IMG/VR virus record: IMGVR_UViG_3300025121_000002
Span: 1-64,000 of that record
Reading direction: 5' to 3' (one strand)
DNA from: a virus
DNA length: 64,000 nucleotides
The notes under the pieces are model-generated. The model made no database searches. It worked only from the letters and a program-made list of their open reading frames with translations, and had not been told where the DNA came from. Below are positions 1-64,000 of the stretch, piece after piece; the stretch's first letter is position 1, and each line of letters starts with the position of its first letter. The position numbers and the translations under genes are program-made.

Positions 1-1
1 C

Positions 2-475
2 AATCAGACCGATGAGATTTGTTTAGCTGTTGTTAAACAAAACGGTAGAGCTTTGGAATATGTTAAACATCAGACAGAAGAAATATGTTTAGCTGCTGTT
101 AAAGAGAATGGTATGGCTTTACAATTTGTTAAACATCAAACAGAAGAAATATGTTTAGCTGCTGTTAAGCAAAATGGTTATGCTTTACTATATGTTAAGC
201 ATCAAACTGATGAATTATGTTTAGCTGCTGTCAATCAAAATGGTTATGCTTTGAAATATGTTGAATATCAAACACCAGAATTATGCTTAGTTGCTGTTAC
301 TAATTATGGTAATGCTTTGAAATATGTTAAGCATCAAACTGACGAATTATGCTTAGTTGCGATTAAAAAATATGAATGGTGTTTGTGTTATGTTAAACCA
401 GAGATTAAAACTAAAGATTTTTTATTACGATGTTTAGAAATTAATATAGCTTGTATAAAATATATGGAGATATAG
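2..475 (+). CDS. DUF4116-like tandem-repeat protein, paralog 1 (5' end outside window)
   Basis: Frame is open from the window edge and in frame with ORF 53..475. About 22-aa (66-nt) units ..QT[EDP]E[IL]CLAAV.QNGYAL.YVKH... Shared tail VKPEIKT..FLLRCLE.NIACIKYMEI. nt 1-162 equal 1440-1601 except one base. Confidence 0.8.
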   Translation, partial: NQTDEICLAVVKQNGRALEYVKHQTEEICLAAVKENGMALQFVKHQTEEICLAAVKQNGYALLYVKHQTDELCLAAVNQNGYALKYVEYQTPELCLVAVTNYGNALKYVKHQTDELCLVAIKKYEWCLCYVKPEIKTKDFLLRCLEINIACIKYMEI

Positions 476-477
476 AA

Positions 478-762
478 ATGAATAATATAATAGATTTTCC
501 TAAAATAAAACAATTACAAGAGGAACTAAATAAATTACTAGAAAGCAATCCAGAAAGAAGGGAATATCAAGAGTGGTTAAATAAACAACTAGATAAATAT
601 GGTGATGGTTCTACTCCAGAAAGTAGACATAATAGAATGTTATTTTTTAATGAATTACTAAAGGATAAAATAAGATCTTTAAACAAAGCTTTGTTAGATT
701 GTAAAGTAGATTTAGAAAAGATTAAGACTAAAATAAAGGATATAGAAAATGATAGTAAATAA
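478..762 (+). CDS. hypothetical protein (K/E-rich, coiled-coil-like)
   Basis: ATG 478 with GGAG about 8 nt upstream, right after the paralog-1 stop. The longer 451 start in the ORF track is a TTG inside the upstream gene. Confidence 0.55.
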   Translation: MNNIIDFPKIKQLQEELNKLLESNPERREYQEWLNKQLDKYGDGSTPESRHNRMLFFNELLKDKIRSLNKALLDCKVDLEKIKTKIKDIENDSK

Positions 763-1015
763 AAGGTATCACAGTCCTTTGTTATATAAAGTAAATAAAC
801 GAAACAACTATCAAGTCTGGTGTGCTATAGTTGAAGATAATATATTAAAGATTATGTCATACGAACAATCGTATAATAGATTTAATAAACGTAACTATAT
901 AAAAGAATATGATAACAAAGAAACTGCTATTAATGATTTGAATAAACGTTATGAAGAAAAAAGAAAGAAAGGATTCAGAAATTGGAACGAAATAAACAAA
1001 GATATATCAACTTAG
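749..1015 (+). CDS. hypothetical protein (weak WGR-like pattern ...A...L..RYEEKRKKGF)
   Basis: Co-oriented ORF overlapping the previous stop. Product guess rests on a loose motif only. Confidence 0.45.
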   Translation: MIVNKRYHSPLLYKVNKRNNYQVWCAIVEDNILKIMSYEQSYNRFNKRNYIKEYDNKETAINDLNKRYEEKRKKGFRNWNEINKDIST

Positions 1016-1254
1016 GTTGGTTTATATTACAAAGTAAATATTGTTATTACTTAGAAGTTAAGTTTAAACATTTAAATGATACAGAATATGATAAAATAGA
1101 GGATGAATATAAACAGTTAGCTAAAGATCTAGGGTTACCAATAAGTGCTTGTGATATGGTCGGTTTTGATTTAAATAGGGCAAGTTGTAGATTGGTTAAA
1201 GATAAACTAGAGCAAACAAAGAGTGTTGACTTTGGTTTATTAAATGAAGTATAA
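982..1254 (+). CDS. hypothetical protein
   Basis: TTG-start ORF overlapping the upstream gene by 34 nt, with no in-frame ATG near the 5' end. Start uncertain. Confidence 0.35.
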   Translation: MERNKQRYINLGWFILQSKYCYYLEVKFKHLNDTEYDKIEDEYKQLAKDLGLPISACDMVGFDLNRASCRLVKDKLEQTKSVDFGLLNEV

Positions 1255-1307
1255 TTACTAAATATCACTTCTTGAACGAAGTGAAAGATAATTAGGTATA
1301 GTATGAT

Positions 1308-1336
1308 TTGGATTATATTTATTTGTTCAATATTAT
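1308..1336 (+). promoter_or_regulatory. sigma70-like promoter candidate (TTGGAT-N17-TATTAT)
   Basis: -35/-10-like hexamers with a 17-nt spacer, about 39 nt upstream of the ATG at 1375. Confidence 0.4.
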
Positions 1337-1374
1337 TTTTTATGTGGTTAATAGGATAAAAAAATGAGGCGTAT

Positions 1375-1914
1375 ATGACACAATATGAAAACGACTTAGC
1401 TTGGATTAAAGACAATGGTTGTAATTTACGTTATATTTACAATCAGACCGATGAGATTTGTTTAGCTGTTGTTAAACAAAACGGTAGAGCTTTGGAATAT
1501 GTTAAACATCAGACAGAAGAAATATGTTTAGCTGCTGTTAAAGAGAATGGTACGGCTTTACAATTTGTTAAACATCAAACAGAAGAAATATGTTTAGCTG
1601 CGGTTATAGAGAATGGTTATGCTATATGTTGGGTTAAACATCAAACAGAAGAATTGTGTTTAATTGCTGTTAAAAAATATAGTGATGTTTTGCGTTTTGT
1701 TAAACATCAAACAGAAGAAATTTGTTTAGCTGCTGTTAAACAAGACGGTTATGCTTTGGAATATGTTAAACATCAAACTGATGAAATATGTTTAGCTGCT
1801 GTTAATCAATATGGTAATGCTTTGAAATATGTTAAACCAGAGATTAAAACGGAAGAATTTTTATTACGATGTTTAGAAACTAATATAGCTTGTATAAAAT
1901 ATATGGAGATATAG
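1375..1914 (+). CDS. DUF4116-like tandem-repeat protein, paralog 2 (about 7 repeats)
   Basis: Conserved N-terminus MTQYE.DLA..K.NG, 22-aa repeats, conserved C-terminal tail. 1698-1914 identical by eye to 3768-3984. Confidence 0.85.
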   Translation: MTQYENDLAWIKDNGCNLRYIYNQTDEICLAVVKQNGRALEYVKHQTEEICLAAVKENGTALQFVKHQTEEICLAAVIENGYAICWVKHQTEELCLIAVKKYSDVLRFVKHQTEEICLAAVKQDGYALEYVKHQTDEICLAAVNQYGNALKYVKPEIKTEEFLLRCLETNIACIKYMEI

Positions 1915-1916
1915 AA

Positions 1917-2966
1917 ATGAAGATATCTTGGAGTAGAATAGAGAAGTATTTAACTTGTCCTAAATACTATTATTACTATTACATTTGTGGTTATAGAGAC
2001 ACAACAATTAGTTCAGCTTTATTCTTTGGTACTAGTTTGGGTACAACTTGGCAACAAATACTTTTAACTAAAAAAGAACAGCTAACAGAAGAAGAAAAAA
2101 AGATAATCAACATTAATCCGTATATCTTTTTTGATAATTTATATAAAACAGTTAAGATAAATGATAACATTTACGATTTAGAAGATTGTATGTATGCTCG
2201 GTATTTTAAAAGTGATTTTGATAGTGATATACTAAATACTGAGGATAATGAACGAATAACAACATATAAACAAAAGAATAACATAGAAGAAAGTTTATCT
2301 TTTGATATATTGTATCCTAAATATGAAACTTATTCAACTAATGAAAAAGAAACAAAGTTTATTAACTTCCTATTTTGGGTGTCAACAAGACGTAAAGCTT
2401 ATATGTTAATCGATATTTATATAAAAGAAGTATTACCTTTGGTTCATAAAGTACATAGAATTGAAGGTAAAATATCTATAGAAAATACTAATGGTGATGT
2501 TCTTGAAGGATTTCTAGACGTTGATGCAGACTTTGAATATCCTAAAGATAATGTACAAAGAGTAATATTAGACCATAAAACTAGTAGTGTTAAATATAGT
2601 TCTAATGCTATTTTAACAAAGCAACAGCTTGCTTTATATAGCTATTCTGAAGGAATTGAGACACAAGGGTATATAATTGGATTAAAAAAGATAAAGAAAC
2701 CTAAAATTGGTACAAATAAAGGTAAATTACAAGCAGAAATACAAATATTAGTTGATAAAATATCAGAAGAAAGACAAGAAGAAGTTATAAAAGAAGCAGA
2801 TTCTGTCTTACAAAAGATAAAGAAACAAGAGTTTGAAAAGGATTATAGTAAAGGTTGTTTAGTATTTGGTAAATCTTGTTGTTATAAACCTTTATGTCAT
2901 AAAGGATGTAATCCTGATTATTTGTATATAAAAAAAGGTGAGAATATAAGCAAAAAATGGGAGTAA
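1917..2966 (+). CDS. PD-(D/E)XK nuclease, Cas4/RecB-like, with Cys cluster
   Basis: ATG 1917 after GGAG. N-terminal Cys (LTCPKYYY), acidic motif FLDVDAD, D-x-K motif ILDHKTS, QLALYSY (QxxxY), C-terminal Cys cluster GCLVFGKSCCYKPLCHKGC. Confidence 0.6.
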   Translation: MKISWSRIEKYLTCPKYYYYYYICGYRDTTISSALFFGTSLGTTWQQILLTKKEQLTEEEKKIININPYIFFDNLYKTVKINDNIYDLEDCMYARYFKSDFDSDILNTEDNERITTYKQKNNIEESLSFDILYPKYETYSTNEKETKFINFLFWVSTRRKAYMLIDIYIKEVLPLVHKVHRIEGKISIENTNGDVLEGFLDVDADFEYPKDNVQRVILDHKTSSVKYSSNAILTKQQLALYSYSEGIETQGYIIGLKKIKKPKIGTNKGKLQAEIQILVDKISEERQEEVIKEADSVLQKIKKQEFEKDYSKGCLVFGKSCCYKPLCHKGCNPDYLYIKKGENISKKWE

Positions 2967-3003
2967 TTACCGAATGTAAATGGTGTATTATTACCGAATG
3001 TAA
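2966..3003 (+). repeat. 14-bp direct repeat ATTACCGAATGTAA x2 (2966-2979, 2990-3003)
   Basis: Exact duplicate 24 bp apart in the intergenic region upstream of paralog 3. Confidence 0.7.
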
Positions 3004-3048
3004 TGAATTATCGTGAATGATTAGAATTAAATATGGTGAGGTATATGT

Positions 3049-3984
3049 ATGACACAATATGAAAAAGATTTAGCTGCTGTTAAAGAAAATGGTAGAGCTT
3101 TGAAATATATTGAACATCAAACACCAGAATTATGTTTAACTGCTGTTAATCAAAATGGTTATGCTTTGAAATATGTTGAATATCAAACAGAAGAAATATG
3201 TTTAGCCGCTGTTAAGGAAAATAGTTATGCTTTGAAATATGTTAAACATCAGACTCCAGAACTTTGTATGATTGCTGTTAAAGAAGACGGTCTTACTTTA
3301 TGTTTTGTTAAACAACAAACAGAAGAAATATGTTTAGCTGCTGTTAAACAGAATGGTTATGCTTTGGACTATGTTAAACATCAGACAGAAGAAATATACT
3401 TAGCCGCTGTTAAGCAAAATGGTTATGCTTTACAATTGGTTAAACAACAAACTGATGAAATATGTTTAGCTGCTGTTAATCAATATGGTTATGCTTTACA
3501 ATTGGTTAAACAACAAACTGATGAAATATGTTTAGCTGCTGTTAAACAAAATGGTTATGCTTTGAAATATGTTAAACATCAGACTCCAGAACTTTGTATG
3601 ATTGCTGTTAAAGAAGACGGTCTTACTTTATGTTTTGTTAAACAACAAACAGAAGAAATATATTTAGCTGCTGTTAAAGAGAATGGTATGGCTTTACAAT
3701 TTGTTAAACATCAAACAGAAGAAATATGTTTAGCTGCTGTTAAACAAGACGGTTATGCTTTGAAATATGTTAAACATCAAACAGAAGAAATTTGTTTAGC
3801 TGCTGTTAAACAAGACGGTTATGCTTTGGAATATGTTAAACATCAAACTGATGAAATATGTTTAGCTGCTGTTAATCAATATGGTAATGCTTTGAAATAT
3901 GTTAAACCAGAGATTAAAACGGAAGAATTTTTATTACGATGTTTAGAAACTAATATAGCTTGTATAAAATATATGGAGATATAG
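3049..3984 (+). CDS. DUF4116-like tandem-repeat protein, paralog 3 (about 13 repeats)
   Basis: Same N-terminus, repeat unit and tail as the other paralogs. Internal identical block of about 107 bp at 3224-3331 and 3554-3661 (offset 330 = 5 x 66 nt). Confidence 0.85.
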   Translation: MTQYEKDLAAVKENGRALKYIEHQTPELCLTAVNQNGYALKYVEYQTEEICLAAVKENSYALKYVKHQTPELCMIAVKEDGLTLCFVKQQTEEICLAAVKQNGYALDYVKHQTEEIYLAAVKQNGYALQLVKQQTDEICLAAVNQYGYALQLVKQQTDEICLAAVKQNGYALKYVKHQTPELCMIAVKEDGLTLCFVKQQTEEIYLAAVKENGMALQFVKHQTEEICLAAVKQDGYALKYVKHQTEEICLAAVKQDGYALEYVKHQTDEICLAAVNQYGNALKYVKPEIKTEEFLLRCLETNIACIKYMEI

Positions 3985-3985
3985 T

Positions 3986-4303
3986 ATGCGTTATATTATA
4001 GTTTTTATTATATTTATAATACTAATATCATTAGATACATCACAATCTAATTTAAAAAATCAATCTTGTTATCTAGGTTATGTTGTTAAACTAGAAAAAC
4101 AAGAAAAGAAGTATATACTAAATATAAAACTTAATAACGAAATCCAAGTATTAACCATTAATGAAAATAGTGATGTAAAATTCATTGATTTATTACAAAA
4201 TGTTACAGGTAAAAATGTTTTAATTGGTATAAAATATATGTATACTAATAATGAATATAGTGATAAACTTGAAAATGTTAAAATAATAAGGAGCAAGATA
4301 TGA
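3986..4303 (+). CDS. hypothetical protein with N-terminal signal/TM segment
   Basis: ATG 2 nt after the upstream stop. Hydrophobic N-terminus YIIVFIIFIILISL. Confidence 0.55.
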   Translation: MRYIIVFIIFIILISLDTSQSNLKNQSCYLGYVVKLEKQEKKYILNIKLNNEIQVLTINENSDVKFIDLLQNVTGKNVLIGIKYMYTNNEYSDKLENVKIIRSKI

Positions 4304-4866
4304 GAAACTTTCCATTAGAAAAGGATAAAATAGATAAAAACCAAATATGGACTATTAGTTCAAATGGAACACCAATGTATGTTTGTATTGGTAATGTTGA
4401 TTCGTTTAATCTTTTATATAACTTACCTCAAAATCTTTTAGATGAACTACTAGAATATGGTTGGTGTAATCAATATAATAGATTTCATTTTGAAACGTAT
4501 AACTTTAAATTAAATGATACAATAAAAGATACTAATACAAATACCCAATATGAAATATCCGATGTTACTATGAACATATGTAATAATATATTTGTTGCTA
4601 AATTATGGGATATAGACAATTTTAAGAGTATAGAAATGTCTTTAGGTGATTTAGAATATAATATAAGTAGTCAAGAATATGAAATTATAGAAAAGGAAGA
4701 AGATTTAGTATCTAAAGAAATTGATGATTTTTTTTCTGGTGTTGATGAAAAAAAGGAATTACCTTGTTCTATATATAATAAAGATTGTGAGATAGTAACT
4801 TCATATATGCCTGTATCTGGTAAATCCTTTAAAATGTGTAGAACCCATAAGAAGGAGGTATTTTAA
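4300..4866 (+). CDS. hypothetical protein
   Basis: ATGA overlap with the upstream gene, GGAG upstream, co-oriented array. Confidence 0.55.
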   Translation: MRNFPLEKDKIDKNQIWTISSNGTPMYVCIGNVDSFNLLYNLPQNLLDELLEYGWCNQYNRFHFETYNFKLNDTIKDTNTNTQYEISDVTMNICNNIFVAKLWDIDNFKSIEMSLGDLEYNISSQEYEIIEKEEDLVSKEIDDFFSGVDEKKELPCSIYNKDCEIVTSYMPVSGKSFKMCRTHKKEVF

Positions 4867-5189
4867 TGGAAAAATTTAAAATTGGTGATAAATTTAAATA
4901 TAGAGATGATATATATTTCCAAATTATAAACATAGGTGTGTATGATAATGGTGATCCTAGATATAAACTTGAATGTTATGAACGTCAGTTAATATCGATA
5001 GACCATTGTGGTGATGAATGTTTATTGGTGTGTAAAAAAATTGTTAACTTTCCTTGGGAAAATGAGACTTGTAAAGAAATTAAAAATGAATGTGAACATC
5101 TTTGGTTTGAAACTATATCACCATTTTCGGGTATAAAATGGAAAGATTGTAGTAAATGTGGTATGAAGTGGGAAGATTATCAAAAATAA
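4866..5189 (+). CDS. hypothetical Cys-rich protein (zinc-ribbon-like C-terminus)
   Basis: TAATG overlap, GGAGG RBS. C..C pairs (CEHLW...CSKCG). Confidence 0.55.
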   Translation: MEKFKIGDKFKYRDDIYFQIINIGVYDNGDPRYKLECYERQLISIDHCGDECLLVCKKIVNFPWENETCKEIKNECEHLWFETISPFSGIKWKDCSKCGMKWEDYQK

Positions 5190-5205
5190 TATATGAGGGT
5201 ATAAT

Positions 5206-5541
5206 ATGTATTTCTTAAAATTAGTAATGTCTTTTCTTTCATTTATTATATTATGTGTTATAATTACGAGTGTTTATATTTATCTTGAAGAAAGTAAAAA
5301 AACTAATTTATGTAAAATACTTGAAAAAGAATTTAATATAATATACAATGTATATGAATATAATAATATGTTTTGTAAACAAACAATATGTATAAGTCCA
5401 TATCTTTATAGAAAAGATTATTTTAATAATTTACAAGAGATAACTTTATCAGATACAACATTAGAATGTACCAAAAATATTTATGAAAAATTAAGAATTC
5501 AAAAAGAATATGAAAGTTATAAAATGGAGGTAAAACAATGA
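5206..5541 (+). CDS. hypothetical membrane protein
   Basis: N-terminal TM FLSFIILCVIITSVYIYL, GAGGG RBS. Confidence 0.5.
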   Translation: MYFLKLVMSFLSFIILCVIITSVYIYLEESKKTNLCKILEKEFNIIYNVYEYNNMFCKQTICISPYLYRKDYFNNLQEITLSDTTLECTKNIYEKLRIQKEYESYKMEVKQ

Positions 5542-5975
5542 AAATTTTCGAACTAGCTAAAGAATTAGGTTTAAAAGGTCATGAGTTACTTAACTTGATC
5601 AAAGAAAACGACTATGGTTATACAGCAATTACACAGACTTTAGATGTTGATGATGAAAATAAGTTTAGAAATGAATTTAAAGATGTTAAAAAAGAAGTAA
5701 CAATTGAAGAAATAAAAGAAGAAGTAGATCCTGAGATAAAAGAACATGATAAAATTGAGATGGTTGGTATTTATTATGATTATAAAAGAAAGAAATATAT
5801 ACCAATAACAATGATTATATTACCAGAACAGTTTGAAACATTAAACGTTGTTAAAAATGGAGAATATAATACCATTTACAATGCTAAAAGTAAAATGGGA
5901 GAACTATCAACAAAGGCTAAGTTTTTTAATCCTAGTACATTAGAAAGACTTATAGATAAAAGGAGATTAAAATGA
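5538..5975 (+). CDS. hypothetical protein
   Basis: ATGA overlap, GGAGG RBS. N-terminus MKIFELAKELGLKGHELL resembles a small helix-turn-helix-like module. Confidence 0.55.
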   Translation: MKIFELAKELGLKGHELLNLIKENDYGYTAITQTLDVDDENKFRNEFKDVKKEVTIEEIKEEVDPEIKEHDKIEMVGIYYDYKRKKYIPITMIILPEQFETLNVVKNGEYNTIYNAKSKMGELSTKAKFFNPSTLERLIDKRRLK

Positions 5976-6307
5976 TATTATTAAAAGAAGTATTTGATAA
6001 ATTACCAGAAAAGGTGAGGAAGTTAATAACTGAAGAAAATGAAAAATATTGGGTAAATAGAAAAGGTAATATAAATCCATATATTACTAATATGGGATAT
6101 TATCATGAATATCTTGGTTATAATGTATATTATGAGTTTTGTAAAAATATTGAAACATTAGAAGATGTTAAATTAATAACTCAAATTGATATACCTAAAT
6201 TATTAAAATTAGAAAAAGAGAATGAAGAACTATACAAATTAAAAAAAGAATATGATAATCTAAAGAAAAGTATAGAAGTTATAAAAGATCAATTTAATAA
6301 AGGATAA
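5972..6307 (+). CDS. hypothetical protein
   Basis: ATGA overlap with the upstream gene, co-oriented. Confidence 0.55.
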   Translation: MILLKEVFDKLPEKVRKLITEENEKYWVNRKGNINPYITNMGYYHEYLGYNVYYEFCKNIETLEDVKLITQIDIPKLLKLEKENEELYKLKKEYDNLKKSIEVIKDQFNKG

Positions 6308-6402
6308 TTGAAATGATTAAGGAAATATTCACATACGTTTGGGTTAGTATATTTGTTATTTCGTTGATAATATTAATGTTAAATCTTAACTAAGGAGTAT
6401 AA

Positions 6403-6981
6403 ATGACAGAAAAAGAAATTTATGAAAAACTATCATCACCTTTTCCATCAGAAGCTTTTCAGGTAGATTCTAGTAGAGGATTTGATTTATCTAGTTTAAA
6501 AGCTCAGTATATAGTTGAGCGTCTTAACGAAGTGCTTGGTATTGGTGGTTGGGATTTAGTTGGTGCTTATGAAAGAATTAAAGATGATATAATCTTTCAA
6601 GGTAAATTGTTCATAAGAATTGATGATAAAACTTATGAACATGATGGGGTTGGACATTGTGGACCTAAGAAAAACGTTGGTGATCAATATAAATCTGCTA
6701 AAACTGATTGTCTTAGTAAAACAGCAAGTTGGTTTGGTGTTGGTAATGAATGTTTTAAAGGTTTAGTTGATCCTAAAACGATTAAGAAAGGAAATAATGT
6801 AACAAATTACACTCAAACAACAAAACCGAGTGTAAATAATTACAAAACAGAAGAAAAAAAGGAGGAAAAACAAGAAGAAATACCAACTTTCAGCAAGAAA
6901 AAGAAACAAATGGAAGAAAAAACAGTAGAAACTGTTAAAAATGAAGAAAATACAGCAGTAAAAAGTACAAGTAAATGGTGA
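6403..6981 (+). CDS. Rad52/Sak-type single-strand annealing protein
   Basis: N-terminal pattern L.SPFP.E......G..LS.LKAQYIVERLNEVLGIGGWD typical of phage Rad52-family SSAPs. K/E-rich tail. AAGGAG RBS. Confidence 0.6.
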   Translation: MTEKEIYEKLSSPFPSEAFQVDSSRGFDLSSLKAQYIVERLNEVLGIGGWDLVGAYERIKDDIIFQGKLFIRIDDKTYEHDGVGHCGPKKNVGDQYKSAKTDCLSKTASWFGVGNECFKGLVDPKTIKKGNNVTNYTQTTKPSVNNYKTEEKKEEKQEEIPTFSKKKKQMEEKTVETVKNEENTAVKSTSKW

Positions 6982-7139
6982 TAATATATGTTTAAACAAA
7001 TCTTAATTGATGATATTTTATATTTAATTAATAGTAATGATGAATTAGTAACATATTGGGGTATTAATGGTGTTGGTCAAATACATATAGATCGAATATT
7101 TCCAATTTTAATTATAAATTTATTAACTAAGGAGAATTT

Positions 7140-7436
7140 ATGGCTAGATATTTAAATGTTGGTTCTATTACTAGAAGAAAAGGTAAAGAAGGCGGTGAAG
7201 TGTTACAATTTGAGTTAGACAATGTATCGTTATCTGAATTTATTGATTTGATAAAGGAACACGGTAAACGTTATTTAGGTGATATGAATAAAGAAGATAT
7301 TAAAGCTGGACAAGAGTTGAAATGGGATGATCCTAAGAGAATACCAAGATTAACTTTTGGCGTCTTTGAACCAAAGACGACTAACGAAAATGTTCGTAAA
7401 TTCGTAATGTTTAATATTTCGAAAAAAGTTGACTAA
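7140..7436 (+). CDS. hypothetical small basic protein
   Basis: AAGGAG RBS, followed by a strong intrinsic terminator (likely highly expressed). Confidence 0.55.
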   Translation: MARYLNVGSITRRKGKEGGEVLQFELDNVSLSEFIDLIKEHGKRYLGDMNKEDIKAGQELKWDDPKRIPRLTFGVFEPKTTNENVRKFVMFNISKKVD

Positions 7437-7457
7437 ATAGGGTATCATATGTTATAA

Positions 7458-7495
7458 ATAGGGTAGTGAAGAAATATCATTACCCTATTTTTTTG
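7458..7495 (+). terminator. rho-independent terminator
   Basis: 12-bp stem ATAGGGTAGTGA / TCATTACCCTAT (one G.U), 7-nt loop, then a T7 run. Confidence 0.8.
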
Positions 7496-7513
7496 TAACC
7501 AATGAGGTTTTAA

Positions 7514-9547
7514 ATGGAAAAATTGTATTATAGATTGTGTAAAGGTATGAATTCGAAAGGTAAACTCTATGCTATAGAAGACAATATGTATAACCATATT
7601 GATGATTATGAAAAGGATTGGTACTTTTCAACATATTTATATACCGAAGAACAAAGAAGAGAAATAGAAACTGAAATAGAAGAAGTTGATAAACAAGGTA
7701 ACAAATATACAACAATTAGGGGTGTATCTGGTATTACTGATGTTAAAACAAATAAGATGTGTTTTGACTTCGATAGTCATGATAACCTCGAATTAGCTCG
7801 TAAAGACACTTTAAAGCTAGTTGACAAACTTATTGGTGAAGGTATACCTAAGAAGGATATACAGCTCTGTTATAGCGGTTCTAAAGGCTTTGGTGTCATT
7901 ATAGAGACAGACACATACTTTACTCCAGAAGAGATTAAACGCACAGCATCATTCTTGACTACGGATTCTGAAACTTTTGATAGTAAAATGTATAACGCTA
8001 GTAGGATTTTTAGATGTCCACTAACGAAACATCCAGTAAGTGGGTTGTATAAGTATCCTTTAACTTATACCGAATTGAAAGATAAACATGCTAATGAAAT
8101 AAAGGAATTAGCTAAAAGTAATGATATAGATCCTTTAGATTACCAAGACTATTTTGATGTTGTACAATTACCAGAAAAGATAGTACATTTAAAGAATATT
8201 AAACCTAAAGTTAGTGTTAGTGAAGTTGATAGATTAGAAATGGTAACGAAACTAGATGATATTAACTTTTCAGAAAGACCTAGTTTTTTAACACCAGCAA
8301 AATATATGTTACATTTAGGTCACTTTCAAGAAGGTCAAAGAAGTCATTCAGCTATGATACTATGTTCAACATATAAAAAAGCTGGATTTAGTAAAACAGA
8401 TTCTTATAGATTGCTTAAAAGTGTAATGGAGAGACAATCAGAAATTAATAACGTTGATAGATTTCCAGATGAAGAATTGTGGAATAACGTAGTTTCTGTT
8501 GTATATGGTAGTAACTGGAACGGTGGTACTTATAATAGTGATACTAGTGATTTGTTAGTTAAAACTAATTTATTACTTCCTGAATATTTAAGAGATACTA
8601 ATAAAGGTAGTGGATTGGTTGACAATGATTATATTTTTGGTCAATTTAAAAAATTCATGGATGAGATTGATAAAAATACACTAAGATTTGGTATTAAAGA
8701 TTTAGATAATAAGGTTAAATTACTAACAGGTACAACAGTTGGTGTTTTGGGTATACCATCATCAGGTAAAACCGCTTTAGGTATGAGTTTGTTGGCTAAT
8801 AATTCTAAAGTTGGTGAACAATCTATATTTTATAGCTTAGATATGTCAATAAACATTATAGCTTATAGACAAGTTCAAGCTATAACTGGTTGGGATGATG
8901 ATATGATTAAAAATACATATAAAACAAATCCTAAACTATTCTTTGATAAATACAACGAATCTAAAGAAACTTTATTTAAAAACGTTACTTATTGTTTTAG
9001 ACATGGAACAACACCAGCGGATATTCGCTCTGATATAGTTAATTATGAACAAAATACAGGAAAGAAGGTGAGGTTGGTGTTAATTGATTATCTTGAAAAT
9101 GTTCAAAGTGGTTATACAGACCCAACTATAGGTTCTGGAGTTGTTGCACAAAGTTTATCAAATATTGCAGCAGAACTAAACGTTTTGATTGTTATATTAC
9201 TTCAAACACAAAAAAATATACAACCAACAGAAGAAATAACATCAATGCGAAGCATTAAAGGGGCTTCAATAATTGAACAATCTCTTAGTGTTGCGATAGG
9301 TATAAGTCGTTTAGGACACTCATCAACTTATTCAGACTATGATACTAGTATGCAAGTTAATGTTATTAAGAATAGATTTGGTTCTCAATCTAGAGTTGAT
9401 GTTGGGTGGTCTGGTAATTATGCTAAAATTAGAGATCTTACACAAGAAGATAGGAAGAATATTTCTGAAATTATTAGATTGAAGAAAGAAGATGCTGAAG
9501 AAAGAGAAGAAGAAAGAAGACAAAATAGAGGAAACGGTTGGGGTTAA
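7514..9547 (+). CDS. bifunctional primase (AEP-like) / DnaB-RecA-type helicase
   Basis: N-terminal half: CFDFDS, SGSKGFG and RIFRCPLTKH motifs. C-terminal half: Walker A GIPSSGKT and Walker B LVLIDYLE. Confidence 0.7.
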   Translation: MEKLYYRLCKGMNSKGKLYAIEDNMYNHIDDYEKDWYFSTYLYTEEQRREIETEIEEVDKQGNKYTTIRGVSGITDVKTNKMCFDFDSHDNLELARKDTLKLVDKLIGEGIPKKDIQLCYSGSKGFGVIIETDTYFTPEEIKRTASFLTTDSETFDSKMYNASRIFRCPLTKHPVSGLYKYPLTYTELKDKHANEIKELAKSNDIDPLDYQDYFDVVQLPEKIVHLKNIKPKVSVSEVDRLEMVTKLDDINFSERPSFLTPAKYMLHLGHFQEGQRSHSAMILCSTYKKAGFSKTDSYRLLKSVMERQSEINNVDRFPDEELWNNVVSVVYGSNWNGGTYNSDTSDLLVKTNLLLPEYLRDTNKGSGLVDNDYIFGQFKKFMDEIDKNTLRFGIKDLDNKVKLLTGTTVGVLGIPSSGKTALGMSLLANNSKVGEQSIFYSLDMSINIIAYRQVQAITGWDDDMIKNTYKTNPKLFFDKYNESKETLFKNVTYCFRHGTTPADIRSDIVNYEQNTGKKVRLVLIDYLENVQSGYTDPTIGSGVVAQSLSNIAAELNVLIVILLQTQKNIQPTEEITSMRSIKGASIIEQSLSVAIGISRLGHSSTYSDYDTSMQVNVIKNRFGSQSRVDVGWSGNYAKIRDLTQEDRKNISEIIRLKKEDAEEREEERRQNRGNGWG

Positions 9548-9579
9548 AATATATAATTTTTTAAAAAAGGGATTAATTA

Positions 9580-10107
9580 ATGAAAAAATCATGTAAAATT
9601 GCTATAACATGGGATTGTAATCTAGATTGTTCTTATTGTTGTAATAAGTTAGATGCTGTACAAAATAAGTTTCAAAATTCAACTTTAGATGAAATACTTG
9701 TTCAAAATTATGAAAATATATCAATTACTGGTGGAGAAATAGGTATATGTCCAGAAAAACTTAACAATTATCTTGAGATTTTAGGAAAAACAAAATCGAA
9801 ATTATGGTTATATACTAACGGTAGATTAATGCCACAAATGTTAATTAGACCTGAAAGAATTAATGGTATTAATATTAGCTGTCATAATAGTATATCACAC
9901 AGTTTGTTATGTGTGAATCAATGGGAAAAATATAAGGATATAAATATTAGATTACATATACAAGATGAAAAATATGATGACTATCTTATTAGTATGCAAA
10001 AATTAATAGAGTTATATATTCCTAAACAAAATATTAAATTGTGGACGTTAGATAAATGTTTTGACAATATTGAAGAAGATTGGTATTATATATCAGGAGT
10101 TAATTAA
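9580..10107 (+). CDS. small radical SAM protein (NrdG/QueE-sized)
   Basis: CNLDCSYCC (CxxxCxxC) near the N-terminus, ITGGEIG SAM-binding-like motif. 175 aa. Confidence 0.6.
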   Translation: MKKSCKIAITWDCNLDCSYCCNKLDAVQNKFQNSTLDEILVQNYENISITGGEIGICPEKLNNYLEILGKTKSKLWLYTNGRLMPQMLIRPERINGINISCHNSISHSLLCVNQWEKYKDINIRLHIQDEKYDDYLISMQKLIELYIPKQNIKLWTLDKCFDNIEEDWYYISGVN

Positions 10108-10230
10108 AAATGATTTTACTTATATGTTTACTAATAATATTTTATGTAATTTTATTTATTGGGATTATATCTTATAAAGGTAAGAACTATATTAAAAAAA
10201 CAATAAAATAATCGAACGGAGGTGAGATAT

Positions 10231-10584
10231 ATGACGTTAAAAGAGTGTATAGAAAAAGGATTTAAGAAATTTACTAGACCTAATTATAAAAAATATAATG
10301 TATATTGTTTCTTTGATTCAGATAATGCATTACAATACATGGATAGAGATTGGGTAGGATTTGATACTAATTATATAGTATTTAAAGATGATTTAATTGC
10401 TGATGATTGGGAAAAATATAAAGTAAAAGTTAAAAAAGAAAGATACATTTATTTACATAAATATGATATGATGAAAGAATTTAGAGTGGATTATAGACTA
10501 TTTCTATCAATAGAAGATGCTGAAGAAATTAGAACATCCATGGCTGGAAAAATATTAAAAATAGAATGGGAAGAGGAGGAATAA
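10231..10584 (+). CDS. hypothetical protein
   Basis: ATG 10231 six nt after GGAGGTGA. The track's 10222 start is a GTG inside the RBS. Confidence 0.55.
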   Translation: MTLKECIEKGFKKFTRPNYKKYNVYCFFDSDNALQYMDRDWVGFDTNYIVFKDDLIADDWEKYKVKVKKERYIYLHKYDMMKEFRVDYRLFLSIEDAEEIRTSMAGKILKIEWEEEE

Positions 10585-10877
10585 TGAGCTATACTGAACA
10601 TTTAGCAAGACAATTAGTTGAAGAAGCTATGAAAACAGAACAATCGTTAATCTTAGAACAGTTAACTGATTTAGTTTCTAGAAATTTGTTAGTTATAGAA
10701 TCAACACAGCCAGTTATAATTCAAGATTGTTGTAGTAATAAATTAACAATACAAAAGAAAATAAAGTTGACTTTAAAAGATAAAGAATATATACTAAAAC
10801 TAGAAGAAGAGAATAAAGAATTAAGATCTATAATTAAAAACTTAACTATAAGTTTAACTAATTATAAAGATATTTAA
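10584..10877 (+). CDS. hypothetical protein (coiled-coil C-terminus)
   Basis: ATG 10584 after GAGGAGGA, TAATG overlap with the upstream stop. Confidence 0.55.
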   Translation: MSYTEHLARQLVEEAMKTEQSLILEQLTDLVSRNLLVIESTQPVIIQDCCSNKLTIQKKIKLTLKDKEYILKLEEENKELRSIIKNLTISLTNYKDI

Positions 10878-10891
10878 CAAAAGGAATCAAA

Positions 10892-11170
10892 ATGAATAGT
10901 AAACTACTTACACATTTTTTAAACAAAACAGTATTTGTAACATTTCAACATGGTTCTAAAGTATTTGGTGAAGAAGATTTTGCTATAGAAGGCATCATTG
11001 TTGATATAGACAATGAGTTTATCTATATTAAATCAACAACAGTTAACGATAGAATTGCAGCATTTAAGATAAGTTTAATTGAGAGTATACAGGATGCTGA
11101 AGGAACTGAAGATATTGAAGAAGATTATGATAAATTTGAAAGTAATAATGGTGGTAATATACTGAATTGA
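10892..11170 (+). CDS. hypothetical protein
   Basis: AAGGA RBS, co-oriented. Beta-rich N-terminus and acidic tail. Confidence 0.5.
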   Translation: MNSKLLTHFLNKTVFVTFQHGSKVFGEEDFAIEGIIVDIDNEFIYIKSTTVNDRIAAFKISLIESIQDAEGTEDIEEDYDKFESNNGGNILN

Positions 11171-11202
11171 GGTGTTATTGCTGAAAGAATTGAGGTATAT
11201 GT

Positions 11203-11676
11203 ATGACAGAATATGAAAAAGATTTAGCTATGGTTAAACGAGATAGTTATGCTTTGGAATACGTTAAACATCAAACTTATGAATTATGTTTAGCTGTGGT
11301 TATAGAGAATGGTTATGCTTTGAAATATGTTGAACATCAAACTCCCGAATTATGTTTAGCTGCTGTTAATCAATATGGTTATGCTTTACAATTTGTTAAG
11401 CATCAAACAGAAGAAATATGTTTAGCTGCTGTTAAACAAAATGGTTATGCTTTGAAATATGTTAAACATCAGACAGAAGAAATATATTTAGCTGCTGTTA
11501 AAGAGAATGGTATGGCTTTACAATTTGTTAAACATCAAACAGAAGAAATATGTTTAGCTGCTGTTAAGGAAAATAGTTATGCTTTACGTTTGGTTAAACC
11601 AGAGATTAAAACAGAAGAATTCTTATTACGTTGTTTAGAAAATAATATAGCTTGTATAAAATATATAGAAGTATAA
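11203..11676 (+). CDS. DUF4116-like tandem-repeat protein, paralog 4 (about 6 repeats)
   Basis: Same 5' leader (gaggtatatgtATGACA.AATATGAAAAAGA), repeats and tail (..NIACIKYIEV). Confidence 0.85.
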   Translation: MTEYEKDLAMVKRDSYALEYVKHQTYELCLAVVIENGYALKYVEHQTPELCLAAVNQYGYALQFVKHQTEEICLAAVKQNGYALKYVKHQTEEIYLAAVKENGMALQFVKHQTEEICLAAVKENSYALRLVKPEIKTEEFLLRCLENNIACIKYIEV

Positions 11677-11677
11677 T

Positions 11678-12136
11678 ATGAAAAATAAGAGAAAACTTAG
11701 ACTTCTTCTTAAATGGTTAGGTCCACTTAAACCTAGAATAGTATTCAAACCACTCAAAGGTATTTCTGGTTATATAAATGATACTTCAACTGTTATATAT
11801 GTTAATAATAAAAAAGAAAGTTCTTCTTGGATTCTAACAACAATAATACATGAGTATATACATTTTCTAGCTAGTTTATATAACATAAAAGGGTATAAGT
11901 TTGAAGGTAATTATATAGAAATTGCAAATCTAAATGATATGTTTAAAGTTGTAGATTTGATTAAATCTGATTTATTAATTGAAACACATACAGAATTATT
12001 AACTTTACTAATTTACATAGAATTTTGTAGACAACATGATATTGTTTGTGATAATATTAATTTTAGTAATTATTTAGATGCTAATGAAGATGATTTAATA
12101 GAGGATACATTTAAAAGAATTTATAAGGAAAAATAA
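11678..12136 (+). CDS. putative Zn-metallopeptidase-like protein (HExxH)
   Basis: TTIIHEYIHFLA = HExxH after a basic N-terminus. Layout resembles ImmA/IrrE or SprT-like proteins. Confidence 0.4.
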   Translation: MKNKRKLRLLLKWLGPLKPRIVFKPLKGISGYINDTSTVIYVNNKKESSSWILTTIIHEYIHFLASLYNIKGYKFEGNYIEIANLNDMFKVVDLIKSDLLIETHTELLTLLIYIEFCRQHDIVCDNINFSNYLDANEDDLIEDTFKRIYKEK

Positions 12137-12408
12137 TGGAAAATGTAGTATATACTATTCTTATGTTAATAATTTTATGTTTATTTATGTTAGTGATTGT
12201 ACCACAGGAATATAGTCTTACATTTGTCTCACTTATTGTTATACAATTTATAATGATGATTTATATTATGATATTCTTTCCTGCACAAAATGATGACTTT
12301 TGTGTAATAAATGTTGATGGTAAAGAAAAATTAATGTTATATAAACATATAATAGAAGATAAAACAATACATGATAAAGATAATATTTTATATTTAAAGA
12401 TTAAATAA
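12136..12408 (+). CDS. hypothetical membrane protein (2 TM)
   Basis: Hydrophobic stretches ILMLIILCLFMLVIV and FVSLIVIQFIMMIYIMIFF. TAATG overlap. Confidence 0.5.
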   Translation: MENVVYTILMLIILCLFMLVIVPQEYSLTFVSLIVIQFIMMIYIMIFFPAQNDDFCVINVDGKEKLMLYKHIIEDKTIHDKDNILYLKIK

Positions 12409-12418
12409 GGAGATATCT

Positions 12419-12796
12419 ATGTCTAGAAAATTAATTAATTTTTCAGAATTAAAAAATGTTACTTTTAATGCTATTGATAACACAGATGATATTATAACAT
12501 TTTATTGTGATAATGGTGATAGATACGAAATGTATCATGAACAAGATTGTTGTGAAAAGGTATATATTGAAGATATAAATGGTAACTTAGATGATTTATT
12601 GAATTCTCCTATTCTTTTAGCTGAAGAAACAACTAACAATGAAAATCCAAAAAATACTTATGATGATTCGTTTACTTGGACTTTCTATAAATTAGCAACA
12701 ATAAAGGGTTATGTTGACATTCGTTGGTACGGTGAATCAAATGGATATTATTCAGAAAGTGTTGAAGTGTATAAAATTAGTAAGGAGAAGGAATAA
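12419..12796 (+). CDS. hypothetical protein
   Basis: AAGGAG RBS, co-oriented. Confidence 0.55.
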   Translation: MSRKLINFSELKNVTFNAIDNTDDIITFYCDNGDRYEMYHEQDCCEKVYIEDINGNLDDLLNSPILLAEETTNNENPKNTYDDSFTWTFYKLATIKGYVDIRWYGESNGYYSESVEVYKISKEKE

Positions 12797-12996
12797 TGAA
12801 AAATATTATTAAAAAAATTCGATTATTAATTTTTAAAATAAAAATATGGTATAAACAACCAAGGTATTGTGACTATCCTGAAGCTGCTACTCCTCTTTTT
12901 GGATGTTGGGGATTATTATACAATAAAGATTTTCCAAAATGTTGTAAAGATTGTGAATTAAATAAAGATTTAAAAAAGGATGAATATGAAAGCTAG
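12796..12996 (+). CDS. hypothetical Cys-rich protein
   Basis: TAATG overlap, GGAGAAGGA RBS. Confidence 0.45.
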   Translation: MKNIIKKIRLLIFKIKIWYKQPRYCDYPEAATPLFGCWGLLYNKDFPKCCKDCELNKDLKKDEYES

Positions 12997-13192
12997 AAAT
13001 GGTGAACATTTTGATTACTATACTTGTGAAGATATAGAAAAAGAATTAACAAAAGAAGAATTAAAGCAATTTTCTAAGTGGATTAATGGACAAACTTGTG
13101 GTATAGTAGATAATCAATGTGTGTATTATAGTGAAGATGTTGAGAGATTTATAAGAATGGTTAGAAAAGGAATACCAACATATTTTGATTAA
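12980..13192 (+). CDS. hypothetical protein
   Basis: AAGGA RBS, overlaps the upstream end. Confidence 0.45.
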   Translation: MNMKARNGEHFDYYTCEDIEKELTKEELKQFSKWINGQTCGIVDNQCVYYSEDVERFIRMVRKGIPTYFD

Positions 13193-13205
13193 GAAAGGAC
13201 AAAGA

Positions 13206-13469
13206 ATGAAAATAATACTAACTCCTATAGAAGAAGTAATATTAGAAAAATTATTAAAAGGTGAGATTGTTGGAAATTTAACATATACAATAAACGAGTC
13301 AATTATAGATAGATGTCTAAAAGAACATGGAAAATGTTTAGGTATAGGACATACTGATGTTGTAAAGTGGAAAGAGGTTACAGAAAGATGGGTTGCTTTA
13401 GAAGAAGGAAAACATGAAGAATTTACAATAAATGGTAAAAAAGTTATGTTTCATGCTGTAAGATGGTAG
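13206..13469 (+). CDS. hypothetical protein
   Basis: ATG 13206 after AAAGGA. The track start 13185 is a TTG. Confidence 0.5.
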   Translation: MKIILTPIEEVILEKLLKGEIVGNLTYTINESIIDRCLKEHGKCLGIGHTDVVKWKEVTERWVALEEGKHEEFTINGKKVMFHAVRW

Positions 13470-13501
13470 GATATAAATTATTTTAACAAAGAGATAAACT
13501 T

Positions 13502-13768
13502 ATGGAAACATTAGGAATGGTATTATTTGGTATTGTCTTAATATGGTTAATTAGTATAGAATTTAGAATGGGTAATAATGAATTATTTGACAAATGGTTA
13601 AACAGTTCTATGTTTGAAGATCGATATGTATCTAAGTCTAATTTATTAGATTATATTTTAAGAAAAAATATAGTTGACTATCAAAAAGATTCGTGTAAAG
13701 ATAGTATAAAAGATTATAGCGAAAGAATACAAAATCTAGAGGAAACTATTAAAAAATTGGAAGAATAA
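13502..13768 (+). CDS. hypothetical protein with N-terminal TM
   Basis: LGMVLFGIVLIWLISI hydrophobic segment. Confidence 0.5.
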   Translation: METLGMVLFGIVLIWLISIEFRMGNNELFDKWLNSSMFEDRYVSKSNLLDYILRKNIVDYQKDSCKDSIKDYSERIQNLEETIKKLEE

Positions 13769-13783
13769 TCAATAAGGATTTAT

Positions 13784-14227
13784 ATGCAAATATTTGCTAC
13801 ATATAACTGTCCTATTAAATCTGCAAAATATCTAGATAACAAACGCGTTATTAAACAAGTTTTAGAATCAGCTCAATTACTTTCAAATGCAATACATTTA
13901 AATAATGGTGTTGGACCTTACAAATTAACCCACAGACACCATCCATTAACTATATCAGTAAAATCATCTAGAAGTAACTATAAATGGTTACTAGAGCATT
14001 TCTATGCTTTATGTAAGGAGTATACTAGAAGGTTTAACAAAGTACATAAATGTCGCTATTTGAGTACTTATTTTGAGACTAACGTAAACCTAATACCAGA
14101 CAATGAATTATATTTTGTTAACTGTACAGATTTTAAGGATATACAAGATGTACATTTAGCATACCGAATTTGCTTGAGAAAAAAATGGAAGAATGATATA
14201 ATAAAACCTAGATGGAGGAAAAAATGA
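13784..14227 (+). CDS. hypothetical protein, possibly pyrimidine-dimer DNA glycosylase-like
   Basis: Pattern KYLDNKRVIKQVLESAQLL...HHP...NYKWLLEHFYALCKEYTRRF resembles bacterial/phage Pyr_excise-like proteins. Weak, from memory. Confidence 0.35.
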   Translation: MQIFATYNCPIKSAKYLDNKRVIKQVLESAQLLSNAIHLNNGVGPYKLTHRHHPLTISVKSSRSNYKWLLEHFYALCKEYTRRFNKVHKCRYLSTYFETNVNLIPDNELYFVNCTDFKDIQDVHLAYRICLRKKWKNDIIKPRWRKK

Positions 14228-14583
14228 GTTCAGGACTAAGTTGGGCATATGAACAGATAAAAGAAGAGGAAAGAAGTAATAAATTAACAGAAAAACAAAG
14301 ACAAAAAGAAGCCGATGAAGAAAAAAAGAAGTGGTTAAGAACACAGGAAGTATTTGACCTTCAAAATGAACATAAAAATAGTGATGAATATAGAGAATCT
14401 TTAAAACTTATTGAAGAGAAAAATTTAATTTTAACTATATTACAAGAAGATTATAATTTAAAAGTAAAAGAAATAAATAACAAATATTGGAAAAATATTG
14501 AAAATTTACAAAACATAGCTAAAAATAAAAACAAAGAAGAGTATGAGAGAAAATTAGAGTTAATAAATAAAAAATATAAATAA
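14224..14583 (+). CDS. hypothetical K/E-rich protein
   Basis: ATG 14224 after GGAGGA (ATGA overlap). The string TAGATGGAGGAAAAAATGA recurs at 14588-14606. Confidence 0.5.
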   Translation: MSSGLSWAYEQIKEEERSNKLTEKQRQKEADEEKKKWLRTQEVFDLQNEHKNSDEYRESLKLIEEKNLILTILQEDYNLKVKEINNKYWKNIENLQNIAKNKNKEEYERKLELINKKYK

Positions 14584-14602
14584 TCCATAGATGGAGGAAA
14601 AA

Positions 14603-14839
14603 ATGAAAAATTATAAAAAAGGAACAAAATTAAAGTTTGATAAAACAGGCTTAGAATTAAATGGTGGATATAATGCTAATTCTACATGTGAATTTATTTT
14701 TATAAAAAGTAGAATAGGAAGAATATATAATGTGGATTTTATGGATAAATATGGAAATGTTATACATTCAGATACAGAAGAAGATATTAAAGATTTAGAA
14801 TTTGTAACAACTCCTATACAATACTTTCCTTGGGGGTAA
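14603..14839 (+). CDS. hypothetical protein
   Basis: ATG 14603 after GGAGGA. Confidence 0.5.
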   Translation: MKNYKKGTKLKFDKTGLELNGGYNANSTCEFIFIKSRIGRIYNVDFMDKYGNVIHSDTEEDIKDLEFVTTPIQYFPWG

Positions 14840-14841
14840 AT

Positions 14842-15021
14842 ATGATTGTTTCTTGTTGGATTTTATATTTTAATTTAATGTCATTATTACCTTTTAATGA
14901 TTATACTATGTTAACAAAAATGTATATTATGAATAAAGATGAAAAAATAATTGTTACTGAAATATTATTTCTATATCAATCTAATTATGTAATAGAAAGT
15001 AAAGATATGTTTTGTTATTGA
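14842..15021 (+). CDS. hypothetical small hydrophobic protein
   Basis: ATG 14842 after GGGGG. 59 aa. Confidence 0.4.
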   Translation: MIVSCWILYFNLMSLLPFNDYTMLTKMYIMNKDEKIIVTEILFLYQSNYVIESKDMFCY

Positions 15022-15052
15022 TAAGTACATTAAATTATAATTAGGGGTATTT

Positions 15053-15280
15053 ATGGGTAAAGATGGATGTGGAGGAGCTGTAGGAACTGAAGTTAGATAT
15101 CAGAAAATAGATATTGTATATATAGTTTTATATGATGGATATCTTGTTGAAGTATTTAGCACAAAAGAATTAGCTAATCAATTTATAAATTATTTAGTAA
15201 ATGAAGATTATGAATATAAATCTTATCATAAAGATGGTTTTGATATAGTGGAAAAATATATAAGGGAGGATTTACCATGA
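15053..15280 (+). CDS. hypothetical protein
   Basis: AGGGG RBS, co-oriented. Confidence 0.5.
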   Translation: MGKDGCGGAVGTEVRYQKIDIVYIVLYDGYLVEVFSTKELANQFINYLVNEDYEYKSYHKDGFDIVEKYIREDLP

Positions 15281-15549
15281 AAGTAACTCTTAAAGATAGA
15301 TTTGGATTCACTAAAATTTATAAAGATAAATATATCAAACATGTTATTAAAAAAGGAAATTTATTAACATATGAGATAAGATATCCTTATATTGATAAAG
15401 ATTCTATATTGGAATCAAATGAAGTATTTATTAGACCATATTCCATTTTAGAATCAAATGAAAATTATAAGGTCTTAATTTTTGTTTGGGATAGAATAAG
15501 TAATTTAGAAGATAAAAAGATAACTTTTATAGAAAAGGATTTACTATGA
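15277..15549 (+). CDS. hypothetical protein
   Basis: ATGA overlap, GGGAGGA RBS. Confidence 0.5.
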   Translation: MKVTLKDRFGFTKIYKDKYIKHVIKKGNLLTYEIRYPYIDKDSILESNEVFIRPYSILESNENYKVLIFVWDRISNLEDKKITFIEKDLL

Positions 15550-15722
15550 AATATTTTGTGGCATACAACGCTAGTCCTGGTAATCTTTTAGCAAATTACG
15601 AAGGACATCTATCTGTAGAATTTAGTTCTTTTGAAGAAGCATATGAGTTTGCTATAAAAACTAAAGGAATTATTTATAAAGGAATTGCTATTGTAGATAA
15701 ATCTATAGAAATAAAGGAATAA
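15546..15722 (+). CDS. hypothetical protein (58 aa, below the ORF-track cutoff)
   Basis: ATGA overlap with 15277..15549. Translated by hand as MKYFVAYNASPGNLLANYEGHLSVEFSSFEEAYEFAIKTKG... Confidence 0.45.
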   Translation: MKYFVAYNASPGNLLANYEGHLSVEFSSFEEAYEFAIKTKGIIYKGIAIVDKSIEIKE

Positions 15723-15983
15723 CATGAAAACAACAAAAGAAATTAAAAATTTAGAATTAAAAAAGGAAAAATTAAATGGGTATAATATATTTTATAATGG
15801 TTTTATTTTAAAATATAAAATTGGTTATAAACAAAACTTGGTTTAATATGGTGAAGTAATGATGTGTTATATTATACTTTTAGTAGTGGGTGTGTTTTTT
15901 ATTAAAGTAATACACTATTACTTTTTTCATTATGAATATAAGATAGATAAAGTTAGAAAATATATAAAGAAAAGGAGTAGTTA

Positions 15984-16232
15984 ATGAAAAATATTGTTAA
16001 AAAAATTATATTAAAATCTTATATAAAATTTGCATATCATAATTTACATTGGTTATCTGGTAGTGATTCTTATATTAAAGTTTACATATATAAGTTTTTA
16101 TTTAACTGTTTTAAAATTAAAAAACATATAGATTTTGAAAGATGGTGTGTTTGGTTTAATCCTAAAAAGATAAATAGATATTATAAAAAAACTATGAATA
16201 TTAATTTAAAACTTACTAGTGACTTTATATAA
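15984..16232 (+). CDS. hypothetical basic protein
   Basis: AAGGAG RBS. Confidence 0.45.
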   Translation: MKNIVKKIILKSYIKFAYHNLHWLSGSDSYIKVYIYKFLFNCFKIKKHIDFERWCVWFNPKKINRYYKKTMNINLKLTSDFI

Positions 16233-16241
16233 AAGGAATGC

Positions 16242-16270
16242 TTGATAATAATCCAAATTTAACATATAAT
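16242..16270 (+). promoter_or_regulatory. near-consensus sigma70 promoter (TTGATA-N17-TATAAT)
   Basis: Hexamers at 16242-16247 and 16265-16270 with an exact 17-nt spacer, 35 nt upstream of the polymerase ATG. Confidence 0.65.
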
Positions 16271-16304
16271 GAAGCATATATAATAATCTTTAACAAAGGT
16301 TTAT

Positions 16305-18077
16305 ATGTTATACAAAATACTTAAAAGTGAATACCAAGACTTCCTAGACTATCTTAAAGACACTTCAATCAAATCATTTACAGAAAATTCAATACTTACG
16401 TTAGATAATAACGAATACATATTTGAAGACATATCACAGTTTAATGAATTAAAGAATCCTAAAAAGAAAGATAACTCACAATTAAATGATACAACTATGT
16501 ATAACAAGTGTCAATTAAATGACACAACTGATATAACTACGTCGATTGATAAAGATTTAATCTATGGTAAAGATCCAACTGAACGTATTGTTAATATATC
16601 TATCGATGATAATTTGGTATATATCTATAGAGAATTAGAAGATGGTACAATAGATACTCAGGTTAAACAAGCTAACTACTGGATTATTGGTGCATCTAAG
16701 CCTGCTGGTAAGTATATTACTTTAGAAGGAAGTCAACCATATAAATACTTAAAAGAATATTCAGACTATGAAGATTATAAAGTAGCTAGAATTAACTGTT
16801 ATAAGAAGAAGTCTGATGTATATTCTATATCTAATTTAGTTGAAAGTTACATGGTTAGAAATGGTTATACATATTTTAAGGGAATGAAGATTAGTGAAGT
16901 TTCTGTACTTTCGTTTGATATTGAAACTACAGGATTAGATCCAAAGCTTGATGATGCTAGAGTGTTACTGATTTCCAATACTTATAGGAATAACAAAGGT
17001 GTGATAACTAGGAAGTTGTTTAGTTTAGATGACTATGAGAATGATGCTGAGATGATCGAGGATTGGTGTTCTTGGGTGAGGAAAATGAATGCTAGTATAT
17101 TACTAGGTCACAATATTTTTTCTTTTGACCTACCTTATTTAAACCATCGTGGAGGAGGGTTAGAACTAGGAAGAGATGATAGTTACTTAACTTTCGAAGA
17201 AAGACCATCGAATCTAAGAGTTGATGGTAGTCAACAGTATACTTATTTTAAGGTACATATACAAGGAAGGGAATTGCTGGATACTTGGTTTTTATCGATA
17301 AAGTATGATATACAACGAAAGTATCCTAATTATAAACTAAAAGATATTATAGAATTTGAAGGATTAACACAAAAAGACAGACAGTTTTATGATGCTAGTA
17401 AAATAAAAGATAATTGGCATCTTCCAGAAGAAAGAGTTAAGATTAAGGCGTACTGTATAAGTGATAGTGACGATAGTTTAAAATTGTTCGATTTAATGGG
17501 ACCATCTTTTTTTTACTTTACAATTCACTGTCCTAAACCTTTTCAATTAATGTTGGAAAGCGCCTCTGGATCACAAATCAATAGTATGATGGTTAGAAGT
17601 TATTTACAAATTAATAAATCATTACCAAAAACCACAGAACTATCCCCAGTACAAGGTGCCATAAGTTTCGGACTGCCTAAATTTAGATGCAACGTGTTAA
17701 AATTAGATTTTTCTGGGCTTTACCCCTCAATAATACGAACTTGGCAATTATATGATCCAATAAAAGATCCAAATAGAAATTTCCTAAAGTTAACCGATTA
17801 TTTTGCTGAAGAAAGATTAAAACATAAGAAAATAGCAAAAGATACTGATGATAAATACTATAAAGATTTGGAACAAATGGAAAAACAGACAGCAAATTCA
17901 ATGTATGGTATGTTGAATTGTCAAGGATTATTATTCAATAATAGTTTAATCGCTGGTGAAATAACAAGAAATGCTAGAGAATTATTAAATAAAATAACAC
18001 TATTTTTTACATCAATTGATATAAATAAATGGAAGGAAAAATTAGATACTGAATCCGAAGAAGTTGAAAATGAGTAG
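16305..18077 (+). CDS. family B DNA polymerase, N-terminal fragment (3'-5' exonuclease plus palm motifs A and B)
   Basis: ExoI FDIETTGL, ExoII LLGHNIFSFDLPYL, ExoIII YCISDSDDS, motif A DFSGLYPSII, motif B K.TANSMYG. ORF ends at TAG 18075-18077, before motif C. Confidence 0.85.
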   Translation: MLYKILKSEYQDFLDYLKDTSIKSFTENSILTLDNNEYIFEDISQFNELKNPKKKDNSQLNDTTMYNKCQLNDTTDITTSIDKDLIYGKDPTERIVNISIDDNLVYIYRELEDGTIDTQVKQANYWIIGASKPAGKYITLEGSQPYKYLKEYSDYEDYKVARINCYKKKSDVYSISNLVESYMVRNGYTYFKGMKISEVSVLSFDIETTGLDPKLDDARVLLISNTYRNNKGVITRKLFSLDDYENDAEMIEDWCSWVRKMNASILLGHNIFSFDLPYLNHRGGGLELGRDDSYLTFEERPSNLRVDGSQQYTYFKVHIQGRELLDTWFLSIKYDIQRKYPNYKLKDIIEFEGLTQKDRQFYDASKIKDNWHLPEERVKIKAYCISDSDDSLKLFDLMGPSFFYFTIHCPKPFQLMLESASGSQINSMMVRSYLQINKSLPKTTELSPVQGAISFGLPKFRCNVLKLDFSGLYPSIIRTWQLYDPIKDPNRNFLKLTDYFAEERLKHKKIAKDTDDKYYKDLEQMEKQTANSMYGMLNCQGLLFNNSLIAGEITRNARELLNKITLFFTSIDINKWKEKLDTESEEVENE

Positions 18078-18109
18078 GTATTAATAATCAAATATATGGT
18101 GGTATCATT

Positions 18110-18823
18110 ATGATAAAAAAATATAATTTTGAATTAGTTAACTGTGATACTGATAGTATCAGTATTTGTAATTACGATCAAAGTAAAATAACAAAAGAAA
18201 CCCAAATATTAATGTTAGAAGAAATTAATAAACTATTACCAGGAAAAGTTATATTAGATCACGATGGTTATTTTCCTAAATTCCTAGTTATTAGATCAAA
18301 AAACTATGTGATGGTTAAAGAAGATGGTAAAATAAAATACAAAGGCAGCTCAATTTTAGACAAAAAAAGAGAGCTAAGTACCCGAAATCTCATGAATGAA
18401 ATCATTTCTTCCATCTTAGAAAACGATATTAACTACGACTTAATCAATGCTATCTATGAAAAATACATAATAGAAGCCAACAACGTTACTGACATCAATC
18501 AATGGGCTGTTAAACGTACATACACCAAAGCAATCATGACTAGTGAAAGAACTAATGAATCTAAGGTGCGTGATGCTCTTAAAGATGAAACAATGTCTGA
18601 GGGTGACAGGTTCTATATTTATACAAGTAAAGGTAATACTGTGAAACTAACAAAACATTGGGTTAAAGGTGACGAAGATTGCGAAAAGCTAACAAAACGC
18701 GTGTTTGATACGTTAAACATTTTTAAAGAAATACTTGACATGTCTAAATTTACGAAGTATCATTTAAAGACTAAACGAAAAGAATTGGAGAAATTACTAA
18801 ATGAAAATGCAACAATTTTATAA
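18110..18823 (+). CDS. family B DNA polymerase, C-terminal fragment (motif C plus thumb)
   Basis: Own GGTGG RBS and ATG, in a different frame from the N-terminal fragment. Motif C VNCDTDSI near the N-terminus. Confidence 0.8.
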   Translation: MIKKYNFELVNCDTDSISICNYDQSKITKETQILMLEEINKLLPGKVILDHDGYFPKFLVIRSKNYVMVKEDGKIKYKGSSILDKKRELSTRNLMNEIISSILENDINYDLINAIYEKYIIEANNVTDINQWAVKRTYTKAIMTSERTNESKVRDALKDETMSEGDRFYIYTSKGNTVKLTKHWVKGDEDCEKLTKRVFDTLNIFKEILDMSKFTKYHLKTKRKELEKLLNENATIL

Positions 18824-18977
18824 TATTATAGTAACAATATGCCTTATAATAGCAATATATACTATTTTAAATCTTAACAAAAGTTATATAGAATTAGCAC
18901 AAAAATATAATAATCTTTATATGTGCACATTTAATATTACGGAAATTGAACCTAAAGAATGGTGTGAAAATATTTAA
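18801..18977 (+). CDS. hypothetical small membrane protein (58 aa)
   Basis: Hand-translated MKMQQFYNIIVTICLIIAIYTILNL... Overlaps the polymerase 3' end by 23 nt. Confidence 0.35.
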   Translation: MKMQQFYNIIVTICLIIAIYTILNLNKSYIELAQKYNNLYMCTFNITEIEPKEWCENI

Positions 18978-18987
18978 TGGGGGTTAA

Positions 18988-19212
18988 ATGTTATTAAAAT
19001 TTAAAAATGTTAAAAATAAAACAATATTAATAGATTCTAAGGATACTTTTTTAAAAAGTTATAAAAATAAAGGATCATATTTTATTATTTCCTTAAAATT
19101 TAATAAAGAATGGAAAATAACGAGATATTTTTTTATAAAAATGTATAATTCCAAAATGAATACAGAATTTACTTCTATAAAACAAATATATTTAAATGAT
19201 AATATTAAATAA
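18988..19212 (+). CDS. hypothetical basic protein
   Basis: GGGGG RBS. Low-complexity K/N-rich sequence. Confidence 0.4.
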   Translation: MLLKFKNVKNKTILIDSKDTFLKSYKNKGSYFIISLKFNKEWKITRYFFIKMYNSKMNTEFTSIKQIYLNDNIK

Positions 19213-19289
19213 GTTTACAAAATACCATTTAATGAATAAATATTTCCGATGAAATAGAGTAATTATTTACGATAACTTAGAGAAAATAT

Positions 19290-19727
19290 ATGAAAATAGT
19301 AAACGATAGTATATTTAGTTATTCAGCAACACACACTATAGTTCATTGTATTTCTTTAGACTGTGTTATGGGTAAAGGTATAGCTAAACAAATAGTGGAT
19401 TTAAATCCTAATTTACGTAAATTACTATTAAATGGTCCTTTCGATTTAGATATTGGTAGATCTTACTATATTGAAGATATACATAAAGTTATAAACATGA
19501 TAACAAAAGAATTTTATTATGATAAACCAACATACTTAGATTTTATTAATGCTTTAATTGATATTAGAAGAATAGTAGAAGAAAATGATATAAAAAAAAT
19601 AGTTATGCCTAAAATTGGGTGTGGTTTAGATAAACTGGAATGGACTAAAGTTAAATTCTTAATAGAACAAATACTAGATGATGTTGTTGAAGAATTAATT
19701 GTTTGTGATTTAAGTAAATGGGATTGA
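19290..19727 (+). CDS. macrodomain (ADP-ribose binding/hydrolase-like) protein
   Basis: IVHCISLDCVMGKGIAKQI and IVMPKIGCGLDKLEW match the two conserved macrodomain segments. Confidence 0.6.
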   Translation: MKIVNDSIFSYSATHTIVHCISLDCVMGKGIAKQIVDLNPNLRKLLLNGPFDLDIGRSYYIEDIHKVINMITKEFYYDKPTYLDFINALIDIRRIVEENDIKKIVMPKIGCGLDKLEWTKVKFLIEQILDDVVEELIVCDLSKWD

Positions 19728-19776
19728 CAGAACATAGCAAATTATGCTACTATATTTAAATTGGAGTAATTACTAA

Positions 19777-19995
19777 ATGTTAATTAAACATTATGAAATT
19801 TTAGATATTCAATGTTGGTATGCACATATAAAACCAATGACATACCAAGTTGGTGATTTTTATGAAGTTATTTTAACTAAAAGAATGAATGTATTCACTG
19901 TTACAACAACTGATGGTTATACTTTTGGATTTTATAAACAATATTTAAATTTTGAAGAAGCAAACAAACAGTTTAAAAAATTATTAAGGGGTTGA
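19777..19995 (+). CDS. hypothetical protein
   Basis: GGAG RBS, co-oriented. Confidence 0.5.
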   Translation: MLIKHYEILDIQCWYAHIKPMTYQVGDFYEVILTKRMNVFTVTTTDGYTFGFYKQYLNFEEANKQFKKLLRG

Positions 19996-19996
19996 T

Positions 19997-21181
19997 ATGT
20001 CAAGTTACACAGATAGTATGATTATTTTTATAAGGGAACTAAAAGATAAAGGAAATACTTGGGATGAAATAGCTGTTAAATTTAATAAAAAGTTTGGTGA
20101 AGAAGAAAGAAAGACAGCTAATGCTTTAAGAAAAATATACTCACGTTATTCTGATATAGACTTTACCGATGAAACTGTGATAAACAGTATTCAAAGTAAT
20201 GAAACTTCAAAAAAGAAGTCGTCTATTTTAGCTAAAGAAAATAGAGCTTTAGTTAATTATGTATCTGGTAGGAAGAATTTATTAGAAGAAATTAGAGAAA
20301 TGTTATCTAGTAGATCATTTACACAATATAAAGTACCAATATATAAACCAGATAAGTCTAAACGAAATATGACAATGGAAACATTATTAAGTGATTTGCA
20401 TGATGGTAAAAGAACACCAACATTTAATAATAGAATACTAAAAGAAAGATTACAAAAATATACTTCAGTTATTATTGGTGAAATAAATAGATATGAAAAA
20501 ATATATAATGTTGAACGTATTGTTGCACCTATTTTAGGTGATTTAATAGAAAATTCATATATGCATGGTATAGAATCTTTAGCTGGTTGTGAATATCAGA
20601 ATCCTGAACAAATTAGACATGTTACCCAATTATTATTTCAAGATTTTCTTATACCATTATCATTAACTGGAAGGCAGATAGTAGTTCCTTGTCTGACAGG
20701 AAATCATAGTAAATATTCCTTTAAAGATACATATATTGATCCAGGAAAAAATAATTTAAGTTGGATAATTTATAACATGTTAGAAATGCTATGTAAAGCA
20801 TCTAAATTAACAAATATTGAATTTATAATACCTGAAGGTATATATTGTGTCTATGAAATATATGGAGATCCTATATTATATGAACATAAAGTTGACAGTT
20901 ATCAACAAAAAAATGTAGAAGCTCATATACATGATAGATCTAAACAAGTCAAGAAGATGATAAAATTTGCTAGATTTGGTCATTTTCATGAATCATTATC
21001 TTATGGTAGGGGTAGAATTATATTTAATGCTTCATTTAGTGGTCTTGACTCTTATTCTGAGATAAAAGGATATTCATCTGAGCCAAGCCAGACCATAAAT
21101 TATTATATAGAAACAGATACTAGATGTGATAGCTATTACCACTCATTTATAGTGAATTTAAACAAATATGAAAAAGTGTAG
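19997..21181 (+). CDS. calcineurin-like metallophosphoesterase with N-terminal HTH-like domain
   Basis: Motifs in order: LSDLHDG (DxH), ILGDLIEN (GD), LTGNHSK (GNH), RFGHFHE (GHxH). Confidence 0.6.
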   Translation: MSSYTDSMIIFIRELKDKGNTWDEIAVKFNKKFGEEERKTANALRKIYSRYSDIDFTDETVINSIQSNETSKKKSSILAKENRALVNYVSGRKNLLEEIREMLSSRSFTQYKVPIYKPDKSKRNMTMETLLSDLHDGKRTPTFNNRILKERLQKYTSVIIGEINRYEKIYNVERIVAPILGDLIENSYMHGIESLAGCEYQNPEQIRHVTQLLFQDFLIPLSLTGRQIVVPCLTGNHSKYSFKDTYIDPGKNNLSWIIYNMLEMLCKASKLTNIEFIIPEGIYCVYEIYGDPILYEHKVDSYQQKNVEAHIHDRSKQVKKMIKFARFGHFHESLSYGRGRIIFNASFSGLDSYSEIKGYSSEPSQTINYYIETDTRCDSYYHSFIVNLNKYEKV

Positions 21182-21830
21182 TAAATGTAAAAAATTAAAA
21201 GAAAATTCTGATTTTACAAAAAAACAAAAAGATGGAGAATCGTTAAGATCTCAATGTAAAGAATGTGAACGAGAATATAGTAGATTATATGATACTAGAA
21301 CAAAAAACAAGGTATCAAAAAAATATGAAAAAACAATAAATGGTTTTATAATGAGAGTATATAGAAATATGAAATCTAGAGTTTTAGGTATTCAAAAACA
21401 AAAATTTCATTTATATGAAAATTTAGAACTTTTAGATAAGGATCTATTCTATGAATGGTCAAAAAACAATATAGATTTCTTAACATTATTTAAAAATTGG
21501 GAAAATAATAAATATGTAAGAAAATTAACACCTAGTATTGATAGAATAGATTCAAAAAAGGGATATGTTTTTAATAATATTAGGTGGGTTATTTTTAGTG
21601 ATAATTGTAAAAATATCCAAAGATTACAGTCAAATAACACAAGTTCATATCGTGGTGTATATTTTAATAAATCTAACAATAGATGGGTTTCTCAAATAAG
21701 TCACGATAAAAAACATTATTTTTTAGGATATTTTGAAAATATTGAAGATGCTATAGAAACATATAATAAAAAAGCAATTGAATTATTTGGAAAATTTGCT
21801 TTTATAAATATTAAAAAAATAGAAAATTAA
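21168..21830 (+). CDS. homing-endonuclease-like protein: Zn-finger N-terminus plus AP2 DNA-binding domain
   Basis: CSKCKK...CKECE N-terminus shared with the ORFs at 49089 and 59409. SIDRIDSKKGYVFNNIRWV. AP2 domain SYRGVYFNKSNNRWVSQISHDKKHYFLGYFENIEDAIETYNKKAIELFG. Confidence 0.7.
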   Translation: MKKCSKCKKLKENSDFTKKQKDGESLRSQCKECEREYSRLYDTRTKNKVSKKYEKTINGFIMRVYRNMKSRVLGIQKQKFHLYENLELLDKDLFYEWSKNNIDFLTLFKNWENNKYVRKLTPSIDRIDSKKGYVFNNIRWVIFSDNCKNIQRLQSNNTSSYRGVYFNKSNNRWVSQISHDKKHYFLGYFENIEDAIETYNKKAIELFGKFAFINIKKIEN

Positions 21831-21854
21831 TATATACAAACAAAGGATAGTATT

Positions 21855-22085
21855 ATGAAGTTTTATAAATTTGCAAATGGTCAGCTAATTAACGTTGACT
21901 ATATCAAAGAAAAGTTAGCAATCATTGATATCGTTGAACAATCTTATGGTTGTAATGAATGGTTTTTTACTATTAAGTTTAAAGCTGATACAGGATTAGA
22001 AAGTATACAACCAACGTTTGATAACGAAATATTAGCTAAGGAACAACTTAAAGAGTTTATATATTATCTGGAGACTAATTTATAG
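21855..22085 (+). CDS. hypothetical protein
   Basis: AAGGA RBS. Confidence 0.5.
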   Translation: MKFYKFANGQLINVDYIKEKLAIIDIVEQSYGCNEWFFTIKFKADTGLESIQPTFDNEILAKEQLKEFIYYLETNL

Positions 22086-22258
22086 GAGATACTATGAAAA
22101 ATAAAATAACGGTAATAGTTAGAAACTATAACGATTATTGTTTTCATGTAAAACAATTTGAAACCTTCGAAGAAGCAAAAAATTACTTGATTGATAACTG
22201 TGGTAATGGTATAATAATCATAGGAACAGAATACCATATTATAAACTAGGAGGAAGAT

Positions 22259-22810
22259 ATGGCAAAAAAAGATAAAGAATCAACACAGTATTGGATAGAG
22301 AAGGGAATAGATGTTGAAAATCGTATACTAGATATTGATGATTATATAGATTCAGAGACTGTTTCACCTAAGATTAGAGCTTTACGTTGTATGCAAAGAA
22401 AGAGTAACGACCCAATAACAATCAATGTTAATAGTATGGGTGGTTGTGTTTATAATTCATTCGCATTATATGATACAATACGAGACATATCGAACTCTGG
22501 AATTCTTATTAGAACAATGGCTTATGGTAGTATAATGAGTGGTGGTTCCATTATTTTTTTAGCTGGAGATGAGAGAAGTATGTTGATAAATACCACCACA
22601 ATGATACACACGATCAACTTCGGGGTCGAGGGTAAGGTTAAAGAAGTAGAAATAGAAATGAAAGAATCTAAGAGATTAGAAGAAAAGATGATTGAAATAT
22701 ATGCATCTAGAACTAAGAAAAGTAAACGTTTTTGGAAGAAACAAATAAAATATATAGACAATTATTATGATTATAAAACTTCTAAAAAACTAGGAATAAT
22801 TAATAAATAA
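22259..22810 (+). CDS. ClpP-family serine protease (cytoplasmic type)
   Basis: INVNSMGGCVYNSFALYDTI aligns with ClpP INSPGG..AG..IYDTM. Ser in GSIMSGG and His in TMIHTI. AGGAGG RBS. Confidence 0.65.
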   Translation: MAKKDKESTQYWIEKGIDVENRILDIDDYIDSETVSPKIRALRCMQRKSNDPITINVNSMGGCVYNSFALYDTIRDISNSGILIRTMAYGSIMSGGSIIFLAGDERSMLINTTTMIHTINFGVEGKVKEVEIEMKESKRLEEKMIEIYASRTKKSKRFWKKQIKYIDNYYDYKTSKKLGIINK

Positions 22811-22822
22811 CTTTAACGAATA

Positions 22823-23005
22823 ATGAGATATATGGAAGAACTACTTAAACAATTTAACATTACTAAAGACGAAGTAATTAAAATACTTCAAGATGCTATA
22901 CTAGATACTACAGATACTAATATAATGAAATTACTAAATTTCAGCAAAATATTCAATTGTCACCCAACAAATGCTATTAAATTCTTTAGAAAACCTTGGG
23001 AATAA
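22823..23005 (+). CDS. hypothetical protein
   Basis: Short co-oriented ORF. Start (22823 or 22832) uncertain. Confidence 0.4.
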   Translation: MRYMEELLKQFNITKDEVIKILQDAILDTTDTNIMKLLNFSKIFNCHPTNAIKFFRKPWE

Positions 23006-23007
23006 CT

Positions 23008-23193
23008 ATGGAAAACAACGAAACAAATCCCACAATAATAAATTGTGATGAAAATGATATATGTTACGAATGTCTATTCTTTGATAGACAAGACGAATAC
23101 TGTAACTTATATAGTGTTAATAATCTTGATGCACAAAAAAGTAAACATAAATGTTGTAAAATTAAAAGAATTATTATACAATATAATGAATAA
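23008..23193 (+). CDS. hypothetical Cys-rich protein
   Basis: ATG 23008 (the track start 22996 is a TTG). C-x-x-C pairs. Confidence 0.45.
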   Translation: MENNETNPTIINCDENDICYECLFFDRQDEYCNLYSVNNLDAQKSKHKCCKIKRIIIQYNE

Positions 23194-23202
23194 GGGGTAA
23201 AT

Positions 23203-23670
23203 ATGAATTTTAATCATTATTTGATGGTATTTAACTATCTTGATATCTTTGAAAAATGTTTTTGTATTTTTATAATATTATTATGTGTTGGTATTTTATC
23301 TGTTATATCATATAATATTTATTGGCATTTAAACTATAAATATGAATACTCTGACGCAAAAGAAACTACAGGAATTGTTACTGATATGAACTATAGAGCT
23401 TCGTATATGATAACAGTTTTTAATGGAAAAACAATAAATACTATTCATCATCCAGAAAAAAATGAAGTATATATTTATATTGAGTCTTTAAATTTAAAGA
23501 AAGAATTTGATAGTTCAAAATTATATCAACTTGTTCGAATTGATGATACCATTAAAATAACATATAAAGAGTGTTATATAGTAAAAAAAGATTACTCTAA
23601 AAAGAAAACTTTAGATTCATATGAAATATTAACAATAACAACACCAAAAGGTAGAATTTGGGAGAATTAA
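23203..23670 (+). CDS. hypothetical membrane protein
   Basis: N-terminal TM CIFIILLCVGILSVISY. AGGGG RBS. Confidence 0.5.
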   Translation: MNFNHYLMVFNYLDIFEKCFCIFIILLCVGILSVISYNIYWHLNYKYEYSDAKETTGIVTDMNYRASYMITVFNGKTINTIHHPEKNEVYIYIESLNLKKEFDSSKLYQLVRIDDTIKITYKECYIVKKDYSKKKTLDSYEILTITTPKGRIWEN

Positions 23671-23684
23671 TTTAGGGAGAAAAA

Positions 23685-23981
23685 ATGAAAAAAATATTTA
23701 TAGTATATAGATCTGATTATGACTATAATGAAAATATTATAGCCTTCAATTCTAAAGAAAAAGCAGAAGAAATGATACTAAGAAATAAAGAAGCTAATTA
23801 TCAAACATATTTAAAGGATTTTAATGATTTTTTAAATAATAAGGAATCCCTTTTTTATAAAATTACTAGAGATGAAAAAATTAGAAGAAAAGAACCCTGT
23901 TCTATGAAGGAAGTCTTACAAAGTTGTTCATATGCATCTGATATGTATTTTGAAGAAATAGAATATGATGAGGAGAATTAA
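23685..23981 (+). CDS. hypothetical protein
   Basis: AGGGAG RBS. Confidence 0.5.
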   Translation: MKKIFIVYRSDYDYNENIIAFNSKEKAEEMILRNKEANYQTYLKDFNDFLNNKESLFYKITRDEKIRRKEPCSMKEVLQSCSYASDMYFEEIEYDEEN

Positions 23982-24674
23982 ATGAGTAATATCATTGGTA
24001 TAGGTGGTAAAGCTAAACATGGTAAAGATTCTATTGCTAACGTTTTAATTGATAATTTTGGTTATAAACGTATATCTTTAGCCGATCCACTTAAAAAAAT
24101 ACTTTACATAGGCTTAAAAGAATACTTTACATTAAACGATTTCTACGATCAGAACATCAAAGATTTAACGTTTGATAAATATACTAGTTATCCAGAATTA
24201 GTTTTAACCAAAGTCCAAATAGAGCGTATTGTGTGTGCTATAAACATCAATTACAATCTTACTGGTGTTGAAATGGATATAATACGTGAATGGTTTAGAA
24301 ACGAAAAATTCTATTCTTTACGTGATTTAATGCAAAGATTTGGTACTGATTTATGTAGAAACCTAATTAATAAACAAATATGGATATTGACCTCACAAAA
24401 ACAAATTAATCATACATCAATAAATAGTCCAGAAATTAATTTTGTAATATCTGATATTCGCTTTCCAGAAGAAAGACAAATGGTTAAAAATCTTAATGGG
24501 TTACTATTACTAGTAAAACGTGATTTAAAAATTGAAGGTGAGGTTCATACATCTGAACAATCTTTAGGTGATGATAGTGAATATAATACTATTATACATA
24601 ATACATCAACATTAGAAGATCTAGAAAAAAACATCATTAAATTACACAAATCTAAATATCCTCTTTTTAAATAA
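23982..24674 (+). CDS. deoxynucleoside monophosphate kinase-like P-loop protein
   Basis: IIGIGGKAKHGKDSIA P-loop followed by RISLADPLKK, as in T5-type dNMP kinases. Confidence 0.55.
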   Translation: MSNIIGIGGKAKHGKDSIANVLIDNFGYKRISLADPLKKILYIGLKEYFTLNDFYDQNIKDLTFDKYTSYPELVLTKVQIERIVCAININYNLTGVEMDIIREWFRNEKFYSLRDLMQRFGTDLCRNLINKQIWILTSQKQINHTSINSPEINFVISDIRFPEERQMVKNLNGLLLLVKRDLKIEGEVHTSEQSLGDDSEYNTIIHNTSTLEDLEKNIIKLHKSKYPLFK

Positions 24675-24679
24675 TTCTC

Positions 24680-24708
24680 TTGTCTTTTCTATATTTATAT
24701 CATATAAT
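24680..24708 (+). promoter_or_regulatory. sigma70-like promoter (TTGTCT-N17-TATAAT)
   Basis: Hexamers at 24680-24685 and 24703-24708 with a 17-nt spacer. Confidence 0.55.
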
Positions 24709-24798
24709 GAAAATAACGTTGTTAACCTTAACAAAGGAATAACTATAGAAACTGAATTAAAACAACTAAAAGCTGAGAATGACCGCCTTAAAAAAAGA

Positions 24799-25050
24799 TT
24801 GAAAATCTTGGAGAAGAGATTAGGTAAGTTTCGAAGTAAGAACAAAGAGTTATGTGACGAAATAGAAGAACTAGATGTTGAAGCTGAAACAAAGAAAGCA
24901 TTAAAAACAACACCACTTAAAGAAGATGGATGTCCTAAGTGTGGTAGAGATTTGAACGTTAGTTCTGTTCCTCATGGTGAATTGGAGATATGTACAAATC
25001 CTGATTGTTCTTATAGAAAAGTTAATAGAAAAAAAGTAAAGGAAAGATAA
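24799..25050 (+). CDS. hypothetical coiled-coil plus zinc-ribbon protein (start uncertain)
   Basis: CPKCG...CTNPDC. The frame stays open upstream of the TTG at 24799 (..ETELKQLKAENDRLKKR..) but has no ATG there. Confidence 0.45.
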   Translation: MKILEKRLGKFRSKNKELCDEIEELDVEAETKKALKTTPLKEDGCPKCGRDLNVSSVPHGELEICTNPDCSYRKVNRKKVKER

Positions 25051-25051
25051 A

Positions 25052-25396
25052 ATGACACAATATGAAAAAGACTTAGCTGCTGTTAAACAAAATGGTTATG
25101 CTTTACAATATGTTAACCATCAAACAGAAGAATTGTGTTTAATTGCTGTTAAAGAATATGGTAATGTATTACAATATGTTAAACATCAAACACCAGAACT
25201 TTGTTTAGCTGCTGTTAAAGAGAATGGTTATGTTTTACAATATGTTAAACATCAAACAGAAGAAATATGTTTAGCCGCTGTTAAGGAAAATAGTTATGCT
25301 TTACGTTTGGTTAAACCAGAGATTAAAACAGAAGAATTCTTATTACGTTGTTTAGAAAATAATATAGCTTGTATAGAACATATGGAGATAAAATGA
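25052..25396 (+). CDS. DUF4116-like tandem-repeat protein, paralog 5 (about 4 repeats)
   Basis: Same N-terminus MTQYEKDLAAVKQNG, repeats and tail (..NIACIEHMEIK). Confidence 0.85.
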   Translation: MTQYEKDLAAVKQNGYALQYVNHQTEELCLIAVKEYGNVLQYVKHQTPELCLAAVKENGYVLQYVKHQTEEICLAAVKENSYALRLVKPEIKTEEFLLRCLENNIACIEHMEIK

Positions 25397-25890
25397 TCAT
25401 AACAATAGATTTATCTGTACATTCAACGGGATATACAGTTTTTGATGAAGAAGTCTTAATTGACTATGGAATAATAACACCAGAAAGATACCCAAAACAA
25501 TCAATAGATCGTTATCCTATTAAGTCTGTTAATCAAGTAAAGTCAACAGCTAAACAGGTACATACTCTAATTGAGTCATATTTGCCTCAAATTGAAGCTA
25601 TTGTAATAGAAGAGATAAATGGTGCTGGTAGAAGAAACATCATTGGTACAAAGGCATTGTGTGGCATTCACTACGTTTTAATGTCTTTGATGGATTTGGA
25701 AACATTAAAGAAGGTTGTTTTCATTAAATCATGTGAATGGAGAAAGGCTTTAAACCTTAAACGTAATGGTGATTGGAAACAATCTGCTGTTGATTTTATC
25801 AATGAAAAGCATGGTACTGAGTTTATTAGAGAAGAAAATGATTTGACAGATGCTTTGTGTTTGTACTACGCTTATCTAAAACTTAAGTAA
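25393..25890 (+). CDS. RuvC-like Holliday junction resolvase
   Basis: ATGA overlap start. MIITIDLSVHSTGY (Asp), VIEEINGAG (Glu), ENDLTDALCL (Asp) in RuvC order. Confidence 0.6.
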   Translation: MIITIDLSVHSTGYTVFDEEVLIDYGIITPERYPKQSIDRYPIKSVNQVKSTAKQVHTLIESYLPQIEAIVIEEINGAGRRNIIGTKALCGIHYVLMSLMDLETLKKVVFIKSCEWRKALNLKRNGDWKQSAVDFINEKHGTEFIREENDLTDALCLYYAYLKLK

Positions 25891-25912
25891 AATTATGAGA
25901 ATAATATACCTC

Positions 25913-26023
25913 GTGTTCATCAATTAGTGAACATATAAGTAAAAGTGAACATTTGTATAAATTATCGAGTAGTTATAGTGTTTTTGTTCACATTTATCAT
26001 TATGTTCAGTAAGAAGTGAACAT
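25913..26023. repeat. array of six (G)TGAACA(T) sites in both orientations
   Basis: TGTTCA 25914-19; GTGAACAT 25927-34, 25945-52 and 26016-23; TGTTCAC 25985-91; ATGTTCA 26002-08. Lies in the only long coding-free convergent gap. Confidence 0.75.
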
Positions 26024-26095
26024 TAAAAGAAGGTTAAAAATGAATTGTGAAAGCTTAGAACTCTTATCTTTAGTTATATTTTTAATAATTAATCC

Positions 26096-26650
26096 TTAAA
26101 AATATTTCATTGTTAATTTTTCATATTCTTTTCTAGGTTTTTGATTAAAACTATGATAACAAGTCCAGGGATTCTTCTTATTTTTACAAGCGTTTATTTT
26201 ATCCTTTAGTATCTTAAAATGACTATCAAACATATATTCTAAGTTATTCTTAAGCTTTAAAGGGTCAAGGTTGTAGTTTTGAATCGTTTTAACATGGATT
26301 TGGAATAACCCTAAGTCTGTTTTAGCTTTAACTATCTTAGCAGTCTCTGTACATTTGATAGTATCATCAGAAATAGCCACACAATTATTCTCATATATAA
26401 TAACTTCAGTTTTCCTATGTGTTTTATGGTTGAGATTACTCTCTTGTTTTGCTATAGATATTGATATATTTGGGTCAATGTCGTACTTTTTGCTGTATTT
26501 TTTAAATAGATTTGTGTATTTTTCGGCTAATTTTAAGTCTTTTACTTCCATTAAGTTGTATATCTTATTACAAAGTTTATCTTTTTTACATTCAAAAGCG
26601 TTAATTTGATTAGATAATACTAAAAAACTTATAAATAATAATTTCTTCAT
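26096..26650 (-). CDS. secreted lytic transglycosylase (SLT domain)
   Basis: Signal peptide MKKLLFISFLVLSNQINA. Catalytic AKQESNL (E-S) and DLGLFQI motifs. GGAG RBS. Confidence 0.7.
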   Translation of the reverse strand: MKKLLFISFLVLSNQINAFECKKDKLCNKIYNLMEVKDLKLAEKYTNLFKKYSKKYDIDPNISISIAKQESNLNHKTHRKTEVIIYENNCVAISDDTIKCTETAKIVKAKTDLGLFQIHVKTIQNYNLDPLKLKNNLEYMFDSHFKILKDKINACKNKKNPWTCYHSFNQKPRKEYEKLTMKYF

Positions 26651-26659
26651 TAAACTCCT

Positions 26660-26824
26660 TTAACCAGGTTTAATTAAACTTACATCAACAATCTTAAACC
26701 ATCTATAAATGTTATCTATTTTTATACGTAAACAATACTCATTATCAGCATCAATAGCTCTTATTATTCCTTCATTTCCATTTATCCAAACTTTCTGGTT
26801 AATTCTGAATCTTTCAATGTTCAT
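26660..26824 (-). CDS. hypothetical protein (54 aa, below the track cutoff)
   Basis: Hand-translated MNIERFRINQKVWINGNEGIIRAIDADNEYCLRIKIDNIYRWFKIVDVSLIKPG. Confidence 0.4.
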   Translation of the reverse strand: MNIERFRINQKVWINGNEGIIRAIDADNEYCLRIKIDNIYRWFKIVDVSLIKPG

Positions 26825-26842
26825 ATTAGTCTCTAAAATAAT

Positions 26843-26873
26843 AAAGAGGACTAGGGTTTAATTAGTCCTCTTT
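26843..26873 (-). terminator. hairpin terminator (usable from either strand)
   Basis: AAAGAGGACTA / TAGTCCTCTTT 11-bp perfect stem with a 9-nt loop. T-rich flanks on both strands. Confidence 0.6.
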
Positions 26874-26922
26874 TTAAACAAGGAGGTTGCAAATGAAAAT
26901 AGATCCGATTGTGTCGTTCGGA

Positions 26923-27573
26923 TTATTTAATAATAGCAGTTTTTTTCTTTTTTGTCAATCTCTTTTTTTTAACTTTATTTACTTTTGTTATTTCAGGATC
27001 TAGAGCTTCCTGTTGTTCTTGTTCCGTTAACATATTAAAGTGTTCATTCATCTTTTCTTTAAGAATATAAGCATCTTCTGGAGACATATAATCGAAATTA
27101 GCTTCATCCTTCATATCTAAAGTATAATTACCAGAATACAATTCATCATCATTTAAAAGTATTCTAAAGCTATTCTTCTCCTTTTTACTTTTAGTATAAT
27201 AATCTCTACTCATTGAATTAGCTACATGATTACATTCTTTTCTTTGTTCTGAGGTATTATGTACATTATCTTTAGAGTATTTATATGAATCATCTGTGGT
27301 AAAATTACCATTTTCATCTTTGTAGTATTTAACTTCTTTACGGAATTTTCTTAAATCTCTATCATTAATACAAACATATTCACCATTTTCTATGATATAT
27401 GTATCCCTAATAGTAAAAGCTGCACCATAGTATTCGTCACTAAATTTAGATAACCACTTCTTAGCTTCTGGGTCTAGATTTTTAACATAGTCAAAATCTA
27501 TGAATTCTTTTCTTTCTTTTGGTAAATATTTTTTATTAAATGATTTATCGTTATCTCTTATTTTCTTAGTCAT
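26923..27573 (-). CDS. hypothetical K/D/E-rich protein
   Basis: GGAG RBS, basic C-terminal tail KKKRLTKKKK. Confidence 0.55.
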   Translation of the reverse strand: MTKKIRDNDKSFNKKYLPKERKEFIDFDYVKNLDPEAKKWLSKFSDEYYGAAFTIRDTYIIENGEYVCINDRDLRKFRKEVKYYKDENGNFTTDDSYKYSKDNVHNTSEQRKECNHVANSMSRDYYTKSKKEKNSFRILLNDDELYSGNYTLDMKDEANFDYMSPEDAYILKEKMNEHFNMLTEQEQQEALDPEITKVNKVKKKRLTKKKKTAIIK

Positions 27574-27605
27574 CCTTGACTCCGTAAATGTAAGTTAAAT
27601 GAACG

Positions 27606-27971
27606 TTATTTTGATGTGTTTTTGATTATTTTAGAGGTTGTATAGAATCCAACACCAGTAACTCCAACACCTAGAAAAAACCATCCTATTCTTTCCCAAG
27701 TACCCATTGGAGCTAAATCCTTAGTTTCATCAACATACTTCTTATAACCATCTAATCTTAGTTCCTGAATCTCTATCTTTCTATCTTTTAAAACATTTAA
27801 ATCTTCTAATTTTATCTTTTCTTCATTAGTTTGTCTTAGTTTAGACTCCTCTTCAGAAGTAAATAAATACCCATCGTAAGGTACTTTATCATCCTTCTTA
27901 ACAGGAGTCATAGCTAAGATATTCGTAGTCAATAGAGACAATAAAACAAAGGTTGTGATTATCTTTTTCAT
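27606..27971 (-). CDS. envelope protein with N-terminal signal and C-terminal TM (spanin-like topology)
   Basis: MKKIITTFVLLSLLTTNILA signal and C-terminal IGWFFLGVGVTGVGFY TM. No lipobox Cys. Confidence 0.5.
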   Translation of the reverse strand: MKKIITTFVLLSLLTTNILAMTPVKKDDKVPYDGYLFTSEEESKLRQTNEEKIKLEDLNVLKDRKIEIQELRLDGYKKYVDETKDLAPMGTWERIGWFFLGVGVTGVGFYTTSKIIKNTSK

Positions 27972-28237
27972 AAGTTTCTCTTCCAGTAGTCAACTTTTTG
28001 ATCATCAGTTAAATCTTGAACACCCTCAGTCTTAATTTTTTCTAGTTCCTTTTCTTTCTTATCAATTTCGGTATCAACTTTAGCTTCTTCTTTTGTTAGA
28101 ATTTCTTCTTTAGTTTCAATCTTTATATTAGCGTTTTCTATTTTATCTGAATCATTAATCTTTTTAAAGATCAAGATACCAATTATAGCTGTAACTATAC
28201 CTAATATATACTTTAGTATTTCTTTTACTTTTTCCAT
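27968..28237 (-). CDS. N-terminally anchored coiled-coil membrane protein
   Basis: ATG 28237 after GAAGG, downstream of the upstream stop. TM ILGIVTAIIGILIF then a K/E-rich helix. ATGA overlap with the next gene. Confidence 0.5.
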   Translation of the reverse strand: MEKVKEILKYILGIVTAIIGILIFKKINDSDKIENANIKIETKEEILTKEEAKVDTEIDKKEKELEKIKTEGVQDLTDDQKVDYWKRNL

Positions 28238-28250
28238 ATTTACCTTCAGT

Positions 28251-29003
28251 TTAATAAAGATGTTCACTATTTGATGTATCTTTCTTGATTTCTTTTATTT
28301 CACCAATGGGTTTTCTAAGTAGAGGACACCCTGAATAAACAACGGTTTTTGTTGAACTAAAGAAAAAGAATCCACTAGTTTGTTGTTCTTCTAGTCTTTG
28401 ATTTAGAAGTTCCTTAGAGCATTTAATTTGTATAACTTCATCTGCTGCATTTTCTTTAACAGCATTTTTGTCATATAACCACATTTCATTTTGTATCTTT
28501 TCTTTATACTCTTTAATAGATATTCCCATTCTTTTAGAAACATCTTCTTCCATATCTTTAACAATAGATTTCCATAAATTAAGCTGACTCTCAACTTCAC
28601 CTACTTCAAATTGACCTGAAAATCCACCACTAGCCCTATGACCCATCATAACACCTTTATTGTTTATAAAGCGTTTATCACCATGTTGTGAGATCATGAA
28701 AGTCATAGATGCAGCAAAGATTGTGATTGTGTGTATTTTTTGAGGAATTAGTTTAAACGTATTGATCATATCTATTCCAGCATATACACTACCCCCTGGA
28801 GAATCCAGGACTAGATAAATAATCTCACTTTCAGGTAGTTTCGATGACAATTCTAGGAGTTTTCTTTGAGTTTTATTAACACTATCACCAGATACTTCAT
28901 CACGTAATAATACCATATTGTCTGGTGTTAATGTTATTTGTGTTTGAGAATAACAAGACATTGAAAAAAGTAGAATAAAAAGCATTAAAAATAGTTGACG
29001 CAT
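28251..29003 (-). CDS. secreted ClpP/SppA(S49)-class serine protease
   Basis: Signal peptide MRQLFLMLFILLFSMSCYS. VLDSPGGSVYAGIDMINT, FAASMT (Ser) and MMGHRA (His) align with ClpP-class motifs. Confidence 0.6.
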   Translation of the reverse strand: MRQLFLMLFILLFSMSCYSQTQITLTPDNMVLLRDEVSGDSVNKTQRKLLELSSKLPESEIIYLVLDSPGGSVYAGIDMINTFKLIPQKIHTITIFAASMTFMISQHGDKRFINNKGVMMGHRASGGFSGQFEVGEVESQLNLWKSIVKDMEEDVSKRMGISIKEYKEKIQNEMWLYDKNAVKENAADEVIQIKCSKELLNQRLEEQQTSGFFFFSSTKTVVYSGCPLLRKPIGEIKEIKKDTSNSEHLY

Positions 29004-29051
29004 AATATCACCATTTGTTTTATTTGATAAAAAGGTATTAACCTTATATAC

Positions 29052-29080
29052 ATTTTAACAAATTTCGATATCAATGTCAA
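29052..29080 (-). promoter_or_regulatory. near-consensus sigma70 promoter (TTGACA-N17-TAAAAT on the minus strand)
   Basis: Reverse complement of 29075-29080 is TTGACA and of 29052-29057 is TAAAAT, with a 17-nt spacer. 48 nt upstream of the ATG at 29003. Confidence 0.65.
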
Positions 29081-29104
29081 GTATAATTTGTATTTAAATC
29101 AATA

Positions 29105-29416
29105 TTATTTGAGATAGTTGATTAATTCAAAGATGGCTACAGCTATACCTATTGGTATTGCAATAAATTTAAAAAACTTAGATATTTTTTCGTAGATGTA
29201 TTTTCTAATTTCTATAGGTTTTTCTATTATATCTACTCGATTTTCAAGCAATTCTGTACGTTTCATATGCTCAACCAATGATGTCTTATTTTGTGCAATA
29301 TCAAACCCTTGAGTGATTTGTACACCTTTCATCTGTTTTAGGTCATCAGCAGAATCCTTGACTATATCATATATTAGATTTACTTTTTCATTTAATAAGT
29401 CTATCTTATCATTCAT
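29105..29416 (-). CDS. hypothetical protein with C-terminal TM
   Basis: FKFIAIPIGIAVAIFELI tail. Start abuts the upstream stop. Confidence 0.5.
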   Translation of the reverse strand: MNDKIDLLNEKVNLIYDIVKDSADDLKQMKGVQITQGFDIAQNKTSLVEHMKRTELLENRVDIIEKPIEIRKYIYEKISKFFKFIAIPIGIAVAIFELINYLK

Positions 29417-31642
29417 CTAAGGCTCCTTCTTTTCAAGATCAACACCAAAAGTTTTTAATAATAGATCTTTAGTATTAGGATTTTGCATAGCACTAAATAA
29501 TAATGCTCTACGAGATTGTTCATTTTCAGTAGCAGCTAAGTTTCTAAACAATTGAGCTATCTTTGGATTTTCAGCTTTATCAGCTAATTTAGCTAAGTTA
29601 TTAGGTAATGTGTTTACTATCTCTTTAACCATCTTCCCTGTCCAATCTGAAGCCTTCTCAATACCTTTAGAAACCTTACCTAATCCAATAGCACCTCTAA
29701 TACCAGCAGCTTCAACACCACCAATAAAAGCTTTAGATACTTGTAATCCAGAGTTAGCTGCTGATTGGTTGATATCATATAGTTGGGATAGCTTATTTAC
29801 TGCTGTATATAATTCATCAGCTTTTTCCTGTCCTACAATATCTCTATAGTATTTCATGAATTTTTCAAACTTTCTCTGTGCTTTTTCACCAGCAGCAGTT
29901 TCCAATTTGATATTCTTTAACATGTCAGTTAAATCGTCTATAGCATTATCTTTAGTTACAACGTCTTCACTTATTAAATCTTTCTTTTTTAGTTTTTTAG
30001 TAGCACCATACATTGATTCATAAGATTTCATTACTTTACTAAATTCATCTAACATACCCTTTTCACCTAAAAGACTATCGAAATCTTTTCTAACACCCTT
30101 AGCTAATTCTCTTACTCTACTTTCAATAGTACCTTTATCTTTACCAGCTATTAGTTTTAATGAATCACTAAATTCTTTCATTTCCTTAGGTTTAAGATTT
30201 ATAGCATTTTGTATTTCTCTAGTTTCAACTTTAGTTGGTATCTTACCCCAATAAACAGAATTTACTCTACCTCTAGCATCTTTAAAATAAGCTAACCCCT
30301 TTAGATCATCAACAATAATCTCACCAGGTTCAAATGTTTTAGCTACAGCTTTCATTTCTTTTGGTAAAGACATTTCAACACCTAATTCAGGTATCAATTC
30401 TTTTTGTTTATATTTCAATCTAACAACGTCTTTTAGTATATCAGTAGCTTCTTCTCCTGATATATTTAACAATTTAGAAACTTTAATTGTATCAATTTTG
30501 GCTGGTTGTATATCACCCTCTATTAAAGCATATTTGTCTAACATTTTAGCTATTTCTTTAGAAGCTCCTTCCCCTTCAGAGTCTGCTAATTCCATTAACA
30601 CTTTCTTCTTTTCCAAAGCACCTAAAGCTGTTTCTTTAGCTGTATAATCAGGTACAATAACATCTTCTTTTGTTATGAATTTCTTTTTAATATTATTCAA
30701 TTGTTCTAATACTTTACCAGCTTTCTTTGCTGTATCATCAGTTAAAGCATTCTGATGTTCTAACTTAAATTCATTAGATAGATTATCTATATATGTAGTA
30801 TAATCTTTTTTCATTTGTTCAGCTTCAGTTTTTTGCCATAGATCATCAAATTTCTTAACACCCTCTCTTTTAACATTTTCTAAATTCTTTTGAATTTCAG
30901 TAGCTTTAGAACTCAAATCATCCATAATAGTTTGTTGTATTTTTTGCCCTATTATCTCTTCACCTTCTTTAGCTAATTCACCAGCTTCAAACATTTTTCT
31001 AAATGAAGATGTTGATTTTTCTCTTATATATTCTCTTAAAGAATTAAGTTTTTCCATTCCAGGTTTAATTGCTTTTTGACCAATATAACCCATACCAGCA
31101 CCCAAAGCACCACCAGTAAGTGATCCCATACCAATTTCTTGTACAGCTTTTGGTACTTCAGCTTGAGTTAAATCAGCTTCACCATAACCAAGTCCAGCAG
31201 CTGCACCATATTTAGCTCCAGTAGCAGCACTTTGTTTAACTGCTTCTTTTAAACCTAGTTTACCTAACGTTGCAGCAGCAGTAGCACCACCAGTAAAGAA
31301 AGCAGGAGCTATACCAGATCCAATTTCAGAAGCTGTAAATATGATAGGATTAGCTTCTTGTGCAGCTTCCATCTTAGCTCTTTCTGTATCTCTTTCTCTA
31401 CGATATGTATCCATAAAATTAGATAATTCATCTTGTCCAAATAAAGTACTTCCAACAGCTTTACCAGCACCAATAAGTTCATCACCAAAACCTAAAGTTA
31501 AACCTTGTACGCCACCACGTATAGCAGATTCTGTTTGTGATATTTCTTCATTAGATTTTGATTCTAAATCAAAATTATCATCTTCTATTGGTTCTAAATC
31601 TAATTTTGTATCTTCAATTGGTTCTAAATCTAATTTATTCAT
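29417..31642 (-). CDS. large virion-associated protein (internal/ejection-type) with Gly/Ala-rich hydrophobic segments
   Basis: 741 aa. N-terminal repeat LDLEPIED x2, glycine-zipper-like GIGSGIAPAFFTGGATAAA.., long helical remainder. Position after the other internal proteins. Confidence 0.4.
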   Translation of the reverse strand: MNKLDLEPIEDTKLDLEPIEDDNFDLESKSNEEISQTESAIRGGVQGLTLGFGDELIGAGKAVGSTLFGQDELSNFMDTYRRERDTERAKMEAAQEANPIIFTASEIGSGIAPAFFTGGATAAATLGKLGLKEAVKQSAATGAKYGAAAGLGYGEADLTQAEVPKAVQEIGMGSLTGGALGAGMGYIGQKAIKPGMEKLNSLREYIREKSTSSFRKMFEAGELAKEGEEIIGQKIQQTIMDDLSSKATEIQKNLENVKREGVKKFDDLWQKTEAEQMKKDYTTYIDNLSNEFKLEHQNALTDDTAKKAGKVLEQLNNIKKKFITKEDVIVPDYTAKETALGALEKKKVLMELADSEGEGASKEIAKMLDKYALIEGDIQPAKIDTIKVSKLLNISGEEATDILKDVVRLKYKQKELIPELGVEMSLPKEMKAVAKTFEPGEIIVDDLKGLAYFKDARGRVNSVYWGKIPTKVETREIQNAINLKPKEMKEFSDSLKLIAGKDKGTIESRVRELAKGVRKDFDSLLGEKGMLDEFSKVMKSYESMYGATKKLKKKDLISEDVVTKDNAIDDLTDMLKNIKLETAAGEKAQRKFEKFMKYYRDIVGQEKADELYTAVNKLSQLYDINQSAANSGLQVSKAFIGGVEAAGIRGAIGLGKVSKGIEKASDWTGKMVKEIVNTLPNNLAKLADKAENPKIAQLFRNLAATENEQSRRALLFSAMQNPNTKDLLLKTFGVDLEKKEP

Positions 31643-31644
31643 TT

Positions 31645-33234
31645 TTATTCCACCAATTTATAACCTTGTTTAATTGAATCTTCTAATTGTTCTTTTGGTA
31701 ATTTAAATTTCTTACCTTGACTATCCATAACAGTCACTTTATTTTCTATATTTTTAACTGTTCTATTTTCTTTAATTTTTTTCATATTTTCTAATCTATA
31801 TTTTTCAGCATCAGGATTTGATACATTATAAAAATCCACAATATCATTATACTGCCTTTTAAACGTTTGGTCAAATGAATTTAATCTTGACATAAAAGTA
31901 TCGGCAGTAACGTTAGGATTTGCAACAATATCTTTTAATCTTTCATATTCAGCATCTGTAACAGCTAATCCAGATTGACCTTTAATATAATTGGAAAGAA
32001 ATGAATTCAATTTCGAATAAAATGCAGATCTATCTTTATTTGTGTTCCATATTTTTTCTGAGGTACTACCTAATCTTCCATCAACTGGTCCAACATATGA
32101 TTTTTTAAATAATGATTTCAACTCATCTAAATCATTACTAGTCACATAAGCGTTTTTAGTAATTTCTTGTTGTTTAGATGTTAATTCGTCCTTCTCTTTT
32201 TGAGTCCATTTAAATCTTTCTTCACTAAGATTAGCTTTTTTTGTAGCAGCATCAGCTTGCTGTTGTCTAATTTCAAGAAGTTTAGCTGCGTTATCACTTT
32301 GAAGTTGTTGCATCTTGAGTTTCATTTCTCTATCGTCTTGAAGTAATAATAATTTTTGTAACTCTTCAAGTTGTGGTTTATTCATACCATCTAAATCTTT
32401 AAGATATGGGTTTAACTTATCTTTAAAAGATTGATTGTTTTTAATTAATGTTCTATATAATTCAGAAGCTTTACTATTTGGATCTAGTTCGGCAGCTTTA
32501 CCTTGCATAGCAGCTTCTTCTAAAGCTTCTTTTACTAATCCTTTAGATTCCTTTCTTTGTTGTTTACTCATTTCTATCTTAGACATAGCATCAGACATCA
32601 CTTTCTTAGCGTCTTCTTTAAGTGATTTACCAGCATTAGGATCACCTTCAACTCTAGCCATACCAGCACTTATCTTTTCTAAACCACCTCTAAGACCACC
32701 CATGAAGTCTACCCAATTAGCCATTTTTTTAGATTCTTCATATATTTCATTTTCTTTGTTCTTAGCAGCTTCATCATCTTTTTGTAAACGTTTTAATATA
32801 GAATTAAAACCTTCTTCATCTTTTACTTCTTCTTTTACTTCTTTAACTATAGGTTTATCTTCCTTAACTGGAGATGGTGTAATTTGTTTAGTTTTAGATG
32901 GTATAACTGGTGGTGTAACAGGAGCAACATTAACATCTTTTGGTATGTTTATCGGCTGTTGTGGTATGTTTGTTTGTGGTATAGATGGTTGTGTACTACC
33001 AAAATCAAATCCTTGTTTATTTGGTTGTAAAGGAATATCTTTTGATAAATTAGTTTGTAGATTATACCTATTTAGTAATTCATCTAATCTATTTTGTTCT
33101 AAGTTTTCTTGACTAATAAATGGTGTTGGTTGTTCACCTGTTTGATATGGAATATTAGATGATATAGTTTTACTACCATTTAATAAATCATCAAGAAACT
33201 TACTATAATCTATATTATTTTTATTCTCAGCCAT
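31645..33234 (-). CDS. virion-associated protein (internal-type), P/Q-rich N-terminus and coiled-coil middle
   Basis: 529 aa, tightly packed in the late operon. Confidence 0.4.
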   Translation of the reverse strand: MAENKNNIDYSKFLDDLLNGSKTISSNIPYQTGEQPTPFISQENLEQNRLDELLNRYNLQTNLSKDIPLQPNKQGFDFGSTQPSIPQTNIPQQPINIPKDVNVAPVTPPVIPSKTKQITPSPVKEDKPIVKEVKEEVKDEEGFNSILKRLQKDDEAAKNKENEIYEESKKMANWVDFMGGLRGGLEKISAGMARVEGDPNAGKSLKEDAKKVMSDAMSKIEMSKQQRKESKGLVKEALEEAAMQGKAAELDPNSKASELYRTLIKNNQSFKDKLNPYLKDLDGMNKPQLEELQKLLLLQDDREMKLKMQQLQSDNAAKLLEIRQQQADAATKKANLSEERFKWTQKEKDELTSKQQEITKNAYVTSNDLDELKSLFKKSYVGPVDGRLGSTSEKIWNTNKDRSAFYSKLNSFLSNYIKGQSGLAVTDAEYERLKDIVANPNVTADTFMSRLNSFDQTFKRQYNDIVDFYNVSNPDAEKYRLENMKKIKENRTVKNIENKVTVMDSQGKKFKLPKEQLEDSIKQGYKLVE

Positions 33235-33249
33235 AAATTATTCCTTTAA

Positions 33250-34317
33250 TTATTTACTATAAGGATTAGATCCACCAAAAATACCAGTAGGAGCTTTAGC
33301 TGTTGTCACATTAACACCTGATTGTGTTGGAGCAGCAGAACTACCACTACCAGAAAAAGCTTTACCGGCACTCATTGCTATATCAGCTAATCCTGATCCC
33401 ATAGATTGTATACCAGCAGCTTTGTTTGCACCAGCAGCACTTGTTGCAGCAGCATTACCAGTTAACGCACTCATTTGTAAACCAGCTTTCTGTACTTCTC
33501 TATCATATTTTCTACCAGCAGCTTCGGCGTTCCATTGAGATACCTGATTTGCAGCATTAACTCTGTCAGCTTCAAGTTGTTGAGCTAAACTTTGTTTAGT
33601 TAGATTTGCTGTATTTAAACCAGCTACATTACGTTGTTCAACTCCTGCTTTTTGTAAAGCATTAAATTGAGCTATGATATCTTCAGCACTAGCCTTTTGT
33701 GCTTCTTCACCAAACTCTTGAGATCTCATTTGTGTACTATAATCACCCAATTGACCTAAAGCTGCTAGTTTAGCTTGTGCTGATGTTTGAGCTATACGAT
33801 CAGCTTGTTCAGCTTGAGCTAACATAGCTTGTTGGCTTGACGACTGTCTTTGTGCTAACTCAGCACCAGAACCCAACATACCTCGTTCAGCCATAGATTG
33901 AAGTATTCTAGCATCTCTAGCTTCAGCTTGAGATCCAGTGCTACGTCTTAGTTGTTCAAACTCAGCCATATCAGCACTAGTTAAACCATCCATACTTCTT
34001 TCTTGTATACCACTTAATGCTGCAAGTTGAGCTTCTTTCAATCTAGGGTCAACACCAATATCTGTCATTGATGTTTTCTGTAGTTGAATAGCTTTCTCTT
34101 CTTCTGGTAAGAAATCCCAAACTAATTCAGGACTTTCAAGTATAAGTTTTTCAGCTTCTGCTGTTGGTATTTGAAGACTATTAGCTATATTTAATGCTGC
34201 TTCTCTTAAAGCTTGTGATCTTGCTTCAGCTTCTTCAGCAGCATTTCCAGCCATTATACCACTAACTAATGACGACCCAATTCCTGCTGCTGCTCCTGCG
34301 GCTATCATTCCAGCCAT
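33250..34317 (-). CDS. Ala/Gln-rich internal virion-type protein
   Basis: AAGGAG RBS. Hydrophobic Gly/Ala N-terminus MAGMIAAGAAAGIGS, A/Q/E helical repeats. Confidence 0.4.
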   Translation of the reverse strand: MAGMIAAGAAAGIGSSLVSGIMAGNAAEEAEARSQALREAALNIANSLQIPTAEAEKLILESPELVWDFLPEEEKAIQLQKTSMTDIGVDPRLKEAQLAALSGIQERSMDGLTSADMAEFEQLRRSTGSQAEARDARILQSMAERGMLGSGAELAQRQSSSQQAMLAQAEQADRIAQTSAQAKLAALGQLGDYSTQMRSQEFGEEAQKASAEDIIAQFNALQKAGVEQRNVAGLNTANLTKQSLAQQLEADRVNAANQVSQWNAEAAGRKYDREVQKAGLQMSALTGNAAATSAAGANKAAGIQSMGSGLADIAMSAGKAFSGSGSSAAPTQSGVNVTTAKAPTGIFGGSNPYSK

Positions 34318-34341
34318 ATAAAACTCCTTAAATAATATATT

Positions 34342-36225
34342 TTAAGATAAACCAAAGAATTGTCGAAGTTGATTAAAATAACCACCTTCTCTTGCTGTTG
34401 TTTCACCTTTTACTTTATTACGTTGTTCTACTGTTTTTTCTATGAATTGATTTTTTAAATTAAGTATATTATTAATTTTAGCTTGTCTATTAGCTATTTC
34501 ACTTTGTATTTCTGGCATTGCTAATATTTGTTCCTCTGTAAAACCAGAATAACGATCAGGACCTAATTGATAAACAATATTATTTAAATTCAAAATTGAT
34601 CGATCTATTGGAAACAATCTAGTAACAGCAGGATCATTATCCATAGCAACTCTAATTTCATTATCTGATTTATTAATCCATTCATTATTAGGATTTAAAT
34701 ATTGATAACTAGCTGTTGTTGCATCCTTATCGCCAGGTTGAAATCCATATCCTGTTCTTTCACCTAAAACATCATAATACCATTGGTTCATTGAAGTAGA
34801 AGCTTCTAACGCTTCTTCTTCTTTAGTTTTGTTTGTTTTAGTTTGTCTATCTAGTATTTCTTTTTCTAAGTTAGATACACCTAATCCTTCTAAACCAACT
34901 TGATTAGCTTGCAATCTTCTTGCTGCTTCAACTTCAGATAGATTACTACCTAATTGATCTTGAAATAATTCCTCTAACGCTTGTTGTTTAGCTACTTCTT
35001 CTGATGTAGCAAATCTTGACTTTTCAGCTAAGGATTCACCTATATTAGCTGTATTAAGAAGTTCAGCTAATTTAGCTTGATCTAGAGTTCCATAATTATA
35101 TAAACTAGATTCAGCTTCTCCTGGTGCCTTTCCTGCATAATATGCTGATGTACCACCAACGTTCCATCTACCTTCAACCCCTGTACCGAATTCACCTTGA
35201 TAACTTAAGTTGTTAGCAATGTTTAACATTTTATCAGCAGCTTCTCCTGATGTATTTTGTCTTAAGAAATTTTGTTCATCAGAACTAATAGCTTGACCCG
35301 ATAGTAATTTAGTATATAACTCAGATACTTTATTTTTATTAGTATTATATTGTTTTAACTTTTCAACAACATTAGTTTCAATATTACCGAATGCTTGTTC
35401 TGCACCAGTAGTTACAGCAGACTTTGTTGCTTCAATTTCTTCTAAAGTTTTACCTTTAGCTAATTGTTGTAATTTTTCTAGATCTGTAAGTTGTCTAGAA
35501 ACATCAGTTCCTGCTATTTTAGAATAGTCTTCTAAAGCTTGTTTTTCTTGTTGTTTAGATTGTAACAATAATTGATCTAAAGATTGTTGTCCTGTAGTAT
35601 ATGTTTTATCAGGACGACTAAACATTTCACGAAGTAATTGAAATCTACCAGCTTCACTAGTTCCTAATCCTGCTTTTTGTTGAAAAGCATTAACATCTTG
35701 TTTTAATGTAGGTAAAGCTTGAGATTCGTATGTATTGAATCCACCTTGTTTAGCTGTTAGATATTCTTGATATTCTGGTGTATCCATATATGAACGAATA
35801 TCGGCAGCATTTTTTTCATATAGTCCAGGTAAGTCTTGTTGTACTTTTTGTATACGAGCTATTTCACCACCACCAATTTGTTTTAGATTATCTTGATCTA
35901 ATCCAAATCCGGTTTTAGTTTCAATATCGCTTCTTTCTGTAGCAGTTTTTGTTGCTAATCCAGTTTCTTCTTCTTGAAGTTTACCTGTTATTTTTTCAGC
36001 TAATTTAGGTTCTTGATGTGCTTGAACATATTTTTGAGCAGAAGTACCTTTCATACCAGTACCTAATTTTCCTGCTGTACTAGCTTGAGTAGCAACAGGA
36101 GAAACACCAGCACTAACAGAAGATGGTGATCCACTAACTGATATATCACCAGTTTGTTCTAGATTACCAGCTTTCTTCTTTTTCTCTTCTTCAGTTTGTT
36201 GAAGTGTATCTGCTATATATGGCAT
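34342..36225 (-). CDS. large internal virion-type protein
   Basis: 627 aa, Q/E/T/A-rich, contiguous with neighbours. Confidence 0.4.
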   Translation of the reverse strand: MPYIADTLQQTEEEKKKKAGNLEQTGDISVSGSPSSVSAGVSPVATQASTAGKLGTGMKGTSAQKYVQAHQEPKLAEKITGKLQEEETGLATKTATERSDIETKTGFGLDQDNLKQIGGGEIARIQKVQQDLPGLYEKNAADIRSYMDTPEYQEYLTAKQGGFNTYESQALPTLKQDVNAFQQKAGLGTSEAGRFQLLREMFSRPDKTYTTGQQSLDQLLLQSKQQEKQALEDYSKIAGTDVSRQLTDLEKLQQLAKGKTLEEIEATKSAVTTGAEQAFGNIETNVVEKLKQYNTNKNKVSELYTKLLSGQAISSDEQNFLRQNTSGEAADKMLNIANNLSYQGEFGTGVEGRWNVGGTSAYYAGKAPGEAESSLYNYGTLDQAKLAELLNTANIGESLAEKSRFATSEEVAKQQALEELFQDQLGSNLSEVEAARRLQANQVGLEGLGVSNLEKEILDRQTKTNKTKEEEALEASTSMNQWYYDVLGERTGYGFQPGDKDATTASYQYLNPNNEWINKSDNEIRVAMDNDPAVTRLFPIDRSILNLNNIVYQLGPDRYSGFTEEQILAMPEIQSEIANRQAKINNILNLKNQFIEKTVEQRNKVKGETTAREGGYFNQLRQFFGLS

Positions 36226-36227
36226 TG

Positions 36228-37451
36228 TTATTTACCTTTACTGAAAGTATTTAATACGATATCTTCAATAGCTTTTAATCTTAGTTCTTGTTCTTTCTGT
36301 TTCTGACTTATATTAGTTTCTTCTGGAGTAGATTTTCTAACTATTGGATTTTCATTCTTAAGTGATTCAAATGGTATTTTACCTTGAATTGCTTCCATTA
36401 ATCTTTGTTGACCTTCTAGATTAACAACAGACTCACCTTCATTAACTTGAGCATCAACATTATCACCAACATAATTCATACCATCATCTTCAATTACACC
36501 ACCATTACGATAGTAGTTAATTTTATCCATTGCTAGTTTTTTTAACTGATCTTGCATTGGATCAACGTTATAAGCAACACCACCATCTTCAAATTTAGGT
36601 AACACTCTTTCTTGTGTTCCTTGAGTTTTTTCAGCTAACATTCTTCTTAAATATTCAGTGACAGGATCTTGAATTCCTGGCATTTGTGGAGGTAAAGTAT
36701 AACTAGAAAGATCTTGTGAAGGCATAAATGAATTTAAATTAGGTATTTGAAGACCAGAAACTATACCACCATCTTGATATGCATTTCTAGATGGTATCTT
36801 TTTTTGTGAAAGTTCATTTTCATATTTTTCAGAATCTTTTATGTGTTGTATTAATTCTGAATCACTTAAATTTTTATATTCTGGAAGTGATCTAAATTTT
36901 TCAAATTTCTCAGCTATTCCAAATTTAGAATCTAAATTCTCTGAAATATTAGCACCTAACTTAGAAGTATTTTCTGTATCTCTATTCATATAAACATTTC
37001 CACCATCTTCATATTTCTTAACTACACCACCACATTTATAACCATTATTAGACTTAAGTATTTCCATTTCTTCAGGTGACAAACTATCTCCAGATTCTAA
37101 TTTATAAGCTAAGGTTCCTTCTTTTGGACCCAATGGTTGTACTTCTCCTGCTTTTTGAATGGCTTCACCTAAAGCTGCACCATATACATTACCAAATAAA
37201 TTCTTACCACCAGCCATTCTTACTGTTGGACGAGAAGTTCTAATCATATTTAATTCTTTTTCTAAATTCACTTTTTGTTCTGGAGGAGTTTTTGGATTAT
37301 TCAATGACTTAAGTATTTCACTTTCTCTTAGAAATGATTGAGTTTCATTAGATACAATCTCACCTCTAGGTAAAGGTTTAACCACACCACCTTCCGCATA
37401 TTTAGGTTTTTTAAATTTATCTCTTAAATTTGAAAAATTGTCACTTTTCAT
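36228..37451 (-). CDS. virion protein with about six spaced aromatic-x-(D/E/N/C)-G-G-(V/I/N) motifs
   Basis: YAEGGVV, YKCGGVV, YEDGGNV, YQDGGIV, FEDGGVA, YRNGGVI. GAGGAAG RBS, preceded by the late motif. Confidence 0.45.
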   Translation of the reverse strand: MKSDNFSNLRDKFKKPKYAEGGVVKPLPRGEIVSNETQSFLRESEILKSLNNPKTPPEQKVNLEKELNMIRTSRPTVRMAGGKNLFGNVYGAALGEAIQKAGEVQPLGPKEGTLAYKLESGDSLSPEEMEILKSNNGYKCGGVVKKYEDGGNVYMNRDTENTSKLGANISENLDSKFGIAEKFEKFRSLPEYKNLSDSELIQHIKDSEKYENELSQKKIPSRNAYQDGGIVSGLQIPNLNSFMPSQDLSSYTLPPQMPGIQDPVTEYLRRMLAEKTQGTQERVLPKFEDGGVAYNVDPMQDQLKKLAMDKINYYRNGGVIEDDGMNYVGDNVDAQVNEGESVVNLEGQQRLMEAIQGKIPFESLKNENPIVRKSTPEETNISQKQKEQELRLKAIEDIVLNTFSKGK

Positions 37452-37473
37452 GTCTTCCTCGAATATAGTAATT

Positions 37474-37490
37474 ACATTAATACTTGATAA
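37474..37490 (-). promoter_or_regulatory. late-promoter-like 17-mer TTATCAAGTATTAATGT (minus sense)
   Basis: Identical to the copies at 52047 and 62321. 22 nt upstream of the ATG at 37451. Confidence 0.55.
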
Positions 37491-37495
37491 ACCCT

Positions 37496-37897
37496 TTAAT
37501 TACTGTATATTATGATAGTTAATGTGTAAGTTGTGTTTGCTAGTAAACCTGTAATATTACTAACTTTTATTATTTTATTTTCTTCGGTATATGTTATAAA
37601 GGGATGTGAAGTTATAGCACCACCTAGAACTCTTATGATTTGTGTTCCTGTTGACTTTAAAGCTAAATTATGTTTAAAAGAGATTGAAAATACAGGATTA
37701 CCACTTGCATCAACTTTGATGTTATTAATAGTTTTAATTTCTTGATTAAGATTTTCTGATATTGAAAGATTCTTATTTAAAGCATTGTAAACACTTTCAG
37801 CAAAGGAATTATAACAAATACCAATCTTTTCAACTAGTTCCTTTTCATCGTCTTTAAAATCTTCAACGTTTAATCTTTTTGGGCTATCTATTTTCAT
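37496..37897 (-). CDS. hypothetical virion protein
   Basis: One-nt overlap with the upstream gene. Confidence 0.5.
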   Translation of the reverse strand: MKIDSPKRLNVEDFKDDEKELVEKIGICYNSFAESVYNALNKNLSISENLNQEIKTINNIKVDASGNPVFSISFKHNLALKSTGTQIIRVLGGAITSHPFITYTEENKIIKVSNITGLLANTTYTLTIIIYSN

Positions 37898-40791
37898 TAT
37901 TTATATGCTCTCGGTGTTGTTTGTTCGTTGTAAGTTACTGAATATCCAATAATACCAAACTTCTCTCTGGCTACGTTATGTTCAAATTTCAAATATATAT
38001 AACGACATCTTTGTTTATTTCTAGGCACATACGTTCTAAATGGTCTTTCTCCACCATCACCACCATAAACATACTCACCATATGTTTGAGTACCATAATC
38101 ACCATTACCTTCTGCTTCAAATTCAATACCTTCTAAATGAGCACTTATATCACTTCTAAAAGACATAGTACCATATGTAAAGTTATATTGATCAAACATT
38201 AACGTTGATTCTCTAAATTGTTTCATTAATGATGAATCACCTAAAGTTTCCGCGGAATATTGCGTTTCAGTACTTATACCATTGAATATAATACAATCAC
38301 CAACTAGAATTGGTATTTCGTTATAAAGAATAACTTTACCTAAAGAAAATATTACATCTTTAATAACGGCTTCGTAAGTTATAGCTGTTGTATATTTTTC
38401 ATAGTTAGTAAAGGCAATACCAGTTGATGTATTTAGTTCGTCTACAAGAAGATTAAACCCATCTCTAAGGTCTTCTATATCGTTACTACCAGAATAACTA
38501 GTATAAGTTTGTAGAACGTCATCTAGGGCTATTTTTGACACTAATGCTTGTAGTCTACCACCTAGATCATTACCTGTTGATAATTTCAATTCGGTATAGT
38601 AATCTGAATCATCTAACATCCAATCTTTATCTAACTGATTTAATAATCGATTAAATCTAACAATAGTAATATATTGTATTTGATATAATACATCATGAAT
38701 GTTAACATTAAGTATGTTACTTGGAAAAATTATATCACTTCTAATTGTTGATGGTGATAATGTTTTTTCATATTCTCTATCAGCATAGTCTGTTCTTTCA
38801 AAGTTTTTTCTTTCAATTTCTATCTGGTTAATATCTGATGGACCTAAATAAAGTCTATCATTACCACTATTTACAATACCACAAGTTTTACTCATTATCC
38901 AACGAGTCCAAGTCCTTGTAAATACGTTAAAACGATAACATTGTGTTGCTGTTGTATCTGTTGGTAATGTTGGTAAAAACAATAGATAAGCTCTATCACT
39001 TTCATAAGTTATACCAAAAGACTTCTTAGAGAAATTAGGAAAATTACTAGATGTTGGTTTTAGTATTAAGTCTTCTATCTTTCTAGAAATAATACTAACA
39101 GCACCATCAGTAACGGTAACAACACCTTGACTTGTTAACATATATATTTGATTATTCAATACTTGAGCTGTGTCAGCAGCTATTAATGGACTAGATGAGT
39201 CTGTTAATGTAACAACGAAAGTATCTGGAGTAGTTCCAGTTAATCTATATATACCATCAGTCTTAAGAATAAATAAAGATTCTCTTAAAGACATAACTCT
39301 TAGAATTGGTTTATCTTTAGATCCAATAGCTATGTAATTTAATATTGGAACAGATTCAGGTTGTTCTGCTTTTGAATAATAAATCCTATTAGGATTAACT
39401 TCATTATCAGACTTAACTGATGAAGTAAATGGTGTTGATGGAACTACCAAGGGTATTTTAGGACTAATATCATTACCAGAAGCTTCTATATTTGTTCCTA
39501 AATAAAATGGTATGTTAGCCATAACTCTTTTTTCTAACATCAATTGACCTGGAAGATCATTTGGTCCAGAAAGATAGAAAGCATATACTCTAGATGATTG
39601 ATTACGATTAATTACTTTAATCAAAGAATTAACCGTATCGTCTATATTTTGTGAAGGTGTACCAGCTTTAGCTAAAGCAAACTTTTTATTTGGTATATCC
39701 TCAACTGTTGAAGCTTCATAAGTTTCATAACCACTTATATCACCAATATAAAGTTTAGTTGGTCCACCCACATCACCTTCATCTTTAAAATCATCAACAG
39801 CTAAAACATCAAAAAATAAACGATGTAACGTTGATGTATTTGCATAAAAGACATAACTTTGATATTTAGTTACATCTTTAGCTAATGGTGGTCTATCATT
39901 TGAAGAATTTATTCCTTCTCCTGATATTGGATTTGTATATAAAGTAGTTCCAGAAGCTCTAAAATCTTCAGAAACTAAATCAGTAGCAGTTACATAACCA
40001 TTACTAAAATCTGTTGAAGTTGGATAATCTTCAAACACTAAATTCATTTCATCTTCTGGAACATTTAAAATAGCACCAACCATGTTATCTTTTTGTACAT
40101 CTCTATAGACTTGGTATCCATAGTTGTTTTCAGAAGTTATTGTGTACGCATCAATTATTTCGGTTGGTATTGTAAATGTTAAAGTTGTTGCTTTTGAAGC
40201 ACCTGAAGTATTTCTTATTATTCCTATCTGTCCCGGAGATCCTATTTTTAAATTACCATTAACATCTTTTCTAAACCAAACAACTCTATAAGCTGTCATC
40301 TTATTGTTTTCTAACCAATCTGTAGAGGCGTTTAACTCTATTTGTATATCTAACGCTTTAGGAACACCAGCACTAACTATATAACCTGGATCTGTTGTTA
40401 ATTCTGTAGCTTCCAATGCTGATATTACTTTGATTCCTTCATTTGTTGTAAAATATAAATTACCATTAGATTCAACACTCTTTATTCTAAGTCCTGATTC
40501 TAATTCTGTATATGTTCCTGAGAATTCAGAAAAAGCACCACTACCATCATCAAACAATAATTTAGTAGCGTAGTGTATTAGTATTCTACCTTTATATTGT
40601 AATAGTTGTTTAGAGACATCCGATGCTGTTCCAAAAGAATCACCATATATTTTCATACCTCTACGAGGTTCAATAACACCATCTTTATCTATTACTATAT
40701 TATTAGCTTGAACTAATGCACCATCTTCCAGTGTTAATTCATTTTTAAATGAATGTAATCCCAATGCTGCATTTACTGTTTTTTGTGGCAT
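37897..40791 (-). CDS. large tail protein (nozzle / tail tubular B-like)
   Basis: 964 aa, beta-rich. The N-terminus ..DGALVQANNIVIDKDGVIEPRRG resembles podovirus gp12-type N-termini. Call rests on position and size. Confidence 0.4.
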   Translation of the reverse strand: MPQKTVNAALGLHSFKNELTLEDGALVQANNIVIDKDGVIEPRRGMKIYGDSFGTASDVSKQLLQYKGRILIHYATKLLFDDGSGAFSEFSGTYTELESGLRIKSVESNGNLYFTTNEGIKVISALEATELTTDPGYIVSAGVPKALDIQIELNASTDWLENNKMTAYRVVWFRKDVNGNLKIGSPGQIGIIRNTSGASKATTLTFTIPTEIIDAYTITSENNYGYQVYRDVQKDNMVGAILNVPEDEMNLVFEDYPTSTDFSNGYVTATDLVSEDFRASGTTLYTNPISGEGINSSNDRPPLAKDVTKYQSYVFYANTSTLHRLFFDVLAVDDFKDEGDVGGPTKLYIGDISGYETYEASTVEDIPNKKFALAKAGTPSQNIDDTVNSLIKVINRNQSSRVYAFYLSGPNDLPGQLMLEKRVMANIPFYLGTNIEASGNDISPKIPLVVPSTPFTSSVKSDNEVNPNRIYYSKAEQPESVPILNYIAIGSKDKPILRVMSLRESLFILKTDGIYRLTGTTPDTFVVTLTDSSSPLIAADTAQVLNNQIYMLTSQGVVTVTDGAVSIISRKIEDLILKPTSSNFPNFSKKSFGITYESDRAYLLFLPTLPTDTTATQCYRFNVFTRTWTRWIMSKTCGIVNSGNDRLYLGPSDINQIEIERKNFERTDYADREYEKTLSPSTIRSDIIFPSNILNVNIHDVLYQIQYITIVRFNRLLNQLDKDWMLDDSDYYTELKLSTGNDLGGRLQALVSKIALDDVLQTYTSYSGSNDIEDLRDGFNLLVDELNTSTGIAFTNYEKYTTAITYEAVIKDVIFSLGKVILYNEIPILVGDCIIFNGISTETQYSAETLGDSSLMKQFRESTLMFDQYNFTYGTMSFRSDISAHLEGIEFEAEGNGDYGTQTYGEYVYGGDGGERPFRTYVPRNKQRCRYIYLKFEHNVAREKFGIIGYSVTYNEQTTPRAYK

Positions 40792-40800
40792 TTTTCATCC

Positions 40801-41790
40801 TTATATTGAACGTTTACCTTTTCTACCGATACCACTACTTCTTAAAATATTATGACGAGATTTAGCTTTGATTGGAGATCCTGATATTCTGTTGTCTAAC
40901 ATTAATCCGTTATTGTTCTCCATTTTTTCTAAACGTCTAGTAGCAACGGCTAAATTTTGAACATCACCATTAGCTTCTAAAACTAATGTTGCTGTCATTT
41001 GTGCTAATAATGGGTGTAGTTCACTTGGACAATTAATTAGATCTGTTTCACCAGCTAATGATAATCTATCACCAATAGATAATCTTGGTGGTATGTTCTC
41101 GGGATCTAGTTGTATATATTTACCTGAAGTATTTATCGATATAATAGGAACATCAAAACTTATAATTTTATGAGGTGATTTTGTTCTGACGAAATCATAT
41201 AAAGCTGTTGCTGAAAAATTAGTAGGTAAAGCTGTTTTATTTTCATCAGAATTAATTAAAGTTATAATACCGTTAGTTCTATCAATGTTTTGAATTATCG
41301 CAACTCTTTCATTTAATACTAAAGCGTTTGGTTTTATTAAATAGAAGAATAGTAAACCACCAATACCGTCTATATTATCTTCACTAGTGTGTATTACTAG
41401 ATTCTCACCTTCTATATAGTATCTAAAAACTCCATTATTACCATTATAATCAACTAATTCATCTGTTGATACTTGTATCATATCCTGTTTAGTTTCTTCA
41501 TCATTTATGTCACTAATATAAAACACTTCTTGAAATTTAGCTCCTATTGAACGATATGGTATTTCATATCGTTTTACACCAGCTTCTAATGGTATTATTT
41601 CTTGAATACGAAAATAGTTCTCTTGTTTTGATAAAATTAAAGGAATTAATGAGCTTGACATCTCATCGTTTGCTAATTTTAATATGTCATTATCATCTAG
41701 TAAATTTTGACTGTCTGGTATATTAGTACGTTTTTTTATACTATCTAATAATTCAATAGATGAATAATAGGATTTGTTTGCTGTAGACAT
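40801..41790 (-). CDS. tail/adaptor-type structural protein
   Basis: 329 aa, immediately upstream of the nozzle-like gene. Confidence 0.35.
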   Translation of the reverse strand: MSTANKSYYSSIELLDSIKKRTNIPDSQNLLDDNDILKLANDEMSSSLIPLILSKQENYFRIQEIIPLEAGVKRYEIPYRSIGAKFQEVFYISDINDEETKQDMIQVSTDELVDYNGNNGVFRYYIEGENLVIHTSEDNIDGIGGLLFFYLIKPNALVLNERVAIIQNIDRTNGIITLINSDENKTALPTNFSATALYDFVRTKSPHKIISFDVPIISINTSGKYIQLDPENIPPRLSIGDRLSLAGETDLINCPSELHPLLAQMTATLVLEANGDVQNLAVATRRLEKMENNNGLMLDNRISGSPIKAKSRHNILRSSGIGRKGKRSI

Positions 41791-41804
41791 AGTACATCCT
41801 TATA

Positions 41805-42152
41805 TTATTCTTTTAATTGAGAAGCTAATTCCATTAGTTTTTTAAGTTTAGCTAATTTATTATCTTTTCCTTCTTCCATTCCATCACATTCAGCTTCATC
41901 TTCTTTACATTCTTCCATTTCTTCTTCACTTCCAACAATTTCTTTAGCTTTCTCTAGTCCTTCTTCTAATCCATCTTTATCTGGAGCGGCTACTGTTACT
42001 TTTTTCATACCTTTTAATTCTTCACCACCAGCTTCATTCATGATAGAATCAATATCATCAAGCATTGACTCTTTAATCTTCTTAGATTTATCATCAACAA
42101 ATTTACCTTCTTTTGCTTTCTTTCTTAGTAGATCTTTAAATTTTTCAATCAT
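41805..42152 (-). CDS. hypothetical acidic protein
   Basis: E/K/D-rich. Confidence 0.45.
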   Translation of the reverse strand: MIEKFKDLLRKKAKEGKFVDDKSKKIKESMLDDIDSIMNEAGGEELKGMKKVTVAAPDKDGLEEGLEKAKEIVGSEEEMEECKEDEAECDGMEEGKDNKLAKLKKLMELASQLKE

Positions 42153-42381
42153 TAGAAACTCCTTTATTTTTATTCTCTAAGTAAGTTTTAGTACCACTTA
42201 TCAAATGTTCTGTTAAGTTTGCACCAAAAAAAGATACAGCACAAACCTTTAATAAATCAACTAGCTGAGCACCATCTATATAGTTACCAACTCTAAGTAA
42301 AACACTTAGTAGTGTTATTATTCCCATTATCCAAACTTTACGATAACCCATTAAAAAATCTAGTTTTAATCTAGATAACAT
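42145..42381 (-). CDS. small membrane protein (2 TM)
   Basis: ATG 42381 after GGAG, just past the upstream stop. VWIMGIITLLSVLL and VCAVSFFGANL. Confidence 0.45.
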   Translation of the reverse strand: MLSRLKLDFLMGYRKVWIMGIITLLSVLLRVGNYIDGAQLVDLLKVCAVSFFGANLTEHLISGTKTYLENKNKGVSND

Positions 42382-42382
42382 A

Positions 42383-42778
42383 TTAAACTCCAGTTGTCTC
42401 ACTTCTAAATTTAAAAGTTAGACTAACATAACCACTAACGTCAGGTGAAGTATATTGTACTTGACCACTAGATGTTATATCAAATTCTATACCACTATCA
42501 TCACCTGTACTATTTACTGACATATACCAACCAGAATTATTTTGTACACCTATTAATTCAAATATTTCAAATTTATCACTAGTAGCTTGCAAATCAACAC
42601 TAACTATAGTTTTAAAAGATCTAACATCAGCATTAGCAAAAGCTAATCCTGTTACGTTAGTAAATGATGTTTGATTGTTGCTACCACTAAAAGACGTTTC
42701 TTCGATATCACCTGTGCTAGGTGAAGATATAGACACTAATTTTGGTATTCCATTTACAAAATTTACAGCATATCCCAT
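42383..42778 (-). CDS. stand-alone copy of a fibre-associated module of about 100 aa
   Basis: ..NNQTSFTNVTG...GDDSGIEFDITSSGQVQYTSPDVSGYVSLTFKF.. is paralogous to the C-termini of 49728..51332 and 51354..52022. Confidence 0.5.
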   Translation of the reverse strand: MGYAVNFVNGIPKLVSISSPSTGDIEETSFSGSNNQTSFTNVTGLAFANADVRSFKTIVSVDLQATSDKFEIFELIGVQNNSGWYMSVNSTGDDSGIEFDITSSGQVQYTSPDVSGYVSLTFKFRSETTGV

Positions 42779-42791
42779 TTTATATCCTTGT

Positions 42792-42823
42792 AAAAAGAAG
42801 AGAAGGACTTCATGTCCTTCTCT
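42792..42823 (-). terminator. rho-independent terminator
   Basis: Minus sense: AGAGAAGGAC-atgaa-GTCCTTCTCT followed by TCTTTTT. Confidence 0.7.
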
Positions 42824-42838
42824 GCTTAATTATGTTAA

Positions 42839-44437
42839 TTAGATAGCTAATTCAAGATGTGGAGCAAGAACTATTTTACCAAGAGCACTAGCATGTCCAA
42901 GTAGTACTATGTTTTTATCGGCTGGAGCAGTTTTAGTAGCATTTCCAGCAGTAGCAGAAAGATAAACACGTTTACCTAAATCAAAGTTTCCATCTTTAAG
43001 TACAGTAACTTCACCAGCTACTTGTACTAGTCCAGAAGCTTCATCTGCTATTTCAGCAATAACAACACCAATAGTACCTTCACAAGTACTTAATGCGTCA
43101 GCATCAGCAAGAATGATTTCACCAGCAACAGTTTGACTTAAACAAACAACAGATCCTGCTGGTATAGCACTTCCTGTATTATTAGTTAATGTGATAGAAA
43201 CAGATTGAACAGAACTACGTGCATCTAATTTAGCGATAGCACTTTCAATAGTATCGGTATTTGCTATAACGCCAGCAGAAGCAGCATATGCATCAGAAAG
43301 TCCAATATCATTAGCTTCAAGTACAACGTCACCGGCTTGACCATTTACAGATGTAACTTCATCGCTAACATCCCATTTTTCCCAAGCACTACCATTGTAA
43401 GCTACTTTATCACCAGAAGCAAGAACTATACTACCTCCAAAAGCACCAAAATCATGTGTTCCTGCTGTTGTAACTCTATATAGAGCACCTTGTACTCTTG
43501 CAGCTTCTAAATCTAAATCTGGACTATTTGTAGTAGCATTATAAGTACCAGCATAGAACAATGGACTTGGTATAGATTCTACTTCAGTTTCCAAAGCTTG
43601 TAAAGCTGCTTTGATTGTTGAACTATCAGCAATAACTGATCCTGTAAATGTTCCTAAATGTTGAGCATTTTCAGCAACACCAGAAAGAGTTACTAAATCG
43701 TTAGCGTTAGCATCTATTTCTTCTTGAGCTGTTTCTAGAGCTTGTAGAGCAGCTTTGATTGTTTGATCATCAGCTATAGTAGATCCTGTGAATGATCCTA
43801 GATTATCAGAATCAACAGCTACACCAGAAAGTGTTACAAGATGTCCAACATCATCAGCAGCACCAGAAGCTACACCGGCAGTTGTTTCATGAGCACTTTC
43901 AATTGCTTGTAATGCGACTTTGATAGTTGAGCTATCAGCGATTGTGCTTCCAGTAAAAGCACCTAAGTGTTGTGCATTTTCTGCAACACCTGATAATGTA
44001 ATTAAATCATTAGCATTTACATCAACTTCTTCATGTGCTGTTTCTAATGCTTGTAATGCAGCTTTTACTGTAGAATTATCGACTATTGTTGATCCAGTAA
44101 ATTCACCTAAATTCTCAGCATTAACGGCAACACCAGAAAGTATTACCAAATCACCAATAGCAGTTTCAGCAGTTCCTAAATCTGTATCTAATTTTTCAAT
44201 ACCTGATTGAACAGTTACTTGTGTACGAACAGCAGTTAAACCTACTTGATCAGCACCTGAACTACCATCAACTACAGAAGCGATAAGAATTAACTTATCA
44301 GCAATAGCTCCAGTAATTTCAGCACTATTTGCACCTACTTTAATGGAACTTACTTTAAGTATGTCTGTACCACCATTTAGATCGACTTCTTTATGAAACC
44401 CATCTATATAACGAATTAATTTACTAATGTCTGTCAT
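42839..44437 (-). CDS. tail fibre protein with four shaft repeats of about 47-55 aa
   Basis: Repeat DL(V/I)TLSGVA.NA..LG.FTGS.IAD..TIKAALQALE(T/S)A.EE x4. GGAG RBS. Confidence 0.6.
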   Translation of the reverse strand: MTDISKLIRYIDGFHKEVDLNGGTDILKVSSIKVGANSAEITGAIADKLILIASVVDGSSGADQVGLTAVRTQVTVQSGIEKLDTDLGTAETAIGDLVILSGVAVNAENLGEFTGSTIVDNSTVKAALQALETAHEEVDVNANDLITLSGVAENAQHLGAFTGSTIADSSTIKVALQAIESAHETTAGVASGAADDVGHLVTLSGVAVDSDNLGSFTGSTIADDQTIKAALQALETAQEEIDANANDLVTLSGVAENAQHLGTFTGSVIADSSTIKAALQALETEVESIPSPLFYAGTYNATTNSPDLDLEAARVQGALYRVTTAGTHDFGAFGGSIVLASGDKVAYNGSAWEKWDVSDEVTSVNGQAGDVVLEANDIGLSDAYAASAGVIANTDTIESAIAKLDARSSVQSVSITLTNNTGSAIPAGSVVCLSQTVAGEIILADADALSTCEGTIGVVIAEIADEASGLVQVAGEVTVLKDGNFDLGKRVYLSATAGNATKTAPADKNIVLLGHASALGKIVLAPHLELAI

Positions 44438-44465
44438 TTTTTAAATCTCCAAAAAATTGTTTATA

Positions 44466-44984
44466 TTATGCTTTTTTTACCAGTAAACGAGCAATAGCTC
44501 CTGCTCCTGGATCTGCTGACCATGTTAATGTAATTGCATCTACTGCCTGATTAAAAGATACTAAAGCTGTACTATTAGCTCCTGCTGTTTTTTGTGAACA
44601 AGCAAGAATAACATCACCAGCAGCTAAACCAACAGCAGCAACACTTTCTACAGCACCACCACCAGCAGAAGCTGCGGTATCAATTACAACTAAATCTGCT
44701 ATATCTAATTTTAAAGCTAATGCATCAAATACTACATTTTGTGATGGAGCTTTAGTTGTAACTCCGTCAACTAATGCATCTTCTATATCAGAACTATTAG
44801 CTTTCAATGCTAATGCATCAAATACTGCATTTTGTGAAGGTGCTTTATCAACAACAGCATTAACAATAGCATCTTCTATAACATCAGCAGCAGCATCTTC
44901 AGCAATATCAGTAGCTTCAACTAAAACAGCATCGATAGCATCTTGTACGTTTTTTTCATCAATTCCTTTGTAATCTACACTCAT
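44466..44984 (-). CDS. fibre-like protein
   Basis: NVQDAIDAV and twice KAPSQN.VFDALALK (fibre-repeat-like). AAGGAG RBS. Confidence 0.5.
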   Translation of the reverse strand: MSVDYKGIDEKNVQDAIDAVLVEATDIAEDAAADVIEDAIVNAVVDKAPSQNAVFDALALKANSSDIEDALVDGVTTKAPSQNVVFDALALKLDIADLVVIDTAASAGGGAVESVAAVGLAAGDVILACSQKTAGANSTALVSFNQAVDAITLTWSADPGAGAIARLLVKKA

Positions 44985-44999
44985 TATTATCTCCTTAGT

Positions 45000-45173
45000 T
45001 TATTCATCAATTTTTTCAAATTGATATTGAAGTTTTACTTTTAAAGGCAATCCTGACATCTTTAAAAGTTTGTTAACTCTTGTTACTAATAATTTTAACA
45101 TCTTAGCTACTTTCTTACCTACTTCCTGAGAAAGTTGTTGAATCTCTTCGTTACTTTTTGATTCTAAATCCAT
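45000..45173 (-). CDS. hypothetical small helical protein (57 aa, below the track cutoff)
   Basis: Hand-translated MDLESKSNEEIQQLSQEVGKKVAKMLKLLVTRVNKLLKMSGLP.. AGGAG RBS. Confidence 0.4.
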   Translation of the reverse strand: MDLESKSNEEIQQLSQEVGKKVAKMLKLLVTRVNKLLKMSGLPLKVKLQYQFEKIDE

Positions 45174-45242
45174 GAAATTGCTCCTATTTAATGTTTATCA
45201 CCGTTTATTATTCTTCCTAAATAACAGCTACGATAAATACTC

Positions 45243-45259
45243 ACATTAAAACTTGATAA
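45243..45259 (-). promoter_or_regulatory. late-promoter-like motif variant TTATCAAGTTTTAATGT
   Basis: 16/17 match to the consensus. 69 nt upstream of the ATG at 45173. Confidence 0.45.
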
Positions 45260-45265
45260 AATGAA

Positions 45266-46243
45266 TTAACTTAATTGAATTATTACATCTGGATCTAGTA
45301 TAATATCTTTATTTAAAGGATTATCTTGATTTTTAGAAACCACACCAACTTTTATAACGAAATCTCCAGAAACAAATCCATTAATACCAACTTGAGGTAA
45401 AACATTAGTTAAACCACCAGTTTTACTAACATATAGTATATCACCAAAACTAAAAGCTATTGATACGTTTTTTATAACTCTATCAGACTTAATTTCACCT
45501 TGTTCACCATCTAAAGTGTCTGAAGCTAATAAACCAATAATACCAACACTATTTGATATAGAAACATCTATCAAATCCATATCACCATTAGTATTAACTC
45601 TAACTGGTGTATTCTCTAGAATAGTACTTCCTGTATTATTTTCTAGAAGTATAGGTGGTGTTTGATTCTGTATCTCTAATAGTTCTTGACTATTTTCCCA
45701 TTTACCACTAGTAAAGTTGAATTTAAGTATATCACTTTCATCAGGACTATATAAATCAACATCAGTTAAACTAGATAAAGAAGCACCAGCACTTACAGCT
45801 TTTAAATCAATTTCATTTGTCGAAGCATTTCCTGTGATACTAATTGTAGAATCACTAGAAATAAAATTGAAGCTTCTTGTAGACAAATCATCCCCATTAG
45901 TACAGCCAATCTCTACCGATCCACCAATGGGACGTTTAAAAAAACTTGCAACAACTATTTTTGGTATTCCTGAAGCATTATAAACAGAACATCTAAAACG
46001 TATTAACTCATATGAACTAATATCAACATAAGTGCTATCAACACCAATTATAGTATCGATAGTATCCCAATTAGATTGATTTTTTAGTTTTCCTTCTACA
46101 ACAACAGCATTGATAATTCCTACATTTTCAGTTACAACTCTTAGTGAAGGCTGTTCGGCTAAGTCATAACCATCAGAACTACCAAGTATCCCTGTAGATC
46201 GAAAATCAATTTCTAAATTGAGTCTACGATCTGCTGTAGACAT
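45266..46243 (-). CDS. fibre/tail spike-like structural protein
   Basis: AGGAGG RBS. Beta-rich, 325 aa. Confidence 0.45.
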   Translation of the reverse strand: MSTADRRLNLEIDFRSTGILGSSDGYDLAEQPSLRVVTENVGIINAVVVEGKLKNQSNWDTIDTIIGVDSTYVDISSYELIRFRCSVYNASGIPKIVVASFFKRPIGGSVEIGCTNGDDLSTRSFNFISSDSTISITGNASTNEIDLKAVSAGASLSSLTDVDLYSPDESDILKFNFTSGKWENSQELLEIQNQTPPILLENNTGSTILENTPVRVNTNGDMDLIDVSISNSVGIIGLLASDTLDGEQGEIKSDRVIKNVSIAFSFGDILYVSKTGGLTNVLPQVGINGFVSGDFVIKVGVVSKNQDNPLNKDIILDPDVIIQLS

Positions 46244-46260
46244 TTGTACCTCCTAATAAT

Positions 46261-46728
46261 TTATAAATTCTTAAATTCTTCGAATGTTAATGGACTTTCT
46301 GGTAAAACTTGTTCTTGTGTTATATCTCTTAAGTACATTCTATAGTTCTTCATTAGTATTAATTCTTCTGATGTTATAGGGTAATCAGAAAGCATATACT
46401 TATCTGTAGATTGTAGTAGTACATTTCTTTTGTTTCTTAACTGTTCTATGTTATACTCATTAGTAATGTCTTCAATTGTGATAACATAATCAGCTTTGAT
46501 TGTGTATTCTGTATATATAACAGTTTCTCCTAGTATTTCTTCTGTTTTTTCTTCTTGACTAAGGATTCTAGAAAGAAGTTCTTCTGGGACTGTTCTTAGT
46601 TTACGTTCTGGTAAACCTATTACCTTTTCATCAATTTGTTGTTGTAACCAAGAGTCAATTCTTTCATCTTCAACTTTTGATGGATAGTATTTATTTGTTA
46701 TTTCATTATGTATTATTACTTTTTTCAT
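46261..46728 (-). CDS. tail fibre assembly chaperone (Caudo_TAP-like)
   Basis: LRNKRNVLLQSTDKYMLSDYPIT..E....NYRMYLRDIT matches the R..LL..sD....D......yR..LrDi chaperone motif. Directly downstream of the 761-aa fibre. Confidence 0.6.
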   Translation of the reverse strand: MKKVIIHNEITNKYYPSKVEDERIDSWLQQQIDEKVIGLPERKLRTVPEELLSRILSQEEKTEEILGETVIYTEYTIKADYVITIEDITNEYNIEQLRNKRNVLLQSTDKYMLSDYPITSEELILMKNYRMYLRDITQEQVLPESPLTFEEFKNL

Positions 46729-46739
46729 ATATTATCCTT

Positions 46740-49025
46740 TTAATCAATATTAAAAATACTTAATCTAGTTCTACTATCACCTGAACTAACATTTAATGTT
46801 GAACCATAATTGTGATATAATTGTAATTCAAAGTAGTCTCCAGTTACTCCGGTTAATATCCCTGAAACTCTCTGCATTTGGGGTATTGCTGGAGTTAAAA
46901 AATCCATGTATCTTGGTGATGCTATTCCATTTTTAAGAACTTTCATTGATGCATTCGTTGGATTATTTTCAAGCCAAATCCAAACATCAATAAAAAAACT
47001 TCCATTTCTTTTCAATCTTATCTTTCCATCACTTTCAATCATTCCATGTGTGTCTTTTATTTTTGTTGGAAAAATAACAGTTGTAAATGTACCATCAATT
47101 AATGAATTGCCACCTGTTGCAACATAATTAACTATTACTTTCTCACTCGCAGCTATTGTAGCTGGACCTGATTCTCTAATTATAAATATACCATTGGCAC
47201 TGGCATTGGAACTTAGCGTACCTCCTACTCCCATTGTAATTTTTAACATATCTCCAACATTCAAAGGCAATGCTGTATTAAGGAAAAAATCTGTTTGATC
47301 TCCTAATCTAAAGGACTTGACAATAGAATAAGATCCTCCGACAGGTTTGTATTGTAATTGTATAGTATCACTTGTCACAGCTGTATATTTTAATTGCGCT
47401 CCTATTCTATAATCGCCTGCAATTTGAGTTGTAAATTCTCCAGTAGAAGAATTATAAGAGGAGTGAGTATCCTTGACTTTTGTTTCATAAATTACAGTTC
47501 CACCAGAAGAAATTGTTTGTCCATTAGAACTAGAGTAAATTGTAGTGTTTACTCTTGTATCTGCTCCATCACTTAAAACTACATTAGAAGACCAACCAGC
47601 TACAGGAATAAAATTAGTATGAAATCTATATTCAGTTGAATCTTCAAATTGTGCATTTCCATCTACAGCTTGACAAGCGTCTTGTGCCGAACCATTATTT
47701 CTAATACCAAAAAACAAGGATTTATTAGAACCATTACTATATGTATTAATAATCCAATCAATATTTGAAGTACCATCTTTGTATAGAATTCCGATAGGTG
47801 TGTAGTCACCATCAATCCCTATTTTATCAAAAGTTACACTAGTGTCTGTTATTTTAGCAGCGGTTGCTGTGCAAGTACCTGTAGTAAACCATCCCATATA
47901 TTGAACGCTATCACCAACTCTTCTTTTATAAAATTTAGCAGATGATATTGTACCAAATCCCTCAGTTGTTGGTGTAAATTCTGTCCAATCTGTTGACGGA
48001 GTTCCAGTAACTACACCTTTACTATTAGCTACAACAACATTATCAAATATAAAATCAAAATTCAAAGCACTAGTAGTTGTAAAATGTATATACAATCTAT
48101 AGTTTGTACTAGTATTTGCGTTAGCTTGAAATTCTCCTTTATAACTTCCAGAACCATCAAATATATCTGGCGTTAAAGGAACTATAACATCGGCGTCTTG
48201 ATCACTAATAAAAGCTTTAACATCATTATTTACATAGCTAAAATTAGAAGTTACTTGATATAAAAAACTTAAGAAATGTGGTTTACTAGCATATCCTCTA
48301 GGAACAACAAAGTCATAATAATAACCTTCACCTTGAACAGATGTTGATCCAGTTTTAGCAATTTTAAATGATGCTATACCATCTAAAACTTCACCAGCGG
48401 TTGTTGTTCTAGTTAAAGCTAAATTACCACTAGGTGCTCCTCCAGGAGTTATTTCTGGTGTTGCTGCTGATGTTGTGTTTTTATATGCTGTCCAACTAGT
48501 TGTATCATATAACGCTTTACTATTTCTAATATAACTATCTTCTAAGTATTGACTAGTAAAAGTAGTACCATTATATTGTAATAAATCATAAGCAGCAGGA
48601 CTACCAACAACTAAATTATCAGTATCAATACTTTGAGTATTAATTGTTCCAAATATATATTTACCACCTACAGCTATCCATCTAGTAGTTCCACCATCGT
48701 TAGTACTTAATATAAAAGTATTATCATCAGTCTCAGAACTATTAGATTCATAACGATAGAATGATTCTGTTTCAACAACATAAATTAAATCAGGCTCAGA
48801 ATAACCAGTAGCTGCTTCAGCTAATGCTACTGTTGTGAAAGTATCTAAACCTCCACCACCTCCACCCAATGATACCCAACTTGTGGTATCTAAATCATAT
48901 CGCCAATATTCTTTAGCATAACTTCCTAATCCATCACTAGCCCATAACTGCATATCGACAGGATTTGATGGTGGATTGGTTGTTGGTTCAACTCGAATTC
49001 CTTTTTGATAAGTTCTAATACTCAT
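46740..49025 (-). CDS. large tail fibre / receptor-binding protein
   Basis: 761 aa, S/T/G/N-rich and beta-rich, followed by the chaperone. AAGGAG RBS. Confidence 0.55.
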   Translation of the reverse strand: MSIRTYQKGIRVEPTTNPPSNPVDMQLWASDGLGSYAKEYWRYDLDTTSWVSLGGGGGGLDTFTTVALAEAATGYSEPDLIYVVETESFYRYESNSSETDDNTFILSTNDGGTTRWIAVGGKYIFGTINTQSIDTDNLVVGSPAAYDLLQYNGTTFTSQYLEDSYIRNSKALYDTTSWTAYKNTTSAATPEITPGGAPSGNLALTRTTTAGEVLDGIASFKIAKTGSTSVQGEGYYYDFVVPRGYASKPHFLSFLYQVTSNFSYVNNDVKAFISDQDADVIVPLTPDIFDGSGSYKGEFQANANTSTNYRLYIHFTTTSALNFDFIFDNVVVANSKGVVTGTPSTDWTEFTPTTEGFGTISSAKFYKRRVGDSVQYMGWFTTGTCTATAAKITDTSVTFDKIGIDGDYTPIGILYKDGTSNIDWIINTYSNGSNKSLFFGIRNNGSAQDACQAVDGNAQFEDSTEYRFHTNFIPVAGWSSNVVLSDGADTRVNTTIYSSSNGQTISSGGTVIYETKVKDTHSSYNSSTGEFTTQIAGDYRIGAQLKYTAVTSDTIQLQYKPVGGSYSIVKSFRLGDQTDFFLNTALPLNVGDMLKITMGVGGTLSSNASANGIFIIRESGPATIAASEKVIVNYVATGGNSLIDGTFTTVIFPTKIKDTHGMIESDGKIRLKRNGSFFIDVWIWLENNPTNASMKVLKNGIASPRYMDFLTPAIPQMQRVSGILTGVTGDYFELQLYHNYGSTLNVSSGDSRTRLSIFNID

Positions 49026-49088
49026 TTTTTCTCCTTTTTTATATCAGTTTCACAGGAAGTGGAGTACTTCATTGGTTTATACCAAAGG

Positions 49089-49718
49089 TTATTCCTGATA
49101 TTTATTACTTTTTCTTAAATTATCTATAGCAAATAATGGTTGTAAATTAGTATAGTGAAAACATTTCTTCTGTTCTTCTTCATTTGTTAAATCAAATTTA
49201 CTAATTGGTTTAATATGATCTATATGCCAAACTATTCCTCTATTTTCCCATGTCATCCCTTCCTTAAATTGTTTTTCTAAATATATTTTTAATTCTTCAA
49301 TTGTACATCCAACCAATTCCATAGTTTTTTTATATTTTCTAGTACCTTTTAAAACTTTATTTATTTTTGTACGAATTAACCACATAAATCTATATTCAGG
49401 ATCAGAATGATATCTTTGGTTAACATATCTTCTCTTATAATCTCTAACCTTCTCTATATTATTTAATCGCCAATTTTTATTTCTTATTTTTATTTTATCT
49501 TTATTTTTTAAATATCTCTCATGACTTTTAATCTTTTTTTCTTCTTCAGTCAATTTAATTTTTTCTTTTTTTGGTTTTCTATTTTTTTCTAAATAAATTT
49601 TCCTTTCTATTTTTCTACATTCTTTACAATCATTTCTTAAACCATCTTTGGATGAAGTTTTTTTACCAAATTCATTTAACTCTTTATCTTTTTTACATTT
49701 TGTACAAATTTTTCCCAT
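49089..49718 (-). CDS. free-standing HNH endonuclease with Zn-finger N-terminus
   Basis: CTKCKK...CKECRK N-terminus. HNH core WHIDHIKPIS...NLQPLFAIDNLRKSNK. Confidence 0.8.
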   Translation of the reverse strand: MGKICTKCKKDKELNEFGKKTSSKDGLRNDCKECRKIERKIYLEKNRKPKKEKIKLTEEEKKIKSHERYLKNKDKIKIRNKNWRLNNIEKVRDYKRRYVNQRYHSDPEYRFMWLIRTKINKVLKGTRKYKKTMELVGCTIEELKIYLEKQFKEGMTWENRGIVWHIDHIKPISKFDLTNEEEQKKCFHYTNLQPLFAIDNLRKSNKYQE

Positions 49719-49727
49719 TTTTATCTC

Positions 49728-51332
49728 TTAATCCAAATATATACTAGTAGCAAAATATTTAATAAATGCAGAACTAAATCCGGCAAAGTTCGGACTTGAA
49801 TAAGTTACTTGACCAGCAGACACATCAAATGTAATTCCTGATACATCACCAGAATGGTTGGCATCTAAAACCCATGTACCATTTTTATTAACTAAATTTA
49901 ATTTAAACATTTGATAATAATCAACAGTAGCATCAACGAAAACATATGCTAGTATTTCAACACAATGAGTATCAACATGAAAATTCATACCTAATACGTT
50001 AGTGTTTGTTTGATTATTTTGTAAATTAGCTACTCCAGTTTTTTGTTTTGCATATTTCCAAGTTTGTGTTCCTGAGATTTCTGGATTAGTATAAGTTTTA
50101 TTTGTTAATTCTTGAGTATCACTTGTTCCTACAATACTTCCTGTTACACCATGAACACCACTTGAAGGATCATCAACTTCAGCACCGTGTTCAAAGTTAG
50201 TAAAAGTATTATTATCAGCATCCATAGTTTTATTTGTTAAAGTTTGGTTATCATCTTTACCAACTATGTCTGAGGTAGTTCCATGTGTTGTTGTATCTAA
50301 AATGTGATTATTCAAATCACTTGCAACAGTTCCAGTATTACCAGATACTGTAGCAATTGCTGCATCTAAATCATCTAACACATCTTGTACGTTAGAAGAA
50401 TTACTATATGTAAATTCATCTATTGTACTTATAGCTGAAGCATCATGAGCATCTGTTACATTAGTTATGTGATTGCTTAAATTAGTTCCAACGGTACTTA
50501 CAGCACCTTCAGCGGTTTCTAACCTTCCCTCAACCTCATCTATAGCATCTTGTACATCGGTCGCTACAAGCCCAGAAACAGCGTTATCGTAGGTTATCTC
50601 ACTAGCTTGGTCATGATTAGCAATAGCATCGTTGATCGCTTTATAGATACAAGCGGACGTTGCTATATGGGTTTCATTGTTAATCAACCCTGTCGTTGCT
50701 GTATCCAATATACTACTCTTTATATTTGTAGTATTTATATTACTAATTGTGCTGTTATCAGCATTTATAGTTTTGTTAGTTAATGTTTGGTTATCGTCTT
50801 TACCAACAATATCACTAGTTACACCATGTGTTGTCTTATCTAATTCATGATTTGAAAGATCTGTTGCTACGTTACCTATGTTTGTTTCTGCTGTACCTAG
50901 TCTTCCTTCAACTTCATCTATTGCAGCTTGAACATCTGTGGCTACTAATCCAGAAACTGCATTATCATAAGATATTTCACTAGCTTGATCTTTTGTTGCA
51001 ATAGCATCAGCTAAAGCTTTGTAAATAGAAGCTGATGTTGCTAAATGTGTTTCGTTGTTGATTAGACCTGTTGTTGCTGTGTCTAATATTGAAGTCTTTA
51101 TGTTTGTGGTATTTATGTTAGTTATTGTACTAGTATCAGCATTTATTGTTTTATTTGTTAGTGTTTGAGTTTGTGTATCGGTAATTATTTCTCTATCAGC
51201 ACCATTTATATGTACTTTTATCTTTTCATTATTTTGATTATAAAGATTACCTTCAGAAGATTTATCATATGTTCTAGACGTTAGTTCTTTAACTAATATA
51301 ATACCTTTAATCCATGCCCATGCTTTTTTCAT
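49728..51332 (-). CDS. tail fibre protein with two repeats of about 115 aa and the shared C-terminal module
   Basis: Duplicated (T/N)QTLTNKTINAD..T..NINTTNIK.SILDTATTGLINNETH..YDNAVSGLVATDVQ.AIDEVEGRL. C-terminus GITFDVSAGQVTYSSPNFAGF. Confidence 0.6.
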   Translation of the reverse strand: MKKAWAWIKGIILVKELTSRTYDKSSEGNLYNQNNEKIKVHINGADREIITDTQTQTLTNKTINADTSTITNINTTNIKTSILDTATTGLINNETHLATSASIYKALADAIATKDQASEISYDNAVSGLVATDVQAAIDEVEGRLGTAETNIGNVATDLSNHELDKTTHGVTSDIVGKDDNQTLTNKTINADNSTISNINTTNIKSSILDTATTGLINNETHIATSACIYKAINDAIANHDQASEITYDNAVSGLVATDVQDAIDEVEGRLETAEGAVSTVGTNLSNHITNVTDAHDASAISTIDEFTYSNSSNVQDVLDDLDAAIATVSGNTGTVASDLNNHILDTTTHGTTSDIVGKDDNQTLTNKTMDADNNTFTNFEHGAEVDDPSSGVHGVTGSIVGTSDTQELTNKTYTNPEISGTQTWKYAKQKTGVANLQNNQTNTNVLGMNFHVDTHCVEILAYVFVDATVDYYQMFKLNLVNKNGTWVLDANHSGDVSGITFDVSAGQVTYSSPNFAGFSSAFIKYFATSIYLD

Positions 51333-51353
51333 TATGTAATTCCTTTAAATGTA

Positions 51354-52022
51354 TTATACTGAAATTATTGATTTGGCAAAAAACTTTAATAAAGAAGCGT
51401 GAGATCCAACTTCTCCACTTAAAACTTCTGGATTATAGGTTATTGTACCAGAAGAATTTATATCAAATTCAACCTTAGCATCACCTAATCTTCTTTGGGC
51501 TAATACCCAACCTTGAAGTGAGTAGTTTCCAGAAAGGACACCACTCTCTACTAATTCAATATCAAACTTACCACCAACATCAGAACCATTAAATGTTGAA
51601 AGAATACTAAAAGATGTTGCATTTATTCTAGTAATAACAAATGTACTGTCTATGTTTGAAGTATCTGTTATTGTTACAGTATCACCGTTGTTTAGATTGT
51701 GATTATATGAAAGTACCACAATTGTGGTAACTCCATTACCAGTATAGGAAGTTATTTCTTTAGTAATCCGTCTTGATATGTTATATGGAGCTTCAAATGA
51801 TCTAACTGTTGAAGAATTGAAATGGAATGTTATTATTTCTTTAGCTCCAGAAGTATTTAGTATTGTTTCTGAAGTTTCAATAATGTCATCTGGACCTTGG
51901 AGTGTATTTAATGCATCAATAATTGCATTTATTATATCAGCTTGTTCCTCACCCCAAGGAGCATTCTCACCTTGAAGTGGTAGGTTATAAGTCTTATTAT
52001 TAATATATACGATTTTAGACAT
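51354..52022 (-). CDS. structural protein carrying the shared C-terminal module
   Basis: KVEFDINSSGTITYNPEVLSG...LLKFFAKSI. AAGGA RBS, preceded by the late motif. Confidence 0.5.
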   Translation of the reverse strand: MSKIVYINNKTYNLPLQGENAPWGEEQADIINAIIDALNTLQGPDDIIETSETILNTSGAKEIITFHFNSSTVRSFEAPYNISRRITKEITSYTGNGVTTIVVLSYNHNLNNGDTVTITDTSNIDSTFVITRINATSFSILSTFNGSDVGGKFDIELVESGVLSGNYSLQGWVLAQRRLGDAKVEFDINSSGTITYNPEVLSGEVGSHASLLKFFAKSIISV

Positions 52023-52046
52023 TTGTTTTCCTTGATGTTATTATAT

Positions 52047-52063
52047 ACATTAATACTTGATAA
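52047..52063 (-). promoter_or_regulatory. late-promoter-like 17-mer TTATCAAGTATTAATGT
   Basis: Exact copy, 24 nt upstream of the ATG at 52022. Confidence 0.55.
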
Positions 52064-52089
52064 GATTAAATAAATACTGGAAATTAGAT

Positions 52090-52128
52090 AAAAAAAAGGG
52101 AGAGCAGAACGCCCCCCCCCCCCCCCCC
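52090..52128 (-). terminator. capsid-gene terminator whose 5' arm is a G17 homopolymer
   Basis: Minus sense: G17 (52128-52112), CGTTCTG, CTCTCCC, T8. G-run/CTCTCCC pairing needs two G.U pairs. Confidence 0.55.
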
Positions 52129-52155
52129 TAAAGGTAGGATAACTGTTTGTTATAA

Positions 52156-53244
52156 TTAGTTAACGATACCAGTGAATACGATATTGCGTCCTAAAGCATT
52201 ACAGAAAATTGCTAAGTCACAATAAGTACGATATTCAATACCGTTTTGATTTTCAAGAACAATTAACATTTCTTCATTTTTTCCTGGAAGATTGAAAGTA
52301 ATATCAGAAGATCCAACTCTTTCAAAAGATTCAAGGTCAAGTCCGAAAGCTATTCCTTCTTTAACATAAGTACAGCTAATGATTTCAATCAAACCATTTT
52401 GGCTATGAAATACGATAGTTTGTGAACCATTCTCATATTTCTTGACATCATAAGACTCATCAAATAGTCTTTTTGCTGTTTGTTCATTTAACAAATCAGA
52501 CCATGTTTTAGGATTAACGAAAAGAGAAATCTTTCCTTCAAGTCCTTTAGCTACTGCATCAGCAATACCATCAGAAATTTTTTCGAATGATAAAGCTCCA
52601 CCTACTGGATAAACGTTACCTGTCCATAAGCTGTAATCAGTAGAAACACCAAAAATGTTACCAGTAGTAGTTGTTAACATTTTATAGATACCCATAAATT
52701 CGTTACCCTTAGCACCATGCTCATAAATAACTAGTTCATCACCAGCTAATTTAGAAGCTTTCAAAGTAGCTAAGTTATCACCTACAGCAGAAGCCATATC
52801 AACATAAAGTCTTTTGTTTCTGATATCAACTTTAGTAATTTTGATAATAGTAGTGTTCATTGCTGAATCAGTTAGATTATAAATATCTAACTTCATTTTC
52901 TCACCACCAACCCAAATTCCAGGTGCCCATTCAGCTACTGTAATATCAAAATAAGCAGAAGCATCATCAACAACACTTATAGTAGCCAATCCAGATTGAC
53001 CATAGAAACATTGGTATTCATGCTTCTTATAAGTTGAATTTAAAAGGTTACGAACAACATGTTTTGTTGCTTTACCGTAAGCAGCAGCATCATTAATGGA
53101 ACGTGAAATAGCTGCGAATGATAATTGGGCTTTCAATATCATTTCACAACCTTTTACTGTTGCTTCTTTAGTAGCTCCTGAAATTGCATCTTTTAAAGTT
53201 ACAATTTCTCCAGAATCACCGTTGTAAGAAACTCCGTGCTCTAA
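52156..53244 (-). CDS. major capsid protein, exon 2
   Basis: 362 codons starting LEHGVSYNG... The ATG used by the ORF track (53247-53245) is the last 3 nt of the intron. Lies between the scaffold and fibre genes and is followed by a terminator. Confidence 0.7.
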   Translation of the reverse strand, partial: LEHGVSYNGDSGEIVTLKDAISGATKEATVKGCEMILKAQLSFAAISRSINDAAAYGKATKHVVRNLLNSTYKKHEYQCFYGQSGLATISVVDDASAYFDITVAEWAPGIWVGGEKMKLDIYNLTDSAMNTTIIKITKVDIRNKRLYVDMASAVGDNLATLKASKLAGDELVIYEHGAKGNEFMGIYKMLTTTTGNIFGVSTDYSLWTGNVYPVGGALSFEKISDGIADAVAKGLEGKISLFVNPKTWSDLLNEQTAKRLFDESYDVKKYENGSQTIVFHSQNGLIEIISCTYVKEGIAFGLDLESFERVGSSDITFNLPGKNEEMLIVLENQNGIEYRTYCDLAIFCNALGRNIVFTGIVN

Positions 53245-54123
53245 CATATTGTTATTACTAGCTTTTGATGCTAGTAAGTTTGAGTAATCAAACTCTCAGT
53301 TTTATCTATTTTATAACTGAGATCAGAAACAACTTGAATTTTATAAAGCATATCAGGATGAATATAATCTTTTATTAAATTAATAAATCTTTCTTTATCT
53401 TCTTTTTTTCCAATTCTAATATAAGGATAAAAATTATGTTCAAGATATACTTTACTATGAATATTAAATTTTTCTAATAATAAATTAGAAAGTTTAATAA
53501 CATCTTCTTTTGGAAATCCACCTAAAGAAAATTTAAAAGCTTTTAGTTTTCCTTTATGACTTTCTTTTGAACCATCGTCCATAAAAAGTATAGCTAAAGA
53601 AATTTCATTAAAATGTTTTAGAACATAATCAGTTATTCTTTTTTTACCATCAACAATCATTCTATAATATAAAGAAGTAAATTTATGATGTACAGTTGTC
53701 CAAAATCTATAAAAATTTTGTCTTTTTCCCGAAGGTGATGTCATAGATTTAGCTAAACACATTTTACTTCCAACACCATATTCTGTTGATATCAAATCTA
53801 ATTTCCATTTACCATAATCTTTTTGTTTCTCACAATGACCAAAAAGTATATGTTTATTTTTTTTTCCAGCAAAAGAAGAATCTCCTAACAATGTCCCTAT
53901 TAAAAACGCTTTTTTATTTTTCTTTAATTCCAACATTCGAACTCCCTATTGGGTTTCTTTTATTTTTTCAAGTTGACTTTCGCATCTTCTTTCGAAGTCC
54001 TTTCGTTAAGTCGTTCAGGCTGGTTTTACCCTTGCCCCTTGTTACCTTTATTATATTATAGAAAGGCTTCCAAGTCAATTAGAAAGGATTTTACTTGGGC
54101 TTAGATTGCACTATCTATTGTTA
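53245..54123 (-). mobile_element. group I intron (879 nt) with embedded LAGLIDADG ORF
   Basis: P1: exon UUGGGU with intron GCCCAA (54095-54100), U.G at the splice site. P10: UCUAA (54101-54105) with exon-2 UUAGA. Terminal G at 53245. 8-bp hairpin UUACUAGC/GCUAGUAA before the 3' splice site. Confidence 0.8.
53271..53936 (-). CDS. LAGLIDADG homing endonuclease (two-motif)
   Basis: LIGTLLGDSS and LAILFMDDGS motifs about 100 aa apart. Located inside the intron. Confidence 0.8.
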   Translation of the reverse strand: MLELKKNKKAFLIGTLLGDSSFAGKKNKHILFGHCEKQKDYGKWKLDLISTEYGVGSKMCLAKSMTSPSGKRQNFYRFWTTVHHKFTSLYYRMIVDGKKRITDYVLKHFNEISLAILFMDDGSKESHKGKLKAFKFSLGGFPKEDVIKLSNLLLEKFNIHSKVYLEHNFYPYIRIGKKEDKERFINLIKDYIHPDMLYKIQVVSDLSYKIDKTESLITQTY

Positions 54124-54291
54124 ACCCAAATTAATCGTATTCTTGTATTCCAATCCCATTCTTTTATTAGGTGATACGAAAGGTATCATCTTAGAAATCT
54201 TAACACCTTCTGGTATTAAATCAGTTAATTCGCCATAAATGGATTTATGAAAACCATTTAGAGCTGCCATATCATTATGATTATAAGACAT
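54124..54291 (-). CDS. major capsid protein, exon 1 (56 codons)
   Basis: AAGGAG RBS 7 nt before the ATG at 54291. MSYNHNDMAALNGFHKSIYGELTDLIPEGVKISKMIPFVSPNKRMGLEYKNTINLG. An unspliced reading hits TAA immediately after the splice site. Confidence 0.75.
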
Positions 54292-54321
54292 ATAGAAACT
54301 CCTTAATTTATTTAAAAAATA

Positions 54322-54346
54322 TCATTTATAGACTACCTATAAATGA
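54322..54346 (-). promoter_or_regulatory. perfect 10-bp hairpin in the capsid 5' leader
   Basis: TCATTTATAG-5 nt-CTATAAATGA, followed (minus sense) by TATTTTTT and then the RBS. Confidence 0.5.
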
Positions 54347-54447
54347 AAAACCTACTTTGTTTGTTAATTACTCTTTTTCTATTTCTGGTATTTCATAATC
54401 CATCGTTGGGTATATGAAAATCATAATAAATACTAAAATAATAACCC

Positions 54448-54464
54448 ACATAAGTACTTGATAA
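54448..54464 (-). promoter_or_regulatory. late-promoter-like motif variant TTATCAAGTACTTATGT
   Basis: 15/17 match. 156 nt upstream of the capsid ATG, just after the scaffold terminator. Confidence 0.4.
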
Positions 54465-54487
54465 TTATGTTGTACTAAGATAACAAA

Positions 54488-54512
54488 GGGTTACCTATTA
54501 GCTAGGTAACCT
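54488..54512 (-). terminator. hairpin terminator after the scaffold gene
   Basis: GGTTACCT / AGGTAACC 8-bp stem with a 7-nt loop, then TTTGTTATCTT on the minus strand. Confidence 0.55.
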
Positions 54513-54522
54513 GTTTAAATTA

Positions 54523-55473
54523 TTATATTTTACTCCAAAAATCTTTTTGTTCTATCGTTTTAAATTTTCGGTCAATAACTTCTTTATTTGGTTTACTTCC
54601 AGTATCCTTTATACTATTACTAGTTGGTGGTGCTTCTTTTTTAACTGGTTCAGCTTTCTTTCTTTTCTTTATTATTTGTCCAACTTTATCTTCACCCAAC
54701 AATTTTTCAATAACTTCTAAAGGCATTACACTAGCTATCGATTTGATTTCATTTAGTATTTGATCTTTAACCAAAGGAACGATATCATTAAAACTAACAT
54801 CAATATTATTCTTCAATGCTATTCTCATATATCCAGTCATTCTATTAATAATCTCAGGATTCATTGGTAATTGATTCTTTTCAATAGCAGCCATCAAATC
54901 TCTTTGATATTCAGCAGCATATCTATCTTGTAGTGCTTTCATTTCAATTTCTTCAGCACGTTTTTTAGCTTTCTGTTCTTCTTCTTCCTTTTGTCTAAGC
55001 TTTTCTTGAAGTTCCATTAACTCTCTATCTTTTGGATCTAGTTGAGCTTTCTCTAATTTGTCATTCATTATCTTTTCAGAAAGTCCATCAATATCAATAC
55101 CCATTTTACGTAAAGCATTAGCTGTATCTTTTTGTAAATAGTTAAAGAAGTCTTGTAAATCCTTTTGTACCTTAGCATCTTTCTTTTCTAGTTCAGCAGC
55201 TTTTTGTGCTCTTTTCTGTGACATTTCAGCAAGTTGAACCATTCTAATTAGTTCTTCTTCGTTAGCTAAGTCAATTTGTTTTTCAATTTCTTTACCATCA
55301 ACTTTAATGTTTAACTTTTTTAAAGTTGACTTAACTGCGTCTTTCATTTCAGGACTAGCTTCTGCTGGTTGTTCTGGTGCAGCTTCAACATTACCTTCTT
55401 CTGGTTGTACAACAGCTTCTACATTTTCTGCTGGTGCTTCTTGTGATGGTTGTTCTTGTGTTACTTCAGCCAT
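54523..55473 (-). CDS. scaffolding protein
   Basis: A/E/K/Q-rich helical protein between portal and capsid. ATG 55473 has an AAGGA RBS; the track start 55494 has none. Confidence 0.5.
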   Translation of the reverse strand: MAEVTQEQPSQEAPAENVEAVVQPEEGNVEAAPEQPAEASPEMKDAVKSTLKKLNIKVDGKEIEKQIDLANEEELIRMVQLAEMSQKRAQKAAELEKKDAKVQKDLQDFFNYLQKDTANALRKMGIDIDGLSEKIMNDKLEKAQLDPKDRELMELQEKLRQKEEEEQKAKKRAEEIEMKALQDRYAAEYQRDLMAAIEKNQLPMNPEIINRMTGYMRIALKNNIDVSFNDIVPLVKDQILNEIKSIASVMPLEVIEKLLGEDKVGQIIKKRKKAEPVKKEAPPTSNSIKDTGSKPNKEVIDRKFKTIEQKDFWSKI

Positions 55474-55581
55474 AAATTTTCCTTTGTTTACCATCCATAT
55501 AGGATAGGTGTATTATTTTCTCCATCGATAGTGATAGGAGAATGACGAGTAAATCTTTCGAAAAACTCGTCAAAATGTATA

Positions 55582-57633
55582 CTAACTATTTGATATATTT
55601 GTCATTCCTTCATTTGCTGTTAATGGTGCATTTTCAAAACCTTCAGGCATTCTTGGCTTTTGTAATGTTGTATCTTGTTGATTCAATGCCTGTTCTACTG
55701 GTGGTAGATTTTGGGGTGCTTCCATTTGTGATGGTGATGTTGTCTGTCCTGGATTTGGTTGGGTTATTGGTTGAACTATCGGTTGAATACCCATAGCTTG
55801 TAACAACATAGGATCTGTATTTTTCCAAGTTTGAATATGTTCATTGATATGAGTTAATACTAGATTAACTAACTCAGCATCAGATTTTAATATAGTATCA
55901 TTCAATACACCTCTATGACATTGAATATGTTTGGGGTGATTTTCTATAGCTAATACAATAGGTTTTGTTCCCATTAAGAAACCTTCGTTTTCACCACGTA
56001 TTAAAAATTCCTCTTTTACAATATCTTCTGTACCCATTTCTAATTTACCAGTATGTATAATTGTTATGTATTGTTCTGGGGTAAGTGTGCCATATTGAAG
56101 TAAATTATCAGCCATTTGTGCTCTACCAGCAAGTGTATTAGTTAAAGGATTTGCAACATCAACAATAACTCTATTTATAGAACGTAGGTCTTCTCCTTTA
56201 AATTCTTTCATATACGACCTTCCAGATTTACCAACAATAGCCGCAATTCTTGGAGAGTTAGCAAAATCTTGAAGTATTTCAATTAAACAAATACCGACAT
56301 TTTCAATTAAGTAAATATATTCTTGTTGTAAACCCGACATAAATTGTATAGCATTAGTTTGTACCATAGCCAATGCTGATCCAGAACGTAAAGATGCTTC
56401 TGGATTTCCTCTAGCTGTTGAATTTATAGCCGATAGAGTTTCCATATCTTTAACATAACGATCCATTAAATTATACAATTCAGGAGCTGTTTTTGTTAAG
56501 TTTAAAGCTTCAGGTTTAGCACCACCTTGAGGGTTATAATCCATGATACTTAAACCATTAGCTAATTGTGTGACATCAATATTTGATCCACTAGGATTTA
56601 ATATTGTTTGTACACCAAAAGCAACGTTGTTACTTAATGCTGCTGAATTTAAACTATTATGTGCGTCCTGTATTGATAGTAAATCAAATAAAGGACTATA
56701 TCCTAATGGTGTTCCTAGTATTCTTCCTGGATAAATTGGGAATACAGGTATCCTCCTATATGGTAGTTCACCCTCATGGAGTATTGCTTCTTCAGAAACA
56801 AATAACATATATTTACCTTCAGGCATTGCCTCACTACGCCTGTGATAAAACTCTAACACAGATATATCATCAGTTTCATCTCCACTATATAAACCAACAC
56901 GTACTCTTTTCGAATGATCTTTCGATTCTATAGCCATTATTTCTTTTTCTAAATGTGGATACTTAGCGATCAAGTCATATCTATTTTTAAATGATCTAGT
57001 TATAATCCAATCGAAATCTCTACCTTCTTTGGAAAGATCCATAACAACATCTAAAGCTGATAGAACATTAAATTCAACATCACCTTCATACTGTGGATCT
57101 GGTATTTCTACTTTCTCTCCATTTTCTTGTAGTTCTTTGTATTCTTGTATTTCTTTTTTATTAGTTACTTCACCTAACATACCATTCCAAGACATTTTCA
57201 TCCAACCCAAAGATGTAGATAATGCATATTCACATGCCATCTTTAAGTATTCTTCTAGTTTCTTTTCTCTCATATAATAGTCAAGTAGACCATTTCCTAG
57301 ATATGTCTGTGTAACCGATTTAAAGTCTGTATTTACTGCTCTACATTCCATTGCCGGTCTAGTTGATGTTGTCATAGTCAACATATGTCTAGCTATGTTT
57401 CTGAGATGATTAACTACTATCTGAGCTAGTTCTCCATCTTCACCAGCAAACGTAATTTGATGAGCTTCACCTATTGAATTATAGTATCCACCATAATATG
57501 CAGCATATAAATCTCTAAGTTTATCCATGAATCCACAAGAGTTAAGTGATCTATCCCATGATTCAATTTTAGATAACAAAGCTGAAGCACATTCTTTTGA
57601 TTCTCTTGCTGCAAAATATTTATTATTTTCCAT
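55582..57633 (-). CDS. portal protein
   Basis: 683 aa, directly upstream of scaffold and capsid. P/Q-rich C-terminal tail. Assignment by size and synteny. Confidence 0.6.
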   Translation of the reverse strand: MENNKYFAARESKECASALLSKIESWDRSLNSCGFMDKLRDLYAAYYGGYYNSIGEAHQITFAGEDGELAQIVVNHLRNIARHMLTMTTSTRPAMECRAVNTDFKSVTQTYLGNGLLDYYMREKKLEEYLKMACEYALSTSLGWMKMSWNGMLGEVTNKKEIQEYKELQENGEKVEIPDPQYEGDVEFNVLSALDVVMDLSKEGRDFDWIITRSFKNRYDLIAKYPHLEKEIMAIESKDHSKRVRVGLYSGDETDDISVLEFYHRRSEAMPEGKYMLFVSEEAILHEGELPYRRIPVFPIYPGRILGTPLGYSPLFDLLSIQDAHNSLNSAALSNNVAFGVQTILNPSGSNIDVTQLANGLSIMDYNPQGGAKPEALNLTKTAPELYNLMDRYVKDMETLSAINSTARGNPEASLRSGSALAMVQTNAIQFMSGLQQEYIYLIENVGICLIEILQDFANSPRIAAIVGKSGRSYMKEFKGEDLRSINRVIVDVANPLTNTLAGRAQMADNLLQYGTLTPEQYITIIHTGKLEMGTEDIVKEEFLIRGENEGFLMGTKPIVLAIENHPKHIQCHRGVLNDTILKSDAELVNLVLTHINEHIQTWKNTDPMLLQAMGIQPIVQPITQPNPGQTTSPSQMEAPQNLPPVEQALNQQDTTLQKPRMPEGFENAPLTANEGMTNISNS

Positions 57634-57646
57634 AAATCATCCTTAA

Positions 57647-58327
57647 TTAAGAAAACAAAGGTTTTTGAAAAGTTAAACCCCAAGCCGTATATACATCATT
57701 ACCGTCTATTTTTCCACTAACTAATAAACCACCTGTCATTATTATTTTTATTTTATATCTTTCACCGCGATAGAAATCAAATTCTATAGCACAAGTTAAT
57801 TGTGATACATTTTGTAAAGTATCTTTATAGTCTAAAACAAACCATTCTTCATCAGATTCTTCACCAACTTTAAATATACTTAACGTTACTGTACTAACAT
57901 CAAGTAAAGATTTTAATTTCATTTGTAAGTCTAATAAATATATACCATCTCTAGGTATAACAAATTCGTCATTATCTGAATCATAATTACCATCTAAATC
58001 CCAAAGTACTCTAGATGATGTTACTGCGGTCCAAGAAGTTGATATGTTTTGATCTGTACCATTTTTATCAACAGCTAATGAAGAATAAAAATCAAAAGGA
58101 TTCATTCTATTCATATGTAGAATCGCCTTTTCATACGACAAATCTTCAACACCATCATTTAATATGACTGTACCATTTTCTAATCTAGTTAATACACTCT
58201 CACTAGATAATAATTTGAACCATTGGTTTGATGGTACATCATATGATTCACCAGAAGGAATATCACTATTTAATATTTGTATAGTCTCTTCTGTATTATT
58301 TTTAAGTATCTTTTTCATCATAATCAT
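57647..58327 (-). CDS. beta-rich virion-associated protein
   Basis: ATG 58327 (ATGA overlap, GAGGG RBS) preferred over the track start 58348. Confidence 0.45.
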   Translation of the reverse strand: MIMMKKILKNNTEETIQILNSDIPSGESYDVPSNQWFKLLSSESVLTRLENGTVILNDGVEDLSYEKAILHMNRMNPFDFYSSLAVDKNGTDQNISTSWTAVTSSRVLWDLDGNYDSDNDEFVIPRDGIYLLDLQMKLKSLLDVSTVTLSIFKVGEESDEEWFVLDYKDTLQNVSQLTCAIEFDFYRGERYKIKIIMTGGLLVSGKIDGNDVYTAWGLTFQKPLFS

Positions 58328-58812
58328 ACTGGAACCCTCGAAACCCATAATGTTAAATCCATATCACTACAGTTAGTACCGTCATCTAAGTATTGAGCAT
58401 ATACAACACTACCAGCATCAAAAGTATAATCTAGACCATTAACAAATCCATATCCATCGTTTGGGCTATCAACATCTAATGTATAAAAAATAGTTCCAGT
58501 TTTAGAAACTGATCTAAATTGTACTCTAAAAGATACATTTATAGTTTGATTAGACCAACTTATTTCGTTTATTTTGGTTTTAACAGCAAATACACAAAAT
58601 GGTGTGTTTGGTAGTAATTCTGTTGGACCTAACCAATTATTATTACCAACAATACCGTTATATACACCTCTTATTCCTGCTCTAGGAAATCCTTCACCAT
58701 ATTGTTTAGATTCTTCTATTGCAGACTGAGTATCTGTGGAATTGAATCCATTTGTTGAATTATCAAATGGTGTAGATTTTGCTACTTGAGTTGGGTGTGT
58801 ACGATGTGTCAT
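58324..58812 (-). CDS. fibre-like protein
   Basis: N-terminus ..PFDNSTNGFNSTDTQSAIEE resembles the ..YDNAVSGL.ATDVQ.AIDE motif of the 49728 fibre. Confidence 0.45.
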   Translation of the reverse strand: MTHRTHPTQVAKSTPFDNSTNGFNSTDTQSAIEESKQYGEGFPRAGIRGVYNGIVGNNNWLGPTELLPNTPFCVFAVKTKINEISWSNQTINVSFRVQFRSVSKTGTIFYTLDVDSPNDGYGFVNGLDYTFDAGSVVYAQYLDDGTNCSDMDLTLWVSRVPV

Positions 58813-59105
58813 TATGCTACCTCTGTTATTCTAACATCAACAGTTCCAGTAGCTGTAATAACCCAAACCCTTAATTCTGGTCCAACTTCAAGTGGAAAAA
58901 ATTGATTACTAAATATTTTAGTACCGTTAGATGTTGTAACACCATTACTATATCCGTAATAAATATCACCATTCAAAGGTTGAATTGTTATTATTTTACG
59001 TTCACTTAATGGAGTTGTATCATAAACAACTTCTTGTGCTGTTGTTGTAACACTCAAAGCTTTATTATAGCCAGGACCATCCAGTTGTGAAAAATTTCCA
59101 GACAT
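58812..59105 (-). CDS. small beta-rich virion-associated protein
   Basis: 97 aa, with a 1-nt overlap with the next gene. Confidence 0.45.
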   Translation of the reverse strand: MSGNFSQLDGPGYNKALSVTTTAQEVVYDTTPLSERKIITIQPLNGDIYYGYSNGVTTSNGTKIFSNQFFPLEVGPELRVWVITATGTVDVRITEVA

Positions 59106-59107
59106 AA

Positions 59108-59636
59108 TTATATCCTATTCCCTTTTTTCATATTTTCTATAGCAGGAAGATATTGTAAATTCCAAGGAACATGTAGTCCAGTAATATTTTTACCTTTTAT
59201 CGGTATTATATGATCAACATGATATCCTTTTGGACAATTTTTATATATTAATTTTAATTCTTCTTTTTGTTCTTTTGTTATCCATTTTGGTTGAACTTTT
59301 TTGTTTCTTCTACTATTTTCTCTTACTTTTGCTCTAGAATTATCTATATCTAAATAATATTCTCTTTTAGAACGTTCTCTACTTTTTTGATGTGTTAATT
59401 CTAAATCTTCATAATAATATTTTTTTTGCATTAATTCTTCCTAATTCGCATATTCTATCTTTATTTTTTCTATAATATTTTCTTCTTCTAGAATTAACGT
59501 TGTCTTTTGTTTCTCTTATTCTATCTATTTTACATTTTCTACAATATGAACTTCTTCCAGATTTTTTTGCTCTATCAATACAAAAATCTTCTATATTTTT
59601 TTCTTGTTTACATTTAGGACAGAACTTAGTTGTCAT
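59108..59636 (-). pseudogene. Zn-finger/HNH endonuclease split by a frameshift at an A8 tract
   Basis: ORF 59409..59636 (CPKCK..CRKCK) and ORF 59108..59431 (YHVDHIIPIKG...NLQYLPAIENMKKGN) overlap at AAAAAAAA (59420-59427). A7 would fuse them. Confidence 0.7.
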
Positions 59637-59642
59637 ATATAA

Positions 59643-59858
59643 TTATTCTACCTTACTTTCTTTAGATTTAATAATTCGTTTAACTTCTAAAATATTAGCA
59701 TCTAATTTAGGTATAAATTTAGTTTGAATATAACTAAGTAATTTGAAATAGTCGATTATATCTTGTGTTTTGAAATGATTGAATTCTGCTTTTTTAGCTA
59801 TTGTATTTATAAATTCAATAAACTTTTCTTTGTCTTCTTCATTGAAATAATTTTCCAT
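59643..59858 (-). CDS. hypothetical protein
   Basis: AAGGAG RBS. 71 aa, helical. Confidence 0.45.
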   Translation of the reverse strand: MENYFNEEDKEKFIEFINTIAKKAEFNHFKTQDIIDYFKLLSYIQTKFIPKLDANILEVKRIIKSKESKVE

Positions 59859-59928
59859 ATAAACTCCTTTTATATGAACAAGGGATTAGAGAGAGTATTT
59901 CTACTCTCCCTTCCTACTTGTTATTGAA

Positions 59929-60840
59929 TTATGATAATTCCATGTGTCTAATTTCATGACCTAATGTTGCTGCTATCCATTGAACATCTACAGCAGCTCC
60001 TGCTCTTAGTTCCATAATGTTCGCTGGATCTAGTGGAAATCCGTTTGCTTGTGTAACTGAAGCACCACCAACAAATGCTCTTTTATTTGTATTATTAAAA
60101 ATATATAAATACTTTCTATTAGCTAATGCTGATGCAACAACAGATTCTCTAGTATCTGCAACATCTAGAGTATTAACATCATTTGCAATAGCTGTGTTAG
60201 CTAAAGCTGCATCATTAACAACTATTGAAGAATTGATGATATTAACATCTAATCCAGTATCAGCACCAACAACAGTAGAAGTGATAGATGTTCCTGCTCC
60301 GTCTTTAGTCCAAGAAGATACACTATCAGTAGCAGCAGCTAAGTCTCTAATATCCAAATCTGAAGCATCTACTGTAATTGAATTACCACCATCACCAATA
60401 ACCCAAGGATCTGTTCCTTGATAAGCTGTAACACTATCAGATGTATATACTAAATCTCTAATGTCTAAATCTGAAGCAGTTACTGCTATTGAAGAATTAG
60501 AAATATGAACATCTAATGCAATATCACTGTTTTCAGAAGTAGAAGTAAAATAATTAGTACCATCACCAAGTCTTACAGAATCTTCTGTATGATCTAAATC
60601 AACATCAATTTGAATATCACTAGAAGCAATGTTAACATCTAATGCATTACCGGTAGAAGTAATACCATTACCGGCACTATCAAATAAAGCCGATGCTGTA
60701 TTCAACCATTCTTGAGAATTAATTGTTTGATGGTCAATTAACGTACCATCAGATGATCTTACATATGCACCAACGGAATCACTAGCTAATATAGTGTCAG
60801 CGTCGGTTACATCGAAAATTAGCTTTGTCTTCCAACCCAT
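59929..60840 (-). CDS. beta-helix/fibre-like protein with internal repeats
   Basis: AGGAGG RBS. Recurrent ..DV(N/H)I.(S/N)S.I.V... and ASDLDIRDL x2. Confidence 0.5.
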   Translation of the reverse strand: MGWKTKLIFDVTDADTILASDSVGAYVRSSDGTLIDHQTINSQEWLNTASALFDSAGNGITSTGNALDVNIASSDIQIDVDLDHTEDSVRLGDGTNYFTSTSENSDIALDVHISNSSIAVTASDLDIRDLVYTSDSVTAYQGTDPWVIGDGGNSITVDASDLDIRDLAAATDSVSSWTKDGAGTSITSTVVGADTGLDVNIINSSIVVNDAALANTAIANDVNTLDVADTRESVVASALANRKYLYIFNNTNKRAFVGGASVTQANGFPLDPANIMELRAGAAVDVQWIAATLGHEIRHMELS

Positions 60841-60871
60841 AAAACCTCCTAAAAATTGTTAAAATAATTAT

Positions 60872-61270
60872 CTAGCTCCAACTAGATAATTCTATAGTAT
60901 CATTTGCCTTGTTAGATCTAAAGTATACAACTATCGGAACAACTAATTTTAAATTATCTTCAGTCTTTAAATTTCCAGGACTTAATGTTGAAAATGTTGT
61001 TCCACTTTCACCAATCTGAAAAGACCATTGTATCTCTCCAAATTTCCTTGATTTCCATTCAAATCTTTTAGTACCCAAAGGTATTGTAAAACTATATTCT
61101 GTATTAGCTAGAGGTGCCGCTATATTTTGAGTTAAACCAGAATCAACTTCAATAGCTAAACTTATTTCACCTTGAATACGTACAGCAGTATTACCATCAC
61201 CATCGGTGGTAAACTTTTCAGACTCCTTTCTGTGAAGCCAGTTATTTAAATGATTGAAAACTCCCTTCAC
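60872..61270 (-). CDS. small beta-rich virion-associated protein
   Basis: GTG start after GGAAGGA. Confidence 0.45.
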   Translation of the reverse strand: MKGVFNHLNNWLHRKESEKFTTDGDGNTAVRIQGEISLAIEVDSGLTQNIAAPLANTEYSFTIPLGTKRFEWKSRKFGEIQWSFQIGESGTTFSTLSPGNLKTEDNLKLVVPIVVYFRSNKANDTIELSSWS

Positions 61271-61282
61271 AACAAATCCTTC

Positions 61283-62281
61283 CTAGATTATTTTTTCAAT
61301 AGAAGATATTAATTTAGTAACTACATCATAATGTATTCTAACTTTCGCTACTAACCCTCCGATTTCTCCTATTTGTACAGATTTAATCATTCCATGTTCA
61401 GTATTAACATCTGTAGTTATTGTTGCTACACCATATGTATTATTCTTTATTGTTACTTCATTCGTTCTATATGTAGCAATAAAATAATCTAATATATCTA
61501 TAGCATTATTTGTTTTTTCAGCAATAGTGTTCTCATTATCACTTGATAAAATATTAACAATAATTGGTATACTACCTAGAGGTGATGGATCAACACCTAA
61601 TCCATCTAAATTATACCAAACGTGAAATTTAAACTCATCATTTGTTGTATATAAAAAAAAGTATTTATTATTAAGAGTGTTTAAACCTTTTTGTGATGAT
61701 ATACCTAAACCACTTGTACCATTTGTTGCATCTGGTTTATCACCAACACTATTACTAGCTATAGTTGTCATACACCCAATATTAAGTGATGTAAATTCAC
61801 TATCTAAATTCATAACTTCTTTTAATCTAGAAGCTAATAAATTAGAATTATCTGATGAATATATAACAACTTCTAAATCTCTTAAAGCTCCAGTAACTGG
61901 ATGTATTGATGTACCATTAAGATTAAACCATACACCAACAGATCCAACATCATCATATATTATGAAATATTTACCATCTAAATTTATACCAGTTTTACCA
62001 TTAAAAGTAACTGTAGTAATTTCGCTTCTACCATCTGGTGTTCCTCTACATGAAATTAAAGTTTCATGAGCAATACCTTCACCATAAAAATTAATATATT
62101 CAACTTCAAACGTTCCATCACTCATATCTTTATATTCATAACTAACTTTAACGTAACGTTTAGGAACAAAGTCATTGGCTAATATAACATCAAACGCTCT
62201 TTGTGTGTCGTTAAATGCAGTTTGAAGTGTTTGTCCTGGATCTAATACTGACAAACTATTTGGACTATTTTTAGAAAACAT
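61283..62281 (-). CDS. virion-associated protein with a tandem domain duplication
   Basis: KYFIIYDDVGSVGVWFNLNG...VVIYSSDNSNLLA and KYFFLYTTNDEFKFHVWYNLDG...VNILSSDNENTIA. Preceded by the late motif. Confidence 0.5.
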   Translation of the reverse strand: MFSKNSPNSLSVLDPGQTLQTAFNDTQRAFDVILANDFVPKRYVKVSYEYKDMSDGTFEVEYINFYGEGIAHETLISCRGTPDGRSEITTVTFNGKTGINLDGKYFIIYDDVGSVGVWFNLNGTSIHPVTGALRDLEVVIYSSDNSNLLASRLKEVMNLDSEFTSLNIGCMTTIASNSVGDKPDATNGTSGLGISSQKGLNTLNNKYFFLYTTNDEFKFHVWYNLDGLGVDPSPLGSIPIIVNILSSDNENTIAEKTNNAIDILDYFIATYRTNEVTIKNNTYGVATITTDVNTEHGMIKSVQIGEIGGLVAKVRIHYDVVTKLISSIEKII

Positions 62282-62320
62282 ATATTATATTCCAATAACA
62301 TTAGTTGTTTAATTTAAACT

Positions 62321-62337
62321 ACATTAATACTTGATAA
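62321..62337 (-). promoter_or_regulatory. late-promoter-like 17-mer TTATCAAGTATTAATGT
   Basis: Exact copy abutting the terminase stop codon. 39 nt upstream of the ATG at 62281. Confidence 0.55.
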
Positions 62338-64000
62338 TCATCTACGACGCTTAACTGTGAAAATGTCACGAATACTCTGTTGAACGTCCGTAAGTTGTTG
62401 TTTTTGTTTAGGAGAGTAGAATCCACCTTTAGGTAAATCGTAATCTTTAGGGTATGGATTTTTATGATAGTTGATGTTACGTATCAAATAAATCAATGCA
62501 TCTAAACAGTCAAAATGTGAACCATCAGCAGCTTTCTCATATTTAGTTCTTGCTTTATTCCAAGTAGCATTCATTAAATGAAATATTAGGTTTATACATC
62601 TAGGATTTATCTTTAGTTTTTTACCAGAAACTTTCATACGTAAAGCGTTTATTTGTGCGTTTTTATCATCTTTTCTAGTTGGTATAAACGATAAGTTGTG
62701 TAAGTTATTAAAGTCTACGATAATTTGCCAACTAGTATCACATATCCTTGACTCTGGTAATTTGTCACCCCAAAGCATCTTTTCCTTTAATTTAATAGCA
62801 TCAGCCATATCAATAGTTGTATATTCTTTACCATTGAATACTAATTCATCTTCAACAACAATTTCATCATTTCTAAAATCATAATACGCAAACAAAAAAG
62901 CTGTCCAATCTAGTATACCAAAGTCACCAGAAGTATAACATGTATAGTGTGCTGGTCGTTTCCATGTTTGTATTATGTCTTTCATTTTTTCATCAGTAGC
63001 TTCTGGTATAACTAATGAATTTGTGTCAGCTAATAATTTACATAAGTATTCTCTTTTAAAATCTATAGAATCTTTACCACCAACAGCATTAGCCATTTCT
63101 TCTATTTCATATCCTTTAAATCTAGGACAATCATATATAGTTCTTCTGGTATATGCTTTTTTATAGTCAGCTTCTTTAATATATTTATTAAATGTATGTG
63201 CTGCTGAAGATGGTGGAGTTGAAATCATGATTGTTAATCTACGCTTAGACGTATTCATAGTTGGAAATAATACAGATTTATAATAGTAGTCAAATTCAGA
63301 TGAATCCATAAATCCACACTCATCCATGAATACCCTATCAAATCTTTGACCTCTAGCATTTTCAATATTACCAGAGTCTGTACCAATACAATGAATTTCA
63401 GAACCATTATCAAATACGAATACGTTTTCTTGAGTATTAAATTTAGGTCTTAATTCTTTAGGACAATCTATACATATTTCATTGAAACGAGATTTAATTA
63501 ATTTTCTAGCTTGATTCTGTCTAGGTAAAACGTAAGCTATTTTAAAGTTGGGATTACGAATACATTCTTCGATTGCTAATAAAGAAATTAGGAAAGAGTT
63601 ATGAGTTACCAATCCATCACCAGTAAGATATAAATGTGTATCATTATCAACAGTAATATCCCAACATTGTTCCATTCTTCTATTTTCTTTTCTAACACTA
63701 ACAGAATCTGTCACACCATTTACAACAGTTACTATTTTATCATACTCATTAAAATCTTTTAGTGGTTTCTCCAAAAGATTACCTTCACCATTTTTAACTA
63801 ACCAGTAATGTTCATCAGTACAACCAGCTAAAACTTTACCATTACCAACTAAATCAAATACTTCTTCAACACCACAATCTATTTTATCAACAACTTTAGT
63901 TGGACTTACACTACCGTCTTTATTATATCCATAAATAATATCACCAATATTAATATCTTTGATTAACTTTGGTCCAGTTTCTGTGATGACGTAAGTACTT
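62338..64000 (-). CDS. terL: terminase large subunit (5' end outside window) containing an intein
   Basis: Frame is open to the window edge; the track's start at 63774 is an internal TTG. C-extein has Walker B VFMDECGF and a C-terminal nuclease-like domain (SGDFGILDWTAF..). Confidence 0.75.
   Translation of the reverse strand, partial: STYVITETGPKLIKDINIGDIIYGYNKDGSVSPTKVVDKIDCGVEEVFDLVGNGKVLAGCTDEHYWLVKNGEGNLLEKPLKDFNEYDKIVTVVNGVTDSVSVRKENRRMEQCWDITVDNDTHLYLTGDGLVTHNSFLISLLAIEECIRNPNFKIAYVLPRQNQARKLIKSRFNEICIDCPKELRPKFNTQENVFVFDNGSEIHCIGTDSGNIENARGQRFDRVFMDECGFMDSSEFDYYYKSVLFPTMNTSKRRLTIMISTPPSSAAHTFNKYIKEADYKKAYTRRTIYDCPRFKGYEIEEMANAVGGKDSIDFKREYLCKLLADTNSLVIPEATDEKMKDIIQTWKRPAHYTCYTSGDFGILDWTAFLFAYYDFRNDEIVVEDELVFNGKEYTTIDMADAIKLKEKMLWGDKLPESRICDTSWQIIVDFNNLHNLSFIPTRKDDKNAQINALRMKVSGKKLKINPRCINLIFHLMNATWNKARTKYEKAADGSHFDCLDALIYLIRNINYHKNPYPKDYDLPKGGFYSPKQKQQLTDVQQSIRDIFTVKRRR
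63598..64000 (-). mobile_element. mini-intein (Hint domain) within terL, N-terminal junction outside window
   Basis: VITETGPKLIKDINIGDIIYG, GCTDEHYW (TxxH), CWDITVDNDTHLYL, GDGLVTHN followed by Ser (63597-63595). Confidence 0.75.

Follow-up and report, generated by a model that had tools for sequence, protein, structure and literature searches.

A predicted class-1 mini-intein in the Walker-A P-loop of a phage terminase large subunit

The stretch of viral DNA analysed here, 64,000 nt in length and in the following called the window, ends within a gene on the minus strand that encodes a terminase large subunit (TerL). In the original prediction, made from the sequence alone, the part of this gene next to the window edge was taken for a mini-intein. 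This raises the question whether the insert is indeed an intein, where its boundaries are, and whether a functional terminase could be restored by splicing.

The terminase gene and its insertion site

An uninterrupted reading frame had been claimed to connect the insert with the ORF 62338..63774. Translation of the minus strand bore this out, as 62338..63999 is open over 553 codons and the sole stop codon is the terminal one. With the composition of the window (29% G+C, stop probability 0.083 per codon) the chance of 134 open codons is about 1e-5. The peptides on which the prediction was built, namely VITETGPKLIKDINIGDIIYG, GCTDEHYW, CWDITVDNDTHLYL and GDGLVTHN/S (here and below the slash marks a splice junction), then FLISLLAIEE, are all present in this frame and in the order given. 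In the mechanical ORF list the frame appears as a 478-aa ORF (62338..63774), an artefact caused by the edge of the window. A separate 478-aa gene starting with TTG at 63774 was rejected because the frame runs upstream via the intein into the N-extein.

By searching protein collections we found a 657-aa terminase large subunit (P0001) that is 100% identical to the whole fragment in the window. The contig encoding P0001 (L001; ENA ERZ27254805 k141_188679, 69.9 kb) has no mismatch to the window across the overlap of 7663 nt, and window base 64000 corresponds to its position 6312. Mapped via this contig, the full TerL gene extends over window positions 64311..62338 on the minus strand. Beyond the window edge there are just 11 nt of the insert and an N-extein of 100 aa; Ser1 and the N-extein were read from the identical public contig, not from the window. 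The extension past 64000 that had been proposed as a check thus delivered both expected parts: L001 and P0001 contain an N-extein that ends with SRQTGK, and the Ser1 junction follows.

The insert splits the Lys of the P-loop from its Ser. The arrangement is SRQTGK / S1...H137-N138 / S+1, corresponding to K100 / S101...N238 / S239 in P0001. On the DNA level the junctions in L001 are AAG(K)/TCA(S1)...AAC(N138)/TCT(S+1), and the insert comprises 414 nt or 138 codons. The N-terminal junction reads AAG/TCA ATA AAT TCA AGT ACT in the contig and ...S-R-Q-T-G-K / S-I-N-S-S-T-Y-V... in the protein. The full element would span window positions 64011..63598, of which the first 11 nt (Ser1-Ile-Asn-Ser4) are outside the window; the TCA codon of the nucleophile Ser1 is situated 9–11 nt past the edge, right after Lys100. 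At the other end the Asn138 codon AAC occupies 63600..63598 and the +1 Ser codon TCT occupies 63597..63595. The boundary at 63598 had been predicted correctly, and the estimate of about 134 intein residues in the window proved to be exact, with S-I-N-S located beyond base 64000.

The boundaries were examined with the help of homologues. TerL homologues without an intein do not run colinearly through 63598–64000 but skip exactly 414 nt. Intein-less proteins of about 475 aa account for 94 of the 120 best homologues, and in these the site reads [SG]R[QR]xGK[ST][YFW]xxxxxA[IV]E without interruption. In all 94 the S/T of the Walker-A motif GK[ST] aligns with the +1 Ser, which had rightly been suspected to be this Walker-A residue. 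In P0002 (510 aa), which of the homologues without an intein is the closest, the site is GRQLGK-TYLICIIAIEEC, where the window protein has SRQTGK-[138 aa]-SFLISLLAIEEC; the DNA of the empty site is GGTAAA/ACATATCTA. P0002 is 84% identical, and 80% over the exteins, with no gap at the junction once the 138 residues are removed. At this site at least 13 further homologues among the top 120 contain an insert, of which the first residue is Cys and the last three are THN, with Ser or Thr following. These inserts fix the boundaries at K100 / S101...N238 / S239. The insertion is in frame and the exteins are colinear, as is required of a class-1 intein. As judged from these alignments, TerL is interrupted inside the Walker-A P-loop by an in-frame predicted mini-intein of 138 aa. 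Splicing would join K to SFLISLLAIEECIR, a tryptic junction peptide after ...QTGK.

The protein downstream of the insert has the features of a Terminase_6N or T4-like TerL. The Pfam model Terminase_6N (PF03237) matches the C-extein with 41.8 bits (cut-off 22), and the phrog_2 terminase large subunit profile covers residues 135-516 with E=9e-32. Together with the Walker A motif, which would be complete after splicing, there are a Walker B motif and a C-terminal nuclease region. VFMDECGF had been recognised as Walker B before; the alignment with T4 gp17 agrees with this, and the motif is kept in all homologues inspected. The positions of all features are compiled in Table 1.

Table 1. Position of the predicted mini-intein, its sequence blocks and the adjoining TerL features in the window. 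A2 denotes the alignment of 16 inteins found at this TerL site.
Feature	Position	Strand	Basis or remark
Predicted mini-intein, part in the window (residues 5-138 of 138 and last base of codon 4)	63598..64000	-	open frame, mapping to L001, boundaries in homologues, HINT fold
Block A, remainder STYVITETG (intein residues 5-13)	63973..63999	-	T6, T10 and G13 conserved in A2
Block B, Thr65-Asp-Glu-His68 (TxxH)	63808..63819	-	His68 invariant in A2; aligns to TKDH of the DnaE intein
Deletion scar Thr95-Val96-Val97 (TVV)	63721..63729	-	replaces the LAGLIDADG domain of about 220 aa of the relatives; A2 columns 104-334
Block F, Asp118...His126 (WDITVDNDTH)	63634..63660	-	Asp118 invariant in A2; aligns to DnaE YDIGVE..DHNF
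Block G and C-terminal splice junction, Gly-Leu-Val-Thr136-His137-Asn138 / Ser+1	63595..63612	-	TIGR01443; invariance in A2
C-extein of TerL, 419 aa and stop codon	62338..63597	-	remaining ATPase domain and nuclease domain; Terminase_6N, phrog_2
Walker B VFMDECGF	63310..63333	-	aligns to MIYIDECAF of T4 gp17 (PDB 3ezk)

Profiles, fold and catalytic residues of the insert

The search with intein HMMs that had been recommended as a check gave a divided answer. TIGR01443 (intein_Cterm) matches with 20.8 bits and passes its curated cut-off of 15.6, and a HINT fold is predicted, whereas Pfam Intein_splicing (PF14890) scores only 16.7-17.2 bits against a gathering score of 35.8. The case for an intein is consequently carried by TIGR01443, the family profile and the structure. 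Of the 16 inteins in A2, 7 do match Intein_splicing at E<=0.01 and 8 match Hint_2. The sub-threshold score for PF14890 reflects the sensitivity of the model on a short and divergent mini-intein and no missing feature.

In a phmmer search the insert aligned end to end with the DnaE intein 7qil (E=0.002). At E<=0.001 the profile made from A2 matched 23 sequences of the PDB, each of them an intein or intein-like; among these were the Npu and Ssp DnaE inteins, PI-SceI, gp41-1, PI-MtuI and a BIL, the best match being Npu DnaE with 8.7e-7. The AlphaFold2 model computed on A2 is an all-beta structure of 138 residues with a mean pLDDT of 95.3 and a pTM of 0.87. When this model was compared with the PDB by Foldseek, each of the top 50 matches was a HINT domain, either of an intein, a BIL or a hedgehog protein. 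TM values reached 0.84, and the Mtu RecA mini-intein ranked first (3ifj; E=3e-8, TM 0.83, rmsd 2.4 Å). From this evidence we regard the 138-aa element as almost certainly an intein. The single-sequence phmmer search placed beta-trefoils of de novo design (3q7y and related entries) at the top of the PDB hits. They were rejected as compositional or beta-hairpin repeat similarity, since they disappear with the A2 profile and are absent from the Foldseek results. Pfam matches to DUF3954 and TIR_3 are at chance level.

The catalytic set of a class-1 intein is complete and consists of Ser1, Thr65-x-x-His68, Asp118, His126, His137-Asn138 and Ser+1. H68, D118, T136, H137 and N138 are invariant in the 16 inteins of A2. 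Residue 1 is Cys in 14 of these and Thr in one; the only Ser is that of the window's intein. Ser1 is a normal class-1 nucleophile. A class-3 mechanism (WCT triad) was rejected because position 1 is Ser and F:4 is Asp118, and a class-2 mechanism was likewise rejected with Ser as residue 1 and Asp at F:4. At F:2 there is a Cys (Cys116), which is not conserved and is replaced by Gly in the related protein P0003. As both nucleophile positions, Ser1 and Ser+1, are serines, the predicted splicing chemistry needs no cysteine, and the known disulfide or redox traps could not operate.

Loss of the nuclease domain

By profile search neither a LAGLIDADG nor an HNH domain was found in the 138-aa element, as expected of a mini-intein. 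LAGLIDADG_3 (PF14528), which is missing from the window's intein, is present in 12 of the 16 inteins in A2. Compared with these 12 inteins at the same site, about 220 aa are cleanly deleted from the window's intein, in agreement with the original prediction of a mini-intein without an endonuclease.

Among 1.84 billion representative proteins, 301 intein relatives were found at E<=0.001, the closest of which is the intein of P0003 with 55% identity. This intein has 359 aa, is contained in a metagenomic TerL of 898 aa and has the same insertion site. Residues 1-94 of the window's intein match residues 1-95 of the P0003 intein with 50.5% identity, and residues 86-138 match residues 314-359 with 60% identity (BLASTP). 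Both inteins share an unusual non-Cys context of residue 1 (T/S-INSSTYV), and their block F and block G sequences are nearly identical. The P0003 intein keeps both LAGLIDADG motifs (PF14528), whereas the window's intein has TVV in place of about 220 residues. The comparison shows that the predicted intein derives from a LAGLIDADG homing intein of this site by deletion of the nuclease.

At least four mini-inteins are present in the TerL family, namely those of P0001, P0009 (145 aa), P0014 (132 aa) and P0032. Both ends of the P0014 mini-intein are nearly identical to those of the 359-aa intein of P0015. The P0032 intein (169 aa) is only partly deleted; of its first LAGLIDADG motif a remnant, 'PHAYVIGALAGDEC', is left. 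The presence of several mini-inteins in this family shows that the nuclease was lost more than once; three insertion sites and at least two separate transitions from full to mini-intein can be distinguished. With full LAGLIDADG inteins, the partly deleted P0032 and the mini-inteins, the TerL family provides, in compact form, a natural series of stages of the homing cycle.

As its nuclease domain is deleted, the element can no longer home by itself. The G+C content of the intein (29.7%) equals that of the exteins (30.6%), which points to a long-term resident and not to a recent arrival.

Splicing, competing readings and precedent

If the insert is processed along the standard class-1 pathway, from which the following steps are deduced, the 657-aa precursor would be translated with a broken ATP-binding loop and could not bind ATP. 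Ser1 would carry out an N-O acyl shift at Lys-1, and the resulting ester would be handed to the +1 Ser through trans-esterification. Asn138 would then cyclise with the help of His137 and free the intein, and an O-N shift would close GK-S, giving a TerL of 519 aa with an intact P-loop that could be capable of packaging. Only exact splicing or exact deletion would keep TerL functional, and this may account for the persistence of the element. With an HMM built from the 94 intein-less TerLs, a second TerL was not found in 213 ORFs, which cover the window and 6.3 kb beyond it out of a genome of about 85 kb. In the index of the contig collection a protein identical to P0001 is listed for 33 blocks, from which we read 24 contigs that carry it, with lengths of up to 85 kb. 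The four source collections are NCBI, JGI/IMG, ENA and Logan. Finding the identical protein in many contigs and four source collections indicates a circulating phage. We hold it to be very probable that the only TerL found contains a class-1 mini-intein of LAGLIDADG ancestry which rebuilds the P-loop by splicing. That the predicted intein splices efficiently is also probable. We state this with somewhat less confidence than its identity as an intein, because Ser1 is a minority state and because splicing is what we infer from the sequence.

Three other explanations of the insert were considered. It could be derived from an intein but have lost the ability to splice, either by a Cys1-to-Ser exchange or by damage from the deletion, so that TerL is dead or the HINT domain is permanently retained. 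Ser1 is found in only one of the 16 inteins (plus one Thr1), the Pfam intein model stays under its threshold, and mini-inteins that arose by domain deletion are sometimes impaired in splicing. On the other hand, the catalytic positions are all intact and agree with the invariant columns of A2, and the model is a compact HINT domain of high confidence (pLDDT 95). Moreover, with 138 aa between the K and the S of its P-loop the sole TerL found would be unable to bind ATP, yet exactly this sequence is carried by many contigs, which come from several collections. Nor has a stop codon or frameshift arisen in this AT-rich genome (p ~1e-5 for 134 open codons). We therefore consider a splicing-dead insert very unlikely. 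That the insert is not an intein at all, but an insertion domain specific to this terminase lineage or a non-splicing HINT or BIL domain, has a practically negligible probability. The weak scores in single-sequence HMM searches and the occurrence of BIL and hedgehog domains among the Foldseek matches could be cited for it. Against it stand the position in a catalytic motif with exteins that are colinear without a gap, the His-Asn end before a nucleophilic Ser which is at the same time the Ser of Walker A, the TIGR01443 score above the cut-off, and the identity of 50-60% of both halves to LAGLIDADG-bearing inteins of the same site. To our knowledge, BILs are not found within conserved motifs of essential enzymes.

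The third explanation accepts the intein and assigns it a function. Splicing, and with it the packaging ATPase, could be a conditional switch gated by temperature, pH, metal ions or the binding of a partner or of DNA. A switch would explain why the element was retained in the P-loop after loss of the homing nuclease. The insertion into a catalytic loop is suggestive of such a role, as is the repeated persistence of nuclease-less inteins in this family (at least four mini-inteins). A regulatory role of P-loop inteins has been discussed before (Kelley et al. 2016, PMC5050341; Novikova et al. 2016, PMC4760082). However, no sensor is indicated by the sequence, a redox or disulfide trap of the known types could not act on Ser nucleophiles, and the difficulty of deleting an insert exactly from an essential motif explains its persistence equally well. 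We regard a conditional switch as unlikely. There is accordingly little likelihood that the Ser1/Ser+1 intein has been kept as a post-translational gate which times the activation of TerL in infection, that is as a domesticated regulator and not as a stranded selfish element. If this were true, protein engineering would also profit from the element as a compact intein of natural origin that splices without cysteine.

The preferred reading, a class-1 mini-intein that restores the P-loop, has precedent. TerL is the commonest intein host in mycobacteriophages, the 'classic' P-loop insertion is situated between the invariant Lys and Thr, and representative TerL inteins from other insertion sites were tested and splice (Kelley et al. 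2016, mBio, PMC5050341). In the bacterial mobilome Terminase_6 (PF03237) is the leading intein host (Novikova et al. 2016, PMC4760082). Like the window's intein, the TerL1-a inteins of mycobacteriophages (PMC5050341) belong to class 1, and in both cases the active site would be complete only after splicing. In contrast to these, the window's intein uses Ser1, has no nuclease and resides in a Terminase_6N-type TerL (PF03237) of an uncultivated phage with 29% G+C, whereas the Terminase_6 inteins of mycobacteriophages are found at a different site, f (C-motif).

A cultured phage with an intein at the same GK/T position is the Vibrio phage vB_VchM_Kuja (TerL QGZ16168.1, MN718199), whose T4-like or Terminase_6-type TerL has the junctions ARQSGK/CVDHDT...ILSHN/TTVVA. 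Compared with the window's intein, that of Kuja is larger and starts with Cys, and the two TerL proteins are only about 24% identical. The Kuja intein is not flagged in the annotation of the record. By tblastn no cultured-phage TerL with more than 28% identity to the window's TerL was found, and a megablast search of 50,697 phage records with the terminase region was likewise without a match; the context was therefore taken from contigs of metagenomes. The Mtu RecA mini-intein and the Npu and Ssp DnaE inteins (PDB 3ifj, 2in0, 4kl5, 2keq) share the HINT fold (TM 0.78-0.84), the size (about 137-140 aa) and the catalytic blocks with the window's intein, but their identity to it is only 19-25%. 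Furthermore, the RecA mini-intein is an engineered nuclease deletion and the DnaE inteins are naturally split, whereas the deletion in the window's intein is natural.

The element is thus a previously unannotated intein of a well-known kind at a well-known kind of site, and P-loop inteins in terminases have already been described. It adds one more case of inteins that target the P-loops of ATPases and phage terminases and leaves the current understanding unchanged. As a natural mini-intein of 138 aa with Ser at both nucleophile positions it could have a modest use in redox-independent protein ligation.

The original prediction had also assumed an intron in the capsid gene, for which we found no support. 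A search of the window with Rfam gave nothing at gathering thresholds and nothing intron-like even at E<=1; since the Rfam intron models are not fully sensitive, this null result is an absence of support and not a disproof. For the terminase gene, the appropriate annotation is a single 657-aa terminase large subunit with an intein of 138 aa, neither split nor truncated. The identical proteins in NCBI, HLD91124.1 and KKP53334.1, are named just 'terminase'. Both are contained in MAGs, which were binned as Patescibacteria and TM6.

Intein sites in the TerL family and in other ATPases

Besides the Walker-A site at which the mini-intein interrupts the 657-aa TerL (terminase large subunit) P0001, two more sites in this TerL family are occupied by LAGLIDADG inteins (P0031, P0083, P0086 and P0112; P0010, P0018, P0036 and P0070), all eight homologues being sequences from outside the window. 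Relatives of the window mini-intein furthermore occupy the P-loops of other ATPases, P0124 and P0134. An intein-like insert (NAGK|AQPLW...ILTHN|T) was also found in WGH49649.1 of Alishewanella phage Slicko01 (L004 2108-4015). Since its first residue is Ala, this insert may be a non-class-1 intein. WGH49649.1 is annotated as 'hypothetical'.

Extein identity between P0001 and the intein-less TerL homologue P0002 is 80% overall but only 50–55% in about 20 residues on each side of the insertion site. Three explanations are possible: the flanks could have been co-converted in an old homing event, intein and extein could have co-adapted, or the target site of the empty allele could have diverged.

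Features of the TerL region, additional TerL intein sites and related inteins in other ATPases
Feature	Location	Strand	Description
ORF, 75 aa	59409-59636	(-)	phrog_1035 'endonuclease VII'/HNH, profile positions 61-127
ORF, 107 aa	59108-59431	(-)	phrog_1035 'endonuclease VII'/HNH, profile positions 105-213
Additional TerL intein site	P-loop, three residues upstream of the window intein's site		RR|C...HN|SGKS
Additional TerL intein site	Immediately ahead of Walker B		LRG|C...THN|S-A-D-L-C-I-V-D-E-A-G-F
P0124 intein	ATPase P-loop		GGGK|C...THN|T; 49% identity to window intein
P0134 intein	ATPase P-loop		NRTGK|C...THN|S; 46% identity to window intein
Low-identity extein flanks of insertion site	Window 63540-63597 and L001 6240-6300		Comparison with P0002

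RNA-family scans

The original prediction had also mentioned a self-splicing intron in the capsid gene. This remark is not supported by RNA-family scans, because Rfam gave no family at gathering score in the whole window (1-64000) and nothing intron-like there even at E<=1, the sole match at this level being a chance-level hit to DUF805b (18046-18080, E=0.27). No tRNA genes were found in the whole window either.

Genes around TerL

Beyond the window edge, in the overlapping metagenome contig L001 (1-6000), TerL is directly preceded by two small ORFs, of 95 aa and 144 aa, that share its strand; the 144-aa one overlaps the TerL start by 8 nt. A Pfam search returned no match for either ORF. Their position immediately upstream of TerL makes each of them a candidate small terminase subunit; in L002 the same pair precedes an intein-less TerL.

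The overlapping 75-aa and 107-aa ORFs are in different frames and match successive stretches of one profile. From these matches, the region 59108-59636 appears to hold a free-standing gene for an HNH homing endonuclease that a frameshift has split in two. This putative gene is located downstream of TerL, with structural genes around it.
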